Shown here: positions 1 through 64,000 of the stretch, piece by piece | Position numbering within the stretch: position 1 is the stretch's first letter | Layout of the letters: the number at the start of each line of letters is the position of its first letter | Assembly (NCBI GenBank): GCA_963828165.1 | Contig: CAWHDR010000001.1 | Location: 1,088,001-1,152,000 of the forward strand | DNA from: an uncultured Chloroflexia bacterium | GTDB lineage: Bacteria; Chloroflexota; Limnocylindria; Limnocylindrales; CSP1-4 | Length of the DNA: 64,000 bases | Direction: 5' to 3' | Made by a program: the position numbers and the translations under genes | The notes under the pieces: model-generated | The model's input: the letters and a program-made list of their open reading frames with translations, nothing else | What the model was told of the DNA's origin: nothing | Databases searched by the model: none

Positions 1-231
1 ACGAGCTTCGAGCGAGCGAACGCCGCCGCCGAGGCGCGCTGGTACACGTATCGCCCGACGTATCCACTGTCGTACCTGCTCGGTCGCACGTTGCTGCTCA
101 AGCTCCGGACCGACGAGGAGGCCCGCCTCGGCGACGCGTTCTCGCTGAAGGGCTTCCACGACACGCTGCTGCGGAACGGCTCGCTGCCGATCAGCTTCCA
201 CCGACGGCTGCTGGCCGGCGAAGGCGTCTAG
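1..231 (+). CDS. DUF885 family protein, 3' partial
   Basis: Frame +1 reads ...AEARWYTYRPTYPLSYLLG...FSLKGFHDTLLRNGSLP..., typical DUF885 C-terminus; TAG at 229-231. Confidence 0.8.
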   Translation, partial: TSFERANAAAEARWYTYRPTYPLSYLLGRTLLLKLRTDEEARLGDAFSLKGFHDTLLRNGSLPISFHRRLLAGEGV

Positions 232-236
232 CACCC

Positions 237-938
237 GTGCTCGTCATCCCCTCGATCGACCTCGAGAACGGCCGCTCACGCGTGGTCTACTGGCCGGGCG
301 CTTCCGAGGGGACCGGTGCGCCGACGGATCGGCCGGAACGGATCGTCGAGCGGCTCGTCGCGGAGGGTGCTCGCCTCATCCACCTGATCGATTTCGAGGG
401 TGCGCGAGCCGGCAAGCCGGTCAGCCTGGAAGCGGTCGGCGCCGTCGCGTCGAAGAGCGCCGTGCCCCTGCAGCTCGCGGGCGGCCTCGATTCCGCCGAG
501 GCGATCCAGCTCGCGTTCGCGGCCGGCGCGACCCGGGTCGTGCTGACCACGGCCATCGCCGACCGTCCCGACGAGCTCCGGGCGTGCCTCGCGATCGCCG
601 GTGGCTGGCTCGCCGTGGGCCTGGATCCTCGGCCGGAACGGCTGGCCGCCTTTCCCTGGCGACGGTCGCCCGCCCCGACGATCGCGGAGCTCGTCGAGGA
701 GCTCATCGGCGCGGGGGTCGGGCGCCTGGTGCTCGCTCATGGCGGGACGGCTCCGGACCTCGAGCGGGTGGGTTCGCTCGTTCGGTCGTACGATGCCGAG
801 ATCCTGGTAGCCGGTGGGGTGCGCGACCTCGACGCCATCCGCCGACTGCGCGACACCGGTGCCGCCGGCGTCATCCTCGGTGAGGCGATCCTCTCCGGGG
901 CCATCGACCTTCCCGCAGCCCTGGAGGCCGCCGCATGA
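237..938 (+). CDS. HisA/HisF-related TIM-barrel protein (divergent)
   Basis: VIPSIDL N-terminus, HLIDFEGA, LQLAGGL and LVAGGVR phosphate-binding repeats. Confidence 0.8.
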   Translation: MLVIPSIDLENGRSRVVYWPGASEGTGAPTDRPERIVERLVAEGARLIHLIDFEGARAGKPVSLEAVGAVASKSAVPLQLAGGLDSAEAIQLAFAAGATRVVLTTAIADRPDELRACLAIAGGWLAVGLDPRPERLAAFPWRRSPAPTIAELVEELIGAGVGRLVLAHGGTAPDLERVGSLVRSYDAEILVAGGVRDLDAIRRLRDTGAAGVILGEAILSGAIDLPAALEAAA

Positions 939-1627
939 TCCCTCGCTCCATCCGCGCCATGGCCGCACTCGCCACGCTGGCCGCTGTCGTGGCCTGCACC
1001 GCTGCGCCGGGCGCGTCGCCCTCCGCCGCGCCGCCCTCGCAGGGCCCGCCGTCGCAAGCCGCGCCATCGTCCGCCGCGCCGTCAGGCTCGTCGGCTGCCG
1101 GCTCCTGCCCATCGTCCGAGCCGGCAGCACTGCCCGCGGGCGAGACTCGGACGGTGACGATCGAGACGTCCCAGGGTTCCTTCACGATGGCCCTGCAGGC
1201 GGACCTATCGCCGATCGCCGTCGGCAATTTCGTGGCGCTGGCCGAGTGCGGCTTCTACGACGGCGTCGTCTTCCATCGGCTGGTGCCGGGTTTCGTGATC
1301 CAGGGTGGTGACCCTGACGGCACTGGGACGGGAGGCCCCGGCTACACCATCACGGACGAACCCGTGACCACGGAGTACCAGCGTGGCACCGTCGCCATGG
1401 CTCGCACAGCGCAGCCGAACTCCGTTGGCTCGCAGTTCTTCGTGGTCCTCGACGATGCAGCCCGGGGATCGTTGGCACGGGCCAACACCTACCAGATCAT
1501 CGGCGAAGTGACGGCCGGAATGGATGTGGTCGACACGATCGCCGCCATGCCGAACAGTGGCGACCAGACCGGCAACCAAGCCCTTGAACCAGTGGCGATG
1601 ACCAAGGTCACCGTCAGCCAACCCTGA
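935..1627 (+). CDS. Cyclophilin-type peptidyl-prolyl isomerase, lipoprotein
   Basis: Lipobox VVAC, P/S/A linker, FYDGVVFHRLVPGFVIQGGDP, SVGSQFF. Confidence 0.9.
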   Translation: MIPRSIRAMAALATLAAVVACTAAPGASPSAAPPSQGPPSQAAPSSAAPSGSSAAGSCPSSEPAALPAGETRTVTIETSQGSFTMALQADLSPIAVGNFVALAECGFYDGVVFHRLVPGFVIQGGDPDGTGTGGPGYTITDEPVTTEYQRGTVAMARTAQPNSVGSQFFVVLDDAARGSLARANTYQIIGEVTAGMDVVDTIAAMPNSGDQTGNQALEPVAMTKVTVSQP

Positions 1628-1644
1628 TCCGCCATCGAAGGAGC

Positions 1645-2154
1645 ATGCCCATGACCCGAGCCACGATCGCCACGGAGATCGGCGACATCGAGATCGAGCT
1701 CTACGACGAGAGCGCCCCCAAAGCAGCCAAGAACTTCATCGACCTCGCGAAGAAGGGCTTCTACGACGACGTCATCTTCCACCGCGTCATCCCGGGCTTC
1801 GTCATCCAGGGCGGCGATGGCCAGTACGGCAAGAAATCGTCGCTCGAGCGCGGTCGGGTCGGAACCGGCGGACCCGGGTACAAGTTCGAGGACGAGCCGG
1901 TCACCGGTGAATACCAGCGCGGGTCGCTCGCGATGGCGAATGCCGGTCCCAACACGAACGGCAGTCAGTTCTTCATCTGTACAGCCGACCTGGCCGGGAA
2001 GCTGCCGAAGAACTACACGCTGTTCGGGCAGGTGACCCGTGGGCTTGACATCGTGGACAAGATCGTCTCGGCGCCGCGCGACGGCAAGGACCTCCCGAAC
2101 GACCCCGTCGCGATGACGAAGGTGACGGTGCATGAGGAGGCGGCGAGCCAGTAG
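1645..2154 (+). CDS. Cyclophilin-type peptidyl-prolyl isomerase, cytoplasmic
   Basis: FHRVIPGFVIQGGD, AMANAGPNTNGSQFFI; GAAGGAG RBS. Confidence 0.93.
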   Translation: MPMTRATIATEIGDIEIELYDESAPKAAKNFIDLAKKGFYDDVIFHRVIPGFVIQGGDGQYGKKSSLERGRVGTGGPGYKFEDEPVTGEYQRGSLAMANAGPNTNGSQFFICTADLAGKLPKNYTLFGQVTRGLDIVDKIVSAPRDGKDLPNDPVAMTKVTVHEEAASQ

Positions 2155-2211
2155 CCGGAACGAACTGACGAAAGATTAAGGAATTTACACAGTTCTCCTT
2201 GCCAAAAAGCC

Positions 2212-2240
2212 TTGGAAAACGGCCCCTCGCAAGGTAGGAT
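2212..2240 (+). promoter_or_regulatory. Sigma70-type promoter
   Basis: TTGGAA-N17-TAGGAT with an AT-rich tract upstream (2171-2210). Confidence 0.5.
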
Positions 2241-2245
2241 ATGGA

Positions 2246-2418
2246 GGCTGTTAAGGCAGCGCTGCCCCAGCGTCAAGGTCATGGGTAGGTAGGGTCAGGG
2301 TAGTCGGTGCAGCCGACGTGATAGATGCCTTTGGCGCGTGGCAGAAGCGTCCGCCTCGGCGGACTCCTTCACCGGGACAGCATCGAAGCGGCTCCTTCGG
2401 GAGCCGCTTCGTCGTTTG
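2246..2418 (+). ncRNA. Candidate structured small RNA
   Basis: No credible ORF; lies between the promoter and terminator hairpin; nested stems visible by eye. Confidence 0.45.
2384..2418 (+). terminator. Intrinsic terminator-like hairpin
   Basis: Perfect 12-bp stem CGAAGCGGCTCC-TTCG-GGAGCCGCTTCG followed by TCGTTTG. Confidence 0.7.
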
Positions 2419-2519
2419 TCCGGCGCCATTCGGAAGGGACGATCGGGCCCCAGGGATCGAGCGCCAGGCGGGCCCACCCCACTATCAGGATCGTGGGTCG
2501 ATCTCGCGCATGTAATCAT

Positions 2520-2579
2520 GCTACTTGACAGTAGCCGGTTCTCGGTACAGGATATGTGCTACGGAGTGGTAGCACATAT
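2520..2579 (+). promoter_or_regulatory. Promoter with two GCTAC-N6-GTAGC operators
   Basis: GCTAC-TTGACA-GTAGC (2520-2535) and ATATGTGCTAC-N6-GTAGCACATAT (2552-2579). Confidence 0.6.
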
Positions 2580-2606
2580 TCCGCTCCGGTACGAAGGAGC
2601 ACCGAG

Positions 2607-3029
2607 ATGGCTGCCATCACACGCGGCAACACCCAGGTCCACCCCCTCACCATCGCCCTCAGGGCCGGCGTCGTCGGTCTCACATTTGCCACCGCCGCGA
2701 TCCACGCGTCGCTCGGCGGCATGCTGTTCCTGGCCAACGCAGCGGGCTACACGATCCTTGCCATCGCGATGGTCATTCCCGGTGCCGTCGGAAAGTGGCG
2801 ATGGCTGATCCGCCTCGTCTTGATCGGCTTCGCCGCCGCCACGATCGGCGGCTGGGTCGCCTTCGGCCCTCGCTTCGGGCTCGCGTATCTCGACAAGGCG
2901 ATCGAGGTCGCGCTCATCGGCGTCCTCCTGATCGAACAGTGGCAGTCCGACGGTGGCCCGCGCGGCGTGCTCCGTAAGGTCCGCGGCCTGGTGCGCAGCA
3001 CGGGGACCTTCGCGAGCAACGCCAGGTAG
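2607..3029 (+). CDS. Small membrane protein (about 4 TM)
   Basis: GAAGGAG RBS before ATG 2607; four hydrophobic segments. Confidence 0.75.
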   Translation: MAAITRGNTQVHPLTIALRAGVVGLTFATAAIHASLGGMLFLANAAGYTILAIAMVIPGAVGKWRWLIRLVLIGFAAATIGGWVAFGPRFGLAYLDKAIEVALIGVLLIEQWQSDGGPRGVLRKVRGLVRSTGTFASNAR

Positions 3030-3072
3030 CAGTCCCCGACCGTCCTACGGCGAAGCGAACGAGCTGGCCGCC

Positions 3073-6000
3073 TCAGGCCAGCTCGTCGGCGGGCTCGACG
3101 AGACCCAACCGGTACGCGAGGGCCGCCGCCTCGCCACGCCCCGCCACTCCGAGCTTGCCAAGGATGTTCGACACGTGGACGCCGGCGGTGTTCTCGCTGA
3201 TGAACAGCTCGTCGGCGATCTGGCGGTTCGTACGACCGAGCGCGACGAGGCCGAGGACCTCGCGCTCGCGCGGCGTCAGTCCAAGGCCCGCCGCTTCGTC
3301 CTTCGGGGCGGGCGCTTGCTCCTGCTCGGATTCGAGCGTGAGCCTCGCCCGCGCCGCGAGCGCCGCCACTTCGCGTCCGAGCAAGGCGGCCCCGAGCTCC
3401 GCAGCGATGTCGCGCGCAGCCCGTAACGCCGCGGTGGCCAGAGCCCGATCCCCACGACCCGCCAGGCGGGACTCGGCCTCGCGCCAGCGAGCGTACGCCG
3501 CGGGATAGGGCCGTCCCAGCCGGTCCCACGCCTCGACAGCTGCCAGCCAGGCACCCGGGTCCGGGTGGCGATGCAGGCGCGTCGCCTCCGCCTCACACAG
3601 CAGCAGGAGGGCCGCGGAATACGCTTCAACAGCCGGACGCGTCGCGAGGATGTCGGCATGCCGGCGCCGGATGCCGGCAAGGAGGCCCTCGCCGGCCGCA
3701 ACGAGCTCGCGCACCCGATCGGGCGACCGGCGCGCTCTGGCCAGCTCTGCGGCATCGGCGTTGGCCCGCAGGCCGAGGGCGTACACCTCTCCGATCCGCA
3801 CCTCGGCGTTGTAGTCGATCTGCACGATGGTCGCGGCGACCTGGGTGGCGGCCTCTTCCGGCCGGCCCTGCCACAGCGCCAACTCGGCGAGGCTGGCATG
3901 CACCGGCGCAACGAACTGGATGTCGACGGCTCGGTCTGCGCGCGCCGCGAGTGGCCGCAACAGGTCGGCCGCCACCTCGATGTTGCCGCGAGCCAGCGCC
4001 AGACGGGCCAAAAGCTCCTGCACGAGGATCTCGTTGACCCCGAACGGCCCGAAGCCCTCGGCCCGCCGAACCGCCCGCTCGGCCTCGTCCCAGCGACCCA
4101 GGCGGTAGAGATAGTCCGCCTTGTTGGCGAGCATGTGCGTGCCGAAGAAGCGCATCAGACCCAGCCGTTCCGACGTCGCGATGCCCACCTCGGCCACCGC
4201 GATGGCCTCGTCGAGCCGTCCGGCCCCTTCCAGGACCCACACTCGGTTCGCATACGCCCGGCCGATGTCATCGCCGATGCCCAGGTCCTCCGCGATCGCC
4301 AGGGCGGCGCGGAGGTCCTCGAGCGCCGCGTCGATCTCGCCAGCGACAGCCCGGTCGGCACCCCTCGTGTTGAGGGCGTGGCCCTCGATGTCCCGCGCGC
4401 CGATCGATCGAGCGAGCACGAGCGCTTCCTCGGCCAGCGGGCGGGACTCCTCGAACCGGCCGCCCAGCATCAGGATCTGGGCAAGCCCGGCGATCGCACG
4501 CGCCCGCGCCTCGGACGGCGGTGCAGCGGCGATCAGGCCCATGGCGGTCCGGTACGCCTGTTGCGCGAGCTCGCCCTGACCGGCGATCCAGGCGTACCGC
4601 CCGAGTCGCTCGTTCAGCAAGCCGGCACGGAGGCGGTCGTCCGCCTCATCGGCGAGACGGATCGCGGCCTGCGCGTGCGCCACCGCGCGTGCCGGTTCGT
4701 GGAAGCGGGCGACCCCCGCCAGGGTCGCGAGGAGGTCGATGCGGTCGCGGCCCACCCTGGTTTCGGGGTCCGGTACCTGATCCCAGAGGTCGATCGCCCG
4801 CTCGTACTGGTCGACCGCCTCCGGATACGCGTACCTGGTCTCGGCCGCAGCCCCCGCGGCGACCGCCAATTCGAGCGCGCGAGGCAGATCATGGGCCGCG
4901 TACCAGTGGTAGGCGCGCTCCGCCGCATGCGAGGCGTCGCCCCCGGACCGAGCCTCGAGTGTCCGTGCGAACGCCGAATGCAGACGCGTTCGCTCCCCCG
5001 GCAGCAGGTCGTCGTAGATCGCTTCCTGGAGCAGTGCGTGCCGGAATGCGTAGCGCTCGGTTCCGGTGGTCGGGTCCGCGACGAGGACCTGGCGACCCAC
5101 GCACTCGCGGAGCGCCTCGTAGAGCGCTGCTTCGTCCATCGATGCCGCGACGGCCAGGAGGGCCGGGTCGACGCGGTGTCCGGCGGCCGAGGCGATCCGC
5201 AGGAGCTCCTGGGTCGGCTCGGCGAGGTCGGCGATCCGCGCGAGGAGCACGTCGCGAAGCGTCTGGGGCAGCTCGGTCCGGCCGTCGTCGCCGGCGGCGA
5301 CCAGCAGCTCTTCCGCGAAGAACGCGTTGCCGCCCGAGCGAGCGTGGATCGACTCGATGAGCGAGGCGTCGAGATCGTGGCCCGCGATCGCACGCAGCTG
5401 GTCCGCAGACTCCCGGTGATCGAAGGGCTTGAGGTCGAGCCGGTCGACGCGGCCGGATCGTTCCAGCTCGGCGATGAAGGGCAGGAGGGGATGGCGTCGG
5501 TGGAGCTCGTCCGAGCGGTAGGTGAAGAGGAGCATCACCGCGGTGTCGCGGAGATTGCGAACCAGGAACCCGAGCAGGTCGCGGGTCGAGCGGTCGGACC
5601 AGTGCAGGTCCTCGACGATGAAGACCACAGGGGTCGCTGTCGCGAGGCGTTCCAGCACCCCGAGCAAGATCTCGAAGAGCCGGCCCTGGGCGTGGTCCAG
5701 GCTGAGCGCGGATGCGGGTGCCTCGGACACGGGGCCGAGATCCGGGATGAGCCGCGCGAGCTCCGAGCGCCCGGGACCGATCACCGTCTCCAGCTGATCG
5801 GGTCCGGCGTGTCGCGCCAAGCCGCGCAGGGCTTCGACCACGGGTGCGTAGGGCATCGCTCCGTCGCCGAGGTCGATGCAGCCGCCCGAGAGGACGATCG
5901 CGCCCTCGGTCTCCGCCAGCTCGGTGAACGCGGCGAGCAGCCTCGTCTTGCCGACGCCGGCCTCCCCGGCCACGACCATCGCGCTGCCCCGCCCTTCCCG

Positions 6001-6081
6001 CGCGACGCGGATGGCGTCCCGAAGCCGCCCAAGCTCCGTCGAGCGACCGATGAGCACTGGGCTCGAGACGCGGACCGACAT
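3073..6081 (-). CDS. AAA-ATPase/TPR/LuxR-HTH (MalT-like STAND) transcriptional regulator
   Basis: Walker A GEAGVGKT, Walker B VEDLHWSD, C-terminal LTPREREVL...TNRQIADELFISENT...HVSNILGKL; start reassigned to ATG 6081. Confidence 0.92.
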   Translation of the reverse strand: MSVRVSSPVLIGRSTELGRLRDAIRVAREGRGSAMVVAGEAGVGKTRLLAAFTELAETEGAIVLSGGCIDLGDGAMPYAPVVEALRGLARHAGPDQLETVIGPGRSELARLIPDLGPVSEAPASALSLDHAQGRLFEILLGVLERLATATPVVFIVEDLHWSDRSTRDLLGFLVRNLRDTAVMLLFTYRSDELHRRHPLLPFIAELERSGRVDRLDLKPFDHRESADQLRAIAGHDLDASLIESIHARSGGNAFFAEELLVAAGDDGRTELPQTLRDVLLARIADLAEPTQELLRIASAAGHRVDPALLAVAASMDEAALYEALRECVGRQVLVADPTTGTERYAFRHALLQEAIYDDLLPGERTRLHSAFARTLEARSGGDASHAAERAYHWYAAHDLPRALELAVAAGAAAETRYAYPEAVDQYERAIDLWDQVPDPETRVGRDRIDLLATLAGVARFHEPARAVAHAQAAIRLADEADDRLRAGLLNERLGRYAWIAGQGELAQQAYRTAMGLIAAAPPSEARARAIAGLAQILMLGGRFEESRPLAEEALVLARSIGARDIEGHALNTRGADRAVAGEIDAALEDLRAALAIAEDLGIGDDIGRAYANRVWVLEGAGRLDEAIAVAEVGIATSERLGLMRFFGTHMLANKADYLYRLGRWDEAERAVRRAEGFGPFGVNEILVQELLARLALARGNIEVAADLLRPLAARADRAVDIQFVAPVHASLAELALWQGRPEEAATQVAATIVQIDYNAEVRIGEVYALGLRANADAAELARARRSPDRVRELVAAGEGLLAGIRRRHADILATRPAVEAYSAALLLLCEAEATRLHRHPDPGAWLAAVEAWDRLGRPYPAAYARWREAESRLAGRGDRALATAALRAARDIAAELGAALLGREVAALAARARLTLESEQEQAPAPKDEAAGLGLTPREREVLGLVALGRTNRQIADELFISENTAGVHVSNILGKLGVAGRGEAAALAYRLGLVEPADELA

Positions 6082-6152
6082 GCCTTCGATTATCGGGCCA
6101 GGGATCCATTCGCCTCGAGGAAGTCGTTGCGGTTCCTCGTCTGTTACGGCGG

Positions 6153-6332
6153 TCACGCGGCTGCGCCCACGCGCTTGAGCCGCCTGACGACGGCGAGGGT
6201 GAGCCTGGCGCGCCACGGTCGGGCGGGCTGTCGCTCGACGGCGGTGGTCTTCATCAGCCGGCCGCCGTCGGCTTCATGCCGCAGTTCCTGCAACCGCTCC
6301 GTTCCCAACAGTTCCATCGCGTAACCGGTCAT
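6153..6332 (-). CDS. 59-aa small protein (absent from ORF track)
   Basis: GGAGG RBS; MTGYAMELLGTERLQELRHEADGGRLMKTTAVERQPARPWRARLTLAVVRRLKRVGAAA*. Confidence 0.6.
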   Translation of the reverse strand: MTGYAMELLGTERLQELRHEADGGRLMKTTAVERQPARPWRARLTLAVVRRLKRVGAAA

Positions 6333-6543
6333 CCCCTGCCTCCCGTCCGCACCGATCCTGCCTGGCTACCAGGAATGCTCGGGCTAAAGGGGTGGGCAGC
6401 ACATCACGATGGCTCGTTATTTCGGGGTGGTGCTCCCGTGGTTTCATCCGTGATCACGGGATGGGACGCTCAACGTACGCGACGGTTGATACAGTGCTGG
6501 ACACTCGACGAAACACGTAGACCCAGCCAGGAGGGGAACGGGG

Positions 6544-7200
6544 ATGCGAAGGTCACGGACCCTGCCAAGAGCCATCGTTGTCGGCGGACTCGCGCTCGCG
6601 TTTGCCGGCTGCGGCAGTTCCGTCGGTTCTGGAGGACCCTCAGCAACCGCGGCATCCCCAGCTCCCGCCGCGGTCGTCCTCTGGCCCGCGCCACCGGATC
6701 CGCTCGAACGGACCGTCGCCGCCGGATTGGAGCCCGATACACGGGAACACATGACCAATCACGTCCACGCGCACGTGGATATCTTCCTCGATGGCAAGCC
6801 GGTCACGATCCCGGCCGGTATCGGGATCGACATCGGCAATCCAGACGTGCGCACGTTCGAGGAGGCTGATGGTTCGGTTTCCTATGGCGGCATCGAGCGG
6901 TGCGCCCAGCCATGCATCTCGCCCCTCCATACGCACTACGCATCGGGGATCGTCCATACCGAGTCGGAGACTCCGGAGCCGAACACGCTCGGCCAGTTCT
7001 TCACCGAATGGGGCGTCGCCCTCACCGACTCCTGCGTCGGGGAATACTGCAGTCCCAAACCCATCGCCTTCTACGTCGACGGTGAGCCCTATACCGAGGA
7101 TCCCACGGTCATCGAGCTGAGCGACCAGAGGGAGATCGCGATCGTGATCGGCACACCGCCCGCCGAGATCCCGAAGACCGCCGACTTCTCGAAGGAGTAG
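6544..7200 (+). CDS. Hypothetical lipoprotein with HxHxH/HTH histidine motifs
   Basis: Lipobox FAGC; HVHAH, PLHTH, GIVHTES, TLGQFFTEWGV. Confidence 0.8.
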   Translation: MRRSRTLPRAIVVGGLALAFAGCGSSVGSGGPSATAASPAPAAVVLWPAPPDPLERTVAAGLEPDTREHMTNHVHAHVDIFLDGKPVTIPAGIGIDIGNPDVRTFEEADGSVSYGGIERCAQPCISPLHTHYASGIVHTESETPEPNTLGQFFTEWGVALTDSCVGEYCSPKPIAFYVDGEPYTEDPTVIELSDQREIAIVIGTPPAEIPKTADFSKE

Positions 7201-7273
7201 CGGCTGCGCGGAAGCGTCCAGGCTCGGCGCACGCCCTCGTCTCGGCCGACGACGTCGGCGGGCGCGCCTCGCC

Positions 7274-7624
7274 TTACATGGACCGGTAGGGAGTGAAGAG
7301 AGCCGGCACGTCGCTGCCAGCCAACTTCGCCCTGAGCTCGGCGCTCGGTTCACCGAGCAGTTCGCCGTGAACCACGGAGACCGTGGCCAGGACCGCATCG
7401 AAGAGGTGGCCGAGATTCGCGGCGTGGTGGATCGCCGCCTCGGAGTCCCGGAACCGCTCGATGAACATGCACTCGGACTGATCGCCATTGAGGTAGAGGT
7501 CGTATCCGAGCGTGCCAGGCTCCGTCGCCCGCACGATCTCCGTGGCCTGATCGGACAAGCGCAGGTACTCCTCGCGCTTGCCCTCGTGAAACTTGAATCG
7601 TGCGATCCCAAGAAGCTCACTCAT
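7274..7624 (-). CDS. Antibiotic biosynthesis monooxygenase (ABM) family protein
   Basis: ARFKFHEGK...EPGTLGYDLY...ERFRDSEAAIHH; GGAGG RBS. Confidence 0.8.
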   Translation of the reverse strand: MSELLGIARFKFHEGKREEYLRLSDQATEIVRATEPGTLGYDLYLNGDQSECMFIERFRDSEAAIHHAANLGHLFDAVLATVSVVHGELLGEPSAELRAKLAGSDVPALFTPYRSM

Positions 7625-7715
7625 GGCTTGGTCCTCCAACCGTTGACGACGCGATAGACCTTCGAACTGAAGGCCGAAGGTCTGGCAACGTTCAGCGGGT
7701 ATCATCGCGGTCCGC

Positions 7716-7791
7716 GCGCCTGTAGCTCAGTGGATAGAGCGTCGGCCTCCGGAGCCGAAGGTCGCAGGTTCGAATCCTGTCGGGCGCGCCA
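7716..7791 (+). tRNA. tRNA-Arg(CCG)
   Basis: Cloverleaf: acceptor GCGCCTG/CGGGCGC, anticodon loop CT-CCG-GA, GGTTCGAATCC T-arm, encoded CCA. Confidence 0.97.
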
Positions 7792-7909
7792 TTACAACCT
7801 GGGGTAGGGCGATGGCCAGCCCACGGTCGTACGCGGCAGTCGTGAGGCGAGCGCTGACGAACCTCGGGCCCGCGACGAGGATCCGCTCGTAGACAGCGTG
7901 CACCAAGTC
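7727..7909 (-). pseudogene. Probable C-terminal remnant of a site-specific recombinase reading through attL
   Basis: DLVHAVYERILVAGPRFVSARLTTAAYDRGLAIALPQVVMARPTGFEPATFGSGGRRSIH*; upstream part missing; position and helix-strand pattern resemble large serine recombinase tails. Confidence 0.5.
7776..7796 (+). repeat. attL core (21-bp direct repeat)
   Basis: CCTGTCGGGCGCGCCATTACA, identical to 16414-16434. Confidence 0.9.
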
Positions 7910-7966
7910 AATACCGCAGCGATAGCCGTCCTGGCAGCCGTCAGGGCGGCTCTCTTGTCTCGGTCG

Positions 7967-8245
7967 TCAGAAGTCGCGATACCGCCAGTGGACTTCGCCG
8001 CGCTCCGGAGCTAGACGTGAAAGCCGTACCAGCCACACGAGTCCCAGGACGATCCCGGCCCCACCGATGTACGGCAGGAGCGCCACCCACCCCCATCCCG
8101 CGTAGAACATCGGCTCACCTATGGTCCCGGGCTTAGCGACCAAGACGATTGCCAAGACCACGGGCGCCAGGAAGCCAATAGTGAGTTCTAGGCGGATCGC
8201 GGCCCCCGCGCGGTCCAGGCGTCGCTGGCGTTCCTCGTATTCCAT
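7967..8245 (-). CDS. Small 2-TM membrane protein
   Basis: Two hydrophobic helices; TACGGT-N6-ATG leaderless start. Confidence 0.65.
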   Translation of the reverse strand: MEYEERQRRLDRAGAAIRLELTIGFLAPVVLAIVLVAKPGTIGEPMFYAGWGWVALLPYIGGAGIVLGLVWLVRLSRLAPERGEVHWRYRDF

Positions 8246-8426
8246 GCCGGCACCGTACGCCCCGCGGTCAAGGAGGCCGACCCTGAGTCGTTCGACGTCG
8301 AGGCGTAGGCCGCGTCACCGGGCGCGGCACTGCAACGCCCAATTGACGACAAGCGGTGGTCCACGACTTTCGCTGCGCCGGCAGAGATTCCCAAACTGTG
8401 GGCACCGTAAGCGAGGGGTCGTCGGG

Positions 8427-8930
8427 ATGGCCTATTGGGATTCCCAGCCAAATCGCACCAGGCTCATCGTCGCCGCGATTCTGCTCGGCCTCGGCCTGGG
8501 CGGGTTCTTCGATGGCATCGTCCTACATCAGATTCTGCAATGGCACCACATGGTGAGCACACCGACCCCGCCGAATACGCTGGAGAACTTGGAGCTGAAC
8601 ACGCTGGGGGACGGGATTTTCCATGCCGCGACGTGGCTCCTGACCCTCACCGGCGTTCTTGTCCTGACGACCTCGAACGGCGCACGCCACCAGGAAGAGG
8701 GGGGCCGCACGCTAAGTGGCGGGATGCTCGTGGGTTGGGGATCGTTCAACGTGGTCGAAGGACTGGTCGACCATCACCTCTTGGGGCTCCATCATGTTCG
8801 CCCGGGTCCCGACGAGCTCGTCTATGACGTTGGCTTCCTGATCTGGGGCGGCATCATGCTTCTGGTCGGCGTCGCACTCATCCGCCGGGCTCGTCAGTCA
8901 GCGCCGGCTGGTCCAGCATCCCGGAACTGA
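8427..8930 (+). CDS. DUF2243 membrane protein
   Basis: GLGGFFDGIVLHQILQWHHM, DGIFHA, FNVVEGLVDHHLLGLHHV. Confidence 0.88.
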   Translation: MAYWDSQPNRTRLIVAAILLGLGLGGFFDGIVLHQILQWHHMVSTPTPPNTLENLELNTLGDGIFHAATWLLTLTGVLVLTTSNGARHQEEGGRTLSGGMLVGWGSFNVVEGLVDHHLLGLHHVRPGPDELVYDVGFLIWGGIMLLVGVALIRRARQSAPAGPASRN

Positions 8931-9238
8931 CCCCCGAGAAGAGCTCGACCGCGCACAGCGGACTAGGGGGAGTGCCTTATCGACGGGCCCCCTCACGGAG
9001 GGCACTTACCCAGCCCCCCGGCTACGCAGGGGGAAGGACGATCCAGTTAGGGGCAACTCGTGGATTGGCCAGTCTGACTGGCGCGACCGGGGCAGACGCC
9101 GCGTGGCCACTCAACGAAAGCGCCCTTGATCACACGTCACGGGTTGAGCTCGGGCCAGTCCAGGCGCGCCGTTCCTCCCATGAATGGACGCTATTCAGTC
9201 ATCGTGTGAGCCACCTTTCGAGTGGCTCGTTAGCGCGG

Positions 9239-12200
9239 TCATGGACCGGCCGTAATCACCCTGACCTCGTCCATTCCATTGCCGACTTGGAATTGGATGG
9301 TCATGGATTCTCCATCCGCGTGGATCGTGATCAATTCATCGTTTGCGTTGCCAGCCGGGAGGAAGAAATCCGCGCCTCGCGCTGGCCAAGCGTGGGGTAG
9401 GCGGTGCCGGACGCGCCGAGGAAGTCCGAGGCGTCCAGGCTCGCGTCTGATGTGACTACGGCGAGGATCCGCTCTCCGAAATCGACGGTACCCCGGTAGT
9501 ACTTGAAGTCGCCGGTCTCGAAGCAGCAGTACTCGCCCGGCCGGTCCGCGTGCAAGATGTACGAGCGGATCGCGTTTGCGGGCGCAAGAGTGCCGCCAGG
9601 GGGCGGCGACCGCGGGTGGATGTCATGTCCGCTCCTAGAGTCGGCGGGACTAGCACGTCGACCGTCAGCGGGGCGACGTTCGGACATCCTGTGCACGTTG
9701 CTCGAATATCAGCGCAACGTCATCGGCGACACTCTCCCCGCTATCAGAGCACGTCTTGTAGGACGCCGCCTGGCCAGCCTTCAACACACACGTCTCGGTG
9801 TCGAACGCGTTCAGCTTGAGAGACGGTGGCGGATCGATGTGCTCGAGGTTGATGGACGCAGACACGTCCACTTCGGCGTCGGCGGTTGCGACGATCCGCA
9901 CCTGGTCGGTGCCTCCACCCACCTGGAGCGCAGCGCCAGGGTCTGGGCATCCAGCCAGGCGACGGCATCCTTGGGGTTGATGTAAGCGTTTCCGGGCTGC
10001 TTCTTTAGATTGACCTCAGTTCCGCGGAAGGCCTGGTCGGGAAGGAGCGTCCCGGACGGCCCTAGGACATCGCTGGCGCGCAGAGTGTCGTCACGCACGA
10101 TGACGCCGAGGATGCTTCTGGGCAAGCTTCACTAGGACATCGCGGACAAGATACTGGCGTCTGCTGGCGTGTATGCCTGATCGCGTGAACGAGGAAGCTT
10201 CGCAGGCCTGCCCTGCAAGATCATCGCGGCGACAACGCTGGGTCGCTGTTAGCGCAGGCGAATAGGTGCCTGGGATTCGATGTCGACTTCAGGTCTCGCA
10301 CAAGATTGTGCTGTCCGGCCTGCTCGCTGAGGAGCGCAGCGTTTCGCGTCGTCCTATCCGGCGTGTGTCGGCCGGTCTGCTCGAGCGAGCACGCTTCATC
10401 GATGCTGTAGATCGCGTTACACGAAATGACGAACAGCGATGGCACTTGATTGCCGGCGCGGTAGACTGCCTGACCTCAACGATGTGTTCCCAGCCGGGAT
10501 CCGGCCAGAGAGGCGCTCAGGGTGACGGGGTCTTGCAGGGCAAGGGGCACCAGTCCCCGCCATCGATCCTGTAGTCGCCGCCGGCCACGCCGGAGAGCGC
10601 GTCAAACACGGCGGCTTCGAGGGCCCAACCTCCGAGGTCGACAGAGCGATGGCAGGCTGATCGCGGTTCAGCGGCGGGGTCATGTCAATGCTTATGTAGT
10701 CGACGCGGTGGCACAGTTGCCGCGGGTCGCAGCTCGCCTGACTCTCGTACTCCCGTTCGCGCCTCTGTCGCGGCGATGTGTCTGCGGGTCTGTCGGCGCG
10801 CCAGAGCTCGGGTCGGCATCCGTAACCTGCCAGTCGATGGTGACGGCGCGCGGTACCAGCCTGCGGGATTTTCCGCGCGGTCTCGAACGGGACCACGACG
10901 GGAGCTGCGTATCGGTAGCGCGGTCGCGGACATACAGCTGATAGATGCGGAGGGCGCTCGACCGGCACTTGATGTGAAGGACGCGTAACGGCGTCGTCAC
11001 TGAGGTCGACGCTTGATGACTGATCAGGCTGCTGCGCTCGGTCGCCGCTCCATCGCTGATCACCTCTCGCAGTCGGTGGGACGCAGGCCAAAGAGGAACG
11101 TATTCGTTCCTCCAGGTGCGGCGACCAGATCGGGTGTTGGCGGGGAAGACGACATACCGCGTCCGGCGTCACTCGCGAGTAATACTATGGCGTTCGACTG
11201 CGTGCGTCGGGCCTGGCATCGATCCGGACGGTGGTATCGGCATCGCGGTCTCGGAGAAAGATGTCGCGCGCGCGTTGGTGTCATTGCTAACAAGAGGCGC
11301 GAACGTTTCGACGACAACGAGGCTCCGTCGTCGTGACACGCCCGTGGCACCGTACGAGGATCGGAGAAGGTGTCGGCCGCTGACGTTGCCGGTTGCGACG
11401 CTCACGCGATCAGTGATACCGCCAGCCACGTCGCGCAGGAAAACGTCGCGTTGCGTTGGTATCTACGTCAACGACATCATCCGCCTCGCTGATGAAGCCA
11501 ACAAAGTTTCCGTTGGCGCTCGCGAAACGCAACCACACGTCCCCGCTAGGGAGCTGCCCGTCGTTGGTCAGACCTACGGCTTCGATCGTGTGCTCGCGAG
11601 GTCCATGCGGAAGACGCCGTAATACGGACTCGCCGCTTGCCCGTCGAAGAGGTCATCGCGACCGGAGTCGAAGATGAGGTACCGCGCATCGTCACTGAGG
11701 ATCGCTGTGCTCGGTTCGACATCGATGAAGCGGGTCGTACCGGCCGTTCGATCTCTGAGGTACAGGTTGTACCGGAACGCCGGGACCGGCTCGTCGACGA
11801 GGTTTGAGGCAACAGACGAGAAGGCAACGAAGCGGCCGTCGGCGGAAATGTCCTGCAGGAACGAAAGACCGTCCGCCGGGCCTCCCGTCTTCGAGACGCT
11901 CACGAGCTCGACGACTCCAGTGGCCACATGCTTGATGAAGACGTCGTCTTGGCCATTCGTATCAGCATCGTCGGCAAGCAGATTGGATGCCGACGAAGTG
12001 AAAGTGATAAGGGACCCGCCATCCGCCAGGCGACCGCCGATGGTGTGCCCGTTGCCGGCCGTGCCATCCTCCGCGCGGCTAGCCATGACCGTAGTGCCAT
12101 CCGCCGCGAGGACTAGCTGACCCGAACCCGTGAGCGGCGAGGCGCTCCACGCGAGGGGAACCGTTACGAGCAGCGTCGCAAGGAGCACGCGTGCCCGTAC

Positions 12201-12266
12201 GAGCCCGTGCCCACGGATGCCCCAATGTCCGGCAATCTCATCGGAGGACGCAGAGTCAGGACGCAT
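9239..12266 (-). pseudogene. Multiply frameshifted secreted TolB/PD40 beta-propeller protein with duplicated C-terminal beta domain
   Basis: Signal peptide, SASNLLADDADTNGQDDVF and ISADGRFVAFSSVASNLV repeats continuing in shifting frames; ends ...MDEVRVITAGP* at 9239. Confidence 0.65.
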
Positions 12267-12528
12267 GCATAGCCCTCGCTATCCGCGGACGGAGTGTCTG
12301 ATCAAGGGCAATCCAGGGACGCGGGACTGCAAGCCTAAATGCAGGGTCCCAACCCGTCGTCATCCAAATGCACCAGACCACAACGGCCTCACGTCGAGGG
12401 GCCACGCGCCGGATGCCCCAAGGTTACGGACAACCGGCTCCGGAGCGTCGCGGCGAACTGGACCGTCGCCGAAAATGGAGAGAGCTGCCGAGGCACCATC
12501 CGCTCATGGTGTGCTGTTGCGTCGGCAC

Positions 12529-13368
12529 CTAGTCCGCGTGCCCGGGAACGTCCTCCACGACGACGACGAAGTCGCCATACCGGTCACGGAGCGTTGAAGC
12601 GATGGCGTCCGTGAGGCCCTGGACGCCGACCTCGACCGTGTTCTTGAGGGTGTCTGGGCCGGTCGAGACAACGTCGATCCCCTCGGCCTCGAGGTCATCC
12701 CACTCGTGAGTGATCCGGTCCGTTAGCGCGGTGAGCTCCGCCCAGGAGCGCTTGGTCCAGACGTACCGCACCTCCACTCCGTCGCGCTCGAGGCAGCGCG
12801 CCAGGCGTAGGGTCTCGGTTCTACCCTCGACGATCGACAGGACGTGCCGCTGGCTCCCGGGCGGGTCCTTCCATATCCCGCCGAAGAGGTCCGGACGGCC
12901 AACCGAAGACCAAAAGGCGATGGGTGCGGCGCTATCGATGTAGAGGCCGTAGGTCCGCAACGCGTCCACCTCCGCGGGCCGCAGTGCGATCCCGATGAGC
13001 TCGATGTCCGATCGCGGATCGGCGATCGCCGCGTCGATGGCCGCGTCGGTCTTCCCGAACTCCGGATACGACAAGTCCACGCCGTTGCGGATATTGGTCG
13101 CCGCGATGCGGTCGAGGCGTTGCAGGTGGTCACATTCCTGGTCGGACGGTCGCGGCGGGGCTTCGAGGGCTTCCCCGACGGATGGCATCGGCGTGTCCGT
13201 CGGGTCGGCCTTCGCGGTGGCTCGAACGATCGCGGGGCTGGCCGACGGGTTCGTTTGGTTGCTAGACCCGGCGCGGGAGACATTGGTCGGGTCCCCGCCA
13301 GCCGGCCGGGAACAGGCTATCGCCGCGAACGCGATAGCCACGACCAGGATCAGCAGAACCGCTCGCAC
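12529..13368 (-). CDS. Hypothetical lipoprotein
   Basis: Lipobox-like AIAC; C-terminus resembles protease pro-domain-like fold (NTVEVGV); start uncertain. Confidence 0.65.
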   Translation of the reverse strand: MRAVLLILVVAIAFAAIACSRPAGGDPTNVSRAGSSNQTNPSASPAIVRATAKADPTDTPMPSVGEALEAPPRPSDQECDHLQRLDRIAATNIRNGVDLSYPEFGKTDAAIDAAIADPRSDIELIGIALRPAEVDALRTYGLYIDSAAPIAFWSSVGRPDLFGGIWKDPPGSQRHVLSIVEGRTETLRLARCLERDGVEVRYVWTKRSWAELTALTDRITHEWDDLEAEGIDVVSTGPDTLKNTVEVGVQGLTDAIASTLRDRYGDFVVVVEDVPGHAD

Positions 13369-13768
13369 AACCACTTCGGACTCCGGGGGGTGGGACGGTA
13401 CGCATCGCATCGTTGTGACTCCGCTCAGGACGAAGCCCAAGCCGCAGGCCCTGCCGGCCGTCGACATCGCTCCCTTGAAGCCAAGCGTCCTGGGCTCCGA
13501 ACGCACGCGACGGCACTAGTTGCAGGAGCGACCGATCGTACGACCGTCACCCCAAGGTCGCATTGTGTCAATTCGCCCGTCGGACACACCGCGGTTTCAA
13601 TGCCACGGTAGACACGATTGACTCATGGTGTGGTGGGCGACGGAGCCGCCAATGGCCCTGCGCGCACCCAGGCGGCCGCGATCGTTTGCGCCCCTCGACC
13701 GTCGCCGAGTTCTTGTGTATGCCTTCGATTTCGCGGGCTCGACGAGACCGCAGAAGGCGAAGCCGCGC

Positions 13769-15245
13769 CTACCGGGAGGGCCAGACGGGCTGCCAGGCGA
13801 ACGCGCCGGGCGGCGCCTCGGTCTCGAGCACGAACGCGCCGTCGGCGATGCGACGTCGGTCGTGGCCGTCGCGGTTCACAACCCACACCCCCTGATCGCT
13901 AGATTGGAGGTCCACGACATAGCCGACCGCCCGGCTGTTCGGTGCCCAGCCTGACGGGAAGAACTCGGGCAGATCTCGGACCAACACATGCCTCTCCCCG
14001 TCGGCGACATCCACGACTGAGAGCGTCGAGCCGCTGAAGAGCCAGGCGGACCGGTCGGGAGCGAGGTCTGTTCGGAAGGCCGAGATCTCGTCGGGCGTGA
14101 CGCCCATGGGTCCGATGTCGCGGTCTGTCCCGGCGTCGACCGGGCGACCGATGAAGCGCTCCGCGGGCGCGTCGGCGATGAGGATCGTTTCGTCGTCGAC
14201 GAAGCCGAACGGGGAGTCATCGAAGTCCGCCGCCCACTCACCGTTGGCGAGGGGCACCGGATGGAGCTGGGCGTCGTCAAGAGAGCCCGCCACGATTCCC
14301 GCGGCGCGGGGCATCGTTCCGTGTCGCGGCCACGATGCGTCCGCCCGAATCGGACCACGTGACAGCACTCAGGTGACAGACGCAGCCGGACGCGATCGGC
14401 CGGGCGGGGCCACCGGTCCGCGAGACGATCCAGATGTTGGTTGCCTCGGGCACGTGCGTATTGAGGCGCTCGGGAACGGCGAGCATCGATCCGTCGGGAG
14501 ACCAACTCGGGCGTCCAGGAAGGAAGGAGTCGTCGTGGGACAGCAGCGGTCCCGCGAGGCCAGCTTCTGACCAGACGTAGAGTTCCCTGACCTCGCCGGG
14601 CTCAGTGCCTACGACGACAAAGGCGAGCGCGCGTCCATCGGGCGACCAGACCAGCGGCCCGCGGAATGGGATCCAGTCGCGGGGACCCTCGGGCGTGGCG
14701 GAGCGCTGCGGGCTCGCGTAGTCCGCGAATCGGGCGAGGGAGCAGATGGCGCCGCTCTCGGGGTCGATGAGGAAGAGCTCCGGAACTTCGCCGCTTCCCC
14801 AGATGGCGATCCAGCCGCTCTCGGCCGTACTCGGAGACGCTGGGGCTGGGCCGGCCGTCCACGTCGTCGTGGTTCGCGCGGCGGCCGCCTGCGCGTCGGT
14901 GCAGGAGAACGTGCTTGACATGACATCGGGCGCGGGCGCCATCGACGGCCCAAATCGGGGCGGGAGGGAAGGCGGGTCCGCCTGTCGCTGGTTCCAGGAG
15001 CCGACGAGCAACCCGCCGGCGAAGACCGCAGCTCCGAGCAGGGCGGCCACAACGGCCACGCGAAGGATCATCCGTGTGTCCCTGAACTTCGGACGACGCC
15101 AGACGACCGTGGGTCGCTGGGTTGGCTGGCTTCCCAACGCGGCCGCACGCCGTACGATCGCCATAGAGTCGACCGGCCGGCGAGGCCCGGCGTAGTCATC
15201 GAGCGCGACCGTGAGTCGCCGCTCGAATCTGCTCAGCTCACTCAT
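13769..15245 (-). CDS. Single-TM protein with TolB-like/PD40 repeats (putative anti-sigma), one frameshift near 14300
   Basis: FERRL N-terminus, TM helix, WSPDG repeats, AWQP end split over two ORFs; overlaps ECF sigma stop. Confidence 0.65.
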
Positions 15246-15786
15246 CGCCGAGCTCCTTCTCAAGTCGATGGAGCAGCCGCGCCAGACGGGCGCGGGTGCC
15301 TGAAGGTGTTAGTCCGGTCGCGTACGCAAGCTCCGTCGCATCGAAGCCAGCGACGTAGCGCATCGCCAGCAGCGCACGGTCCTCTGGCCGGAGGCGGGCA
15401 ACGGCGTTTCGGAGATCGATCGCGAGGATCGCGCTCGTCGCACTGTCCTCGGCGGCCACGTCGTGGAGCTGATCGACGGTGATCTCGACCAGCGCGCGGC
15501 GAGAGCGCGACCGAACGATCTGGCGAGCTTCGTTCACGGCAATCGACACGAGCCAGGCCCGCAGACGAGCAGGGTCGCGGACTGACCCCAGTTTCAACCA
15601 GGCCTTCGACCAGGCCGCGTCGACGGCCTCGTCCGCGATCGCCTGGTTCCCGACGACCACGACGCAGACGCGGCGCATGTCTTCGTGATGCGCACCGACG
15701 ATCGACGCAAACGCTCTCTCGTCGCCGGCCACTGCCGACGCCAGCAGGCGCTCAATCTCACCGGTCGGGCTGGCCACCGCTGTCAT
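15238..15786 (-). CDS. ECF RNA polymerase sigma factor
   Basis: Region 2 AWLVSIAVNEAR; region 4 LRPEDRALLAMRY...GTRARLAR. Confidence 0.88.
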   Translation of the reverse strand: MTAVASPTGEIERLLASAVAGDERAFASIVGAHHEDMRRVCVVVVGNQAIADEAVDAAWSKAWLKLGSVRDPARLRAWLVSIAVNEARQIVRSRSRRALVEITVDQLHDVAAEDSATSAILAIDLRNAVARLRPEDRALLAMRYVAGFDATELAYATGLTPSGTRARLARLLHRLEKELGDE

Positions 15787-16124
15787 ATCTCATGGATGCC
15801 GCCCGGCGGGCAACTGATTCGGTGACGCGAGATGACGTGGACGAAAGGATCCACAGCCTGTCCAGCCTTATCCAGCGGAATCGGGACGTCGTCGGCCGAT
15901 CGTCGGATCACTGGCCCCGCGCCATTGTCCCGCGAGGCGGCCGAGCCGGAGCCCGTCGAGGAGCCGATCCAGAAGCGCGCCATGCGTGGACCCAAGCCCA
16001 TCACGCCGGCGGCCGGCTCGCAGGGCGACGCCGGATAGAACCACCCCCGCCAATCGATCTTCAGGCCCTGGGCGCCAGCCCGGGGCCCTTCTCCGTTCGG
16101 TCGCGTCGTTGGCCACGGTCGGGC

Positions 16125-16430
16125 TCATCGCGCGACGTGAGCCAACGTGGGCGCCCACGGGCCAGCCTCGTCGGATCCCCGATCAGCGACCGGGATAATT
16201 CGCGAAACTCGGCCGCGTGCACACAGTCGGGAGGCGCGGTCAGCGGGAAGGTGCGTCTCCACATGGGCTACCCCGCCCCGGTCGGTCGACGCACCCTTCG
16301 TCGAGTTGCACGAGCGGCACAGCACGGCGGTGTTGCCGATGTCGAACGGCGCCGCGACCCACTCGCCGCGGCCCTCGATCGGGATCTCGTAGGTTGCTAA
16401 CGCGCGCCCAACACCTGTCGGGCGCGCCAT
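16125..16430 (-). pseudogene. Chimeric remnant: attP-side recombinase tail fused to HNH endonuclease C-terminus
   Basis: MARPTG-VGRALATYEIPIEGRGEWVAA then PFDIGNTAVLCRSCNSTKG (HNH-type N..LCxxCNxxKG). Confidence 0.55.
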
Positions 16431-16434
16431 TACA
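16414..16434 (+). repeat. attR core (21-bp direct repeat)
   Basis: Identical to 7776-7796. Confidence 0.9.
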
Positions 16435-16669
16435 GATGTTCTATTTCGACGCTAGTCCCCTCCGCCTGCGTCGATGAGTCGGCCCTCGACGAGGGGGCCT
16501 CTTCGGATCCCACGCATCGACTACGAGCGGTCACGTGCGCGAGCCGAGGGCTTCCCGGCCGACCCTGGTTGCTGTCCAGTCGCGTTCGCGCGACCCTAAG
16601 CGCGCGGACTGGAACGGTCCTAGGAGCCGGGCGCGGATCGCGTGACCGGTATGCCGAAGGAGGTGCCCA

Positions 16670-17605
16670 ATGCCTACGATGAGAGCCGTTCGAGCTCACA
16701 CTCCAGGTGGTGCTGAACAGCTGCGACTGGACCAGGCCCCGAGGCCGGAACCGCGCGTCGGTGAAGCGCTGATTCGCGTTCAAGCGGCAGGGACCACACC
16801 TGCGGAGCTGGGGTGGGACGAAACGTGGGTCGACGGCAATGGTCACGACCGCACACCCACGATCCCGTCACACGAGTTCTCGGGCGTCGTCGAGGGCGTG
16901 GGGCACGGGGTGACGCACGTCACGGTCGGCGAGGAAGTCTATGGGATGGTCCCATTCGACCGCGACGGTGCCGCTGCCGAGTACGTCGCAGTCCGAGCTC
17001 GCGATCTGGCCCCCAAGCCAGCCAGCCTCGACCACGTGCACGCAGCGGCGCTGCCGATGTCCGCCTTGACAGCGTGGCAGGCCTTCACTGAACAGGCGCA
17101 TGTCAAGCCCGGTGACCATGTCCTGGTCCACGGGGGAGCCGGTGGCATCGGCGTGTTCGCCGTACAGATCGCCAAGGTCCTCGGAGCCAGGGTGTCGGCG
17201 ACGGCCTCCGCTGGAGACATCGACTACGTCCGCTCGCTCGGGGCTGACGTCGTCGTCGACTACAAGGCGGCACCATTCGAGCAGGTCGTCCGCGACGTCG
17301 ATGTCGTGCTCGACCACATCGGAGGCAAGATTGCCGAGGCGTCGATCACCGTCCTCAAGGACGGCGGCAGTCTGATCAGCCTGGCCGCTCCACCGGAGGT
17401 CGCCCTTCCAGAAGGGCGCGGTCTCAGCGCGCGATTCTTCATCGTCGAGCCTGATCGAGCCGAGCTCACGGGGCTCGCGCGGCTCGTGGACGACGGCAAG
17501 CTGCGAGTGGAGGTGGCGGAGGTGTTTCCGCTCGAAGCCGCTGCGGAGGCATACGGGTACGGTCACCGTCGGGGCAAGGTCGTCCTGCAGCCTACGCAGG
17601 CGTAG
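16670..17605 (+). CDS. NADP-dependent oxidoreductase (MDR/quinone reductase-like)
   Basis: HEFSGVV, VLVHGGAGGIG, GKVVL; AGGAGG RBS. Confidence 0.9.
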   Translation: MPTMRAVRAHTPGGAEQLRLDQAPRPEPRVGEALIRVQAAGTTPAELGWDETWVDGNGHDRTPTIPSHEFSGVVEGVGHGVTHVTVGEEVYGMVPFDRDGAAAEYVAVRARDLAPKPASLDHVHAAALPMSALTAWQAFTEQAHVKPGDHVLVHGGAGGIGVFAVQIAKVLGARVSATASAGDIDYVRSLGADVVVDYKAAPFEQVVRDVDVVLDHIGGKIAEASITVLKDGGSLISLAAPPEVALPEGRGLSARFFIVEPDRAELTGLARLVDDGKLRVEVAEVFPLEAAAEAYGYGHRRGKVVLQPTQA

Positions 17606-17848
17606 GTCGGTGGCCCATCTGCCTCCGGCCCGCTCGCTGCCTGGCGTGACGTCGACCCGCACAGCGCTTCGGGCAACGTTCCGCTGGCCTCGGCCGGACG
17701 GACACCCCTTCCCCAGCCAGGGTTTTCGGCGGCCTGAAAGTTGCGGGTAAGCAATCACATTGTCGCCCGTGCTACAAGCTCCAAGCACCCGGGATTGACC
17801 ACTAACTGGCGATAATGGGATCGCCTAACCCTTCGTGCCGTGCGTCGG

Positions 17849-18763
17849 TCACGCCATCGAGTGTGCGGGACTTGGCTCGATGGCCGAGAGGCCGGTGCGG
17901 CGCAGGATGACCGCAATCGCGATCAGGACGACCACGACTCCGGCCCACTGGCTGGGCTGAAGGCGATCGCCCAGGAACAGGAAGCCGCCGGCGACGCCGA
18001 AAACGGGGATCAGGTAGAAGGACACGGCGGCGGTCGAGGCCGGGACGGTGCGCAGCGCAGACAGGTAGAGCCAGTACGCCAGCCCGTAGTAGAGGACGCC
18101 CGAGCCGATGGCGCTGGCCCAGCCAGCGAGGCTGACACTGTCGGGTCGGACGGCGCCGCCAAGCACCCAGGCCGAGGCGACCAGGACGAAGGCGAATCCG
18201 AGCGCGTATGCCTGCTGGGCGACCACAACCTGGGCGGTCGAGTCCGAGGACGAGATCCAGCGTCGAGTGACAACCGTGTAGATGGCGCAGCAGGCGACGC
18301 CCGCCACGGTAAGGGCCACCCCGAGCGGGGTCCCAGTGCTGCCCGGCTGGTAGATGACCAGCAGCATGCCGCCGACGGCGACAAGCGACAGCAGGACCAG
18401 CGACGGGCCGATCCGCTCATGGAGGAACCAGGCCGCCAGGAACAGGATCAGCAACGGCTCCAGCGCCCAGAGCATCACCGACAGGCTGGCCGTGATGTGG
18501 ACGAGGCCGAGCAGGCTGAGCGCGTACGCCAGGCCGGGGTTGAGGACGCCGAGGCGGCCGAGAAGCGGCGCGGCGGACGGATGGCGGAGCGGGAGGCGTC
18601 GCCATCGCATCATGGTGGCCAGGACGAGGAGGCTCGATCCGAGCTGGATCGGGAGGAGGGTCAGCGGCGGGATCTCGGCGATGGCGCGTTTGCTGACGAC
18701 GGTCCCGAGACCCCAGCAGGCGGCGGCCAGAATCAGGGCGAGGACGGTTCTCCGGGAGGACAT
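17849..18763 (-). CDS. DMT/EamA family transporter
   Basis: About 10 TM in two EamA repeats; start reassigned to ATG 18763. Confidence 0.85.
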   Translation of the reverse strand: MSSRRTVLALILAAACWGLGTVVSKRAIAEIPPLTLLPIQLGSSLLVLATMMRWRRLPLRHPSAAPLLGRLGVLNPGLAYALSLLGLVHITASLSVMLWALEPLLILFLAAWFLHERIGPSLVLLSLVAVGGMLLVIYQPGSTGTPLGVALTVAGVACCAIYTVVTRRWISSSDSTAQVVVAQQAYALGFAFVLVASAWVLGGAVRPDSVSLAGWASAIGSGVLYYGLAYWLYLSALRTVPASTAAVSFYLIPVFGVAGGFLFLGDRLQPSQWAGVVVVLIAIAVILRRTGLSAIEPSPAHSMA

Positions 18764-19033
18764 GAGCGGACTCCGTGCGTGGGCGGATGGAAGGCCGGCA
18801 AGGTGGTTGCCGATCTGCCGTCGTCGTCGCAACAGGAGTAGCCGGGCACCCGACGACGCCGTCGAGGTCCTACGACTCTTCTGGGAGCCATTCGCCTGAC
18901 ACTCTCCCCGATTCGGACGACATCAGACACTGCTGAGTTCGAAGTTCGGCTGGCAGGCCCGATACCCGTCGCCTGACTCTGGATCAGAAGATCTAGATGC
19001 GACCATCCCGTCGCTCGAGGCAGGACTACACCA

Positions 19034-19069
19034 TCTACTCATAGTGTCGCTCTACTCATAGTGTCGCTC
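19034..19069. repeat. 17-bp tandem duplication
   Basis: TCTACTCATAGTGTCGC x2. Confidence 0.85.
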
Positions 19070-19072
19070 GAC

Positions 19073-19702
19073 CTACCGTGGTGCCAGGATCGCACTGTGG
19101 TGTTCGTGTGCAAGACGGCGCAGCGCTTGGAAGATCGCGCCAAACACGATGGAGCCAATAACCATCCGCTCGACCGCGATGGACGGCGGCTCCGACGTCG
19201 GGATCGCGCTGACCTCCCACGCCGCCATCCGGTCGGCGGCGTCCGCGTAGGGACCAAACACTTCGGCGCCGTAGTCGCCGCCGAGGCGGCGAAGGCTAGC
19301 CAGAGCGTCGGCGAGCTCTTCGCGCGCAGCTGCGTCGGGTCGAACGTGCCAGCCGATTCCCTCGACGAACCGGTCGACTTCGGTCCGGGCCTGTCGCGTC
19401 TCGTCCGTCAACTCGGCCGAGGTGCGGGCTGACTCAAGAGCTCGCTGCGCGACCCCGAAGAGATCATGCCGAGAGAGATCCGGGTCCTCGATCGCCGCGA
19501 TCACACGTCGGATCCGCTCGATCTCGAGCCCGCCGACCTCACGAAGCGTCCGAATGAGGCGTAGGCGGCGTACGTGCGCGTCGCCGTACTCCGCCTGGTT
19601 CGCGGCGGTCGGCCTTCCGGCGGGCAGCAGGCCTTCGCGGAGGTAGTACTTCAACGTCGCCAGCGGCAGCCCGCTGGCTCGGCTGAGGTCAGAGATCCTC
19701 AC
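19073..19702 (-). CDS. MerR family transcriptional regulator
   Basis: RISDLSRASGLPLATLKYYLREGLLP; GTG start with GAGG RBS. Confidence 0.9.
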   Translation of the reverse strand: MRISDLSRASGLPLATLKYYLREGLLPAGRPTAANQAEYGDAHVRRLRLIRTLREVGGLEIERIRRVIAAIEDPDLSRHDLFGVAQRALESARTSAELTDETRQARTEVDRFVEGIGWHVRPDAAAREELADALASLRRLGGDYGAEVFGPYADAADRMAAWEVSAIPTSEPPSIAVERMVIGSIVFGAIFQALRRLAHEHHSAILAPR

Positions 19703-19737
19703 AGCCACCTCGTCATTCGTCCGTATCGGGTCTGACT

Positions 19738-19778
19738 GGATAGTAGCACTATCCGCGATATGGATAGCGCCGCTATCC
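19738..19778. promoter_or_regulatory. Twin palindromic operator GGATAG-N5-CTATCC
   Basis: Copies at 19738-19754 and 19762-19778 between divergent merR and DUF2269 genes. Confidence 0.75.
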
Positions 19779-19799
19779 GATCGTAAAGGAGTCTCCAAG

Positions 19800-20372
19800 A
19801 TGGCTGAGCTGACGCTCAATCTCCGAGCGAGCCGCGAATTCGTTGGCTGGCCGCTCGCAATCGTGTATCCCGCGATCGTGATCGCCTCGCTCCCGATCTG
19901 GCCGTTCGGCTGGAATCTCGCTCTTCACATCCTCGGCGCGGCGTTGCTCATCGGGAACGCGCTCGTGATGGCGGTATGGCTCACGGTGGCGGGCTTCTCG
20001 CAAAGTGATCCTGCCAAGCGGCGTGCCGCTCGAGTCGTCAACCTCGGGGATGCTTGGTTCACCGTTCCGGGCGTGATCCTGCTGCTGTTGAACGGGTTGG
20101 CGATGGTCGGCGCCCGATACGGCGGCCTGGACGTCTTCACCACGACCGGCTGGATCACCGCCGGCGTCGTGCTCCTGACCCTGACCGGGATCATCTGGGC
20201 CTTCCGGCTCGTGCCCGCCCAGCTGGCTCTGTATCGGCTTGCGGCCGCGGATGGGCCACTTGATGTGGAAGCCTTCCGGGGCGTCCTAAGCCGCTGGTAC
20301 TTGTGGGGCGTCATCGCGACAGCCCTGCCACTGCTCGCCGTCTTCGTCATGACGACGAAGCCCACCCTCTGA
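19800..20372 (+). CDS. DUF2269-like membrane protein
   Basis: LHILGAALLIGN, FTVPGVILL, WYLWG...VMTTKP; AAGGAG RBS. Confidence 0.8.
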   Translation: MAELTLNLRASREFVGWPLAIVYPAIVIASLPIWPFGWNLALHILGAALLIGNALVMAVWLTVAGFSQSDPAKRRAARVVNLGDAWFTVPGVILLLLNGLAMVGARYGGLDVFTTTGWITAGVVLLTLTGIIWAFRLVPAQLALYRLAAADGPLDVEAFRGVLSRWYLWGVIATALPLLAVFVMTTKPTL

Positions 20373-20489
20373 TCAACCGAAAGGAATTCGGCCGGTTGTC
20401 CTTCTGTTTGTGGTCCTCGTCGCGCACGGTCCGCGTAGTTCTAGCGGCCGCTCGCTCAGAAGTGGGCTGGAACGTCGACTCGTTCGACC

Positions 20490-20735
20490 TCAGGGCTGAT
20501 CGTCCCGCTTGCGCATGAGCTGCAGGACCCCGTCGGCGTCTTCACACACTGGACAGCGCAATCTCGGCGGCGGGCCACCACCAGACCACACCGCGAGTGC
20601 CCTTGGTGTGCGGAAGGTCGCCCCGCAGGCTGTTGCCGTACGACGGAGATGTCGCGCCACAAAGCCAGGGGTTCCTCGAAGGTGCCAACGATTGGTCCAC
20701 TCCCCATGGTGGATCCACTCGCGCGCGCTCGTCAT
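20490..20735 (-). CDS. Small putative Zn-binding protein
   Basis: WH...TACG...RCPVC; TAGGCT-N6-ATG leaderless start. Confidence 0.45.
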   Translation of the reverse strand: MTSAREWIHHGEWTNRWHLRGTPGFVARHLRRTATACGATFRTPRALAVWSGGGPPPRLRCPVCEDADGVLQLMRKRDDQP

Positions 20736-20936
20736 GCGCGGAGCCTATCGACGGTGGCCTTCCGCTCACCACCCGCATGCCTGGCTTGCGTCTTGCAGGC
20801 GCGTCACGTTTCAGAATGCCACTCGCGAGGCACACCACTGCGGAAAACGAAATCCGAACATGGGCTAGCCCGATTGGCTGCTTATCGCCCTGCTGGTCGC
20901 GCGGTACGGTCGGGCCGACCCCCTTGGAGTAGTTGA

Positions 20937-21683
20937 GTGTCTGATCCTGTGTCCGAGAGGATCCTGCCCGAACCCGTCACGCAGCCTTCGCCCCGTCGTC
21001 AAGGCGGGCGAGGCGTTACCGCCCGCCTCGGACGACGCCTCCGGCTGGTGCTCCGACAATCGAGCGAGATGCCGGCCGCGGACGAGCCGCCCGTCTCGAG
21101 CGCCTTGCCTCCCGAGGTCGAGTTCATCGGCTATGCCGAGGACTGCCTGTTCCGAGGTCACGTCCGAATGGCGGCTGATCGCCTGACGGACCTGCTCAAC
21201 GACCACGACGAGTACGAGCTCGTCGACGTGCTCGTGGAGGATCTCGCCGGCGACCGGACCGTCCAGCTCAGGGACATCGTCATCGCCAGAGACGAGCTGC
21301 TTCTGGTCCATGTCGTGGGGCCTCGCGGCGATCGAGGTCGACGTGTCCGGACGAGACAGCATCCACTGGCGATGCAAGTCGGGCCGTATCAGGTCCGTGG
21401 CTATATCCACGCACTGCCAGGGACCGACGCCGTATCCAGCTTCCGCCATCGCAAGCCGATGGTCCCGCTCACCGAGGCGTGGATCGACTACCTGCAGGGC
21501 AACGCCCAGCAGCGCCGTCAGGTCGCGACGGTCGTCGTGAACCGCCACCAGGTGGACTGGGTGGTCGAAGCGCAGGAAGCCGAGGTCGAGATGCCAGACC
21601 TGTTCCTCCAGCCCGACCAGGGACCGTTGTTCAAGGACTTCACGGGCTACGTCCTGCGAGGTCAGGCCCAGCGCGACCGCTAG
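20937..21683 (+). CDS. Hypothetical protein
   Basis: Good codon bias; RLTDLLN and VPLTEAWIDY beta-rich internal repeat; start uncertain. Confidence 0.7.
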   Translation: MSDPVSERILPEPVTQPSPRRQGGRGVTARLGRRLRLVLRQSSEMPAADEPPVSSALPPEVEFIGYAEDCLFRGHVRMAADRLTDLLNDHDEYELVDVLVEDLAGDRTVQLRDIVIARDELLLVHVVGPRGDRGRRVRTRQHPLAMQVGPYQVRGYIHALPGTDAVSSFRHRKPMVPLTEAWIDYLQGNAQQRRQVATVVVNRHQVDWVVEAQEAEVEMPDLFLQPDQGPLFKDFTGYVLRGQAQRDR

Positions 21684-21859
21684 CAGCATTGGTCGGACGC
21701 CCGGAGGGCGGGAAAGCCTCCTCGGGCGTCTCGGCGACCAGACGAGTCCCACGCCTTGGTCCGTCTCGGCAATCAGGCAACGTCAGGCGATCGGTCGCGA
21801 TCTCAGCCATCAGCCTGCGCGGATCAGACCCATCGCGCCGCATCGCGTAGCGTTACCTA

Positions 21860-22312
21860 ATGAGCCGCGAGACCGAGGATCTCAACCGGCGCTTACTGCG
21901 CGCTCGCGATGCGATGGACCGTTCATACGCCGAGCCGCTGGACGTCCGCGCGGTCGCGTCGGTCGCCCACATCTCGCCGGCGCACTTCATCCGCAGCTTC
22001 CGCGCGGTGTTCGGCGAGACCCCGCATCGCTACCTGCAGCGCCGGCGGGTGGAGCGCGCCATGTTCCTGCTGCGCGAGAGCGATCGGACTGTCACGGACA
22101 TCTGCTTCGACGTCGCCTTCACCAGCTTGGGAACATTCAGCAGGACCTTCCGCAAGATCGTGGGCGAGACGCCGTCCGGCTATCGCCGAGGCCATGGCCC
22201 GATCGTCGCTCCCCATTGTGTACAGCTCGCCGCGATGCGACCGCGGGTGGCGGTTGGCGAAACCATGCGATCGAGCAGTTTTGGAGAAGCGGCTCCTGCG
22301 ATCCAGCCGTAG
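21860..22312 (+). CDS. AraC family regulator (HTH only)
   Basis: SPAHFIRSFRAVFGETPHRY, FTSLGTFSRTF. Confidence 0.92.
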   Translation: MSRETEDLNRRLLRARDAMDRSYAEPLDVRAVASVAHISPAHFIRSFRAVFGETPHRYLQRRRVERAMFLLRESDRTVTDICFDVAFTSLGTFSRTFRKIVGETPSGYRRGHGPIVAPHCVQLAAMRPRVAVGETMRSSSFGEAAPAIQP

Positions 22313-22315
22313 GGT
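22270..22315 (+). promoter_or_regulatory. Putative AraC-activated promoter (copy 1)
   Basis: ATCGAGCAGTTTTGGAGAAGC-N19-TAGGGT; near-identical copy at 25761-25716. Confidence 0.65.
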
Positions 22316-22353
22316 GAACGACGTCCACATCGAGACCAGGGAGAACAAGCGAG

Positions 22354-22785
22354 ATGATCACCAGGCTCAACGTCGCCTCCATCTACGTCCTGGACAAGGA
22401 GGAGGCCCTCGACTTCTACGTCAACAAGCTTGGCCTCGAAAAGGGTAACGACGTGCGCCAGGGCGACTATCGCTGGCTGACGATCCGGGTCCCGGGCGAG
22501 CCAGGCACCGAAGTCTCGCTGGAGCAGCCCGGCCCGCCGCTGCATGACGAAGCCACGGCAGCGCAGATCCGGGAGCTCATCACCAAGGGTGCCCTGGGCG
22601 GCCTCGTGTTCATCACCGACGACGCTCGCGGCCTTTACGAGATGCTCCGCGAGCGCGGTGTCACCGATTTCACGCAGGAGCCCACCGATCATTTCTACGG
22701 CACGGACATGGGGATTCGGGATCCGTTCGGCAACCCGATCCGGATCCTCCAGCAGGGCAAGGCCGCCCAGAAGGCGACAGCCTGA
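22354..22785 (+). CDS. VOC/glyoxalase family protein
   Basis: EEALDFYVNKLG, RWLT, RDPFGN. Confidence 0.9.
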   Translation: MITRLNVASIYVLDKEEALDFYVNKLGLEKGNDVRQGDYRWLTIRVPGEPGTEVSLEQPGPPLHDEATAAQIRELITKGALGGLVFITDDARGLYEMLRERGVTDFTQEPTDHFYGTDMGIRDPFGNPIRILQQGKAAQKATA

Positions 22786-22808
22786 GGCGCGACCGGACGA
22801 AGGAGGAC

Positions 22809-23297
22809 GTGAAGATGCCGAGCAAGCCGGCAACGAAGAGCGAGCACGGGACTCGCGACGATGATCGAGTCTTCTCCGAGGCGGAACGTGCCGCGGTCGC
22901 CGCGACCGCCCGTGAGCGAAAGGCCACCTCCGCCCGCAACCCGGCCGAGGCACGCGCCGAGGGCCTCAAGGACCTTCGCGACAGCCTGGCCAAGATGCCC
23001 GCGGACGACCGGGCGATGGGGGAGCGGATCCACGAGGTCGTCTCCGACGCCGCCCCGGCGCTCGTCCCGAAGACGTACTACGGCATGCCGGCGTACGCCA
23101 GGGAGGGCAAGGACGGCAAGGTCATCGCCTTCTTCAAGCCCAAGTCGAAGTTCAAGGTCCGCTACTCGACGGTCGGCTTCCAGCCTGACGCGACCCTTGA
23201 CGACGGCGACATGTGGGCGACCGAGTTCGCGGTGATCAAGCTCACACCAAACGTGGAGTCGCGGATCGCCGAGCTCGTCAAGAAGGCCGCCGGCTGA
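22809..23297 (+). CDS. DUF1801/YdhG-like protein
   Basis: [31 protein letters not shown]. Confidence 0.85.
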   Translation: MKMPSKPATKSEHGTRDDDRVFSEAERAAVAATARERKATSARNPAEARAEGLKDLRDSLAKMPADDRAMGERIHEVVSDAAPALVPKTYYGMPAYAREGKDGKVIAFFKPKSKFKVRYSTVGFQPDATLDDGDMWATEFAVIKLTPNVESRIAELVKKAAG

Positions 23298-23433
23298 GGG
23301 CTGGCTCGCGGACTGACGCGCCATCGATGGCCGGGGCGCCCGCGAGAACATGCTTCCGGGGTGTCATCGTCGACATCCCGACGTGCTTCGACCGGGTTTC
23401 GAAGCCGTCGTGGTCGGAGGGTATCCTCGGTCG

Positions 23434-25035
23434 ATGACCTCGCTCCGGGCGCTCCTCGATACCGCGCTCGCGCGTCTGGGCGCCATCGGGGCCGACAGCC
23501 GGGACGACGAGGAGACGCGCGGCCGGAAATCACTCCTCGTGCTCGTGTCGGTGCTGATCCTCCCGGTCTCGCTGCTGTGGGGTGGTCTCTATCTCGCGCT
23601 TGGAGCGCAATCCGGTGTGCTCGCGTTCATCTACTTCGCCATCTCGCTCGGAGCGATCGCGCTCTTCGCTCGCACGAGAGACTTCGCGCTGTTCCTGCAC
23701 ATCGAGTTCCTCGACATCCTGCTCGCGCCGAACCTGTCGATGATCCCGCTCGGCGGGTTCATCACGTCCACCGGCGTCGGCGTGTGGGGCATCCTGGCCC
23801 CGATGGGCGCGCTCGTATTCGTGGGTGTGCGAGCTGGCATCCACTGGTACGTGGCGTTCCTGGCGGTCTTCCTCGGCTGCGGCATCGCGGGCGAGATCCT
23901 GGGCACCATTTCCCCGCTGCCGATGTGGTTCACGACGGTGATGCTGGCGCTCAACATCGCGGTCGGCGGGACGATGGTGTTCACGCTCCTCGCGCTGTTC
24001 GCCCAACAGCGACAGGAGGCCCTGACGGCCCTGCAGGTCGCCCAGGACCAGGCCGAGAACCTGCTCCTCAACGTGCTGCCGCGCCCGATCGCCGAGAAGC
24101 TGAAGGCCGAGCCCCAGACCATCGCGGACAGTTTCACCTCGGCGTCGATCCTCTTCGCCGACGTGGTCGACTTCACCCGGCGCTCCGAGCAGCTGTCACC
24201 GGCCGAAGTCGTCGGCATCCTCGACCATCTCTTCAGTCATTTCGACATGCTGGCCGATCGATACGACGTGGAGAAGATCAAGACCATCGGCGATGCCTAC
24301 ATGGTCGCCGCGGGAGTCCCGTCACCGCGCCCGGATCATGCCCGCGCGCTGGCGCTGATGGCGCTCGATATGGTCGATGCCATGCGCACGAGCGACGAGG
24401 TGGGACACCTCGGCCTGGAACTGCGGGTGGGCATCAATTCCGGCCCCGTGGTGGCGGGCGTCATCGGCCGCAAGCGATTTCTGTACGACCTGTGGGGCGA
24501 CGCCGTCAACACCGCCAGCCGGATGGAATCGTCGGGGACCGCCGGACGGATCCAGATCACCCGCGCGACCTACGACCTGATCGAGGATGAGTTCGTGTGC
24601 GAGCCGAGAGGGACGATCTCGGTCAAGGGCAAGGGTGAGATGGAGACCTGGTACCTGATCGAGCGACGAACGACAACCGCTGCCGGTGTTGCAGGCGCAG
24701 AGGTGGCAGCGCTCGGAGGCGACCCGCTAGCGACGCGATCGCGATGCCGCTGCGACGCTTCGACGGCCCGGAGGCCCCGGGACGGATTATCGTTCCGGGA
24801 TGCCGCGCGATCCGAACATCCCCGACGCGTTCGACGTGTTCACGCTGGTTCTTCTGCGCCGTCCCGACGACGCCCCGGAGATGCCGGAGGCCGAGCTCGA
24901 CGCCCTGCAGTCCCGGCACCTGGCCTACCGAGCGAAGCTGCGCCAGGACGGCGTGCTGGTGGCCAACGGCCCGCTCGGGGAGCAGTCGGATCCATCGTTC
25001 CGCGGCCTCTCGATCTTCTCGTGCGACCTCGATGA
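23434..25035 (+). CDS. Membrane adenylate/guanylate cyclase (class III); true stop probably near 24.7 kb
   Basis: 6 TM, ILFADVVDFT, KIKTIGDAYM, YDLWGDAVNTASRMES, VKGKG; tail overlaps next gene. Confidence 0.88.
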   Translation: MTSLRALLDTALARLGAIGADSRDDEETRGRKSLLVLVSVLILPVSLLWGGLYLALGAQSGVLAFIYFAISLGAIALFARTRDFALFLHIEFLDILLAPNLSMIPLGGFITSTGVGVWGILAPMGALVFVGVRAGIHWYVAFLAVFLGCGIAGEILGTISPLPMWFTTVMLALNIAVGGTMVFTLLALFAQQRQEALTALQVAQDQAENLLLNVLPRPIAEKLKAEPQTIADSFTSASILFADVVDFTRRSEQLSPAEVVGILDHLFSHFDMLADRYDVEKIKTIGDAYMVAAGVPSPRPDHARALALMALDMVDAMRTSDEVGHLGLELRVGINSGPVVAGVIGRKRFLYDLWGDAVNTASRMESSGTAGRIQITRATYDLIEDEFVCEPRGTISVKGKGEMETWYLIERRTTTAAGVAGAEVAALGGDPLATRSRCRCDASTARRPRDGLSFRDAARSEHPRRVRRVHAGSSAPSRRRPGDAGGRARRPAVPAPGLPSEAAPGRRAGGQRPARGAVGSIVPRPLDLLVRPR

Positions 25036-25183
25036 GGCCCGGCGCTTGAGCGACCTCGATCCGTCGGTCCAGGCAGGGCGCTTGACCTACGACGTGTTCG
25101 AGTGGTGGGTTGCCGCGGGGACGCTGGCGTTTCCGGGCACGACGGGGGCGGTCGGCGAGCGCCGCGCGATGCCTGACGATTGA
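24800..25183 (+). CDS. YciI family protein
   Basis: LQSRHLAY, VANGPL, DPSVQAGRL; TATCGT-N6-ATG. Confidence 0.8.
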   Translation: MPRDPNIPDAFDVFTLVLLRRPDDAPEMPEAELDALQSRHLAYRAKLRQDGVLVANGPLGEQSDPSFRGLSIFSCDLDEARRLSDLDPSVQAGRLTYDVFEWWVAAGTLAFPGTTGAVGERRAMPDD

Positions 25184-25226
25184 CGCCGGCCGCTCGCGGT
25201 GATGGCCGCTGTCGATCCTCGACCGC

Positions 25227-25676
25227 TCAGCTCACCGCCTTCGTCACGAGCTCGGCGATTCGCGCCTCGTCGGCGGCGGTCAGCTTCGTCAACGCCCAGG
25301 ACGTCGGCCACATCGAGCCTTCGTCGAGGTTCGCGCCCTCGTCGAAGCCGAACGTGGCGTATCTCGACTTGAACTTATCGGCCGCCTGGAAGAAGCACAC
25401 GTTCTTGCCATCCTTGGCATAGGCGGGCATCCCGTACCAGAGCTTCGGAGCGAGCCCTGGCGCCGTGGCCCTGACGATGGTGTGGATCCGTTCAGCCATG
25501 ACGCGATCCGAATCCGGCATCTCGGCGATCTTCGCGAGCAGCGCCTTCTCAGCCTCGGCCTGGCTCGCCTCCGCCTTCAGCTCTTTGGCACGCTCTCGCA
25601 TCGCGGCCTTTTCTTCGGTCGAGAACCCCTTGGACTTGCCCGTCGTGCGCTTGTTGGCTTTCGGCGTGGCGTTCAT
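25227..25676 (-). CDS. DUF1801/YdhG-like protein (paralog)
   Basis: [32 protein letters not shown]. Confidence 0.85.
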
Positions 25677-25715
25677 CGGGGTTCTCCTTGCGAGTCTTGA
25701 TCGGGGACGACCCCG

Positions 25716-25761
25716 ATGCTAGGCAGCACACGCTGCCGTGGCTTCTCCGAAACTGCTCGAT
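25716..25761 (-). promoter_or_regulatory. Putative AraC-activated promoter (copy 2)
   Basis: ATCGAGCAGTTTCGGAGAAGC-N19-TAGCAT on minus strand. Confidence 0.65.
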
Positions 25762-25800
25762 TGGTCTGGGCGGCGGTCGGATGTCGCGGTGCTGGGTCAC

Positions 25801-26034
25801 CTAGGACGGGTCGGGCGCCGAAGCGCCGCCCGCCAGCGTCGCGAACAGGTCCACGCCGTTGTCGTCCGGGTCGAGGACCGTCGCGTAGCGCATCCCCCAG
25901 AACGCATCGAATGGCTCGAGAGGCGGCTCGCCATCCGCACTCGCCGGAAGGTCGAAACCGAGCCGCCGGTAGAACGCCATGGACCGGGCCATGTCGGCCA
26001 CGACGAGGCCGATGAGGTCGAAACGCGCCGTCAT
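25801..26034 (-). pseudogene. VOC family protein with apparent in-frame internal deletion
   Basis: Has N-terminal DMARSMAFYRRLG and C-terminal PFDAFWGMRYATVLDPDDN but only 77 aa. Confidence 0.6.
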
Positions 26035-26067
26035 GGTGTCAGCGTAGCGAAACCCACGGGCCGCTGA

Positions 26068-26511
26068 TCAGCCGGCGAGGAGCTCGACGACTCGGAAGCG
26101 CTGGAGCACGACGAGCGTGTCGTCATCGAGGACGAAGGCCGGGTCGCCGAGCGTCGCGCGCAGGTCGTCGAGGTAGCCGTTCCAGAATCGCTCGTGCGCG
26201 ACCCGGAACTCGTGCGCGTCCGCGTAGCCCTCTCCTTCGTCGATCGCATGCCGGTCGTCGACATCGGCCAGGCGGACGACGCGGCAGTCGACCGTCTCGA
26301 TCACCGCAACCGCACGTTCCTCGGAATCGAGCAACACCTCACGGGCGCCCCGGATGGGGATCGCCTCGCCCTCGGCCTCCATCTCGGCCAGCAGGCCGGC
26401 AGTCGTCGTTTTGGTACCGGCCAGCGCGAGCGCCGTTAGCTCATCACGGAGCGGACCGGGGAAGGCGAACCCCCAGGCTGGAAGCGCGGCGAGGTCGGCG
26501 CGAAGTGGCAT
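26068..26511 (-). CDS. ASCH domain protein
   Basis: AGTKTTTAGL, HAIDEGEG, HERFW. Confidence 0.88.
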   Translation of the reverse strand: MPLRADLAALPAWGFAFPGPLRDELTALALAGTKTTTAGLLAEMEAEGEAIPIRGAREVLLDSEERAVAVIETVDCRVVRLADVDDRHAIDEGEGYADAHEFRVAHERFWNGYLDDLRATLGDPAFVLDDDTLVVLQRFRVVELLAG

Positions 26512-26543
26512 CAAACGGATCGTAGCCGCTCCCGTGGCACCAC

Positions 26544-26574
26544 GTGCACAAAACTTGTGCACACTTTCTTTGCA
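26544..26574. promoter_or_regulatory. Operator of ArsR-type regulator
   Basis: Palindrome GTGCACAA-AAC-TTGTGCAC plus overlapping second TGCA-N9-TGCA. Confidence 0.6.
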
Positions 26575-26591
26575 TGATAGTTTTGGTCGCG

Positions 26592-27170
26592 ATGACGACC
26601 GAATCGAACGCCTCCACGCTCCATTTGGACGCCCATGCCGTGAAGGTGCTCGCGCACCCGCTCCGATCGCGCCTGCTCGGCGCGCTGCGGCTCGGCGGCC
26701 CGGCGACCGCCACCGCCCTGGCGGAGCGCCTCGGCACGAACAGCGGGGCGACGAGCTACCACCTGCGTAAGCTCGAGTCGGTCGGACTCGTCGAGGAGAC
26801 CGGCGAGGGACGCGGCAAGGAACGCCCCTGGCGCGCCTCGACCGAGATGCACAGCTTCACCCAGCGCGACGTCGCCTACGACGCCGACGGCCAGGCGGCC
26901 GCGGACTGGCTGCGCCGGTACTACCTGCGCTCGTTCCTGGATCGCTATGAGGCCTGGCTGGACGACCACGCAGCGTGGTCGCTCGAGTGGCAGGAGGTCG
27001 CCGACGCCAGCGACTACCTGCTGCGCGTGTCGCCGCGGCGTCTCGCGGAGCTCGAAGCCGAGATGCGCACGCTCCTGGAGCGGTATCGAGACCCGGACCC
27101 CGATGACCCCGATGCCCTCCCCATCGAGATCCACCTCCACGCCTTCCCATTGGAAACGGCTCGGCGATGA
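26592..27170 (+). CDS. ArsR/HTH_20 winged-helix regulator
   Basis: VLAHPLRSRLL, GATSYHLRKL. Confidence 0.88.
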   Translation: MTTESNASTLHLDAHAVKVLAHPLRSRLLGALRLGGPATATALAERLGTNSGATSYHLRKLESVGLVEETGEGRGKERPWRASTEMHSFTQRDVAYDADGQAAADWLRRYYLRSFLDRYEAWLDDHAAWSLEWQEVADASDYLLRVSPRRLAELEAEMRTLLERYRDPDPDDPDALPIEIHLHAFPLETARR

Positions 27171-28462
27171 CGGCCCTCGACGCGCGCTCCGCGCGGCGGC
27201 GCTACCTGATCCTTCTGGCCCTTCGCTGGCTCCCGACGGGGCTGCTCATCCCGATCTTCGTGCTGCTGCCGCTCTCGCGCGGACTGTCGCTGACCGAGAT
27301 CGGGATCGTCTTCTCCGTCCAGGGCTTCGTCGTGCTCGCTCTCGAGCTGCCGACCGGTGGTCTGTCCGACTCACTCGGTCGTCGGCCGGTCCTCATCCTC
27401 GCGAGCTTCATCGGCCTGGCGTCGCTCGCGCTCTTCTTCCTCGCCGACTCGGTCGGGATGTTCGCGGCGGCGATGTTCCTGCAGGGCATCTACCGCGCGC
27501 TCGACAGCGGCCCGCTCGAGGCCTGGTATGTCGACGCGACGCTCGCGGCGGACCGCGAGGCGCGGATCGAGTCGGGTCTCGGGGCCGGAAGCACGGTGCT
27601 CAGTCTCGCGATCGCGACCGGGGCGCTGCTGTCGGGCGGTCTCATCGCACTCGACCCGTTCCCGACGATCGAGACGCTCGCCCTGCCTCTCCTGGTGGCC
27701 CTCGGTCTCCACGGGGTCGGCCTCGTCGCCAACGTGACGCTCATGCGGGAGGTCCGAACCGCCCGCGGCGCCCGCGCGATCGCGAGCTCCGTCGCGGCCG
27801 TGCCCGCGGTCATCCGCGACGGTCTTCGTCTCCTCCGTGCCTCGCCCGTGCTGCTGGCCTTGATCCTCGTGGAGCTCTTCTGGGGCTTCTCGATGGTCAC
27901 CTTCGAGGGCCTGTTCCCGATCCGCCTCGCCGAGGTGGTCGGTGACACCGCCCAGGCGGCCGCCTTGATGGGCCCGGTGAGCTCCGGAGCGTGGTTCGCG
28001 TCGGCGGCCGGAGCGGCGGTGATCACGGTGGTGAGCCGCCGCATCGGCGTCGCCCGGTCGGGAGCCATCCTGCGCATCCTCCAGGGGCTGACGATCGTGG
28101 GGATGGGCCTGCTCGCGGGGCCCGTCGGCGTCGTGATGGCCTACCTGGCGTGTTACATCGTCCACGGCGCCTCGAACCCGATGCACACGACCCTGCTCCA
28201 CCGGCAGGTCGATGGTCCACATCGGACGACCGTCCTGTCGATGAATTCGATGATCAGCCAGCCGGCCGGTGCCATCGGCGCGATCGTGCTCGCCGCCCTG
28301 GCCGACGGAACGTCCGTGGCGACCGCCATGGTCGTCGGCGGCATCCTGTGCGCCGTCGCGGCGCCGCTCTACATCCCGGCCTGGCGCGCCGAGAAGGCGC
28401 GCGGGACGGTCCCCGAGGAGCTCCCGCCGTCTGCGTCGGAGGTGTCAGACTCCGCCGCGTGA
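27167..28462 (+). CDS. MFS transporter
   Basis: ELPTGGLSDSLGRR motif A; about 12 TM. Confidence 0.9.
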   Translation: MTALDARSARRRYLILLALRWLPTGLLIPIFVLLPLSRGLSLTEIGIVFSVQGFVVLALELPTGGLSDSLGRRPVLILASFIGLASLALFFLADSVGMFAAAMFLQGIYRALDSGPLEAWYVDATLAADREARIESGLGAGSTVLSLAIATGALLSGGLIALDPFPTIETLALPLLVALGLHGVGLVANVTLMREVRTARGARAIASSVAAVPAVIRDGLRLLRASPVLLALILVELFWGFSMVTFEGLFPIRLAEVVGDTAQAAALMGPVSSGAWFASAAGAAVITVVSRRIGVARSGAILRILQGLTIVGMGLLAGPVGVVMAYLACYIVHGASNPMHTTLLHRQVDGPHRTTVLSMNSMISQPAGAIGAIVLAALADGTSVATAMVVGGILCAVAAPLYIPAWRAEKARGTVPEELPPSASEVSDSAA

Positions 28463-29334
28463 CCGCCAACGGCCCGTTGAGCGTCGAGCGACACGCGACG
28501 GCAACGGACTTCCTCGACGCAGCCGGCGCCTTCCTGGTCGAGCGCGAGGCCGAGCACAACCTGATCTTCGGGATCTGCGCGACCCTGGCCGCCGACCCCG
28601 GGTACGCGAGCGAGCCCTATCTCGCCACGGTGTCGCAGGCGGGCCGCGTCGTCGGGGCCGCCGTGATGACGCCACCCTGGAACCTGGTGCTGTCGTGCAT
28701 GGACGAGCCGGATGCGCCCACCGCGCTGGCGACCGACCTGGACGCCCGCGGCATCTCGATCCCCGGCACGACGGGTCCGGTCGAGATCGCGAATCGATTC
28801 GCCGAGGGCTGGTGCCAGGCGCACGGTCTCGACCGGGGTCGCGGGATCGCCGAGCGGATCTACCGGCTGGAACGGGTCGTGCCACCCGACGGTGTCGCAG
28901 GCACGGCCCGCATCGCGAGCGAGGCCGATCGCGACCTGCTGGTCGACTGGGTCGACGCGTTCCTGCTCGAGGCGCTCGACCGAGCCGAGGCCGGGGCTGC
29001 CGCGGCGCTGGTCGATCGGTCGTTCCGGACCGGCACCCGCACCTGGTACCTGTGGGATGACGGCGAGCCGGTCTCTGTCGCGGCCGCCGGTGGCCCGACG
29101 CCGAACGGGATCCGTATCGGGCCGGTCTACACGCCACCGGATCGGCGCCGGCACGGCTATGCGAGCGCGCTCACCGCCGCGGCCAGCCAGGCAGAGCTCG
29201 ACAAGGGGCGGCGGTTCGTCTTCCTCTTCACCGACCTGGCGAACCCGACCTCGAACAAGATCTACCAGGCGATCGGCTACGAGCCCGTGATCGACGTCGA
29301 CCAGATCACGTTCGTGCCCGCCGACCGGGGTTAG
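28459..29334 (+). CDS. GNAT family acetyltransferase
   Basis: VYTPPDRRRHGYAS, NPTSNKIYQAIGY. Confidence 0.88.
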   Translation: MTANGPLSVERHATATDFLDAAGAFLVEREAEHNLIFGICATLAADPGYASEPYLATVSQAGRVVGAAVMTPPWNLVLSCMDEPDAPTALATDLDARGISIPGTTGPVEIANRFAEGWCQAHGLDRGRGIAERIYRLERVVPPDGVAGTARIASEADRDLLVDWVDAFLLEALDRAEAGAAAALVDRSFRTGTRTWYLWDDGEPVSVAAAGGPTPNGIRIGPVYTPPDRRRHGYASALTAAASQAELDKGRRFVFLFTDLANPTSNKIYQAIGYEPVIDVDQITFVPADRG

Positions 29335-30128
29335 CCCGCCTCGTCCGCGTCGGGGCTCGAGATCCCTTCCAGGCGAGCCCGCAGGAGCTCCGTGCCGGCT
29401 GCATCCGCGACCCGGCACGACCAGCCGCCGTCGTTCCCGCGCCAGGTGACGGCATCCACCGCCGCGCCGGACTCGGCCGCACGAGCGTACTCGAGGCGCG
29501 CGCGCCGCGGGATCGCCCGGACGTCTGTCAGCCCGCCGGCCGCGATGACCTGCTCGTCGAGCCAGTCGGCATAGACGGCGTTGTTGACGTGGTCCATCGG
29601 ATCGAGCTCCTGCGGCCGGACCGAGAACCGCGACGACCGGGCTGCCGGCGGAGGTTCCGCCAGCGGCACGCGCGCCAGGGCGAACGGCGCGTCCGGCGCC
29701 CCGAATACCGGTTGGAAGTCGAGCGGCACGCGCGTCGGGGCGCCACGCTCGTCGAGGAGCACCCAGTCGACGTGCGTCCACGCGACGAGCATGCTGGCGC
29801 CATCCACGAAATCGGTCCGTCGCCGCGCCCAGACCCGGCGCCAGCCGACGACCCGGGTCGTTCCGGTCAATCCGTCACCGACGCGGACCGGCGCCTCCAC
29901 GGCGACCTCTGCGGTTCGGGCCAGCCAGGTGAGACCCCGCTCGCGATACCAGTCGCGGTCGAAGCCACGGCTCGCGGAGTGAAACCAGGCCAGGTCCTGG
30001 GCGTAGCGCAGCAGGACGGACGTCCGCAGCAGGCCGTCGGGGCCCGCCTCGTCGAAACGGACCCGGAACGGCGCCGAGCAGGCGTCGGGCTCACCGGGCG
30101 CTCGGGTGGCTGGGTCCTCGGCCGTCAC
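29331..30128 (-). CDS. Acyl-ACP thioesterase (double hot-dog)
   Basis: FRVRFDEAGPDG, ELDPMDHVNNAVY. Confidence 0.85.
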   Translation of the reverse strand: MTAEDPATRAPGEPDACSAPFRVRFDEAGPDGLLRTSVLLRYAQDLAWFHSASRGFDRDWYRERGLTWLARTAEVAVEAPVRVGDGLTGTTRVVGWRRVWARRRTDFVDGASMLVAWTHVDWVLLDERGAPTRVPLDFQPVFGAPDAPFALARVPLAEPPPAARSSRFSVRPQELDPMDHVNNAVYADWLDEQVIAAGGLTDVRAIPRRARLEYARAAESGAAVDAVTWRGNDGGWSCRVADAAGTELLRARLEGISSPDADEAG

Positions 30129-30802
30129 GGGGCCACCGCCGCGATGCGATCGAGGGCCTCGAGCGGCACGATCGTCGTGCCGGTACGCGGCGCGTACTGA
30201 CGCTCGAGGCGCACCTCGCACGATCGCTCCGCATCGAACACCACGAGCGCCACGCGAAGTGCCTCGTCCTCGTCGGCCGCGTGACTGCGCGCGTCGTCCA
30301 GCTGGTGGAGGACGTCGTCGTTGATCCCGCGCGCCCCCCATTTGCAGTCGTAGGCCTCCGCCGCGCCTTCCCGTTCGACGGTCACGTCGTACGGATGGAC
30401 CTCCGACCGCACGCCGTCGAACAGGATCCGTCGCTCCCGCCGAACGGCCGCTTCGCCGACGCGACGCGCCAGCAGGATGGCGGTCAGCTCCTCGACGATC
30501 GCGCCGCGGAACTGGCTGCGGACCTGTTCTCCCCGCTCGGCGACCTCCAGGCTGGCGGCAAGGATGGCCTCGGAGCGCGTCCGTTCGTCGCCGGCTGGGA
30601 CGGACACGCCGAACAGCGTGGGGAACATCGCGAGCCAACCCGTGACATCGGTCGTCTCACCGTTCATCGCCGCCCGCGCCAGGACGCGCTGCGACGGGGT
30701 CGCGTCGGCGAGGAGCGTCGCCGCTCGCTTCGCGAGCGGGTCGGCCTGGATCCCCGCGTACACGATCGCGCGGCCGTCGCGCGCGGCGTCCTGGAACCTC
30801 AT
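30125..30802 (-). CDS. Hypothetical protein, possible PD-(D/E)XK nuclease fold
   Basis: GAIVEE...YDVTV...AYDCKWG. Confidence 0.65.
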   Translation of the reverse strand: MRFQDAARDGRAIVYAGIQADPLAKRAATLLADATPSQRVLARAAMNGETTDVTGWLAMFPTLFGVSVPAGDERTRSEAILAASLEVAERGEQVRSQFRGAIVEELTAILLARRVGEAAVRRERRILFDGVRSEVHPYDVTVEREGAAEAYDCKWGARGINDDVLHQLDDARSHAADEDEALRVALVVFDAERSCEVRLERQYAPRTGTTIVPLEALDRIAAVAP

Positions 30803-31101
30803 GGCGTCTCGCCGAGGGCCAGCAGGGCGACCTGCGGGAAGGTCGACAGCCAGTCGATCGCGCGGTGCGGGTCGGTGATGCGGTCGACCTCGTCGATCAA
30901 GCGGTCGATGGCGGCGTCGACGGCGGGGTCCAGGGGTGCGCTCGTCCCCGACCCGGCTGCCAGCTCGAGGCGCTCGCGCCAGGCGGACGACAGGTCATCG
31001 ACATACGACCACTCGTCCTCGACTTCCTCGGCCCGCTCGGTCAGCCGCGCATAGGCCGCAAGGGCGCGATCGATCGCCTGGTCGACAGTCGCAGATGCCA
31101 T
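30799..31101 (-). CDS. Hypothetical helical protein
   Basis: Overlapping operon arrangement; TACGCT-N6-ATG. Confidence 0.7.
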   Translation of the reverse strand: MASATVDQAIDRALAAYARLTERAEEVEDEWSYVDDLSSAWRERLELAAGSGTSAPLDPAVDAAIDRLIDEVDRITDPHRAIDWLSTFPQVALLALGETP

Positions 31102-31143
31102 GTTCGAAGCGTACGACCGGTGTGGCCGTCGCGCTCCCGAGGA

Positions 31144-31437
31144 TCAGTCCTGGACGCTCGCCGCTCGATGCCGCTGGCGACCCATCACCCGACCAAGGGT
31201 CCGTGTCCTGCCGCGTCCAAGCTTGGCCTCGGCGGCGGTCGGTCGCTCGGCGCGCCGAAGCAGGGCTTCGAGCTCCCGATGGGCCCGGTCATCCCATGAT
31301 CGGGAATAGGCTGCCGTCGCCCGTTGTCGCACGAGTCGAGCCTCGCCCCGATCCCCGGCCTCCTCGAGGAGGGCCACGCGGTCGAGGATGGCGCGGTACA
31401 GCGTCGGTAGATCCTCGGCGCGAGAGTTTGGCTCCAT
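31144..31437 (-). CDS. Hypothetical protein
   Basis: EDLPTLYRAILDRV... helical ORF within the minus-strand cluster. Confidence 0.55.
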   Translation of the reverse strand: MEPNSRAEDLPTLYRAILDRVALLEEAGDRGEARLVRQRATAAYSRSWDDRAHRELEALLRRAERPTAAEAKLGRGRTRTLGRVMGRQRHRAASVQD

Positions 31438-31510
31438 CGTGCGAAGACGATGCCGGACGATGGTCCCAACCGAAATAGCCCAGCGGTCCCACTCAGGCGA
31501 GGCGATGGGG

Positions 31511-31813
31511 TCAGTCACCCCGATGACCGCCGGCACGGATGCCGAAGTCGCGCAGGTCCCCCGTCGCACTGCTCCACGTCGCGCTGACCCGCTCGACGAG
31601 TGCGCCGGCCGGTCCGAGCTCCATCGATTCGAGCAGCGCCTCGAGGTCGTCGCGCGGGCCTTCCGCCACGCATCGCACCGATCCGTCCAATTCGTTCGCG
31701 ACCCAGCCGCTCAACCCCAGCTCCATCCCGCGGCGCAGGACGAAGTATCGAAAGCCCACGCCCTGGACCCGGCCACGGGCCGTGGCCTCGAGGCGGACCT
31801 GATCCGAGGTCAC
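31511..31813 (-). CDS. acyP: Acylphosphatase
   Basis: GRVQGVGFR, GWVAN.LDGSV. Confidence 0.92.
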   Translation of the reverse strand: MTSDQVRLEATARGRVQGVGFRYFVLRRGMELGLSGWVANELDGSVRCVAEGPRDDLEALLESMELGPAGALVERVSATWSSATGDLRDFGIRAGGHRGD

Positions 31814-32985
31814 GCGGCGGCGTCGGCCGGTCGCGGCCAGGCCAGCGCCAGGTCGTCCAGGATCAGCTCGGGCGAGACGTTCGCCACGATCAGGACCGAC
31901 GCGCGACCGAGGCGGTCGAGGAACGCATCCAGCTCGCGGGCGTCCATTCGCTGCCCGATCGCGGTCGTTTCGTCCAGCAGGCCGATGTCGCGGATGGATC
32001 GCTCGAGCCCGCGCCGGCACAACGCAAGGTCGCGCGCCGTGTCGGTCCAGAGCGCGATCAGGGCCTCGGCCGCGCGCCGGCGCTCGGCGGCCGGAGTTCT
32101 GACGCTGGTGCCACCTTCGTCGCCGGCGTCGCCGTTGGCGTCGACGCCATCGGACGCGGCGGTGCTCGTGGCTTTCACGACGACCGAGGCCGGCTCTCCT
32201 GCCCCTTCGCCCATCGCCGTGAGGGAGCCGGCACGAGCCACGGCCGCCCGCACGCCGGCCAGCCGCTCCGCCGGCCGCGCCGCGAGCAGGTCCAGCAGCG
32301 ATCGACTCAATTCATCGCGGACCCGCAGCGCCTCGGGCTGACGCGCCCAGGCCAGTGCAAGCCCTGGTCGTCCCGCGGTGATGCGGGCCAGGCGGCTCGC
32401 GAGCGGGGCGTCGGCGACCCCATGCTCGGCCAGGATGGCCTCGACGTCGCGGGTGGCGACCGGCCCGAGTCGGAGACGGGCGCAGCGCGAACGGATGGTC
32501 GGCAGCAGCGGCTCTTCGGCGTCCGCGCAGAGGATCAGCGTCACCCTGGAAGGTGGCTCCTCCAGCGTCTTGAGCAAGGCGGCCTGCGCGTCCTCGTTCA
32601 TGCGCTGGGCCGCCTCGACGATGGCCACCCGGGCCCCGCCCTCGACCGGCAGGAGCGCAAGGTCGGCGATGAGATCCCGGATCCCTCGGACACGAGCGCC
32701 GGGGCCGCCGATGACCACCTGGCGTCCCGGTCCCTCGGGACCGACCCGATGGACGTCGGGGTGGCCGCCCGAGGCGACCAACCGGCACGCGCGACACGAT
32801 CCGCAGGGGCGGTCGGCCGGATCGTCCGCGGTGCACAGCAATCCGGCGGCCAGATCCATTGCGAGCGTCGTCTTGCCGACGCCGGCGGGACCCACGAGCA
32901 GGACGGCATGGGGCGCTCCGCCACGGATCATCGAGCCGACCGCGGCGAGTGCCGCCGGCTGTCCGCGGGTCCGCGCCCCATCCAT
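31810..32985 (-). CDS. holB: DNA polymerase III subunit delta'
   Basis: GPAGVGKT, PCGSCRAC...HPDV, ALLKTLEEPP, PTIRSRC. Confidence 0.88.
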   Translation of the reverse strand: MDGARTRGQPAALAAVGSMIRGGAPHAVLLVGPAGVGKTTLAMDLAAGLLCTADDPADRPCGSCRACRLVASGGHPDVHRVGPEGPGRQVVIGGPGARVRGIRDLIADLALLPVEGGARVAIVEAAQRMNEDAQAALLKTLEEPPSRVTLILCADAEEPLLPTIRSRCARLRLGPVATRDVEAILAEHGVADAPLASRLARITAGRPGLALAWARQPEALRVRDELSRSLLDLLAARPAERLAGVRAAVARAGSLTAMGEGAGEPASVVVKATSTAASDGVDANGDAGDEGGTSVRTPAAERRRAAEALIALWTDTARDLALCRRGLERSIRDIGLLDETTAIGQRMDARELDAFLDRLGRASVLIVANVSPELILDDLALAWPRPADAAA

Positions 32986-32996
32986 CCTGGATTCGC

Positions 32997-34997
32997 TCAG
33001 GCGGGGTCGCTCGAGCTGGCTGCGGTCTTGCGAGTGGTCTTCCGCTTCGGCTTGGCCTCGGCCCCGGCGGCGTCCCCGGCTGCGCTGTCGGCGGCTGTGG
33101 CCGCGGTCTTGCGCGTGGTCCGTCGCTTGGGTGCGGGTGCTTCCGCGGATCCGGTGCCCGGATCGGTGCTGGCCGGGGCCGGCTCCGTCGCGGTTGCGCT
33201 CGTCGCCGCCTTCCGGGTGGAGCGTCGCTTCGGCGCGGCCGACTGGCCGTCCTCGGCCGGCGCGACAGCGGACGCCGTCGTCTTGCGCGTGGTCCGTCGC
33301 TTCGGCGCTGCGGCCGTCGCAGCATCCTCGATGGCGGCTTCGGCCGTGATCGCCTCGGCTGGTGCGACCGCATCGGCCGCCACCGGACGGGTCTCGCTGG
33401 GGCGGGACTCCGAGGTGCCGGGCTTCTGGCTCACCTGCGCGCGCAGCATCGCCTCGAGCTCGGGCGGGACCTCGCTCCACGGCTCGCTCGACGAGGTCGC
33501 GCGCGGCGTGGCCTCGCGGGGGCGCTCGTCACGGCGGGCGGGTCCCCGGTCCTCGCGTGGTCCGCGGCTCGGTGCGGCGTTTCCGCCCGTCCGGCCGCTG
33601 ACATCGGGGTAGCGGTTGATGCCGCCACCGCCACCGCCGCGTCCGTAGCGCTCGCGCTCGACCGCGGACTGGTACGCGGCCCGTCCGCCGCGCGGTCCCC
33701 CGCGGCCGCCCTGCGGGCTACGGGCGTTGCCGCCACGGGCCCCGCGGCGCTGCTCGGCGATGAGGTACTCGGGAATCTCCGGCTCGTCGAAATCCTCGTC
33801 GTCATCGCTGAGCGGAGTCAGGTTCGCAGAGCTCGGGGCCGCAGTCGTGCCGAGCTGCGAGTCCCACACCGATCCGAACGGAGTGGTTCGCGGGCCGCGC
33901 GGGGCCTGCGGCTCCTCCTCGATGTCGTCGGGATCCTCGTCCAGGTCGCGGGTCGGACCCGAGGCGGCCGATGAGGCCGCTGGGGCGGAACGGTCCGCGC
34001 TCGCGGGAGCGTCGATCGCCTCGTCACGCCCACGGCCACGACCGCGGCCGCGTCCCCCACGACGGCGCCGACGGCGACCCGTCTCGTCCTCGCGGAGCTC
34101 GGTACCCTCGGCATCGTCGGCTCCGGCCGACTCGACCGGCTGGGGCGATCCGTCGGTCGACACGACCGCCGGCTCACCGAGATCATCGATCGTGAAGACC
34201 TCGGCGGCCGCCAGATCCGATTCGGTGAGGTTGCCGACCGCCTTCGAGAGGCGCTCCCCGGGCAGGGCGACGAGTCCGGCGTCGCTGTCGTGAGCGGCCC
34301 CGACCCCGTTCGTGGCGACGGCTCCGGCGCGACCGCGTCCGCCGCGCGAGCGCGATGTCGTCGAGGTCACGGGCTCCGCCTCGCCGGAGCGGCCACGACC
34401 GCGCCCGCCGCGACCACGACCGCCGCGACCGAGCCCGGTGCCCTCCGTCTGCTTGTCGGGAACCTCCGTCATCGACAGGTCCGCGTCATCGTCCGCCACG
34501 CGGCGGCCGGAGCGGGAACCCTTCTCGACGCGCGCGAGCTGGGTGATGTCGGTGAACAGGTCCGCGACCTCGATGAGGTCCGATGAGGTGTTGCCGCGGA
34601 AGCTGATGACCTCGCAGCGTACGCCCATCTCCTGGACGGCACGGATCGCCGGGGCGAAGTCGCCGTCGCCCGACACGACGATCGCGATATCCAGGTTCCG
34701 GGCCGTCTTCATCATGTCGACGACGAGCTCGATATCGAGGTTGGCCTTGACCTTGCCGTCGCCGTACTTGCGGATGTCCTTGCTGACGACCTTGTACCCA
34801 TGACGGCGCAGGAAGTCGTGGAAATTGCGCTGGTTCTCGTTTTCCGGGTCCAGCCCGGTGTATGCGTAGGCACGCACGAGATCGCGCCCGGCCGAGGCCG
34901 ACTTGAGAAGCGTGACGTAATCGATGTCCACGCCGGCGGCCTTTGCCGCAAAGAAGATGTTCGCCACGTCTACGAAGACGGCGACGTTTTTGCTCAC
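32997..34997 (-). CDS. NYN (LabA/DUF88) domain protein with long disordered C-terminus
   Basis: VFVDVAN, KANLDIELVVD, VSGDGDFAP; AAGGAG RBS before GTG. Confidence 0.88.
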   Translation of the reverse strand: MSKNVAVFVDVANIFFAAKAAGVDIDYVTLLKSASAGRDLVRAYAYTGLDPENENQRNFHDFLRRHGYKVVSKDIRKYGDGKVKANLDIELVVDMMKTARNLDIAIVVSGDGDFAPAIRAVQEMGVRCEVISFRGNTSSDLIEVADLFTDITQLARVEKGSRSGRRVADDDADLSMTEVPDKQTEGTGLGRGGRGRGGRGRGRSGEAEPVTSTTSRSRGGRGRAGAVATNGVGAAHDSDAGLVALPGERLSKAVGNLTESDLAAAEVFTIDDLGEPAVVSTDGSPQPVESAGADDAEGTELREDETGRRRRRRGGRGRGRGRGRDEAIDAPASADRSAPAASSAASGPTRDLDEDPDDIEEEPQAPRGPRTTPFGSVWDSQLGTTAAPSSANLTPLSDDDEDFDEPEIPEYLIAEQRRGARGGNARSPQGGRGGPRGGRAAYQSAVERERYGRGGGGGGINRYPDVSGRTGGNAAPSRGPREDRGPARRDERPREATPRATSSSEPWSEVPPELEAMLRAQVSQKPGTSESRPSETRPVAADAVAPAEAITAEAAIEDAATAAAPKRRTTRKTTASAVAPAEDGQSAAPKRRSTRKAATSATATEPAPASTDPGTGSAEAPAPKRRTTRKTAATAADSAAGDAAGAEAKPKRKTTRKTAASSSDPA

Positions 34998-35064
34998 GAA
35001 TGACTCCTTGGTCCGATATATGGCGCTCGGCCGGCGCGATCGCGCTGCTCGGCGGAGCGTTGAG

Positions 35065-35529
35065 CTAGGTGCGGCGCGCCGTGATTCCCACCGCGGCCAC
35101 GGTTCGTTGGATGCGCGGACCGGCGAGCGCAAAACCTTGCGCCGCCCAGCGGCCCAGGGCCGCCGGATCGTCCGGGCGGACTGCCTCCACGAGGGTGCAG
35201 CCTTTGTTGCTCGCCGAGCGGATGAGGTCCTCGAGGAGGGCGTCCGTCACGCGGTCCGCGTCATGGTCGGGGTCGACGACCAGAAGGTCGATCGTGCCGA
35301 CGAAGCCGCCAGCACGTACCGAGGGCCGTAGGGCCAAGACGGCCCCACCTACGACGACACGCTGCGTCTCGGCCACGAAGATGCTGGCCTGCGGAAGGTA
35401 CACCAGCTGGCGCATGAGGTCCGCCGCATCGAGCGGGCTGGCACCACGGTCCACACGAAGGTCACCGTCGCTCAATGCGACGAGACGGTCGATATCCGTG
35501 ACACGGGCTGCTCGGATCAGGTATTCCAC
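35065..35529 (-). CDS. GNAT family acetyltransferase
   Basis: IRAARVTDI, IDLLVVDP, AQGF. Confidence 0.7.
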   Translation of the reverse strand: MEYLIRAARVTDIDRLVALSDGDLRVDRGASPLDAADLMRQLVYLPQASIFVAETQRVVVGGAVLALRPSVRAGGFVGTIDLLVVDPDHDADRVTDALLEDLIRSASNKGCTLVEAVRPDDPAALGRWAAQGFALAGPRIQRTVAAVGITARRT

Positions 35530-35945
35530 GCCGAAGGTTCGTACCTCGCAGGACGGCGACCCGTCGCCCCTCGACCTGGGTCGTTGTGACCCTGGGCCGG
35601 TACCTCCTGGCCTGCGGACCCTGCCAACGGCGAGCATGAAGCTCGCGACACGCGCGAGGCGCACGGCGGGGGTGCGGCCGACCGGTATTGCATTCAGGTC
35701 GCCGGTGGCTATGATACGGCATCGTTTCGGCGGTCACCTGCGCACCGCCCGAACACGGTCCTGCATCGCCGTCCGTCACGCACCGCCGCTCGCCCCGTCG
35801 ACGCCCTGGGAGGGCACCGTCGGTGGGACGCGAGCACGAGGGCGACGGGCGAGCCTCGCATCTCCGTTTCGGGAGCTGGCGGGAAGGCCCCGGCCGAAGG
35901 TCGCTCCGGAACCGCCGGACGATCGGACACTCAGGAGGAGAATGC

Positions 35946-37247
35946 ATGAAGCTCACCAAGGTCGGAGCCGTCGCCGCGAGTGCGGTGTTCGTCTTCGCCG
36001 CTTGCTCACCGGCCCCGGCTGGGTCTGCTGCTGCCCCTAGTGGCAGTGGAGGCGCCGCCGCACAGCCGGAGGTCTGCAAGAACAAGAAGGGCACGAGCAG
36101 CAACGAGATCCACGTGTACTCGTCGTTGCCGCGTCAGGGTTCGAACACGGCCCAGACGAACGCCCTCGTCGAGTCGATCAAGGAGATCCTTGACGGCAAG
36201 ACGGTCGGTTCATTCACGATCAAGTACACGGACCTCGACGACTCTTCGGCCGCCAACAATGGCGACTGGGACGGCGCCGTGGCCCAGCAGAACGCGACGA
36301 CCGCGGCCAACGACCCCGACGCGATGGTCTTCATCGGCCACTTCAACTCGGGTGCGGCCAAGCTCACGATCCCGATCCTCAATGCCGCCTGCCTCGTCAT
36401 GATCAGCCCCGCGAACACGTATCCGGGCCTGACCACGGCGGTCGAGGGCGTCACGGAGCCGGGCGAGCCGGATAGCTACTATCCGAACGGCTATCGCAAC
36501 TACTCGCGCGTCATCTCGACGGACAACAAGCAGGGTGGAGCCGGCGCGGCCTGGGCCAAGGAGCTCGGCGCCACGAAGGCCTACGTCCTCGACGACACCC
36601 AGGTCTACGGCAAGGGCCTTGCACGATCGTGGGCACTGTCCGCGAACGAGCTCGGCATCGAGGTCGTCAGCGCGAACGGCACGAGCGAAGGCTTCGACGC
36701 CAAGGCGACGGACTACGCCGCCCTGGCCCAGAAGGTCAAGGACTCGGGTGCCGACTTCGTCTACATCGGATCCATCACGGGCCAGAACACGGGCAAGCTC
36801 TGGAAGGACCTTCGGGCCGCCATGCCTGACATGAAGATCATGTCCGGCGACGGCGTGTTCGAGGAGTCGTGGTACGAGGGCACAGGCGAGGCTGGCAACA
36901 GCACCTACCTCACCTTCGGCGGCGTCGGTCCGAACGAGCAGACCTCGGACGCCGGCAAGAAGTGGGTCGCCGACTACAAGGCGGCGCACGACGGCGACGA
37001 TCCGCCCGTCTACGGCATCTACGGTGCGGCCGCGGCCCAGCTCGCGCTGGACGCCCTCACCCGAGCCGGGACCAACGACCGCTACGAGGTCCTGAAGAAC
37101 GTCTTCTCGACCACGGACTTCGCGTCGTACCTCGGCACGTTCTCCATCAAGCCGGACGGCGACACGACGCTGGCCGAGGCGACCGGTTATCAGGTCGTCG
37201 ACAGCTGGCCGCCGAAGTTCGAGAAGGTGCTCGCCGCGCCCGAGTGA
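35946..37247 (+). CDS. livK: Branched-chain amino acid ABC transporter substrate-binding lipoprotein
   Basis: Lipobox FAAC, GHFNSG, ISPANTYPGLT, YGKGLA. Confidence 0.88.
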   Translation: MKLTKVGAVAASAVFVFAACSPAPAGSAAAPSGSGGAAAQPEVCKNKKGTSSNEIHVYSSLPRQGSNTAQTNALVESIKEILDGKTVGSFTIKYTDLDDSSAANNGDWDGAVAQQNATTAANDPDAMVFIGHFNSGAAKLTIPILNAACLVMISPANTYPGLTTAVEGVTEPGEPDSYYPNGYRNYSRVISTDNKQGGAGAAWAKELGATKAYVLDDTQVYGKGLARSWALSANELGIEVVSANGTSEGFDAKATDYAALAQKVKDSGADFVYIGSITGQNTGKLWKDLRAAMPDMKIMSGDGVFEESWYEGTGEAGNSTYLTFGGVGPNEQTSDAGKKWVADYKAAHDGDDPPVYGIYGAAAAQLALDALTRAGTNDRYEVLKNVFSTTDFASYLGTFSIKPDGDTTLAEATGYQVVDSWPPKFEKVLAAPE

Positions 37248-37272
37248 GGCAGGCGACAACGCCGTAACAGAA

Positions 37273-37308
37273 CGGCGGGGGCGGACCACCAGGTCCGCCC
37301 CCGCTGTC
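37273..37308 (+). terminator. Intercistronic GC hairpin
   Basis: GGGGGCGGACC-ACCA-GGTCCGCCCCC after the SBP gene; no U tract. Confidence 0.5.
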
Positions 37309-37345
37309 TATCCCACCGGAACTGCCACGGAGAACTGACCGCTCC

Positions 37346-38278
37346 ATGGACGACCAGCTCATCCAGACGATCATCATCGGTCTCTCCAACGGCCTCATCT
37401 ACGCCCTCGTGGCCCTCGGCTACACCCTCGTCTACGGGATCCTCCAGCTGATCAACTTCGCCCACGGCGACGTGTTCATGCTCGGCTCGATGATCGCGTT
37501 GACGCTGCTCCAGATCTTCGGTGTGGTGCCTGGACTCGACCTCCTGACCACGGTCGCCCTGATCTTCGCCGTGCTCGTCATCACGATGGCCATCACGGCG
37601 CTGCTGAACGTCTCGATCGAACGCGTCGCCTATCGACCGTTGCGCAACGCGCCCAAGCTCGCGCCGCTGATCTCGGCGATCGGCATGAGCTTCATCCTCC
37701 AGAACGTCGGCCTGCTCTGGAAGGGCCCCGCCAACCTGGGCTATCCGGACGTCATCCCGAACACGAACATCCTGACCTCGGTCCTTGGCCTGGACACGGC
37801 CATCGAGTTCTCGTTCAAGCAGTTCTTCGTCGCCATCATCACGATCCCGCTCCTGCTGGTCCTGATGTGGTTCGTCGGCAAGACGCGCCAGGGCAAGGCG
37901 ATGCGCGCGACGGCCCAGGATCCGGACACCGCCGGACTGATGGGCATCGACGTCAACCGGACGATCGCGATCACGTTCATCATCGCGGGTGCGCTCGCGG
38001 GCGCCGCCGGCCTCGTCCAGATCCTCTACAACAACACGACCGTGTGGAACCTGGGCTTCCGATTCGGGCTGAACGCCTTCACGTCCGCCGTGCTGGGCGG
38101 CATCGGCAACCTCCAGGGGGCCGTGCTGGGCGGGATCGTGCTGGGCCTCATCAACGCGTTCAGTGACCGCTATCTGTCGGCTCAATGGACGAACGCCATC
38201 GTCTTCGGCGTGCTGATCGCCGTCCTGGTGTTCCGCCCGACGGGCCTCCTCGGCCAGCAGCTGGCGGACCGGGCATGA
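37346..38278 (+). CDS. livH: BCAA ABC permease
   Basis: YALVALGYTLVYGILQLINFAHG, AVLGGIG. Confidence 0.93.
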   Translation: MDDQLIQTIIIGLSNGLIYALVALGYTLVYGILQLINFAHGDVFMLGSMIALTLLQIFGVVPGLDLLTTVALIFAVLVITMAITALLNVSIERVAYRPLRNAPKLAPLISAIGMSFILQNVGLLWKGPANLGYPDVIPNTNILTSVLGLDTAIEFSFKQFFVAIITIPLLLVLMWFVGKTRQGKAMRATAQDPDTAGLMGIDVNRTIAITFIIAGALAGAAGLVQILYNNTTVWNLGFRFGLNAFTSAVLGGIGNLQGAVLGGIVLGLINAFSDRYLSAQWTNAIVFGVLIAVLVFRPTGLLGQQLADRA

Positions 38279-39729
38279 GCAGCAGCCTGGTCACCCCGGT
38301 CCGGGTCGAAAAGACCGGCGGCCTCTCCGCGTGGCTGCGCCACATGGGCGCAGCCGTCACGAGCTGGCCACAGTCCTATCGGGCGGCCTATGCGAAGAAT
38401 CGGCGCCGCACGATCCTGCTGACGCTCCTCGTCATCGGCGTCTTCCTCTACCCGATCATCTACCCGGCCATCCCGTCGAACATCACCCGGGCGCTGCCGC
38501 TTCCGAGCAGCACGGTGGTCATGTTCATGCTGATCTTCGGGATCATGGCCATCGGCCTCAATGTCGTCATCGGCTTCGCCGGCCTGCTGGACCTCGGGTA
38601 CGTGGCGTTCTACGCGATCGGCGCCTACACGGCCGCCTTCCTCGCATCACCCCACTTCGGCGGCGTGTCGGTCGTCCTGTTCTCGAGCGTGCCACCCGGC
38701 TTCCCGGGGATCCACCTGCCGTTCGCCCTGATCTTCCTGCTAGCGGCCGCCGTGGCCGCGGTCTTCGGCGCGCTGCTCGGCGCCCCGACCCTGCGCCTCC
38801 GTGGTGACTACCTCGCCATCGTGACGCTGGGATTCGGCGAGATCGTTCCGATCTTCTTCAAGAACCTCGTCAACGTGAACTTCACGTTCGGCCCCATCCA
38901 GCTCGTCAACGCCAACCTCACCGGCGGACCTCTCGGGATCAACCCCATCGATCCGCCCAGCTTCCTCGGGTTCAAGTTCGGCGTGATCAGCGGGTTCGCG
39001 CCGATCTATCTCGGCATCGCGCTCGTGGTGATCGCGATCGTCATCGCGCGAAACCTGGAACGTTCGCGTATGGGACGCGCCTGGATGGCCATCCGCGAGG
39101 ACGAGATCGCCGCCGAGATGATGGGCGTCAACACCGTCCGGACCAAGCTCCTCGCGTTCGCCCTGGGGGCGGCCTTCGCGGGCGTCGCGGGTGCGCTGCA
39201 GGCGTCCTACCAGGGCGCGACGACGTCCGACTTCTTCATGTTCTCGACGTCGATCCTGGTGGTGATCATGATCATCCTGGGCGGCATCGGGAACATCTGG
39301 GGCGTGCTCGTCGGGGCCATCGTCGTCCAGTACGTCGACAAGACCCTGCTGGCTTGGGTCGGTAACCGCCTGTCGGATGTCGGCGGCGCGACCGGGCTCG
39401 AGCAGTTGAGCGACATCAACCCCTCGTCCTTCAGCTTCCTGCTGCTCGGCATCGCGCTCGTCGTGATGATGCGGTTCCGTCCGGAAGGCTTCCTGCCGAG
39501 CCGCCAGCGCGCCGCGGAGATGCACACGGCCCCACCGGGCCAGGCGATCGGCTCGATCGGCCTCATCGAGGAGGAGGGTCTCGTGCCCGAGCTCGATCCG
39601 ACCGAGCCCGGCGGTGAGGAGGATCCTGAGCAAGCGGAGGTGCCCGGCGAGGAGCCGCCCGGCCAGACCATCGCAGAAAGCCGCGGCGAAGTCACCGGCG
39701 ATGGCCCCGACGACGAGACGCCACGATGA
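38275..39729 (+). CDS. livM: BCAA ABC permease
   Basis: GLLDLGYVAF, RLRGDYLAIVTLGFGEI. Confidence 0.93.
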   Translation: MSSSLVTPVRVEKTGGLSAWLRHMGAAVTSWPQSYRAAYAKNRRRTILLTLLVIGVFLYPIIYPAIPSNITRALPLPSSTVVMFMLIFGIMAIGLNVVIGFAGLLDLGYVAFYAIGAYTAAFLASPHFGGVSVVLFSSVPPGFPGIHLPFALIFLLAAAVAAVFGALLGAPTLRLRGDYLAIVTLGFGEIVPIFFKNLVNVNFTFGPIQLVNANLTGGPLGINPIDPPSFLGFKFGVISGFAPIYLGIALVVIAIVIARNLERSRMGRAWMAIREDEIAAEMMGVNTVRTKLLAFALGAAFAGVAGALQASYQGATTSDFFMFSTSILVVIMIILGGIGNIWGVLVGAIVVQYVDKTLLAWVGNRLSDVGGATGLEQLSDINPSSFSFLLLGIALVVMMRFRPEGFLPSRQRAAEMHTAPPGQAIGSIGLIEEEGLVPELDPTEPGGEEDPEQAEVPGEEPPGQTIAESRGEVTGDGPDDETPR

Positions 39730-40589
39730 CGACGGGCGTCACCTACGAGCAGGGGGCCACGCCGTTGACCGGCCAGGTACCGGACGACCAGATCCTGGTC
39801 CGCGCCCGGAACGTGACGAAGCGGTTCGGCGGCCTGGTGGCGGTCAACGCCGTCGATTTCGACATCCCGCGGGGCAGCATCGTCTCGCTCATCGGGCCGA
39901 ACGGCGCCGGCAAGACGACGTTCTTCAACATGATCACCGGCGCCTACGTGCCGACGAGCGGCGAGATCTCGTTCGACGGTCGCGACATCGTGACGACGAA
40001 GGGCAGCAAGGTCCGCTCGCTCAAGCCGCACCAGGTCACCCAGCTCGGGATCGGTCGGACCTTCCAGAACATCCGCCTGTTCGGCACGATGTCCGCCCTC
40101 GACAACGTGCTCGTCGGCGAGCACGTCCACCTGCGCAGCCGCTGGTGGGACGCGGTCCTGCGCACGCCCCGCAACAACGTGGAGGAAGAGGCGAGCGTCG
40201 AGCGTGCGCACGAGCTGCTCAAGTTCGTCGGACTCGACGAACGGCCCCACGCCTGGGCGCGGAACCTGCCCTACGGCGACCAGCGCCGCCTCGAGATCGC
40301 GCGAGCCCTCGCGACCAGCCCCAAGCTGCTGCTTCTCGACGAGCCGACCGCAGGCATGAACGCCTCGGAGACGCGTGACCTGACCGACTTCATCCGTCGC
40401 CTGCGCTCCGAGCTCGGCCTGACCGTCCTGCTCATCGAGCACGACATGCGCGTCGTCATGGGCATCAGCGACCGGGTCACGGTGCTCGACTACGGCGAGG
40501 TGCTGGCCGAAGGCAGCCCCGCCGAGGTTCGCGCCAATCCCCGGGTCATCGAGGCGTACCTGGGCCGCGGCGCGGCGGAGGGAGCCTGA
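39726..40589 (+). CDS. livG: BCAA ABC ATP-binding protein
   Basis: GPNGAGKTT, RTFQNIRLF, LPYGDQRRLEIARA. Confidence 0.93.
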   Translation: MTTGVTYEQGATPLTGQVPDDQILVRARNVTKRFGGLVAVNAVDFDIPRGSIVSLIGPNGAGKTTFFNMITGAYVPTSGEISFDGRDIVTTKGSKVRSLKPHQVTQLGIGRTFQNIRLFGTMSALDNVLVGEHVHLRSRWWDAVLRTPRNNVEEEASVERAHELLKFVGLDERPHAWARNLPYGDQRRLEIARALATSPKLLLLDEPTAGMNASETRDLTDFIRRLRSELGLTVLLIEHDMRVVMGISDRVTVLDYGEVLAEGSPAEVRANPRVIEAYLGRGAAEGA

Positions 40590-40590
40590 C

Positions 40591-41304
40591 GTGGCCCTCC
40601 TCGAGCTCAAGGACGTCCACACCTATTACGGGGCGATCCACGCCCTGCGCGGTGTCAGCTTCACGGTCGACGAGGGCGAGATCGTCACGCTGATCGGGTC
40701 GAACGGCGCCGGCAAGTCGACCACGCTGCGCACGATCTCCGGCCTCCTCCGACCGCGCCAGGGCGAGATCTGGCTGCGCGGCGAGCGGATCGACAGCCGC
40801 AAGCCGCACGAGATCGTCGCGCTCGGCGTCAGTCAGAGCCCCGAGGGCCGCCGGGTGTTCGCACGGATGAACATCCAGGAGAACCTGGAGATGGGGGCGT
40901 TTGCGCGAAAGGATCGCGGCGCCCTCGCGACCGAGTACGCGCGGATATACGAGCTGTTTCCTCGCCTGAGCGAGCGCAAGCTCCAGAAGGCCGGCACGCT
41001 GTCGGGCGGTGAGCAGCAGATGCTCGCCATCGGTCGGGCCCTGATGGCGGCTCCCAAGGTGCTGCTCCTCGACGAGCCGTCGATGGGCCTCGCGCCGATC
41101 CTCGTCGAGCAGATCTTCGAGATCCTCAAGACCATCAACGCGCAGGGGACGACCGTGCTGCTCGTGGAGCAGAATGCGTTGATGGCGCTCGGCATCGCGC
41201 GACGTGGCTACATCCTGCAGACCGGGGAGGTCGTCCTCACCGACACCGCCGACAAGCTGCGCACCGACCCGGCCGTCCGCAAGGCCTATCTCGGAGAGGA
41301 CTGA
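40591..41304 (+). CDS. livF: BCAA ABC ATP-binding protein
   Basis: GSNGAGKST, LSGGEQQMLAIGRA. Confidence 0.93.
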   Translation: MALLELKDVHTYYGAIHALRGVSFTVDEGEIVTLIGSNGAGKSTTLRTISGLLRPRQGEIWLRGERIDSRKPHEIVALGVSQSPEGRRVFARMNIQENLEMGAFARKDRGALATEYARIYELFPRLSERKLQKAGTLSGGEQQMLAIGRALMAAPKVLLLDEPSMGLAPILVEQIFEILKTINAQGTTVLLVEQNALMALGIARRGYILQTGEVVLTDTADKLRTDPAVRKAYLGED

Positions 41305-41316
41305 CCGGGGGGCGCG

Positions 41317-42472
41317 ATGGCCGGACTCACTCGGGTCCCGGCTCCTCGATCGCCGTTCGACGGCCAGTGGGCCGCCATCGGCGGATTCCTCGTGGTCGTC
41401 ATCGTCGCGCTCGCCGATCGAGCCGTGGGGCAGCACCCGGGCGCCGACCGGCCCGACGCCATCCCCGTACCGCCCACCGGCCACCGCCACGCCGGCGCCG
41501 CAAGTCGGCCCGCGGATCGCCCTCCGCCCGTACCGGCCGGAGTCCTTCGGGCCCGCGCCGAGCGAAGCGGAATGGTCGATCCGCACCTCGGCGGCGCGGA
41601 TCACGCCGGTGCCATCAGTCGGCCTTTCCGAGCCAACGGACATCGCCAGCGGTCCCGTCGTCGATATCGGGCCCGCCGACGACCTTGACGTCATCGTCAT
41701 CACCGGCCCGCCAGGTAGCGCCCTGGACAAGATCCGGCTCTGGCGATTCGACGACGTCGGGCGTCCTGAGCGGCTGGACCTGGCCCGTCTGGCATCGCCG
41801 TGGGCCGACGCCCCGGCCTGGGCCGTCGGCCTGCGCGCGCCTGGCGCCGCAGCTGGCCAGGTACTGGCCTGGCAGCCGGGCCTGTACCGCCTGGACCTGC
41901 TCGTGGAACCGGCCGGGACGATCCGGATGGTCATGCTGTCGGCTCGCGCGGATCGCGATGGCGGGGGTGGCGTGGCGCGCATCCCGTCCAAGTCGGACCG
42001 TGTGCCCCTCGATGCATTCGGCGCGTCCATCCTGCGCCGCTTGCCGCAGGCGGCCAACCTGTGGACCGTCGGCGAGATCCTCACGGGCTGGGCGCGACCG
42101 CCGGCCGCGGGGGATTGCCGCGTGGCGCAGATCTGGCAGGCCGGCGGGCCCGAGGCAGGGTGCTGGCCCGTTCCGATCGGCCCGGCGAGCGCCCTCGGGG
42201 TGAACCTGCCGGACGGGCAACGCGTGGCCGCGATCGAGCTGGCCCAGGTGGATCCGCTGCCCGGCCCGATCGCCCTGGAGAGTCAGATCGGCGTGGGCGG
42301 GCGGCCCGGCGTGGCGGCGCTCGAGACGCCGGCCAGTGGCCTGGCCGACGGCATCTACCGGATGAAGGTGGCCGTCGTCGGTGGTGGCGACGAACACTGG
42401 TATGTGGAGGTCGGGCCGAACGGCCGCCAGGCGGCCGCGATCAATGCCTTCGTGACCAGCGCTCAGCGGTAG
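41317..42472 (+). CDS. Hypothetical membrane-anchored protein, frameshift near 41415
   Basis: TM anchor in the 41317 frame joins the PWG/WQPGLYRL domain in the 41204 frame. Confidence 0.55.
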
Positions 42473-42900
42473 ACGGGCTCCCTGGTCATCCGGTAGACGG
42501 CCCGCGACAGGACGGCGAGGCCAAGGCCGGCGATCCACAGGCCGGGCCCGTTCGTGAACACCTGGATGGGTTCCGTGAACTGGAAGGCCTCGCTCAGGAG
42601 CAGGTCGATGACCCGCCAGCCGAGGCCCAGCCAGCCGACGACGGCCAGCAGCCCGTACGAAACGGTCCGGTCGATCCCGGTGGGGCGGTCGCCGACCGCA
42701 TACGGGAGCGCGACGAGCGCGAGCGTGATGACACCGACGAGGAACACGATGATCCCGCTGCCCTCGAAGGCGTTGCCGGACAGCGGCGGGATCCCGGTCT
42801 CGCCTCCGACCCGCCACCACGGCAGGATGGAGCCCACGACGATGAGGACGCCGGCGATGGCCGCCAGCGTTCGACCCCCGCCCAGGGGCCGGCGGTGCAT
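42463..42900 (-). CDS. Membrane protein
   Basis: VGSILPWW, GPGLWI; about 4 TM. Confidence 0.75.
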   Translation of the reverse strand: MHRRPLGGGRTLAAIAGVLIVVGSILPWWRVGGETGIPPLSGNAFEGSGIIVFLVGVITLALVALPYAVGDRPTGIDRTVSYGLLAVVGWLGLGWRVIDLLLSEAFQFTEPIQVFTNGPGLWIAGLGLAVLSRAVYRMTREPVYR

Positions 42901-42902
42901 CG

Positions 42903-43490
42903 TCACTCGGCGTCCGCCTCCGGACCGCCGGCTCCGTAGACCTCCGGCTTCAGGACTCCGACGAAGCGCAGGTTGCGGTACAGCTCGCCGTAGTCGAGGC
43001 CGTAGCCGACGACGAACTGGTCCGGGATCTCGAACCCGATGTAGTCGACCGGGATCTCGACCAGTCGGCGGGCGGGCTTGTCGAGCAACGTGCAGATCCG
43101 GAGCGACGCCGGGTTCTTGCCGCGCAGGTAGCGCACGAGGTAGTTCAGCGTGAGGCCGGTGTCGATGATGTCCTCGACGATCAGGACGTCCTCGCGCTCG
43201 ATGCTCGCGGACAGGTCCTTGAGGATCCGGACGAGGCCGGACGACTCGGTGGAGTTGCCACCGTATGAGCTGACCTCCATGAGGTCGATCCGGAGCGGCA
43301 GGTCGATCGCGCGCATGAGGTCGGCCATGAACGGCAGGGAACCCTTGAGGACCGAGACCAGGGTCACCGGGCGACCGGCGTAGTCGGCGCTGATCCGGGC
43401 CCCGAGCTCCGCCACCTTCGCGGCGATCTCCTCCTCGGAGAGGAGGATCTGGCCGATGTCGTCGCGCAGGTCCGCCGTTCGCACCGCCAT
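42903..43490 (-). CDS. hpt: Hypoxanthine phosphoribosyltransferase
   Basis: VLKGS, VLIVEDIIDTGLTL, FVVGYGLDY. Confidence 0.96.
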   Translation of the reverse strand: MAVRTADLRDDIGQILLSEEEIAAKVAELGARISADYAGRPVTLVSVLKGSLPFMADLMRAIDLPLRIDLMEVSSYGGNSTESSGLVRILKDLSASIEREDVLIVEDIIDTGLTLNYLVRYLRGKNPASLRICTLLDKPARRLVEIPVDYIGFEIPDQFVVGYGLDYGELYRNLRFVGVLKPEVYGAGGPEADAE

Positions 43491-43492
43491 CG

Positions 43493-44026
43493 TCAGCCCA
43501 CCGCCTCATCGACACCGACGGCCGATGCGGGACGGGTCCGTCGCCGTCGGGCGGCCGGTGCCGGGAGCGTCTCCGGGATCGATTCGGCGTCGACGAGCGC
43601 GGCGATGGCCGCCGGCAGCGGAACGGCCGGCAGCGCATCGGCCGTGGCGGGGCCGTGTGGTAACGCGACCTGCCCGGACGAGCCCGAGAGTCCGTCGAAC
43701 AATGCGATCTTGCCGTACTTGAGCATGAGCGCCCGGAAGTCGCGCGCATAGAACAGCTTGATGTTCACCGCGGGATACAGCTCGCGAAGCCGGCGCAGCT
43801 TGCGGTTCTTCTTGCGCACCAGCCGCTGTCGGAGCGTCGTCATCTCGAGATAGAGGTCCAGGTCCGGGAGAAAGAAGTCGGGCGCGAAACTCTCGACGAC
43901 GGCTCCCTCCAGGTTCCACAGGATCGGGAACGTGTGGGGCTCGTACTCCCAGCGGACCGCGTAGAAATCGAGGATGCGGGCCATCTCCGCCTCGCTGGCG
44001 TGGGCGAACGGCGTACTGGGGTCCAT
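43493..44026 (-). CDS. Hypothetical protein, possible PD-(D/E)XK-like fold
   Basis: SEAEMA...WEYEP...PDFFLPDLDLYLEMTT. Confidence 0.75.
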   Translation of the reverse strand: MDPSTPFAHASEAEMARILDFYAVRWEYEPHTFPILWNLEGAVVESFAPDFFLPDLDLYLEMTTLRQRLVRKKNRKLRRLRELYPAVNIKLFYARDFRALMLKYGKIALFDGLSGSSGQVALPHGPATADALPAVPLPAAIAALVDAESIPETLPAPAARRRRTRPASAVGVDEAVG

Positions 44027-44084
44027 CGGCCGTCAGTCTACCCGAGTGCCGTGTCGGACGGCTGGCGCGCCACCGTCCCGGGCA

Positions 44085-44113
44085 TTGCAGCCCATACCCC
44101 CCGGGGGTATGAT
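44085..44113 (+). promoter_or_regulatory. csoR promoter with CsoR operator
   Basis: TTGCAG-N17-TATGAT overlapping palindrome ATACCCCCCGGGGGTAT (44094-44110). Confidence 0.8.
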
Positions 44114-44120
44114 GCCGTGC

Positions 44121-44480
44121 ATGGCCACCACGACCGCCCGCCGTTCGACACCGGCTCCCGATCCCAGCCACTTCCGACACAGTTACTCGAAGGACACCGC
44201 CCAGCTCATGCGACGCCTGTCGCGCATGGAGGGCCAGGTCCGCGGGATCGCGCGGATGATCGAACGCGAGGAGTACTGCGTCGACATCCTCCAGCAGACC
44301 GCCGCGCTGCGGGCCGCCGTCGATGCGCTGTCGATCCTCGTGCTCGAAGACCACGTCCAGGGTTGCGTCCGGACCGCCGCGGAGCGCGGCGAAGCCGACA
44401 AGTACGTCGATGAGGTCATCGATGTCGTCCGGCGGACTCTTGGCCGACCGGTTCGGAGCCCCAGCGCGCGGCCCGGCTGA
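44121..44480 (+). CDS. csoR: CsoR-family metal-sensing repressor
   Basis: RLSRMEGQVRGI, YCVDIL, HVQGC (C-H-C ligand set). Confidence 0.88.
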   Translation: MATTTARRSTPAPDPSHFRHSYSKDTAQLMRRLSRMEGQVRGIARMIEREEYCVDILQQTAALRAAVDALSILVLEDHVQGCVRTAAERGEADKYVDEVIDVVRRTLGRPVRSPSARPG

Positions 44481-44566
44481 CGCGGCCGACCGTACCTTCG
44501 TCCCGTCGCATCGCCTCCGTTCGGGGGGATGCCTGGACGCACCAGTCAGGGCACGATCGGTCCCTG

Positions 44567-46132
44567 ATGGATGACCGCCACCCGGCACGCCTGCCTGTCG
44601 CCGCGCCCGCCGTGCCCCCGCCGCCCCAGTTCGTCGAACGCCGGGCGCAGTCCCGTCGCGAGGCGGACCGCGTCGCCCACGAGGAACGCCTGCTGCTGGC
44701 GCGCGCGCTCGACGTCCTCGCGACCGGCGATGCCCCGGAGCAACGACTGGCCGGCTTGCTCGACCTCCTGGCGCAGACCGTCGGGGCGGAACGCGCCGCG
44801 GTCGTCGCCGACGGGGCCGCTCGCCGCGTCGCCGTCGCCGCCACGGGCCCCAACGACCACGATGCGGCGATCGGGCTGGCGACCTGGCTCGATTCGGCGG
44901 CTCCCCGGAGTCGCGCGCGGCGCGCGGCCGCGAAGCGCGCCCCGATCTCTGTTGCGTTGCGCGGGATGGATGCCGGATCGACGGCCACGTCCATCGCGAA
45001 GACGCCCGCACCGCGCGAGACGTCGGACCTTGTGTATGCCTGCCTCACGATCCCGTCCGCCGGCGAGGTGACGCTCGGGTTCAGCTTCCGCGAGTCCGTC
45101 GACGCCGGGGCCCTCGAGGAGCGGCTGCCGCCCGCCCTCGCGAGGCATGCCGCGGTGGCCCTGACACTCGTGACCGAGGCCCTCGCCACGGAGCGCGAGC
45201 TGGCCAGGATGCGTGCCGTCGAAAGCCAGCGAGCGCAGTTCGTCTCGACGGTGGCGCACGAGCTGCGCACGCCCCTGACCGGGCTGTCGGGCTACCTCGA
45301 TCTCATCCTGGACGGTCGCGTCGGCGACCCCGAGGTCGAGCGCGAGTTCATGGAGCGCGGGCGCACGATCGTCAGCTCGATGGGCGCGCTCGTCGACGAC
45401 CTCCTGGAGCTCTCGCGGATCGAGTCCGGGACACTCGTGCTGGAGCAGGAGCCGTTCTCCGTCGCCGATGCCCTCAACGCCGTGTCCGCCGGGCTGCTGC
45501 CGATCGCGCTCGATCGAGGCGTGCGTCTGTTCGTGTCCGCACCGCCCCGGCTCCGATCCGCGACCGGCGATCGTCGGCGGGTCGAACAGATCGTCACGAA
45601 CCTCGCCGCCAACGCGATCAAGTTCGCGGGCGACCGGGCCGTCGAACTGGTCGGATGGTTCGAGGGACCGGTGGCCGTCGTCGCCGTGCGGGACGAAGGG
45701 CCGGGCATCGCGCCGACCGACCGCGAGCGGATCTTCGAACGCTTCTACCGGATGTCCGATCACGAGCCGATCACCGGGACCGGTCTGGGCCTGCCGATCG
45801 CGCGCGACCTCGCTCGGGCGATGGGTGGCGAGCTCGACGCGGCAAGCGTGCAGAGTGCGGGTTCCAGTTTCGTGCTCGTCCTGCCGGGGCCCGCCGGCAC
45901 CATCCCGGCGGCGGTGATCGCCGAGGCCATGCGCGTGTCGCTGGACCTCGAGACGGAGCGCCTTCGGACGCTGGCCCTGTTGCAGGCGGGCGCCGCGGCG
46001 ACCGATGAGGATCGACGCCGTATCCCGCGCGACGCGGCCGACGGTCGGCGCGAGGGACAGACCCTCGACGACGACGCCCGCCGCGACGATCCTGCCCGCC
46101 ACGATCCATCCCACGCCGTCGCGCGTCGCTGA
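44567..46132 (+). CDS. Soluble sensor histidine kinase
   Basis: AHELRTPL, NLAANAIKF, DEGPGI, GTGLGL. Confidence 0.9.
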   Translation: MDDRHPARLPVAAPAVPPPPQFVERRAQSRREADRVAHEERLLLARALDVLATGDAPEQRLAGLLDLLAQTVGAERAAVVADGAARRVAVAATGPNDHDAAIGLATWLDSAAPRSRARRAAAKRAPISVALRGMDAGSTATSIAKTPAPRETSDLVYACLTIPSAGEVTLGFSFRESVDAGALEERLPPALARHAAVALTLVTEALATERELARMRAVESQRAQFVSTVAHELRTPLTGLSGYLDLILDGRVGDPEVEREFMERGRTIVSSMGALVDDLLELSRIESGTLVLEQEPFSVADALNAVSAGLLPIALDRGVRLFVSAPPRLRSATGDRRRVEQIVTNLAANAIKFAGDRAVELVGWFEGPVAVVAVRDEGPGIAPTDRERIFERFYRMSDHEPITGTGLGLPIARDLARAMGGELDAASVQSAGSSFVLVLPGPAGTIPAAVIAEAMRVSLDLETERLRTLALLQAGAAATDEDRRRIPRDAADGRREGQTLDDDARRDDPARHDPSHAVARR

Positions 46133-46138
46133 CGCCGA

Positions 46139-46217
46139 GTTATCCACGAATCCCGCCGCATCGCGACCGAGTTCGTGGATAACCGCGTTGACGCGCCCCC
46201 GGCCCGACCCGTACGGT
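46139..46217 (+). promoter_or_regulatory. Inverted DnaA-box-like pair and promoter upstream of rsmG
   Basis: GTTATCCACGAA-N21-TTCGTGGATAAC; TTGACG-N18-TACGGT. Confidence 0.5.
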
Positions 46218-46364
46218 CCCATCCCGCACTGGGGCGAACGCGAGGGTAACGCGATCCACGAGGGGCTCGGGGAGACCCGGCCGCGAACCGGATGGATGGC
46301 GGAAGACCGGACCAGCGCTCACGGTGCGAGATGAGTCGACGTCGGGAGCGGCGCCGCGCGGTCG

Positions 46365-47177
46365 ATGGCACGTGGATCCACAGGAGGGCGTGCCGTGGTC
46401 CTAGAGCGCGAGCCGCTCCCGACGCGCGTCCGGGACACGCCGCAACTGCCGCCGTCGTACGAAGGGGCCTTGGTCGGCGGCGTGACCGATCCCTGGCTGG
46501 CGTCAGTCCTGGCGGACCCCGCGGTTCGCGCCGTCATCGATGGCCACGTCCGCCTGCTGCTCGCGTGGACGCCGCACATCAATCTCACGGCCATTCGGGA
46601 GCCGGCGGCCGTCGCGACCGCGCATGTCCTGGACAGCCTGACGGCCTTGACGTGGCTGCGCGACCGGCGCGCCGATCGGGTCCTGGACCTCGGCTCGGGC
46701 GGCGGCTTCCCGGGTCTGCCGCTCGCATCTGCCCTGCCCGACGCCGCATTCACCCTGGTCGAGCCGATCGCCAAGAAGGCGCGCTTCCTCCACACCGTGG
46801 TCGAGGCGACCGGGCTGGTTGATCGGGTGACGGTTTCCATCACGCGAGCCGAGGAGCTCGCGGCGACCCCTGGTCGCCGGGGCTCGTGGTCCGTCGTCAC
46901 GGCGCGCGCGGTCGCGTCGACCGCCGATCTCGTCGAGCTCTCCTTTCCGTTGCTCGACGGTGGCGGGTCGCTGGTGGCCTGGAAGCGCGGCGATCTGGAC
47001 GCTGAGCTCGCGACGGCACGGCGGGCGATCGATGCGCTGGGTGGGGGCACGCTCGAGGTGCGTGAGGTGAGTGTGGCCGGACTCGCCGATCACCGGCTGG
47101 TGATCGCCACCCGGACGGGCGCCGTCCCGGCGGCCTACCCACGCGATCCAGCAGCTCGCCGCCGCGATCCGTGGTGA
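46365..47177 (+). CDS. rsmG: 16S rRNA m7G527 methyltransferase
   Basis: INLTAI, HVLDSL, LDLGSGGGFPG, VTARAV; start uncertain. Confidence 0.92.
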   Translation: MARGSTGGRAVVLEREPLPTRVRDTPQLPPSYEGALVGGVTDPWLASVLADPAVRAVIDGHVRLLLAWTPHINLTAIREPAAVATAHVLDSLTALTWLRDRRADRVLDLGSGGGFPGLPLASALPDAAFTLVEPIAKKARFLHTVVEATGLVDRVTVSITRAEELAATPGRRGSWSVVTARAVASTADLVELSFPLLDGGGSLVAWKRGDLDAELATARRAIDALGGGTLEVREVSVAGLADHRLVIATRTGAVPAAYPRDPAARRRDPW

Positions 47178-47225
47178 GATCCCGCATCGGGTGAGCCGCT
47201 CCTGACGCTGCTACGCTCTGCCGCG

Positions 47226-47963
47226 ATGCGGGTCGCCGTCCTGTCGGACATCCACAGCAATCTCGTGGCGCTCGATGCGGTCCTCGCGCATGCCGGTGCG
47301 GTCGACGCGATCTGGCATCTGGGCGACGTCGTGGGCTACGGGCCGGACCCGGACGGGGTCGTCGCGCGGCTGATCAAGGTCGGTGCGGTCGGCGTGCGCG
47401 GCAATCACGACGCCGCGGCGCTTGGCGGGCGCGAGATCGACTGGTTCAACCCGGAGGCGCGCGCCGCGGCGGAATGGACCCGCGACACGATCGACGGCAC
47501 GACCCGCGCATGGTTGACCGCCCTGCCCGAGCGCCACGCGATCGGCCGCATGTCCCTCGTCCACGGCAGCCCGCGCGACCCGATCCGCGAGTACGTCTCG
47601 AGCGCCGACGTCGCCCTCGAGAACCTGGCCGTCCTCGAGACGGAATTCGGCCTGCACGGCCACACCCATGTGCCGGTGGCGTTCTGTCTCGGGCCGGACC
47701 AGCGCTTGCAGGTCGTGGGCCCCGGCTCGGGCAGGAGCTCGGACGGCATCCTCGCGCTCGACGGGCAACGGGCGCTCATCAACCCGGGCAGCGTAGGCCA
47801 GCCGCGGGACGGCGACCCCGATGCCTCGTACCTGATCCTGGACCCCGAGGCCGCGACGGTGAGCTGGCATCGCGTGGCGTACGACATCGCTGCCGTCCAG
47901 GCGGCGATCCGCGCTGCCGGCCTCCCGGGCCGGCTCGCCGACCGGCTCGCGTACGGCGCATGA
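47226..47963 (+). CDS. Metallophosphoesterase (calcineurin-like)
   Basis: DIHSN, GDVVGYG, GNHD, HGHTH, NPGSVGQPRDG. Confidence 0.92.
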   Translation: MRVAVLSDIHSNLVALDAVLAHAGAVDAIWHLGDVVGYGPDPDGVVARLIKVGAVGVRGNHDAAALGGREIDWFNPEARAAAEWTRDTIDGTTRAWLTALPERHAIGRMSLVHGSPRDPIREYVSSADVALENLAVLETEFGLHGHTHVPVAFCLGPDQRLQVVGPGSGRSSDGILALDGQRALINPGSVGQPRDGDPDASYLILDPEAATVSWHRVAYDIAAVQAAIRAAGLPGRLADRLAYGA

Positions 47964-47993
47964 CCGCGTCTCGAGCATCGTGAGGTCACGTCC

Positions 47994-50009
47994 GTGATCG
48001 GCGGTCGCCGCTCGCTCCAGGGTCGCAAGCCCGGCGACAAGCGGGTCCGCGTCGAGCGGCCTCATGCCCCGTATTTCCGGTACACGGGCCCCGGCCAGCT
48101 GACGGCCAAGGAAGCGGCCAGCATCCCGACCACGCCTGGAGCGAAGCTGGCGCACAAGATCCGCGGCGTCGTGCTCGGACGCCCGCTGGCCTCGGAAGAC
48201 GAGGCGGGCGAACGCCTGTCGAAGGTCAAGGCGATGGCGATCTTCAGCTCGGATGCGATCTCGTCATCGGCCTATGCGACCGAGGAGATCCTGCGGGCCT
48301 TCGTCCTGGCCGGCGCGGCGATGGCGGCGTTCACCTTCGCGCTGCCGGTCTCGATCGCCATCGCGCTGCTGCTGGGCATCGTCGCGTTCTCCTACCGCCA
48401 GGTGTGCATCGCGTATCCGAACGGCGGCGGGTCGTATTCGGTCTCGAAGGCCAACCTCGGCCGGATCGCCTCGCTCGTGGCGGCCTCGGCACTGCTGATC
48501 GACTACAACCTGACGGTCGCGGTATCGACGTCGTCCGCGGTCGAGCAGATCGTCTCGGCGCTGCCGGCCCTCGCACCGATCGCCGTAGGCATCGGCGTCA
48601 CGGCGATCGCGCTGATGACGATGGCCAACCTGCGCGGCCTGCGCGAGGCCGGCAACATCTTCGCCGTCCCCACCTACCTGTTCCTCGGCAGCGCGTTCCT
48701 GATGATCGGCCTGGGCGTCTTCCGGATCGTCGTCCTGGGCGAGACACGGATGCCCGCAGAGTCGCTCGAGGCGGTCGGGGACACGACCCAGGCCGTCGGC
48801 ATCCTCGTGCTGCTACGGGCCTTCTCGTCGGGCGCCGTAGCTCTGACCGGCACGGAGGCGATCGCGACCGGTGTGCCGGCGTTCAAGCCACCGGAGTCGC
48901 GCAACGCGGCGACGACGCTCATGGTGATGGCGGTCATCCTCGGCGTGCTGTTCGTCGGCATCACCTTCCTGGCGGTCAACCTCGGGGCCGTACCGCCGGC
49001 CCACGTCGGCGACAAGACCGTCATCGCGCAGGTGGCCACCGTCGTCTTCGGCGGCGATTCCATCGGCTTCTACCTGTTCCAATCGTTCACGGCCCTGCTC
49101 CTGTTCTTGGCCGCGAACACCTCCTTCAATGCGTTCCCCAGGCTTGGCGCCGTCCTCGCGATCGACGGGTTCTTCCCGCGTCAGTTCTCGTTCCGCGGCG
49201 ACCGCCTCGCCTTCTCGAGCGGGATCATCGCCCTTGGCGTGGTCGCCGCCTCGCTCGTGGTGATCTTCCGCGGCGAGACCCATGCGTTGATCCCGCTGTA
49301 CGCGGTCGGCGTCTTCATCGACTTCACGATCGCCCAGACCGGGATGGTCCGGCACTGGTGGCGCACCCAGTCGCCAGGCTGGCGCAGACGGCTGGCGATC
49401 AATGCCGTCGGTGGGATCGCGACGGCGATCGTGGCCGTCGTCGTGACGACGATCAAGTTCCGCGACGGCGCGTACCTCGTGCTCCTGCTCATCCCGGTCC
49501 TGGTCGCCGTCATGCTGTTCATCCGGCGCGAGTACGACGATCTGGAGGAGGAGCTCCACGTTCGTGACGACCTGATCGCGGAGGGGCCCCATCGCGAGCA
49601 GCGCGTGGTCATCCCGGTCAACGGCATCAACCGGGCGGTGATCCAGGCAGTGAACTTCGGGCGGACGATGAGCCCGGACATCCGGGCGGTGTACGTCACC
49701 GTGAACCCGGACGAGGGCGACGAGCTGCGCGGACGGTGGGAGCGCCAAGTGCCCGGTGTGCCGCTCGTCATCGTCGAGTCCCCCTATCGCGCCGTGATCT
49801 CGCCGCTCCTCGCCTATCTCGACCTCCTTGACCAGGCCTGGCCGCCGGACAAGGAGGCGCCGGTCACGATCGTCGTGCTGCCGGAATTCGTGCCCCGCCA
49901 CTGGTGGGAGCGCGCGCTGTACAACCAGACGGCCAAGCGTCTCAAGGCGGCGATCCTCGGGCGCGAGCACACGGTCGTCGCCGACGTCCCCTACCGCCGC
50001 GAGCACTAG
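47994..50009 (+). CDS. APC family permease, KimA/YdaO-like
   Basis: SSDAISSSAYATEE, YPNGGGSY, LTGTEAIATGVPAF, ESPYR cytoplasmic domain. Confidence 0.88.
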   Translation: MIGGRRSLQGRKPGDKRVRVERPHAPYFRYTGPGQLTAKEAASIPTTPGAKLAHKIRGVVLGRPLASEDEAGERLSKVKAMAIFSSDAISSSAYATEEILRAFVLAGAAMAAFTFALPVSIAIALLLGIVAFSYRQVCIAYPNGGGSYSVSKANLGRIASLVAASALLIDYNLTVAVSTSSAVEQIVSALPALAPIAVGIGVTAIALMTMANLRGLREAGNIFAVPTYLFLGSAFLMIGLGVFRIVVLGETRMPAESLEAVGDTTQAVGILVLLRAFSSGAVALTGTEAIATGVPAFKPPESRNAATTLMVMAVILGVLFVGITFLAVNLGAVPPAHVGDKTVIAQVATVVFGGDSIGFYLFQSFTALLLFLAANTSFNAFPRLGAVLAIDGFFPRQFSFRGDRLAFSSGIIALGVVAASLVVIFRGETHALIPLYAVGVFIDFTIAQTGMVRHWWRTQSPGWRRRLAINAVGGIATAIVAVVVTTIKFRDGAYLVLLLIPVLVAVMLFIRREYDDLEEELHVRDDLIAEGPHREQRVVIPVNGINRAVIQAVNFGRTMSPDIRAVYVTVNPDEGDELRGRWERQVPGVPLVIVESPYRAVISPLLAYLDLLDQAWPPDKEAPVTIVVLPEFVPRHWWERALYNQTAKRLKAAILGREHTVVADVPYRREH

Positions 50010-50071
50010 ACGGCGCGACAGCCCGGGCAGCTCACCGACCCGCACGCGTGCCGGTGGTATCGTTCCCGCCG

Positions 50072-50527
50072 ATGTCCGACACCGACACGCCCATCTACCG
50101 AAGGGCCGTCATCGCCCTCAACGGTGGCTCGAGTGACGCGCGGATCGTGCGGCTGGTGGTCGCGCTCGGGACCAAGGACGTGGAGCTGATCGCCGTCCAC
50201 GTCGTCGAGATCGACTGGACCCTCCCGCTCGATGCCGACATCGCCGGGCGATCGGAGGAGGTCCAGCAGGTGCTCGACACCGCGGAAGCGATCGCCGAGG
50301 AGCGCAAGATGAAGATGGAGCCGGTGCTGCTCCAGGCCCGCGACGTCGGGGCGGCCATCGTCGACGAAGCTACCGAGCGCGACGCCGACCTGCTGGTCGT
50401 CGGCCTGCCGTATCGAAAGCGGTTCGGCGGCGAATTCGCCATCGGCCGGACCGTCCCCTACATCCTGCAGAACGCGCCGTGCGCCGTCTGGGTGGTGCGC
50501 GAGCCGATGAGCGAGGAGCCGTCGTGA
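50072..50527 (+). CDS. Universal stress protein
   Basis: AVHVVEI, DADLLVVG, ILQNAPCAVWVV. Confidence 0.88.
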   Translation: MSDTDTPIYRRAVIALNGGSSDARIVRLVVALGTKDVELIAVHVVEIDWTLPLDADIAGRSEEVQQVLDTAEAIAEERKMKMEPVLLQARDVGAAIVDEATERDADLLVVGLPYRKRFGGEFAIGRTVPYILQNAPCAVWVVREPMSEEPS

Positions 50528-51066
50528 AGATCGTCATCGTCGGGTGCGGCCGCGTGGGCGCAGCCAGTGCCGAGCTGTGGGACGCCGCCGGGCACGAGGT
50601 GATCGTGCTCGATATCGTCACCCGCGCATTCGAGCGTCTGCCATCCACCTTCGGCGGGGTCGCCATCCGTGGCGACGGCACCGATGAGGACGTGCTCCGT
50701 CGCGCCGGGGCGGAAGGCGCGGACGTCCTGGTGGCCCTTACCGAAGGCGATAACCGGAACGTGATGTCGGCGCAGCTCGCGGTCGAAGCCCTGGGCATCG
50801 CGCGCGTGATCGCCAAGATCAACGACCCGGTGCGGGCCGCGGCGTATTCGGAGCTCGGCATCGCCACGCTGTGCCGGACGGGCTTGATGGCCGACGCCAT
50901 CAACGGGCATCTCGGGTTCCCCCCGTCGGGGCTGCCCGGTGTCCTCGCCGCGACGGGTCACCATGATGGTGGCGCGCACCCCGCGGGCGCGCACCCCGCG
51001 CATGACAAGGCGCCCGGTGACGCCCCCGAACAAGACGCCGCGCCGCGCGCGGCCGTGGAGGCCTGA
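50524..51066 (+). CDS. trkA: TrkA-N (RCK) protein
   Basis: IVGCGRVG, GDGTD, GDNRN; no RCK-C. Confidence 0.85.
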   Translation: MKIVIVGCGRVGAASAELWDAAGHEVIVLDIVTRAFERLPSTFGGVAIRGDGTDEDVLRRAGAEGADVLVALTEGDNRNVMSAQLAVEALGIARVIAKINDPVRAAAYSELGIATLCRTGLMADAINGHLGFPPSGLPGVLAATGHHDGGAHPAGAHPAHDKAPGDAPEQDAAPRAAVEA

Positions 51067-51067
51067 C

Positions 51068-51748
51068 GTGTTCGTACTCGTCGTCGGCGGCGGCAAGGTC
51101 GGCTATTACCTCGCCAAGGAACTGATCGATTCCGGCCACGAGGTGGCCCTCATGGAGAAGGACCCGACCCGCGCCCGGCAGATCGCCGACGAGATCGGCT
51201 CGATCGTGATCCCGCACGACGGGTGCGAGGGCAAGTACCTCGGTGAGGCCGGCTGCAATCGCGCCGACGTCGTGGCTGCCGTGACCGGCGATGACGAGGA
51301 CAATCTCGTGATCTGCCAGATGGCCAAGCATCACTTCGACGTGCCACGCACGATCGCCCGGGTGAACAACCCGAAGAACGAGGTCCTCTTCCGGCACCTC
51401 GGCGTCGACGAGCTCGTCAGCCCGACACGCATGATCCTCGGCTCGATCGAGCAGGACATCCCGGTCCACGAGCTGCTGCACCTGGCGGCGCTCGGTGAAG
51501 GCGAGCTCGAGATCATCGAGGCGCACCTCCAGGCGGGCTCCCCCGCGATCGGCCGATCGCCGGAGCAGCTCGACATGCCGGAGGGGTGCTCGCTGTTCGC
51601 GGTGGTGCGTGGTGGGGTCGCGACCCCGCTCCGTCCGGATGACGTCCTGCGCGAGGGCGACAAGGTCATCGCCATCGGCAAGCAGGAATGCGAGGCCCTG
51701 TTGCACGGGCAGCTCATCGGCGATCCGGAGGCGGTCAGCGCGGGCTGA
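51068..51748 (+). CDS. trkA: TrkA (RCK-N + RCK-C) protein
   Basis: VGGGKVG, TGDDEDNLV, ARVNNPKN. Confidence 0.88.
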   Translation: MFVLVVGGGKVGYYLAKELIDSGHEVALMEKDPTRARQIADEIGSIVIPHDGCEGKYLGEAGCNRADVVAAVTGDDEDNLVICQMAKHHFDVPRTIARVNNPKNEVLFRHLGVDELVSPTRMILGSIEQDIPVHELLHLAALGEGELEIIEAHLQAGSPAIGRSPEQLDMPEGCSLFAVVRGGVATPLRPDDVLREGDKVIAIGKQECEALLHGQLIGDPEAVSAG

Positions 51749-51856
51749 ACCTCTAGTTCGGTGTAGCACGGTCGAAGCCGGCTCCACCGCTCCCGACGCG
51801 CTCAGCGGCCCCGCGCTGGCCCCGATGCCATCTCAATCGCCCGATGTGGCAAGACT

Positions 51857-51887
51857 CTTGACAACGCCATTGTCAACGTTCTAGCAT
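51857..51887 (+). promoter_or_regulatory. Heat-shock operon promoter with HAIR-like inverted repeat
   Basis: CTTGACA-N7-TGTCAAC covering -35 TTGACA; -10 TAGCAT 6 nt before ATG. Confidence 0.7.
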
Positions 51888-51893
51888 CCGTGC

Positions 51894-52286
51894 ATGGCAT
51901 CTCCGCGTCAGGACCGCGATCCCACGAGGCCCGTCTACGTGATCAGCGTGGCGGCCACCCTGGTGAGCGCGCACCCTCGAACCCTGCGTATCTACGAGGA
52001 CGAGGGCCTGCTCTGCCCGGCCCGGACGCCGACCAACATCCGCCTCTATTCCGAGAATGACATCCGGCGGATCCTGTGGATCCGCCACCTGACCCGCGAG
52101 CGGGGCGTCAACCTCGCCGGGATCCGGATCCTGTTCGAGCTGGAGGAGCGCCTCGGTGCTCGCGTCCTGGAGGCGCTCTACGCCGAAGGGACGGGCGATG
52201 CCGAGAGCATCCGTCCCGCGACAGCAGCCCCGGAACCCTCCAAGGACTCATCCACGTCACGCGATCCATCCATGGCAGACCGTTGA
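51894..52286 (+). CDS. hspR: HspR-like MerR family heat-shock repressor
   Basis: PVYVISVAA, HPRTLRIYE, GVNLAGI; heads lon-dnaJ-clpB. Confidence 0.82.
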   Translation: MASPRQDRDPTRPVYVISVAATLVSAHPRTLRIYEDEGLLCPARTPTNIRLYSENDIRRILWIRHLTRERGVNLAGIRILFELEERLGARVLEALYAEGTGDAESIRPATAAPEPSKDSSTSRDPSMADR

Positions 52287-52363
52287 GCGATCGACCCACC
52301 ACCAAGCCTTCAGCGGGAACCCCTCCCGCCGACACCGAACCCGAACGTCAGGAGAACCTCGAC

Positions 52364-54877
<2,514 letters not shown>

Positions 54878-55076
54878 AATGAGGATCGCCGCCGGGTGCC
54901 CTTTGCGTGCGTTGCAGCCTGCGCTGCTCGCTCACGCAGGAGTCGCCGGGCCGATGGCTAGGGCAGCGTGGTCTCGGACCTCCGGGGGTAGTGCGCTCGC
55001 TCCGCTGCTCGGCGGCGCCTTCGCCTGGGACGTCCGGACGGCGGCTACGCCGTCCGGCTGATTCGGAAGTCGGCCG

Positions 55077-56153
55077 ATGGACTACAAGGACTATTACGCC
55101 GTTCTCGGCGTGCCGAGGACTGCGTCGCAGAAAGAGATCAAGAAGGCCTTCCGTAAGCTCGCGCGCGAGCACCACCCGGACACGAAGGGCGGCGACGCCG
55201 CGGCCGAGGTGCGGTTCAAGGAGGTCAACGAGGCGAACGCCGTCCTGTCCGACCCGGACAAGCGGGCGCTCTACGACCGCCTGGGGGCCGATTGGCAGTC
55301 GTATGCGCGGGCGGGTGCGGGCGCGCCCGCCGGAACGGGGGCTCGGGCCGGCGGCGCCGCAGCCGGCGACCCCTTCGGCGGGTACGCCGGGTTCGGTGGC
55401 GCACCCGGTGGCAGCGTCCGCTACGAGTTCCATACGACCGGAGACGCCGGCGAGTTCAGCGACTTCTTCAACGCGTTCTTCGCGGGCGAGTCCGAGCCAT
55501 TGAGCACACCCGGCCGCGGCCGGCGGGCGACGGGTGGCGCCACGTTCGAGGACATCCTCGCCGGGATGGGCCTCGGTGCCGATGGCGGTGCCGCGACGAG
55601 CCGTCCACGTCCCACGACCACCACGGCCGCACGACCGCGACCCGCGTCGGCGGAGGCCACGGCCGACATCACGCTCGAGGAGGCGTATCACGGGACGAGC
55701 CGGCTCGTCGAGGTCGAGGGCAAGCGCCTCGAAGTCACGATCCCGCGCGGCGCCGATACCGGCAGCCGCATCCGATTGACCGGCAAGGCGCCCGGCGGCG
55801 GCGACCTGTACGTCGTGGTCCGCCAGCGTCCCGACCGGGTGTTCACGCGTCGCGGTGCGGACCTGGAGCGCGAGCTGTCCCTGACCCTCGGGGAGGCGCT
55901 CCTCGGCGCGGACGTCAAGGTCCGTACGCCCAAGGGACGCGTCGTGCTCACGATCCCGGCCGGAACCCAGGGGGGTCGCGTGTTCCGGCTGACCGGCCAG
56001 GGCATGCCGAGGTTTCGCGCGGACGGCTACGGGGACCTGTACGTGAAAGCCCGCGTCATCCTCCCGACCGACCTCTCCGACGCCGCTCGCGAGGCGGCCG
56101 CCCAGTTCTTCGAACTCGTCGACCAACCCGATCCCCGCACCAGTGAGTCCTGA
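55077..56153 (+). CDS. dnaJ: Class II J-domain chaperone (DnaJ/CbpA-like, no Zn finger)
   Basis: J domain with HPD, G/F region, C-terminal DnaJ domain. Confidence 0.88.
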
Positions 56154-56154
56154 C

Positions 56155-58903
56155 ATGCAACTCGATCGCTTCACCCAGAAGGCCCAGGAAACCATCCTCG
56201 CCGCCCAGGCGACCGCCGAGCGGCTGCACAGCCCGGTCCTCGACGCGGAGCATCTCCTCAGCGCGCTCGTCGACCCCGACGACGGCATCCCGGCCGAGAC
56301 GCTTCGCCGGCTCGGCGTCGATCTGCCGGCGTTCCGCGGCGAGGTCGCGGCGGCGCTCGCGCGGCGCGCACGTATCGAGGGCGGCTCGCTCAGCCTGGAC
56401 CCGCGCGCCAAGGGCGTCGTCGAGCGGGCGGAGGCGGAAGCCCGTCGCCTGTCCGACGACTACGTCTCGACGGAGCATCTGCTGCTCGGCGTCGCCGAGG
56501 CCGGCGGCGATGCCCAGGCCATCCTCGAGCGGCACAGCGCCGGCAAGGAAGCGCTCCTGCAGGCCCTGCAGAGTGTCCGGGGCGGGCAACGTGTCACCTC
56601 CCAGAACCCCGAGGGCACGTACGCAGCGCTCGAGAAGTACGGCCGCGACCTGACCGCCGAAGCGCGGGCCGGCAAGCTGGACCCCGTCATCGGGCGCGAC
56701 GACGAGATCCGCCGCGTCATCCAGGTCCTCAGCCGGCGGACCAAGAACAACCCCGTCCTCATCGGGGATCCCGGCGTCGGCAAGACGGCCATCGCCGAGG
56801 GCCTCGCCCAGCGCATCGTGCGCGGCGACGTCCCAGAGGGGCTCAAGGACAAGCGCGTCGTCGGGCTGGACCTTGGCGCCCTCATCGCCGGGGCGAAGTT
56901 CCGAGGCGAATTCGAGGAGCGGCTCAAGGCCGTGCTCAAGGAGATCAAGGACTCGGACGGGCAGGTCGTGCTGTTCATCGACGAGCTCCACACGGTCGTC
57001 GGTGCCGGCGCCGCCGAGGGCGCCATGGACGCATCCAACCTGCTCAAGCCGATGCTCGCACGGGGCGAGCTGCACACGATCGGTGCGACCACCCTCGACG
57101 AATACCGCAAGTACATCGAGAAGGACGCCGCGCTCGAGCGCCGTTTCCAGCCGGTCCTCGTGGATCAGCCCACGGTCGAGGAGACCATCAGCATCCTGCG
57201 CGGGCTGCGCGAACGCTACGAGGTCCATCACGGGGTCCGCATCACCGATTCCGCGCTCGTGGCCGCGGCGACCCTGTCCGATCGCTACATCACCGAGCGC
57301 TTCCTGCCCGACAAGGCGATCGACCTCGTCGACGAGGCGGCCTCGCGGCTGCGCATGGAGATCGACTCGATGCCGATCGAGCTCGACGAGCTCGAGCGCC
57401 GGCGCATCCAGCTCGAGATCGAGCGAGAGGCCCTGCGCAAGGAGACGGACGACGCGTCGAAGGCCCGCCTCGAGGCGCTCGAGAAGGAGCTGGCGGACCT
57501 GGAAGAGCAGGCCGGCGGCATGAAGCAGCGCTGGGAGGCCGAAAAGGCCGCGATCGCCGCCATCCGCACGACAAAGTCGGAGCTCGAGCAGCTCCAGGTT
57601 CGCATCGAGCAGGCGGAGCGGGAGGCTGACTTCGCGACGGCCGCCGAGCTCAAGTACGCCACCCAGAAGGAGCTCAACGACCGGCTCACCGAGGAGGAAG
57701 CGACGCTCGCCGCGCTGCAGGGCCCGGGGACGCTGCTCAAGGAAGAGGTCGGAGCGGACGACATCGCCCAGATCGTCGGGGCATGGACGGGCATCCCGGT
57801 CAGCCGCCTGCTGGAGGGCGAGACCGCCAAGCTCATCGAGATGGAGGACCGCCTGCACCAGCGGGTGGTCGGTCAGGACGAGGCCATCCAGGCGGTTTCG
57901 GACGCCGTCCGCCGAGCCCGAGCCGGGCTCAAGGACCCGCGCCGGCCGATCGGCTCGTTCCTGTTCCTCGGCCCGACCGGTGTCGGCAAGACCGAGCTCG
58001 CCCGCGCACTTGCCGAGTTCCTGTTCGATGACGAGAACGCGATGGTCCGCATCGACATGAGCGAATACATGGAGAAGTTCGCGGTCAGCCGCCTGCTCGG
58101 GGCACCCCCGGGCTACGTCGGCTACGAAGAAGGCGGCCAGCTGACCGAGGCGGTCCGCCGCCGGCCGTACCAGGTGATCCTGCTCGACGAGATCGAGAAG
58201 GCCCATCCGGACGTGTTCAACGTGCTTTTGCAGGTCCTCGACGACGGCCGCCTGACCGACGGTCAGGGCCGCACGGTGAACTTCAAGAACACGGTCGTGA
58301 TCATGACCAGCAACGTCGGCTCCGCGGCCATCGCCGCCACGAACGCCAGGGCTGGTGACGCTGCCTACGAGCAGATGAAGCGAGATGTCACCGAAGCCCT
58401 GCGATCGCACTTCCGGCCGGAATTCCTCAACCGCGTGGACGAGGTCATCGTGTTCCACGCCCTCACCGACGAGGACCTCAGCGCGATCGTGGACCTGCTG
58501 CTCGCGGACCTGGGCCGACGGCTGGCCCAGCAGGACATCGAGCTGGAGCTGACCGCGGCCGCTCGTGCGCTGATCGTGCGCGAGGGCACCGATCCCGCGT
58601 TCGGGGCGCGCCCGCTCAAGCGGACGATCCAGCGACTCGTCGAGAACCAGCTGGCCCGCGCCCTCGTCGGCGGCGAGTTCCGGCCGGGCGACCGGGTGAC
58701 GGCGGACGCGGACCTCACGTCGGGCACGCTCGTCTTCTCGACCGAGGGCGCGACCGTGGTCGGCGAGGCCGGCCGCCGTGACGCCCGGCGCCGCGAGGAC
58801 GACGACCTGGCCGCCGTCGGAGGGCGTGCAGGGCCGCCCGAATTCGCGCCTGGATCTCCCGCCGACGCGCCCCAAGCGCGACGACGGCGAGCTGGTCAAC
58901 TGA
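56155..58903 (+). CDS. clpB: ATP-dependent chaperone ClpB (probable indel near the 3' end)
   Basis: Two AAA modules with coiled-coil M domain; an alternative frame gives ...[17 protein letters not shown] at 58901-58903. Confidence 0.92.
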
Positions 58904-58932
58904 CCCAAGCCGGCCAGCGGCGATCGGTCGGC

Positions 58933-59616
58933 ATGCGCTTCGACGTCGCCGCGGACGCGCCTGTCGCTCCTGCCCGATCCCCTGCCGGTCCCGGCCGATG
59001 TGATGATGCCCGTCGTCGTCGGCGGGTCGGACCTCAAGGCCGCCCGCGATGCCGCGTTCCGGCCGGCCCGGGCGACCCGCGGCGGTCCTCGTCCTGCTCT
59101 ACCCGGACGCCGAGGGTGAGGCCCGCGTGGTCCTGATCGAACGGACGACCGGTGACGGGCATCACTCGGGCGAGGTCAGCTTTCCCGGTGGCAAGTCGGA
59201 GCCCGAGGACGCTGATCCCGCCGCGACCGCCCTGCGCGAGGCGAACGAGGAGGTGGCCCTCGACGCCGACGCAGCCGGCGTTCGCGTCGTGGGCCTGCTG
59301 GATCGGATGTGGATCCCCGTGAGCGACTTCGACGTGACGCCCGTGGTCGCACTCGCGGAGCGCCCACCACGCTCTGGCGCCGTCCCCGTTCGAGGTGGCC
59401 AGGATCCTGGAGCCACACGTCGCCCGCTTCCTTCCCGACGCGCCGGTGACCATGGTCGAACGGACGATCCGGGAATGGCCTCTGCGTTACGGCACGTACG
59501 ATCTGGACGGCCTGTCGGTGTGGGGCGCCACGGCACGCATCCTGAGCCAGCTCGGGGCGGTCCTCGCGCCCGTGGCCGCGGGACCGAGCAAAGACGGGGA
59601 TCGACCGACGGCCTGA
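58933..59616 (+). CDS. Nudix CoA pyrophosphatase (frameshifted)
   Basis: [17 protein letters not shown]...[18 protein letters not shown] in different frames. Confidence 0.8.
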
Positions 59617-59788
59617 GAGGGCCCCGCATCCGATCGCCGGTACGGCGGAACCACACGCCGACACATGGCGTCCAGACGGCGGCCCGACGGCACACTCGTG
59701 GTGACCGCTCCGGGACCTGCGGGACCGCCATGCGGCCCGCCCAAGCGGGCCGGTTCCCTCTGCTGGGGCCCGGCTGGGAGGTCGCGTC

Positions 59789-61314
59789 ATGCGCACGCCA
59801 CTCCTGTTCCTGGCCGGGCTCTCCATCGTGGTCGCCGCTTGCGGCGGAACCAGTTCCGCGAGCCGGGGGGTCAGCCAGGCGTCCAGAGGATCCCGGGCAT
59901 CACCAGCCGACCCTTGCGCCGTGGCCGGCGCCCGAAACGACGCCCTACGGCGGTGTCACGTACGACGATCCGGGTGTCAACCCGTACGTCGATCCCGACG
60001 AGGACCAGGTCTCGACCTTCGGCCTCGATGTCGACACCGCGAGCTACACGATCGCGCAACGCTACGTCGATGACGGCAATCGGCCCGATCCGGCCAGCGT
60101 CCGTGTCGAGGAATGGGTCAACGCCTTCGACCAGGGCTACGGCAGCCCGGACGACGACGCGTTCGCGATCGTGGCCGACGGCGGCCCCACTCCGTTCACC
60201 GAGGCCGATGAGGTGCTGCTGCGGATCGGCCTCCAGGCACGCGACGTGCGGGACCGGGCGCGCGAGGACGCCGCCCTCACCTTCGTCATCGACACGTCGG
60301 GCTCGATGGAACGCGAGGGCAGGCTCGAGCTCGTCAAGGATGCCCTGCGCCTGCTCGTCGAGGGGCTCGGCCGCAACGACAGCGTTGCCATCGTCACGTT
60401 CGGCGATGAAGCCCGCGTCCTGCTCGGCCCGACCCGGGCCACGGAGGGCAACGAGATCCTCGGCGTCATCGAGCAGCTTCGGCCGGGCGGCTCCACGAAC
60501 CTGGAGGCGGGTCTGCGGCTCGGGTACGACCTTGCCCGCGAGTCGCTGACGGAGAACGGCATCGACCGGGTCGTGCTGGCGTCGGATGGCGTCGCCAACG
60601 TCGGGTTGACCGATCCTGGATCGATCCTCGATGCGATCCGTCGTGATGCGGAGGCCGGCATCGAGCTCGTCTCCGTCGGCGTCGGGATGGGCAACTACAA
60701 CGACACCCTGCTCGAGCAGCTGGCGAACCAGGGCGATGGCTTCTATGCCTACGTGAACGTCCTGGAGGAGGCCCGCCGGTTGTTCACCGAGGACCTGACC
60801 GGGCACGCTGCAGACGGTCGCGCTCGATGCGCGAGCGCAGGTCGAATTCGATCGCGACGTGGTCGCGGCGTACCGCCTCGTCGGATACGAGAACCGTGAC
60901 ATCCGTGACGACGATTTCACGGATGAGGAGGTGGAAGCGGGTGCGATCGGTGCCGGGCACGCCGTGACCGCGCTGTATGCGCTCCGGTTGCGCGAGGATG
61001 TCGGCCCCCAGGATCTCCTGGGGACCGTGCGGCTGCGCTGGTCCGATCCGGAGACCGATGCCGTCGACGAGCTCGTGCGCGAGGTTCGGACGAGCGATCT
61101 CGCCCGTTCGTTCGAGTCGAGCGCCCCGCACTTCCGGTTTGATGCGATCGTCGCGGCGACCGCCGAGGTCCTTCGCGACAGCCCCTGGACAGAACGCCTG
61201 GATCTCGTCGCGGTCGCCGATGTGGCCGCGCGCGAGGCGCTGGGACTTCCCGAGACCGACGAGGTCCACGGGTTCCTCGACCTGCTGGACCGACTCGCCT
61301 CGATGGACGGCTGA
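59789..61314 (+). CDS. vWA-domain lipoprotein, YfbK-like (two frameshifts)
   Basis: Lipobox VAAC, STFGLDVDTASY, DTSGSM MIDAS, SDGVANVG, YRLVGYENR. Confidence 0.82.
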
Positions 61315-61360
61315 ACCTCGACACGGCCGGGCGGGGCGTCGTGGAGGAGCGGCGCCCCGC

Positions 61361-61831
61361 TCAGGCCGGCTCTCCAGCCTCCGGATCGGGGCGCGGCGGG
61401 CGACTGGGATCCGGTCGGAGCGCGCCCTCGGCCGGGCTGACGGGGCCCGCCGCGAGCTCGCGGGCACGACCCTCGACGATCCCCTTCATGGCGGCGTCAT
61501 CGGCGTCCGCGAATTCGATCACGAACGCGCGCATCTCCGAATGTTCCGTCCACGCGGCGTGCGGGATGTCAGCGGGCCACAGGACGGCCTCGCCGGCCGC
61601 GACCCTGGTCCGCTCGTCCCCGACGCCGACCCAGCCCCCGCCCTCGATGACGATCAGCCACGTCGTGTTCGGCACGGCATGCGGTTCCATCTGGGCGCCG
61701 CGCGCGAAGGCGAGCTCCGAGATCACGCCTCGTTCGTCGCTGTGGATGGGCTGACCGGTCACCCCGGACGTGCCGGCGGGACCATCCGGACGTCGATGGC
61801 CAACGCCGAAGCGGCGGATCTCGATCGGCAT
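61361..61831 (-). CDS. Cupin domain protein
   Basis: MEPH...VIEGGGWV, GEAVLWPADIPH. Confidence 0.8.
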   Translation of the reverse strand: MPIEIRRFGVGHRRPDGPAGTSGVTGQPIHSDERGVISELAFARGAQMEPHAVPNTTWLIVIEGGGWVGVGDERTRVAAGEAVLWPADIPHAAWTEHSEMRAFVIEFADADDAAMKGIVEGRARELAAGPVSPAEGALRPDPSRPPRPDPEAGEPA

Positions 61832-61866
61832 CGCGTCCCTGAACGCCGGCGCTCGATGCGCGCCGG

Positions 61867-62307
61867 TCAGCGCCGACGTCGACGCGGCGGCCGGCGACCG
61901 CCGCGTCGACGGATCGTGGCTTCCGGGTCCGCGAACTTCTGCTTCGTGTAGTAGCGCTGCCGGGCGAGCCGCTGCTCATGGGCGCGCAGCAGCGGCGGGA
62001 AGCGGACGAACCGGATCCAGACGAGCGTGCCAAGCCCGATGACCGCGGTCGCGAGCACCAGGATGAAGTCGAAGATGAAGAGCGACTCGATCATCAACAA
62101 GGCGAAGGTGATCAGCCCGGTCCACCACAGCCACTCCCACATGTCCACGAACGGGGCGTGCTTGTGGAGCGCCCGGGTGCGAACGTTGTAGAGGACGATG
62201 AGCACGATCAGCAGGATCCCGGAAGCGATCCACGTGGGGTGGAACAGGTCCGGGAACAGCTCGCTGGTGAACGACGTGAACAGGTACTCCCAGGGCGGCA
62301 GCGTCAC
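61867..62307 (-). CDS. Membrane protein (about 3 TM)
   Basis: Hydrophobic segments and basic tail; GTG start. Confidence 0.7.
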   Translation of the reverse strand: MTLPPWEYLFTSFTSELFPDLFHPTWIASGILLIVLIVLYNVRTRALHKHAPFVDMWEWLWWTGLITFALLMIESLFIFDFILVLATAVIGLGTLVWIRFVRFPPLLRAHEQRLARQRYYTKQKFADPEATIRRRGGRRPPRRRRR

Positions 62308-62497
62308 ATGGGACCTCGCGAGGGGTGGTGATCGGTCCGGCGAGGGACGGCACACGTGGCCGATGCCGCTCGACGGTCCCGGGAGTATGCCATGTCGGAC
62401 GCTATACTTCGGCCGCGACGCGCCCGTGGTCCGCCCGCCCGCCCAGGACGGCGTGGAAGCAGCCGCTGCGTCGCTGTCGGATCCGCGTGGATGGAGG

Positions 62498-64000
62498 ATG
62501 CCCCGGTTGCGAGCCCTGCTGTCAGTCGCGAACCGGGAGGGGATCGCCGCGCTCGCGCGGGACCTGCAGGGCCTCGACGTGGAGATCGTGGCCACCGACG
62601 GCACGCGCGAATTCCTGGCCGGTGAGGGCGTGGAGGTCGGCAGCGTGTCCGACCTCACGCAGGTGCCACCGCTCGTCGGTGGACAGGTCAAGACCTTCCA
62701 CCCGGCCGTGTACGCAGGCATCCTCGCGCGGCGCGACGTGCCCGAGCAGCTGGCCGAGCTCGAGGCACAGGGCATCGGCCCGATCGACATCGTGGTCGTC
62801 AACGTCAAACCGTTCGCGCCGGAGGTCGGCGCGAAGCTCGTCGGACTCGACGAGGCCATCGAGATGATCGATGTCGGCGGTGCGGCGCTCCTCGGCGCAG
62901 CCGCACGCAACGCGGCCGGGGTGACGGCCGTCGCCGATCCGGCCCACTACCCGACGGTCGTCGAGGAGTTGCGGGCGCTCGGGCACACGAGCCCGGAGCT
63001 GCGGGCACGCCTGGCGGCCGAGGCGTTCAGCACGGTCGCGGCCTATCACGCCGAGATCGCCGCCTACCTCAACCAGATCTCCGGCAACGTCTTCCCGAGC
63101 CGGCTCGCGATGGTGCTCGAGAAGGTGGACGAGCTGCGCTACGGCGAGAACCCGCACCAGCGAGCGGCGTTCTACCGCGAGACGACGCACCGCAGCGGCA
63201 CCCTCGCCGATGCCGGCCAGCTCCAGGGCGGCCGCCCGTCGTTCAACAACCTGCTCGACCTCGATGCCGCGTATCGCATCGCCCGGGACTACACCGCCCC
63301 GACGGTCACGATCGTCAAGCACACGGACCCGGTCGGGCTGGCGTCGCACGAAGAGCTCGTCGAGGCCTACCGGCACGCGCTCGAGACCGATCCCGTCGCG
63401 TCCTTCGGCGGCATCGTCGGGGTGAACCGCGAGATGGATGGAGCGACCGCCCGCGAGATCGCGGCCAACTCGTACGAGGCGGTCGTCGCGCCGTCGTACA
63501 GCGCGGCTGCCCTCAAGATCCTGCAGGCCAAGGCCGGGCTGGAGATCCTCGCCGTGCCACCCGATCCCACGGAAGGCATGCGCGACTACGGCATCGCGAA
63601 CCTGGACTTCAAACGCGTCGCGGGCGGCCTGCTGGTCGAGGACCTCGACGACCTGGCGCTCGATCGCGGCAACCTGCAAGTCGTCACCCGCCGCCGACCG
63701 ACGCTCGAGGAGCTCACCGACCTGCTGTTCGCGTGGCGCGCGGTGCGCCACGTGCGATCGAACGCGATCATCCTGGCCCGCAACGGCGCGACCGTGGGGA
63801 TCGGCGCCGGCCAGGCGTCGCGGGGGGTGTCGGTCGAGATCGCGCTCCGGCGGGCCGGCGACCGGTCCAAGCTGGCCGTCATGGCCGCGGACGCGTACTT
63901 CCCGTTCCCGGACGGCATCCAGCTGGCGGCCTCGGCCGGCGTGACGGCGATCATCCAGCCCGGCGGCTCCATCCGCGACGAGATGGCGATCGAGGTCGCC
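62498..64000 (+). CDS. purH: Bifunctional AICAR transformylase/IMP cyclohydrolase, 3' truncated by window
   Basis: RALLSV, VKTFHP, IDVGG, LRYGENPHQ, SFNNLLD, IIQPGGSIRD; GGAGG RBS, ATG 62498. Confidence 0.95.
   Translation, partial: MPRLRALLSVANREGIAALARDLQGLDVEIVATDGTREFLAGEGVEVGSVSDLTQVPPLVGGQVKTFHPAVYAGILARRDVPEQLAELEAQGIGPIDIVVVNVKPFAPEVGAKLVGLDEAIEMIDVGGAALLGAAARNAAGVTAVADPAHYPTVVEELRALGHTSPELRARLAAEAFSTVAAYHAEIAAYLNQISGNVFPSRLAMVLEKVDELRYGENPHQRAAFYRETTHRSGTLADAGQLQGGRPSFNNLLDLDAAYRIARDYTAPTVTIVKHTDPVGLASHEELVEAYRHALETDPVASFGGIVGVNREMDGATAREIAANSYEAVVAPSYSAAALKILQAKAGLEILAVPPDPTEGMRDYGIANLDFKRVAGGLLVEDLDDLALDRGNLQVVTRRRPTLEELTDLLFAWRAVRHVRSNAIILARNGATVGIGAGQASRGVSVEIALRRAGDRSKLAVMAADAYFPFPDGIQLAASAGVTAIIQPGGSIRDEMAIEVA

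Follow-up and report, generated by a model that had tools for sequence, protein, structure and literature searches.

A large serine recombinase family with attP inside its own gene: putative exchange of the C-terminus upon integration into tRNA-Arg(CCG), and a decayed copy of the element

The locus

The window (the whole 64-kb stretch of DNA that was analysed) contains an 8.6-kb island at a tRNA-Arg(CCG) gene, flanked by the two copies of a 21-bp repeat. This repeat, CCTGTCGGGCGCGCCATTACA, is direct and exact over 21 nt (family D17 of the repeat search, 7776-7796 and 16414-16434), and it occurs only twice in the window even when up to 3 mismatches are allowed. The features of the locus are the following (LSR, large serine recombinase).

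7716..7791, plus strand: tRNA-Arg(CCG), the sole tRNA found by ARAGORN
7727..7909, minus strand: 3' remnant of an LSR gene (59-codon ORF 7727..7906; tblastn to P0001)
7776..7796: attL copy of the 21-bp core (exact repeat D17)
7797..16413: 8617-bp interior of the decayed island (25 ORFs scanned with Pfam)
8121..8930, plus strand: DUF2243 membrane protein, island cargo (Pfam)
14277..15263, minus strand: PD40 beta-propeller protein, island cargo (Pfam)
15238..15786, minus strand: ECF sigma factor, island cargo (Pfam)
16272..16349, minus strand: fragment of an HNH endonuclease gene (PFDIGNTAVLCRSCNSTKGAST..; BLASTP to the G004 HNH protein)
16350..16430, minus strand: remnant of the free-form tail, MARPTGVGRALATYEIPIEGRGEWVAA, 27 codons (tblastn to P0115)
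16402..16427: inner att palindrome arms at attR, GCGCGCCCAACA / CC / TGTCGGGCGCGC (inverted-repeat search)
16414..16434: attR copy of the 21-bp core (exact repeat D17)
16435..16447, plus strand: original sequence 3' of the tRNA gene, which forms the right attB arm past the core (empty sites G112 and G106)

The insertion is real: in 2 of the 131 genomes of the genus, the end of the tRNA gene is joined straight to the sequence that lies to the right of attR in the window, with 0 mismatches in G112 and 2 in G106. Occupied and empty sites both exist among relatives, and L158 agrees with window positions 16414-16447 at 97% over 34 nt. The last 16 nt of tRNA-Arg(CCG) lie within the att core, which implies that the element supplied them on integration. 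The palindrome at attR has 12-nt arms that are 92% complementary and 2 nt apart, and its centre predicts that the crossover dinucleotide is the CC at 7776-7777. We consider it probable (about 80%) that both ends of a degraded phage-like integrative element are preserved in the window, and that an LSR had inserted it into the 3' end of tRNA-Arg(CCG). The cargo (ECF sigma factor, PD40 protein, DUF2243 protein) is not phage-like, so that the 8.6 kb may be composite.

The two ORF remnants

Two minus-strand ORFs cross the core in one frame, in which it reads MARPTG, exactly as the first-pass annotation had described. We do not count the shared frame as evidence, since it has a 1-in-3 chance of occurring and long ORFs are common at 65–70% GC; it is the comparison with relatives that makes the pair more than a coincidence.

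The ORF at attL (7727..7906, minus strand, 59 aa) ends in PQVVMARPTGFEPATFGSGGRRSIH before its stop. Positions 7797-7909 encode the last genuine LSR residues (..DLVHAVYERILVAGPRFVSARLTTAAYDRGLAIALPQVV), while 7730-7796 encode MARPTG and 15 residues derived from antisense tRNA sequence, with the stop at 7727-7729; this antisense-tRNA tail also adjoins tRNA-Arg(CCG) in sister genomes. The peptide is 86.7% identical over 60 aa (tblastn) to residues 437-496 of the intact protein P0001 of genome G007, whose N-terminus matches PF00239, which bears out the earlier suggestion that the remnant resembles the tail of an LSR.

The ORF at attR (16125..16430, minus strand, 101 aa) begins with MARPTGVGRALATYEIPIEGRGEWVAA, and this part is 92.6% identical to residues 487-513 of the homologue P0115 (tblastn); relative to the consensus tail, the final 5 codons and the stop are lost. 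Codons 28-52 match the C-terminal portion of an HNH endonuclease from the sister genome G004 with 81% identity (21/26, BLASTP), and that endonuclease itself matches Pfam HNH at 1.2e-9; the Pfam HNH matches of the ORF in the window are weak (0.01, below the cut-off), and what follows the HNH fragment is read-through. A deletion fused the HNH fragment in frame to the tail remnant. The proposal that the attR ORF is a recombinase tail therefore holds for codons 1-27, but not for the codons past 27.

The catalytic portion had been presumed deleted, and indeed the LSR body was found by tblastn neither in the island, nor in the rest of the window, nor in the whole assembly. Decay of this copy consisted in the deletion of the LSR body and the fusion of the tail to the HNH fragment. 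Nothing functional is left in the window, whose copy is a fossil.

Intact relatives

In the intact relatives, the integrase does not stop before att. The gene of the G007 protein, at L017:1852-3342(-), for instance, is an ORF of 496 aa that runs through the core and ends in the antisense tRNA; residues 19-162 match the resolvase domain PF00239 (8.5e-10). The serine S29, in an R-E-S-T motif, is invariant in the 62 sequences of alignment A1 and is probably the nucleophile, and C299, C301, H320 and C324 of the zinc ribbon are also invariant in this alignment. The AF2 model of P0115 (mean pLDDT 73) matches the phiC31, SPbeta, Bxb1 and LI integrases in Foldseek, with E from 1.1e-14 to 6.3e-8; against full-length phiC31, SPbeta and Bxb1, the matches cover 540–615 columns at E 1e-14 to 1e-11. 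The checks that had been suggested thus came out in favour of a recombinase. At the sequence level, the Pfam Recombinase and zinc-ribbon models do not match the intact protein at E <= 0.01, and a search of PDB sequences matched the catalytic domain only. The family has the resolvase domain, the recombinase/zinc-ribbon/coiled-coil fold and the short palindromic attP of LSRs, and it is large (554 homologues at E <= 0.001; 761 cluster representatives at E <= 1e-10). The integrated genes are full length (496–500 aa) and keep all domains.

Two classes of tail

Among the best 120 of the 554 homologues, 77 end in the antisense tail of tRNA-Arg(CCG) and 13 in antisense tails of other tRNAs, while 16 carry a ..PIEG.. 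tail (VGRALATYEIPIEGRDEWLAAARRLA); 5 have ARPTVSEFTT-like junctions, and 9 are truncated or end otherwise. Both tails seen in the window therefore recur in the database. The second tail is found on two viral contigs, both without a tRNA: L030 (42 kb) encodes a full-length LSR of 518 aa, and L031 (21 kb) one of 512 aa, together with a prim-pol, a DNA methylase and a small terminase. The methylase lies downstream of the LSR in L031, and a DNA methylase gene adjoins attR in G007. In all the intact free-form genes that we have seen, the frame of the tail is continuous with that of the LSR.

The whole attP lies inside the LSR ORF, as an imperfect palindrome of roughly 48 bp. In L030, the inverted-repeat search gives 23-nt arms that are 78% complementary, 2 nt apart and wholly within the ORF; the central dinucleotide is GG on the coding strand, in a glycine codon. 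Since the attP core is inside the integrase ORF, integration is expected to swap the C-terminus. The free or circular element would encode a protein that ends in ...ARPTG-VGRALATYEIPIEGRDEWLAAARRLA, and the integrated gene would end in ...ARPTG-FEPATFGSGGRRSIH, a tail that is read antisense to the tRNA gene.

Conservation of the free-form tail

A genome survey with the DNA encoding IPIEGRDEW as the query returned at least 119 stretches, from which 137 sites (132 unique) were analysed. A recognisable core is present at 119 of the 132 unique sites, in frame at 106 of these 119, and a stop occurs 16–18 codons past the first I at 115 of the 132, it being understood that the nine codons of IPIEGRDEW are conserved by construction and that many copies are not independent samples, being recent relatives of one another. 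An in-frame LSR C-terminus lies upstream at 29 sites, and a non-LSR flank (a plain attR) at 79.

The codons left free by the search pattern are more informative. In 73 unique copies of 100 nt, codons 24–27 and 31 (LAAA, A) have non-consensus fractions of 0.33–0.41 at third positions, against no more than 0.15 at either of the first two. The mean pairwise identity is 0.80 in the last 8 codons and the stop, and falls to 0.43 in the next 30 nt. The protein-level picture is similar: I504, E505, G506, R507, E509, W510 and A513 are invariant in 14 free-form proteins (67–79% identical overall). In a more distant set (the 41 representatives among the 150 best that reach 440 aa, 32–55% identical apart from one frameshifted entry at 71%), related tails (I-P-I-x-G-R-x-E-W...SA) end 10 of the 41 and T-loop-antisense residues 13, as counted by eye. 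This is coding-type conservation, and the codon pattern indicates that selection acts on the free-form tail as part of the protein.

Codons 8–13 (CGC GCG TTA GCA ACC TAC) behave differently. They are nearly invariant, third positions included, and comprise codons that are taken as rare at the GC content here; from this pattern they appear to be constrained as DNA, as an arm of att. A requirement at the DNA level may likewise account for the fixed distance from core to tail.

Predicted docking of the tail

In the AF2 monomer, the tail has low confidence (block means 43–55) and is not confidently placed. We also modelled the tail (487–518) against residues 170–486, as separate chains of one polypeptide. 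The tail scores 0.73, versus 0.07 for the best of 3 controls. Among solved complexes, 58 of 80 attain the mark for this score, compared with 2 of 110 mismatched pairs; these counts are only approximate here, since alignments of our own were used. The runs share at least 77% of their contacts, with a partner pLDDT of at least 58. Tail residues 498–507, 510–511 and 514 touch 463–468, 473, 478–486, 341–345 and 361–362, the contacts near 481–486 being trivial consequences of the chain split. Alignment A1 shows no, or almost no, variation at the contacted residues L343, A344, Q345, V464, R467, L468, A478, L481, P482 and V485. The prediction is that the tail extends the zinc-ribbon DNA-binding domain by a strand and a helix, next to the helices leading to the coiled coil.

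What the exchange of tails may do

The two isoforms presumably differ in activity. We suggest, tentatively and with the odds somewhat against us, that the free-form tail is required for the integrative reaction, or tunes it, and that the prophage isoform behaves differently. A more specific version, which we find quite doubtful, is that the exchange of tails controls directionality: the isoform of the free element, with its IPIEGRDEW tail docked on the zinc ribbon beside the coiled coil, would integrate, and the prophage isoform, in which tRNA-derived residues take the place of this strand and helix, would be released for excision, or restricted to it. LSRs integrate by attP x attB recombination and need a directionality factor for excision. 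These factors act at the second DNA-binding domain and at the coiled coil (PMC12286644), close to the predicted docking site of the tail.

The free-form tail may instead mark the recombinase for degradation or stabilise it, in the manner of the C-terminal tags on the BPs repressor and integrase, so that integration alters the half-life of the recombinase and not its chemistry. This is unlikely, but it has some appeal: alanine is the last codon in 71 of the 73 copies, usually preceded by leucine, most of the more distant relatives terminate in ..SA or ..TA, and integration-dependent immunity offers documented cases of tagged integrases and repressors (PMC3694055). On the other hand, the most conserved segment, IPIEGRDEW, lies 9–17 residues from the end, where a simple C-terminal degron would not need it, the tmRNA tag of the host, as read from an alignment, ends in ..LALAA versus ..RRLA for the tail, and the complex model puts the tail on a folded domain. 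That attP overlaps the end of the gene by chance, the peptide past ARPTG having no role and being conserved as att-arm DNA, would fit the invariance of codons 8–13 at all three positions (the 23-nt arm spans about 8 codons past the glycine) and the low AF2 confidence of the tail. We hold it to be improbable, as the conserved block extends about 50 nt past the 23-nt arm with a three-base periodicity and ends exactly at the conserved stop, and the motif is kept in proteins that are only 35–55% identical to the query.

The conserved frame could also belong to another gene. If it were a separate gene of 32 codons, from an NTG in the core to the stop, translated from attR in lysogens and encoding, for example, a directionality factor, the M, L or V that precedes ARPTG at 86 of the 93 readable sites and the predicted binding of the peptide, as its own chain, to the recombinase would be accounted for. 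Yet the L may be CTG and not a start codon, K, R or T precedes ARPTG in some full-length proteins, the sequence upstream at attR is the flank of the tRNA itself, and none of the intact free-form genes seen has a break in the frame between LSR and tail, which makes this possibility very improbable. It is scarcely credible that the pattern reflects a plus-strand gene that ends at the TAG in the arm, with the antisense frame sharing the wobble positions of the tail: this frame is open in the window (ORF 16147..16392, plus strand) and the same third-position pattern would be expected, but the similarity between copies ends at the minus-strand stop (0.80 to 0.43), which leaves no conserved body, and the neighbouring genes in L030, L031 and G007 are on the strand of the LSR.

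Significance

Serine integrases are prized for genome engineering because their reaction runs strictly in one direction unless a separate factor turns it round, and how their direction is set in nature is an active structural question. With a tail that is conserved and apparently docked, this family offers a candidate natural isoform switch that is open to direct test; if the directionality reading were true, there would be a large clade of tRNA-targeting serine integrases that need no separate directionality factor. As to annotation, integrated genes of the family end in antisense-tRNA residues, and pipelines that require PF07508, as do the methods set out in PMC10083194, probably miss the family, since PF07508 has no match here. 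The Islander paper (PMC4383910) noted in 2014 that no targeting of tRNA genes by serine integrases was known.

Comparison with known systems

The family resembles phiC31, Bxb1, A118/LI and SPbeta SprA in its Foldseek fold, resolvase domain, zinc ribbon and short palindromic attP. In the canonical examples that we found, by contrast, attP is outside the gene (41 bp upstream of gp1 in phage JC1, for instance), and the accounts found describe no isoform change on integration. LSRs occur in 27 of 937 tycheposons, and the sections available for that study carry no mention of an att site inside the gene (10.1101/2020.12.28.424599).

The first-pass reading, which is largely supported, had cited the SSV integrases and the BPs repressor as precedents. 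They do share the att-in-gene layout, but the closest case, IntP/IntX of Mx8, was omitted. The "suicidal" SSV-type integrases of archaeal viruses and plasmids have the site of recombination inside the gene that encodes them (PMC8371274); they are tyrosine recombinases whose gene is fragmented on integration, so that the enzyme is lost. We rejected this model: the exchange here is confined to the last 26 residues, and the 496–500-aa products have their domains intact.

The mycobacteriophages BPs/Brujita and the corynephage CyranoPS show integration-dependent immunity (the BPs tags are treated in PMC3694055). There too, the 3' end of a phage gene contains attP, the target is a tRNA, the C-termini differ between the free and integrated states, and their exchange acts as a switch. 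In those phages, it is the repressor that is split, by a tyrosine integrase, and an ssrA-like degradation tag is lost, whereas here the recombinase itself is split and a conserved 26-residue motif is lost. Immunity of the BPs type was rejected on these grounds and on the mismatch between ..RRLA and the ..LALAA tag.

The Myxococcus phage Mx8 is the nearest precedent, with attP in the integrase gene and a C-terminus that is replaced on integration, which turns IntP into IntX. PMC6070905 describes attP within the coding sequence, and integration that gives a new 3' end without inactivating the enzyme; that the Mx8 and SSV integrases extend across attP is also noted in the Islander paper. Mx8 Int is a tyrosine recombinase, while the present family consists of LSRs with a short palindromic attP, so that the layout alone is alike. 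The reports that we found of this layout concern only tyrosine integrases (Mx8, SSV) and repressors (BPs), and the family described here extends it to bacterial serine recombinases.

The integrated segment

The features of the window on which the discussion is based are the following.

7716-7791, plus strand: tRNA-Arg(CCG), the sole tRNA detected by ARAGORN
7727..7906, minus strand: attL ORF
7776-7796: tRNA-side copy of the att core, CCTGTCGGGCGCGCCATTACA, consisting of the last 16 nt of the tRNA and 5 more nt
16125..16430, minus strand: attR ORF
16414-16434: distal copy of the att core, CCTGTCGGGCGCGCCATTACA

The two copies of the core are exact 21-nt direct repeats, and no third copy is found within the 64-kb window when up to three mismatches are allowed. 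An 8.6-kb segment thus lies at the 3' end of the tRNA with att-like repeats on both sides. In two of 131 genomes of the same genus, the end of the tRNA is joined straight to the sequence found here to the right of attR (with no mismatch in G112 and two in G106), and the locus L158 matches window positions 16414-16447 at 97% over 34 nt. Judging from sequence, the 8.6-kb segment is an insertion. The island genes with a readable identity in a Pfam scan encode a DUF2243 protein, a PD40 protein and an ECF sigma factor; this cargo is not phage-like, so the interior of the island may be composite.

The two minus-strand ORFs are present as quoted in the first-pass annotation, and both cross the core copies in the same frame. 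A shared frame would arise by chance one time in three, and at 61-70% GC long ORFs are usual, so the argument rests on the relatives of these ORFs.

A GC-rich, hairpin-like stretch of about 57 nt (7913-7969) lies just beyond the stop of a 92-aa ORF (7967..8245, minus strand). It recurs elsewhere in the same genome, at G000:C5:107611-107668 (93%) and C1:22481-22540 (84%).

The attL ORF: 3' end of a large serine recombinase gene

The 115 nt downstream of tRNA-Arg(CCG) are 76-87% identical in the sister loci L017, L018, L019, L020, L021, L022 and L023. When the minus strand beside the tRNA is translated in 12 loci, at least the last codons of a large serine recombinase (LSR) run into the tRNA in 11 of them (...ALALPxxV-x-ARPTG-FEPATFGSGGRRSIH, then a stop); the remaining locus, L025, has no LSR end beside the tRNA, and the frame shifts inside the 600 nt translated in L018. 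The gene is intact in the sister genome G007 (L017:1852-3342, minus strand, 496 aa), where Pfam detects a resolvase domain at 8.5e-10 and gives no match to its Recombinase and zinc-ribbon models. The 59-aa attL ORF has no Pfam match of its own and was identified only via its relatives: the window remnant shares 86.7% identity with the C-terminal 60 residues of the G007 LSR.

The AF2 model of a homologue, P0115 (mean pLDDT 73), matches the full-length structures of the phiC31, SPbeta and Bxb1 integrases with E values of 1.1e-14 to 1.1e-11, and the C-terminal domain of LI integrase at 6.3e-8. A sequence search of the PDB with the family profile gives two matches, to catalytic domains only. The earlier proposal that the attL ORF is the tail of an LSR is supported, and so is the loss of the catalytic part: the assembly contains remnants of this LSR family and no intact member.

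Two classes of C-termini

A search of a collection of 5.8 billion proteins returned 554 homologues, the best 120 of which were sorted according to their C-terminus.

C-termini of the best 120 of 554 homologues
77: antisense tRNA-Arg(CCG) tail
13: antisense tails of two other tRNAs (ASPAGFEPATFRLEGGCSVH; ARPEGFEPPT.)
16: ARPTG, then VGRAL.TY.IPIEGRDEW...A or a discernible variant of it (taken as the free form)
5: ARPTVSEFTT-like junctions
9: truncated or otherwise odd C-termini

Both the antisense-tRNA and the IPIEGRDEW-type C-termini recur among the homologues. Two viral contigs from IMG/VR encode full-length LSRs (518 and 512 aa) that carry the IPIEGRDEW-type tail, with no tRNA. One of these contigs (L031) has, in a row, a prim-pol/D5 helicase, the LSR, a DNA methylase and a small terminase subunit. 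In G007 a methylase gene adjoins attR, which is the gene order expected if the 36.5-kb segment circularises.

We considered whether the five ARPTVSEFTT-like proteins could be a short-tailed free form, and rejected this idea, as they are tandem junctions with a different element and not attP. Among nine metagenome stretches inspected (L161-L169), three lack the GCGCGCCCGACAG core (L161, L164 and L165), and in the six that have it the tRNA end also bears the arm of another element, one that has an HTH gene. This arm follows an LSR end or remnant in four cases (L162, L163, L166 and L167) and a non-LSR flank in two, that of L168 being tRNA-flank-like; the junction pattern was not found in viral contigs. 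A different integrative element thus occupies the same tRNA-Arg(CCG) end; its arm yields ARPTVSEFTT as the junction peptide, next to an HTH-type gene (for example, L168:658-686).

Two other observations concern the elements mentioned here. The 36.5-kb element of G007, bounded by the intact LSR, encodes RHS-repeat proteins (L017:8041-11861 and L159:3471-5087), one with a DUF6531 domain and another with an eCIS-core match. A tyrosine integrase distinct from the LSR is also encoded (L159:6407-7378), and the element is either composite or cargo-rich. In L031, the methylase and small-terminase pair occurs twice, inverted (7799-9524, plus strand, and 12258-13512, minus strand), which may reflect a misassembly or a genuine inverted duplication.

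Selection on the free-form tail

We scanned one genome per species for DNA able to encode IPIEGRDEW and found at least 119 such stretches, nearly all in Chloroflexota/Limnocylindria MAGs. The analysis covered 137 tail sites, 132 of which are unique. The core is recognisable in 119 of the 132 unique sites and in frame in 106 of these 119, and a stop occurs 16-18 codons past the first I in 115 of the 132. An in-frame LSR C-terminus precedes the tail at 29 sites (free-form or tandem junctions) and a non-LSR flank at 79 (ordinary attR).

The survey pattern fixes nine motif codons, and selection was judged on the other codons, in 73 unique 100-nt copies. In the LAAA and final A codons, the non-consensus fraction is 0.33-0.41 at third positions, versus at most 0.15 at the first two; for the V and G codons right after the predicted crossover, it is 0.33 and 0.27, versus 0.01-0.03. 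Codons 8-13 (CGC GCG TTA GCA ACC TAC) are near-invariant at all positions; they form the outer part of the att arm and are therefore constrained as DNA. The mean pairwise identity falls from 0.80 in the last eight codons and the stop to 0.43 in the following 30 nt, so that the conserved block ends at the stop codon of the minus-strand tail. This rules against a plus-strand gene as the source of the conserved frame. A separate micro-ORF encoding the tail was also considered and rejected.

In 14 free-form proteins that are 67-79% identical overall, residues I504, E505, G506, R507, E509, W510 and A513 are invariant; variation is much greater in the predicted coiled-coil region. We also examined distant relatives: of the best 150 cluster representatives, the 41 with a length of 440 aa or more were inspected (32-55% identity, except for one frameshifted entry at 71%). 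Counted by eye, related tails (for example, IPIVGRREWL..SA) are present in 10 of the 41, and T-loop-antisense ends on various tRNAs in 13, so that the layout is old and general in this LSR clade.

Decay of the copy in the window

What the window retains of the LSR is a fossil: at attL, no more than the final 37 genuine codons have survived. At attR, the tail breaks off after EWVAA, and the next 25 codons match the end of an HNH endonuclease from the sister genome G004 with 81% identity; in G004, the complete HNH gene abuts another LSR remnant. The view that the attR ORF derives from a recombinase throughout fails from codon 28, where true HNH homology begins. Conversely, YEIPIEGRGE at attR could be taken for the D-H part of an HNH motif; we rejected this reading, as the same peptide recurs at sites that have no HNH.

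A second decayed copy occurs in the same genome, outside the window (G000:C1:160619-160882 and 163185-163253). It consists of an LSR C-terminal remnant, 46% identical to residues 387-473 of the G007 LSR (P0001), 2.3 kb from a tail-plus-core remnant (163185-163253, covered by L029); ARAGORN finds no tRNA in 158001-164500.

The predicted crossover and the tRNA site

On the coding strand of the viral contig L030, two 23-nt arms that are 78% complementary are separated by 2 nt (GG), all within the LSR ORF. At attR of the window, 12-nt arms that are 92% complementary surround CC at 16414-16415. We infer that the central dinucleotide is the crossover, in which case exchange would occur right after the glycine of ARPTG; this agrees with the point at which the two classes of tail part from each other. 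Other positions would be compatible with the 16-21 bp over which attP and attB are identical.

Two or three att cores occur in tandem after a single tRNA-Arg(CCG) in L026 (G010:C14), L027 (G007:C6) and L024 (G017:C2), with a remnant of the LSR tail after each core: this site has gone through integration and decay again and again. The 5' half of the tRNA is also present in extra copies in L021 (G004:C149; 6241-6285 and 8732-8777), L019 (1290-1345) and L028 (11208-11270). They are 45-46 nt long and 100% identical in G004, a few kb upstream of the tRNA gene, which suggests that another class of element integrates in the 5' or anticodon part of tRNA-Arg(CCG).

Possible role of the tail

In the AF2 monomer of P0115, confidence is low in the tail (block means 43-55), which is modelled with a helix at 507-517. 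In a second model, which used our own alignments, the tail (487-518) formed one chain and residues 170-486 the other. The complex scores 0.73, versus 0.07 for the best of three controls, the two chains being consecutive parts of one polypeptide, so that contacts next to residue 486 are trivial. In calibration, 58 of 80 solved complexes attain the score mark, as do 2 of 110 mismatched pairs. Agreement between runs is 77% of contacts or better, with a partner pLDDT of at least 58. The confident pairs place I502-E505 against the strand 463-468 and residues 478-483, and the tail is near 341-345 and 361-362, in helices after the zinc ribbon; the long helical pair downstream of these residues is taken to be the coiled coil. 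Several of the contacted residues are invariant or nearly so in the alignment. The model supports docking of the tail on the zinc-ribbon-side domain. In serine integrases, this domain and the coiled coil are where directionality factors act (PMC12286644); that the tail helps set the direction of the reaction is therefore a reasonable guess.

The main rival explanation is that the tail governs the half-life of the recombinase. The last residue of the tail is indeed Ala in 71 of the 73 copies, but the conserved motif sits well inside the tail, and the tag of the host tmRNA ends in ..LALAA (our own reading of the alignment), unlike the tail. We rejected the degron idea because of this mismatch between the two ends. 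The tmRNA itself was identified with Rfam (RF00023, 119.6 bits; L170:1501-1876, which is G000:C1:1250558-1250933, minus strand); ARAGORN missed it. The proposed switch, based on the exchange of tails, is plausible.

Comparison with known systems

The earlier reading of the window is supported in its anatomy and in the conservation of the two C-termini. In the literature searched, largely outside subscription journals, no serine integrase with an ORF that spans attP is described. According to the Islander paper (2014), targeting of tRNA genes was not known for serine integrases (PMC4383910), and the tycheposon preprint (10.1101/2020.12.28.424599) describes LSR-bearing elements as a minority. 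SSV-type integrases fragment their own gene, which a review calls exclusive to archaea (PMC8371274). In integration-dependent immunity a gene is likewise split by att, but the split gene is that of the repressor. As in the family described here, the attP of Mx8 lies within int, and integration gives the gene a new 3' end (IntP/IntX), but the Mx8 enzyme is a tyrosine integrase (PMC6070905; PMC4383910).
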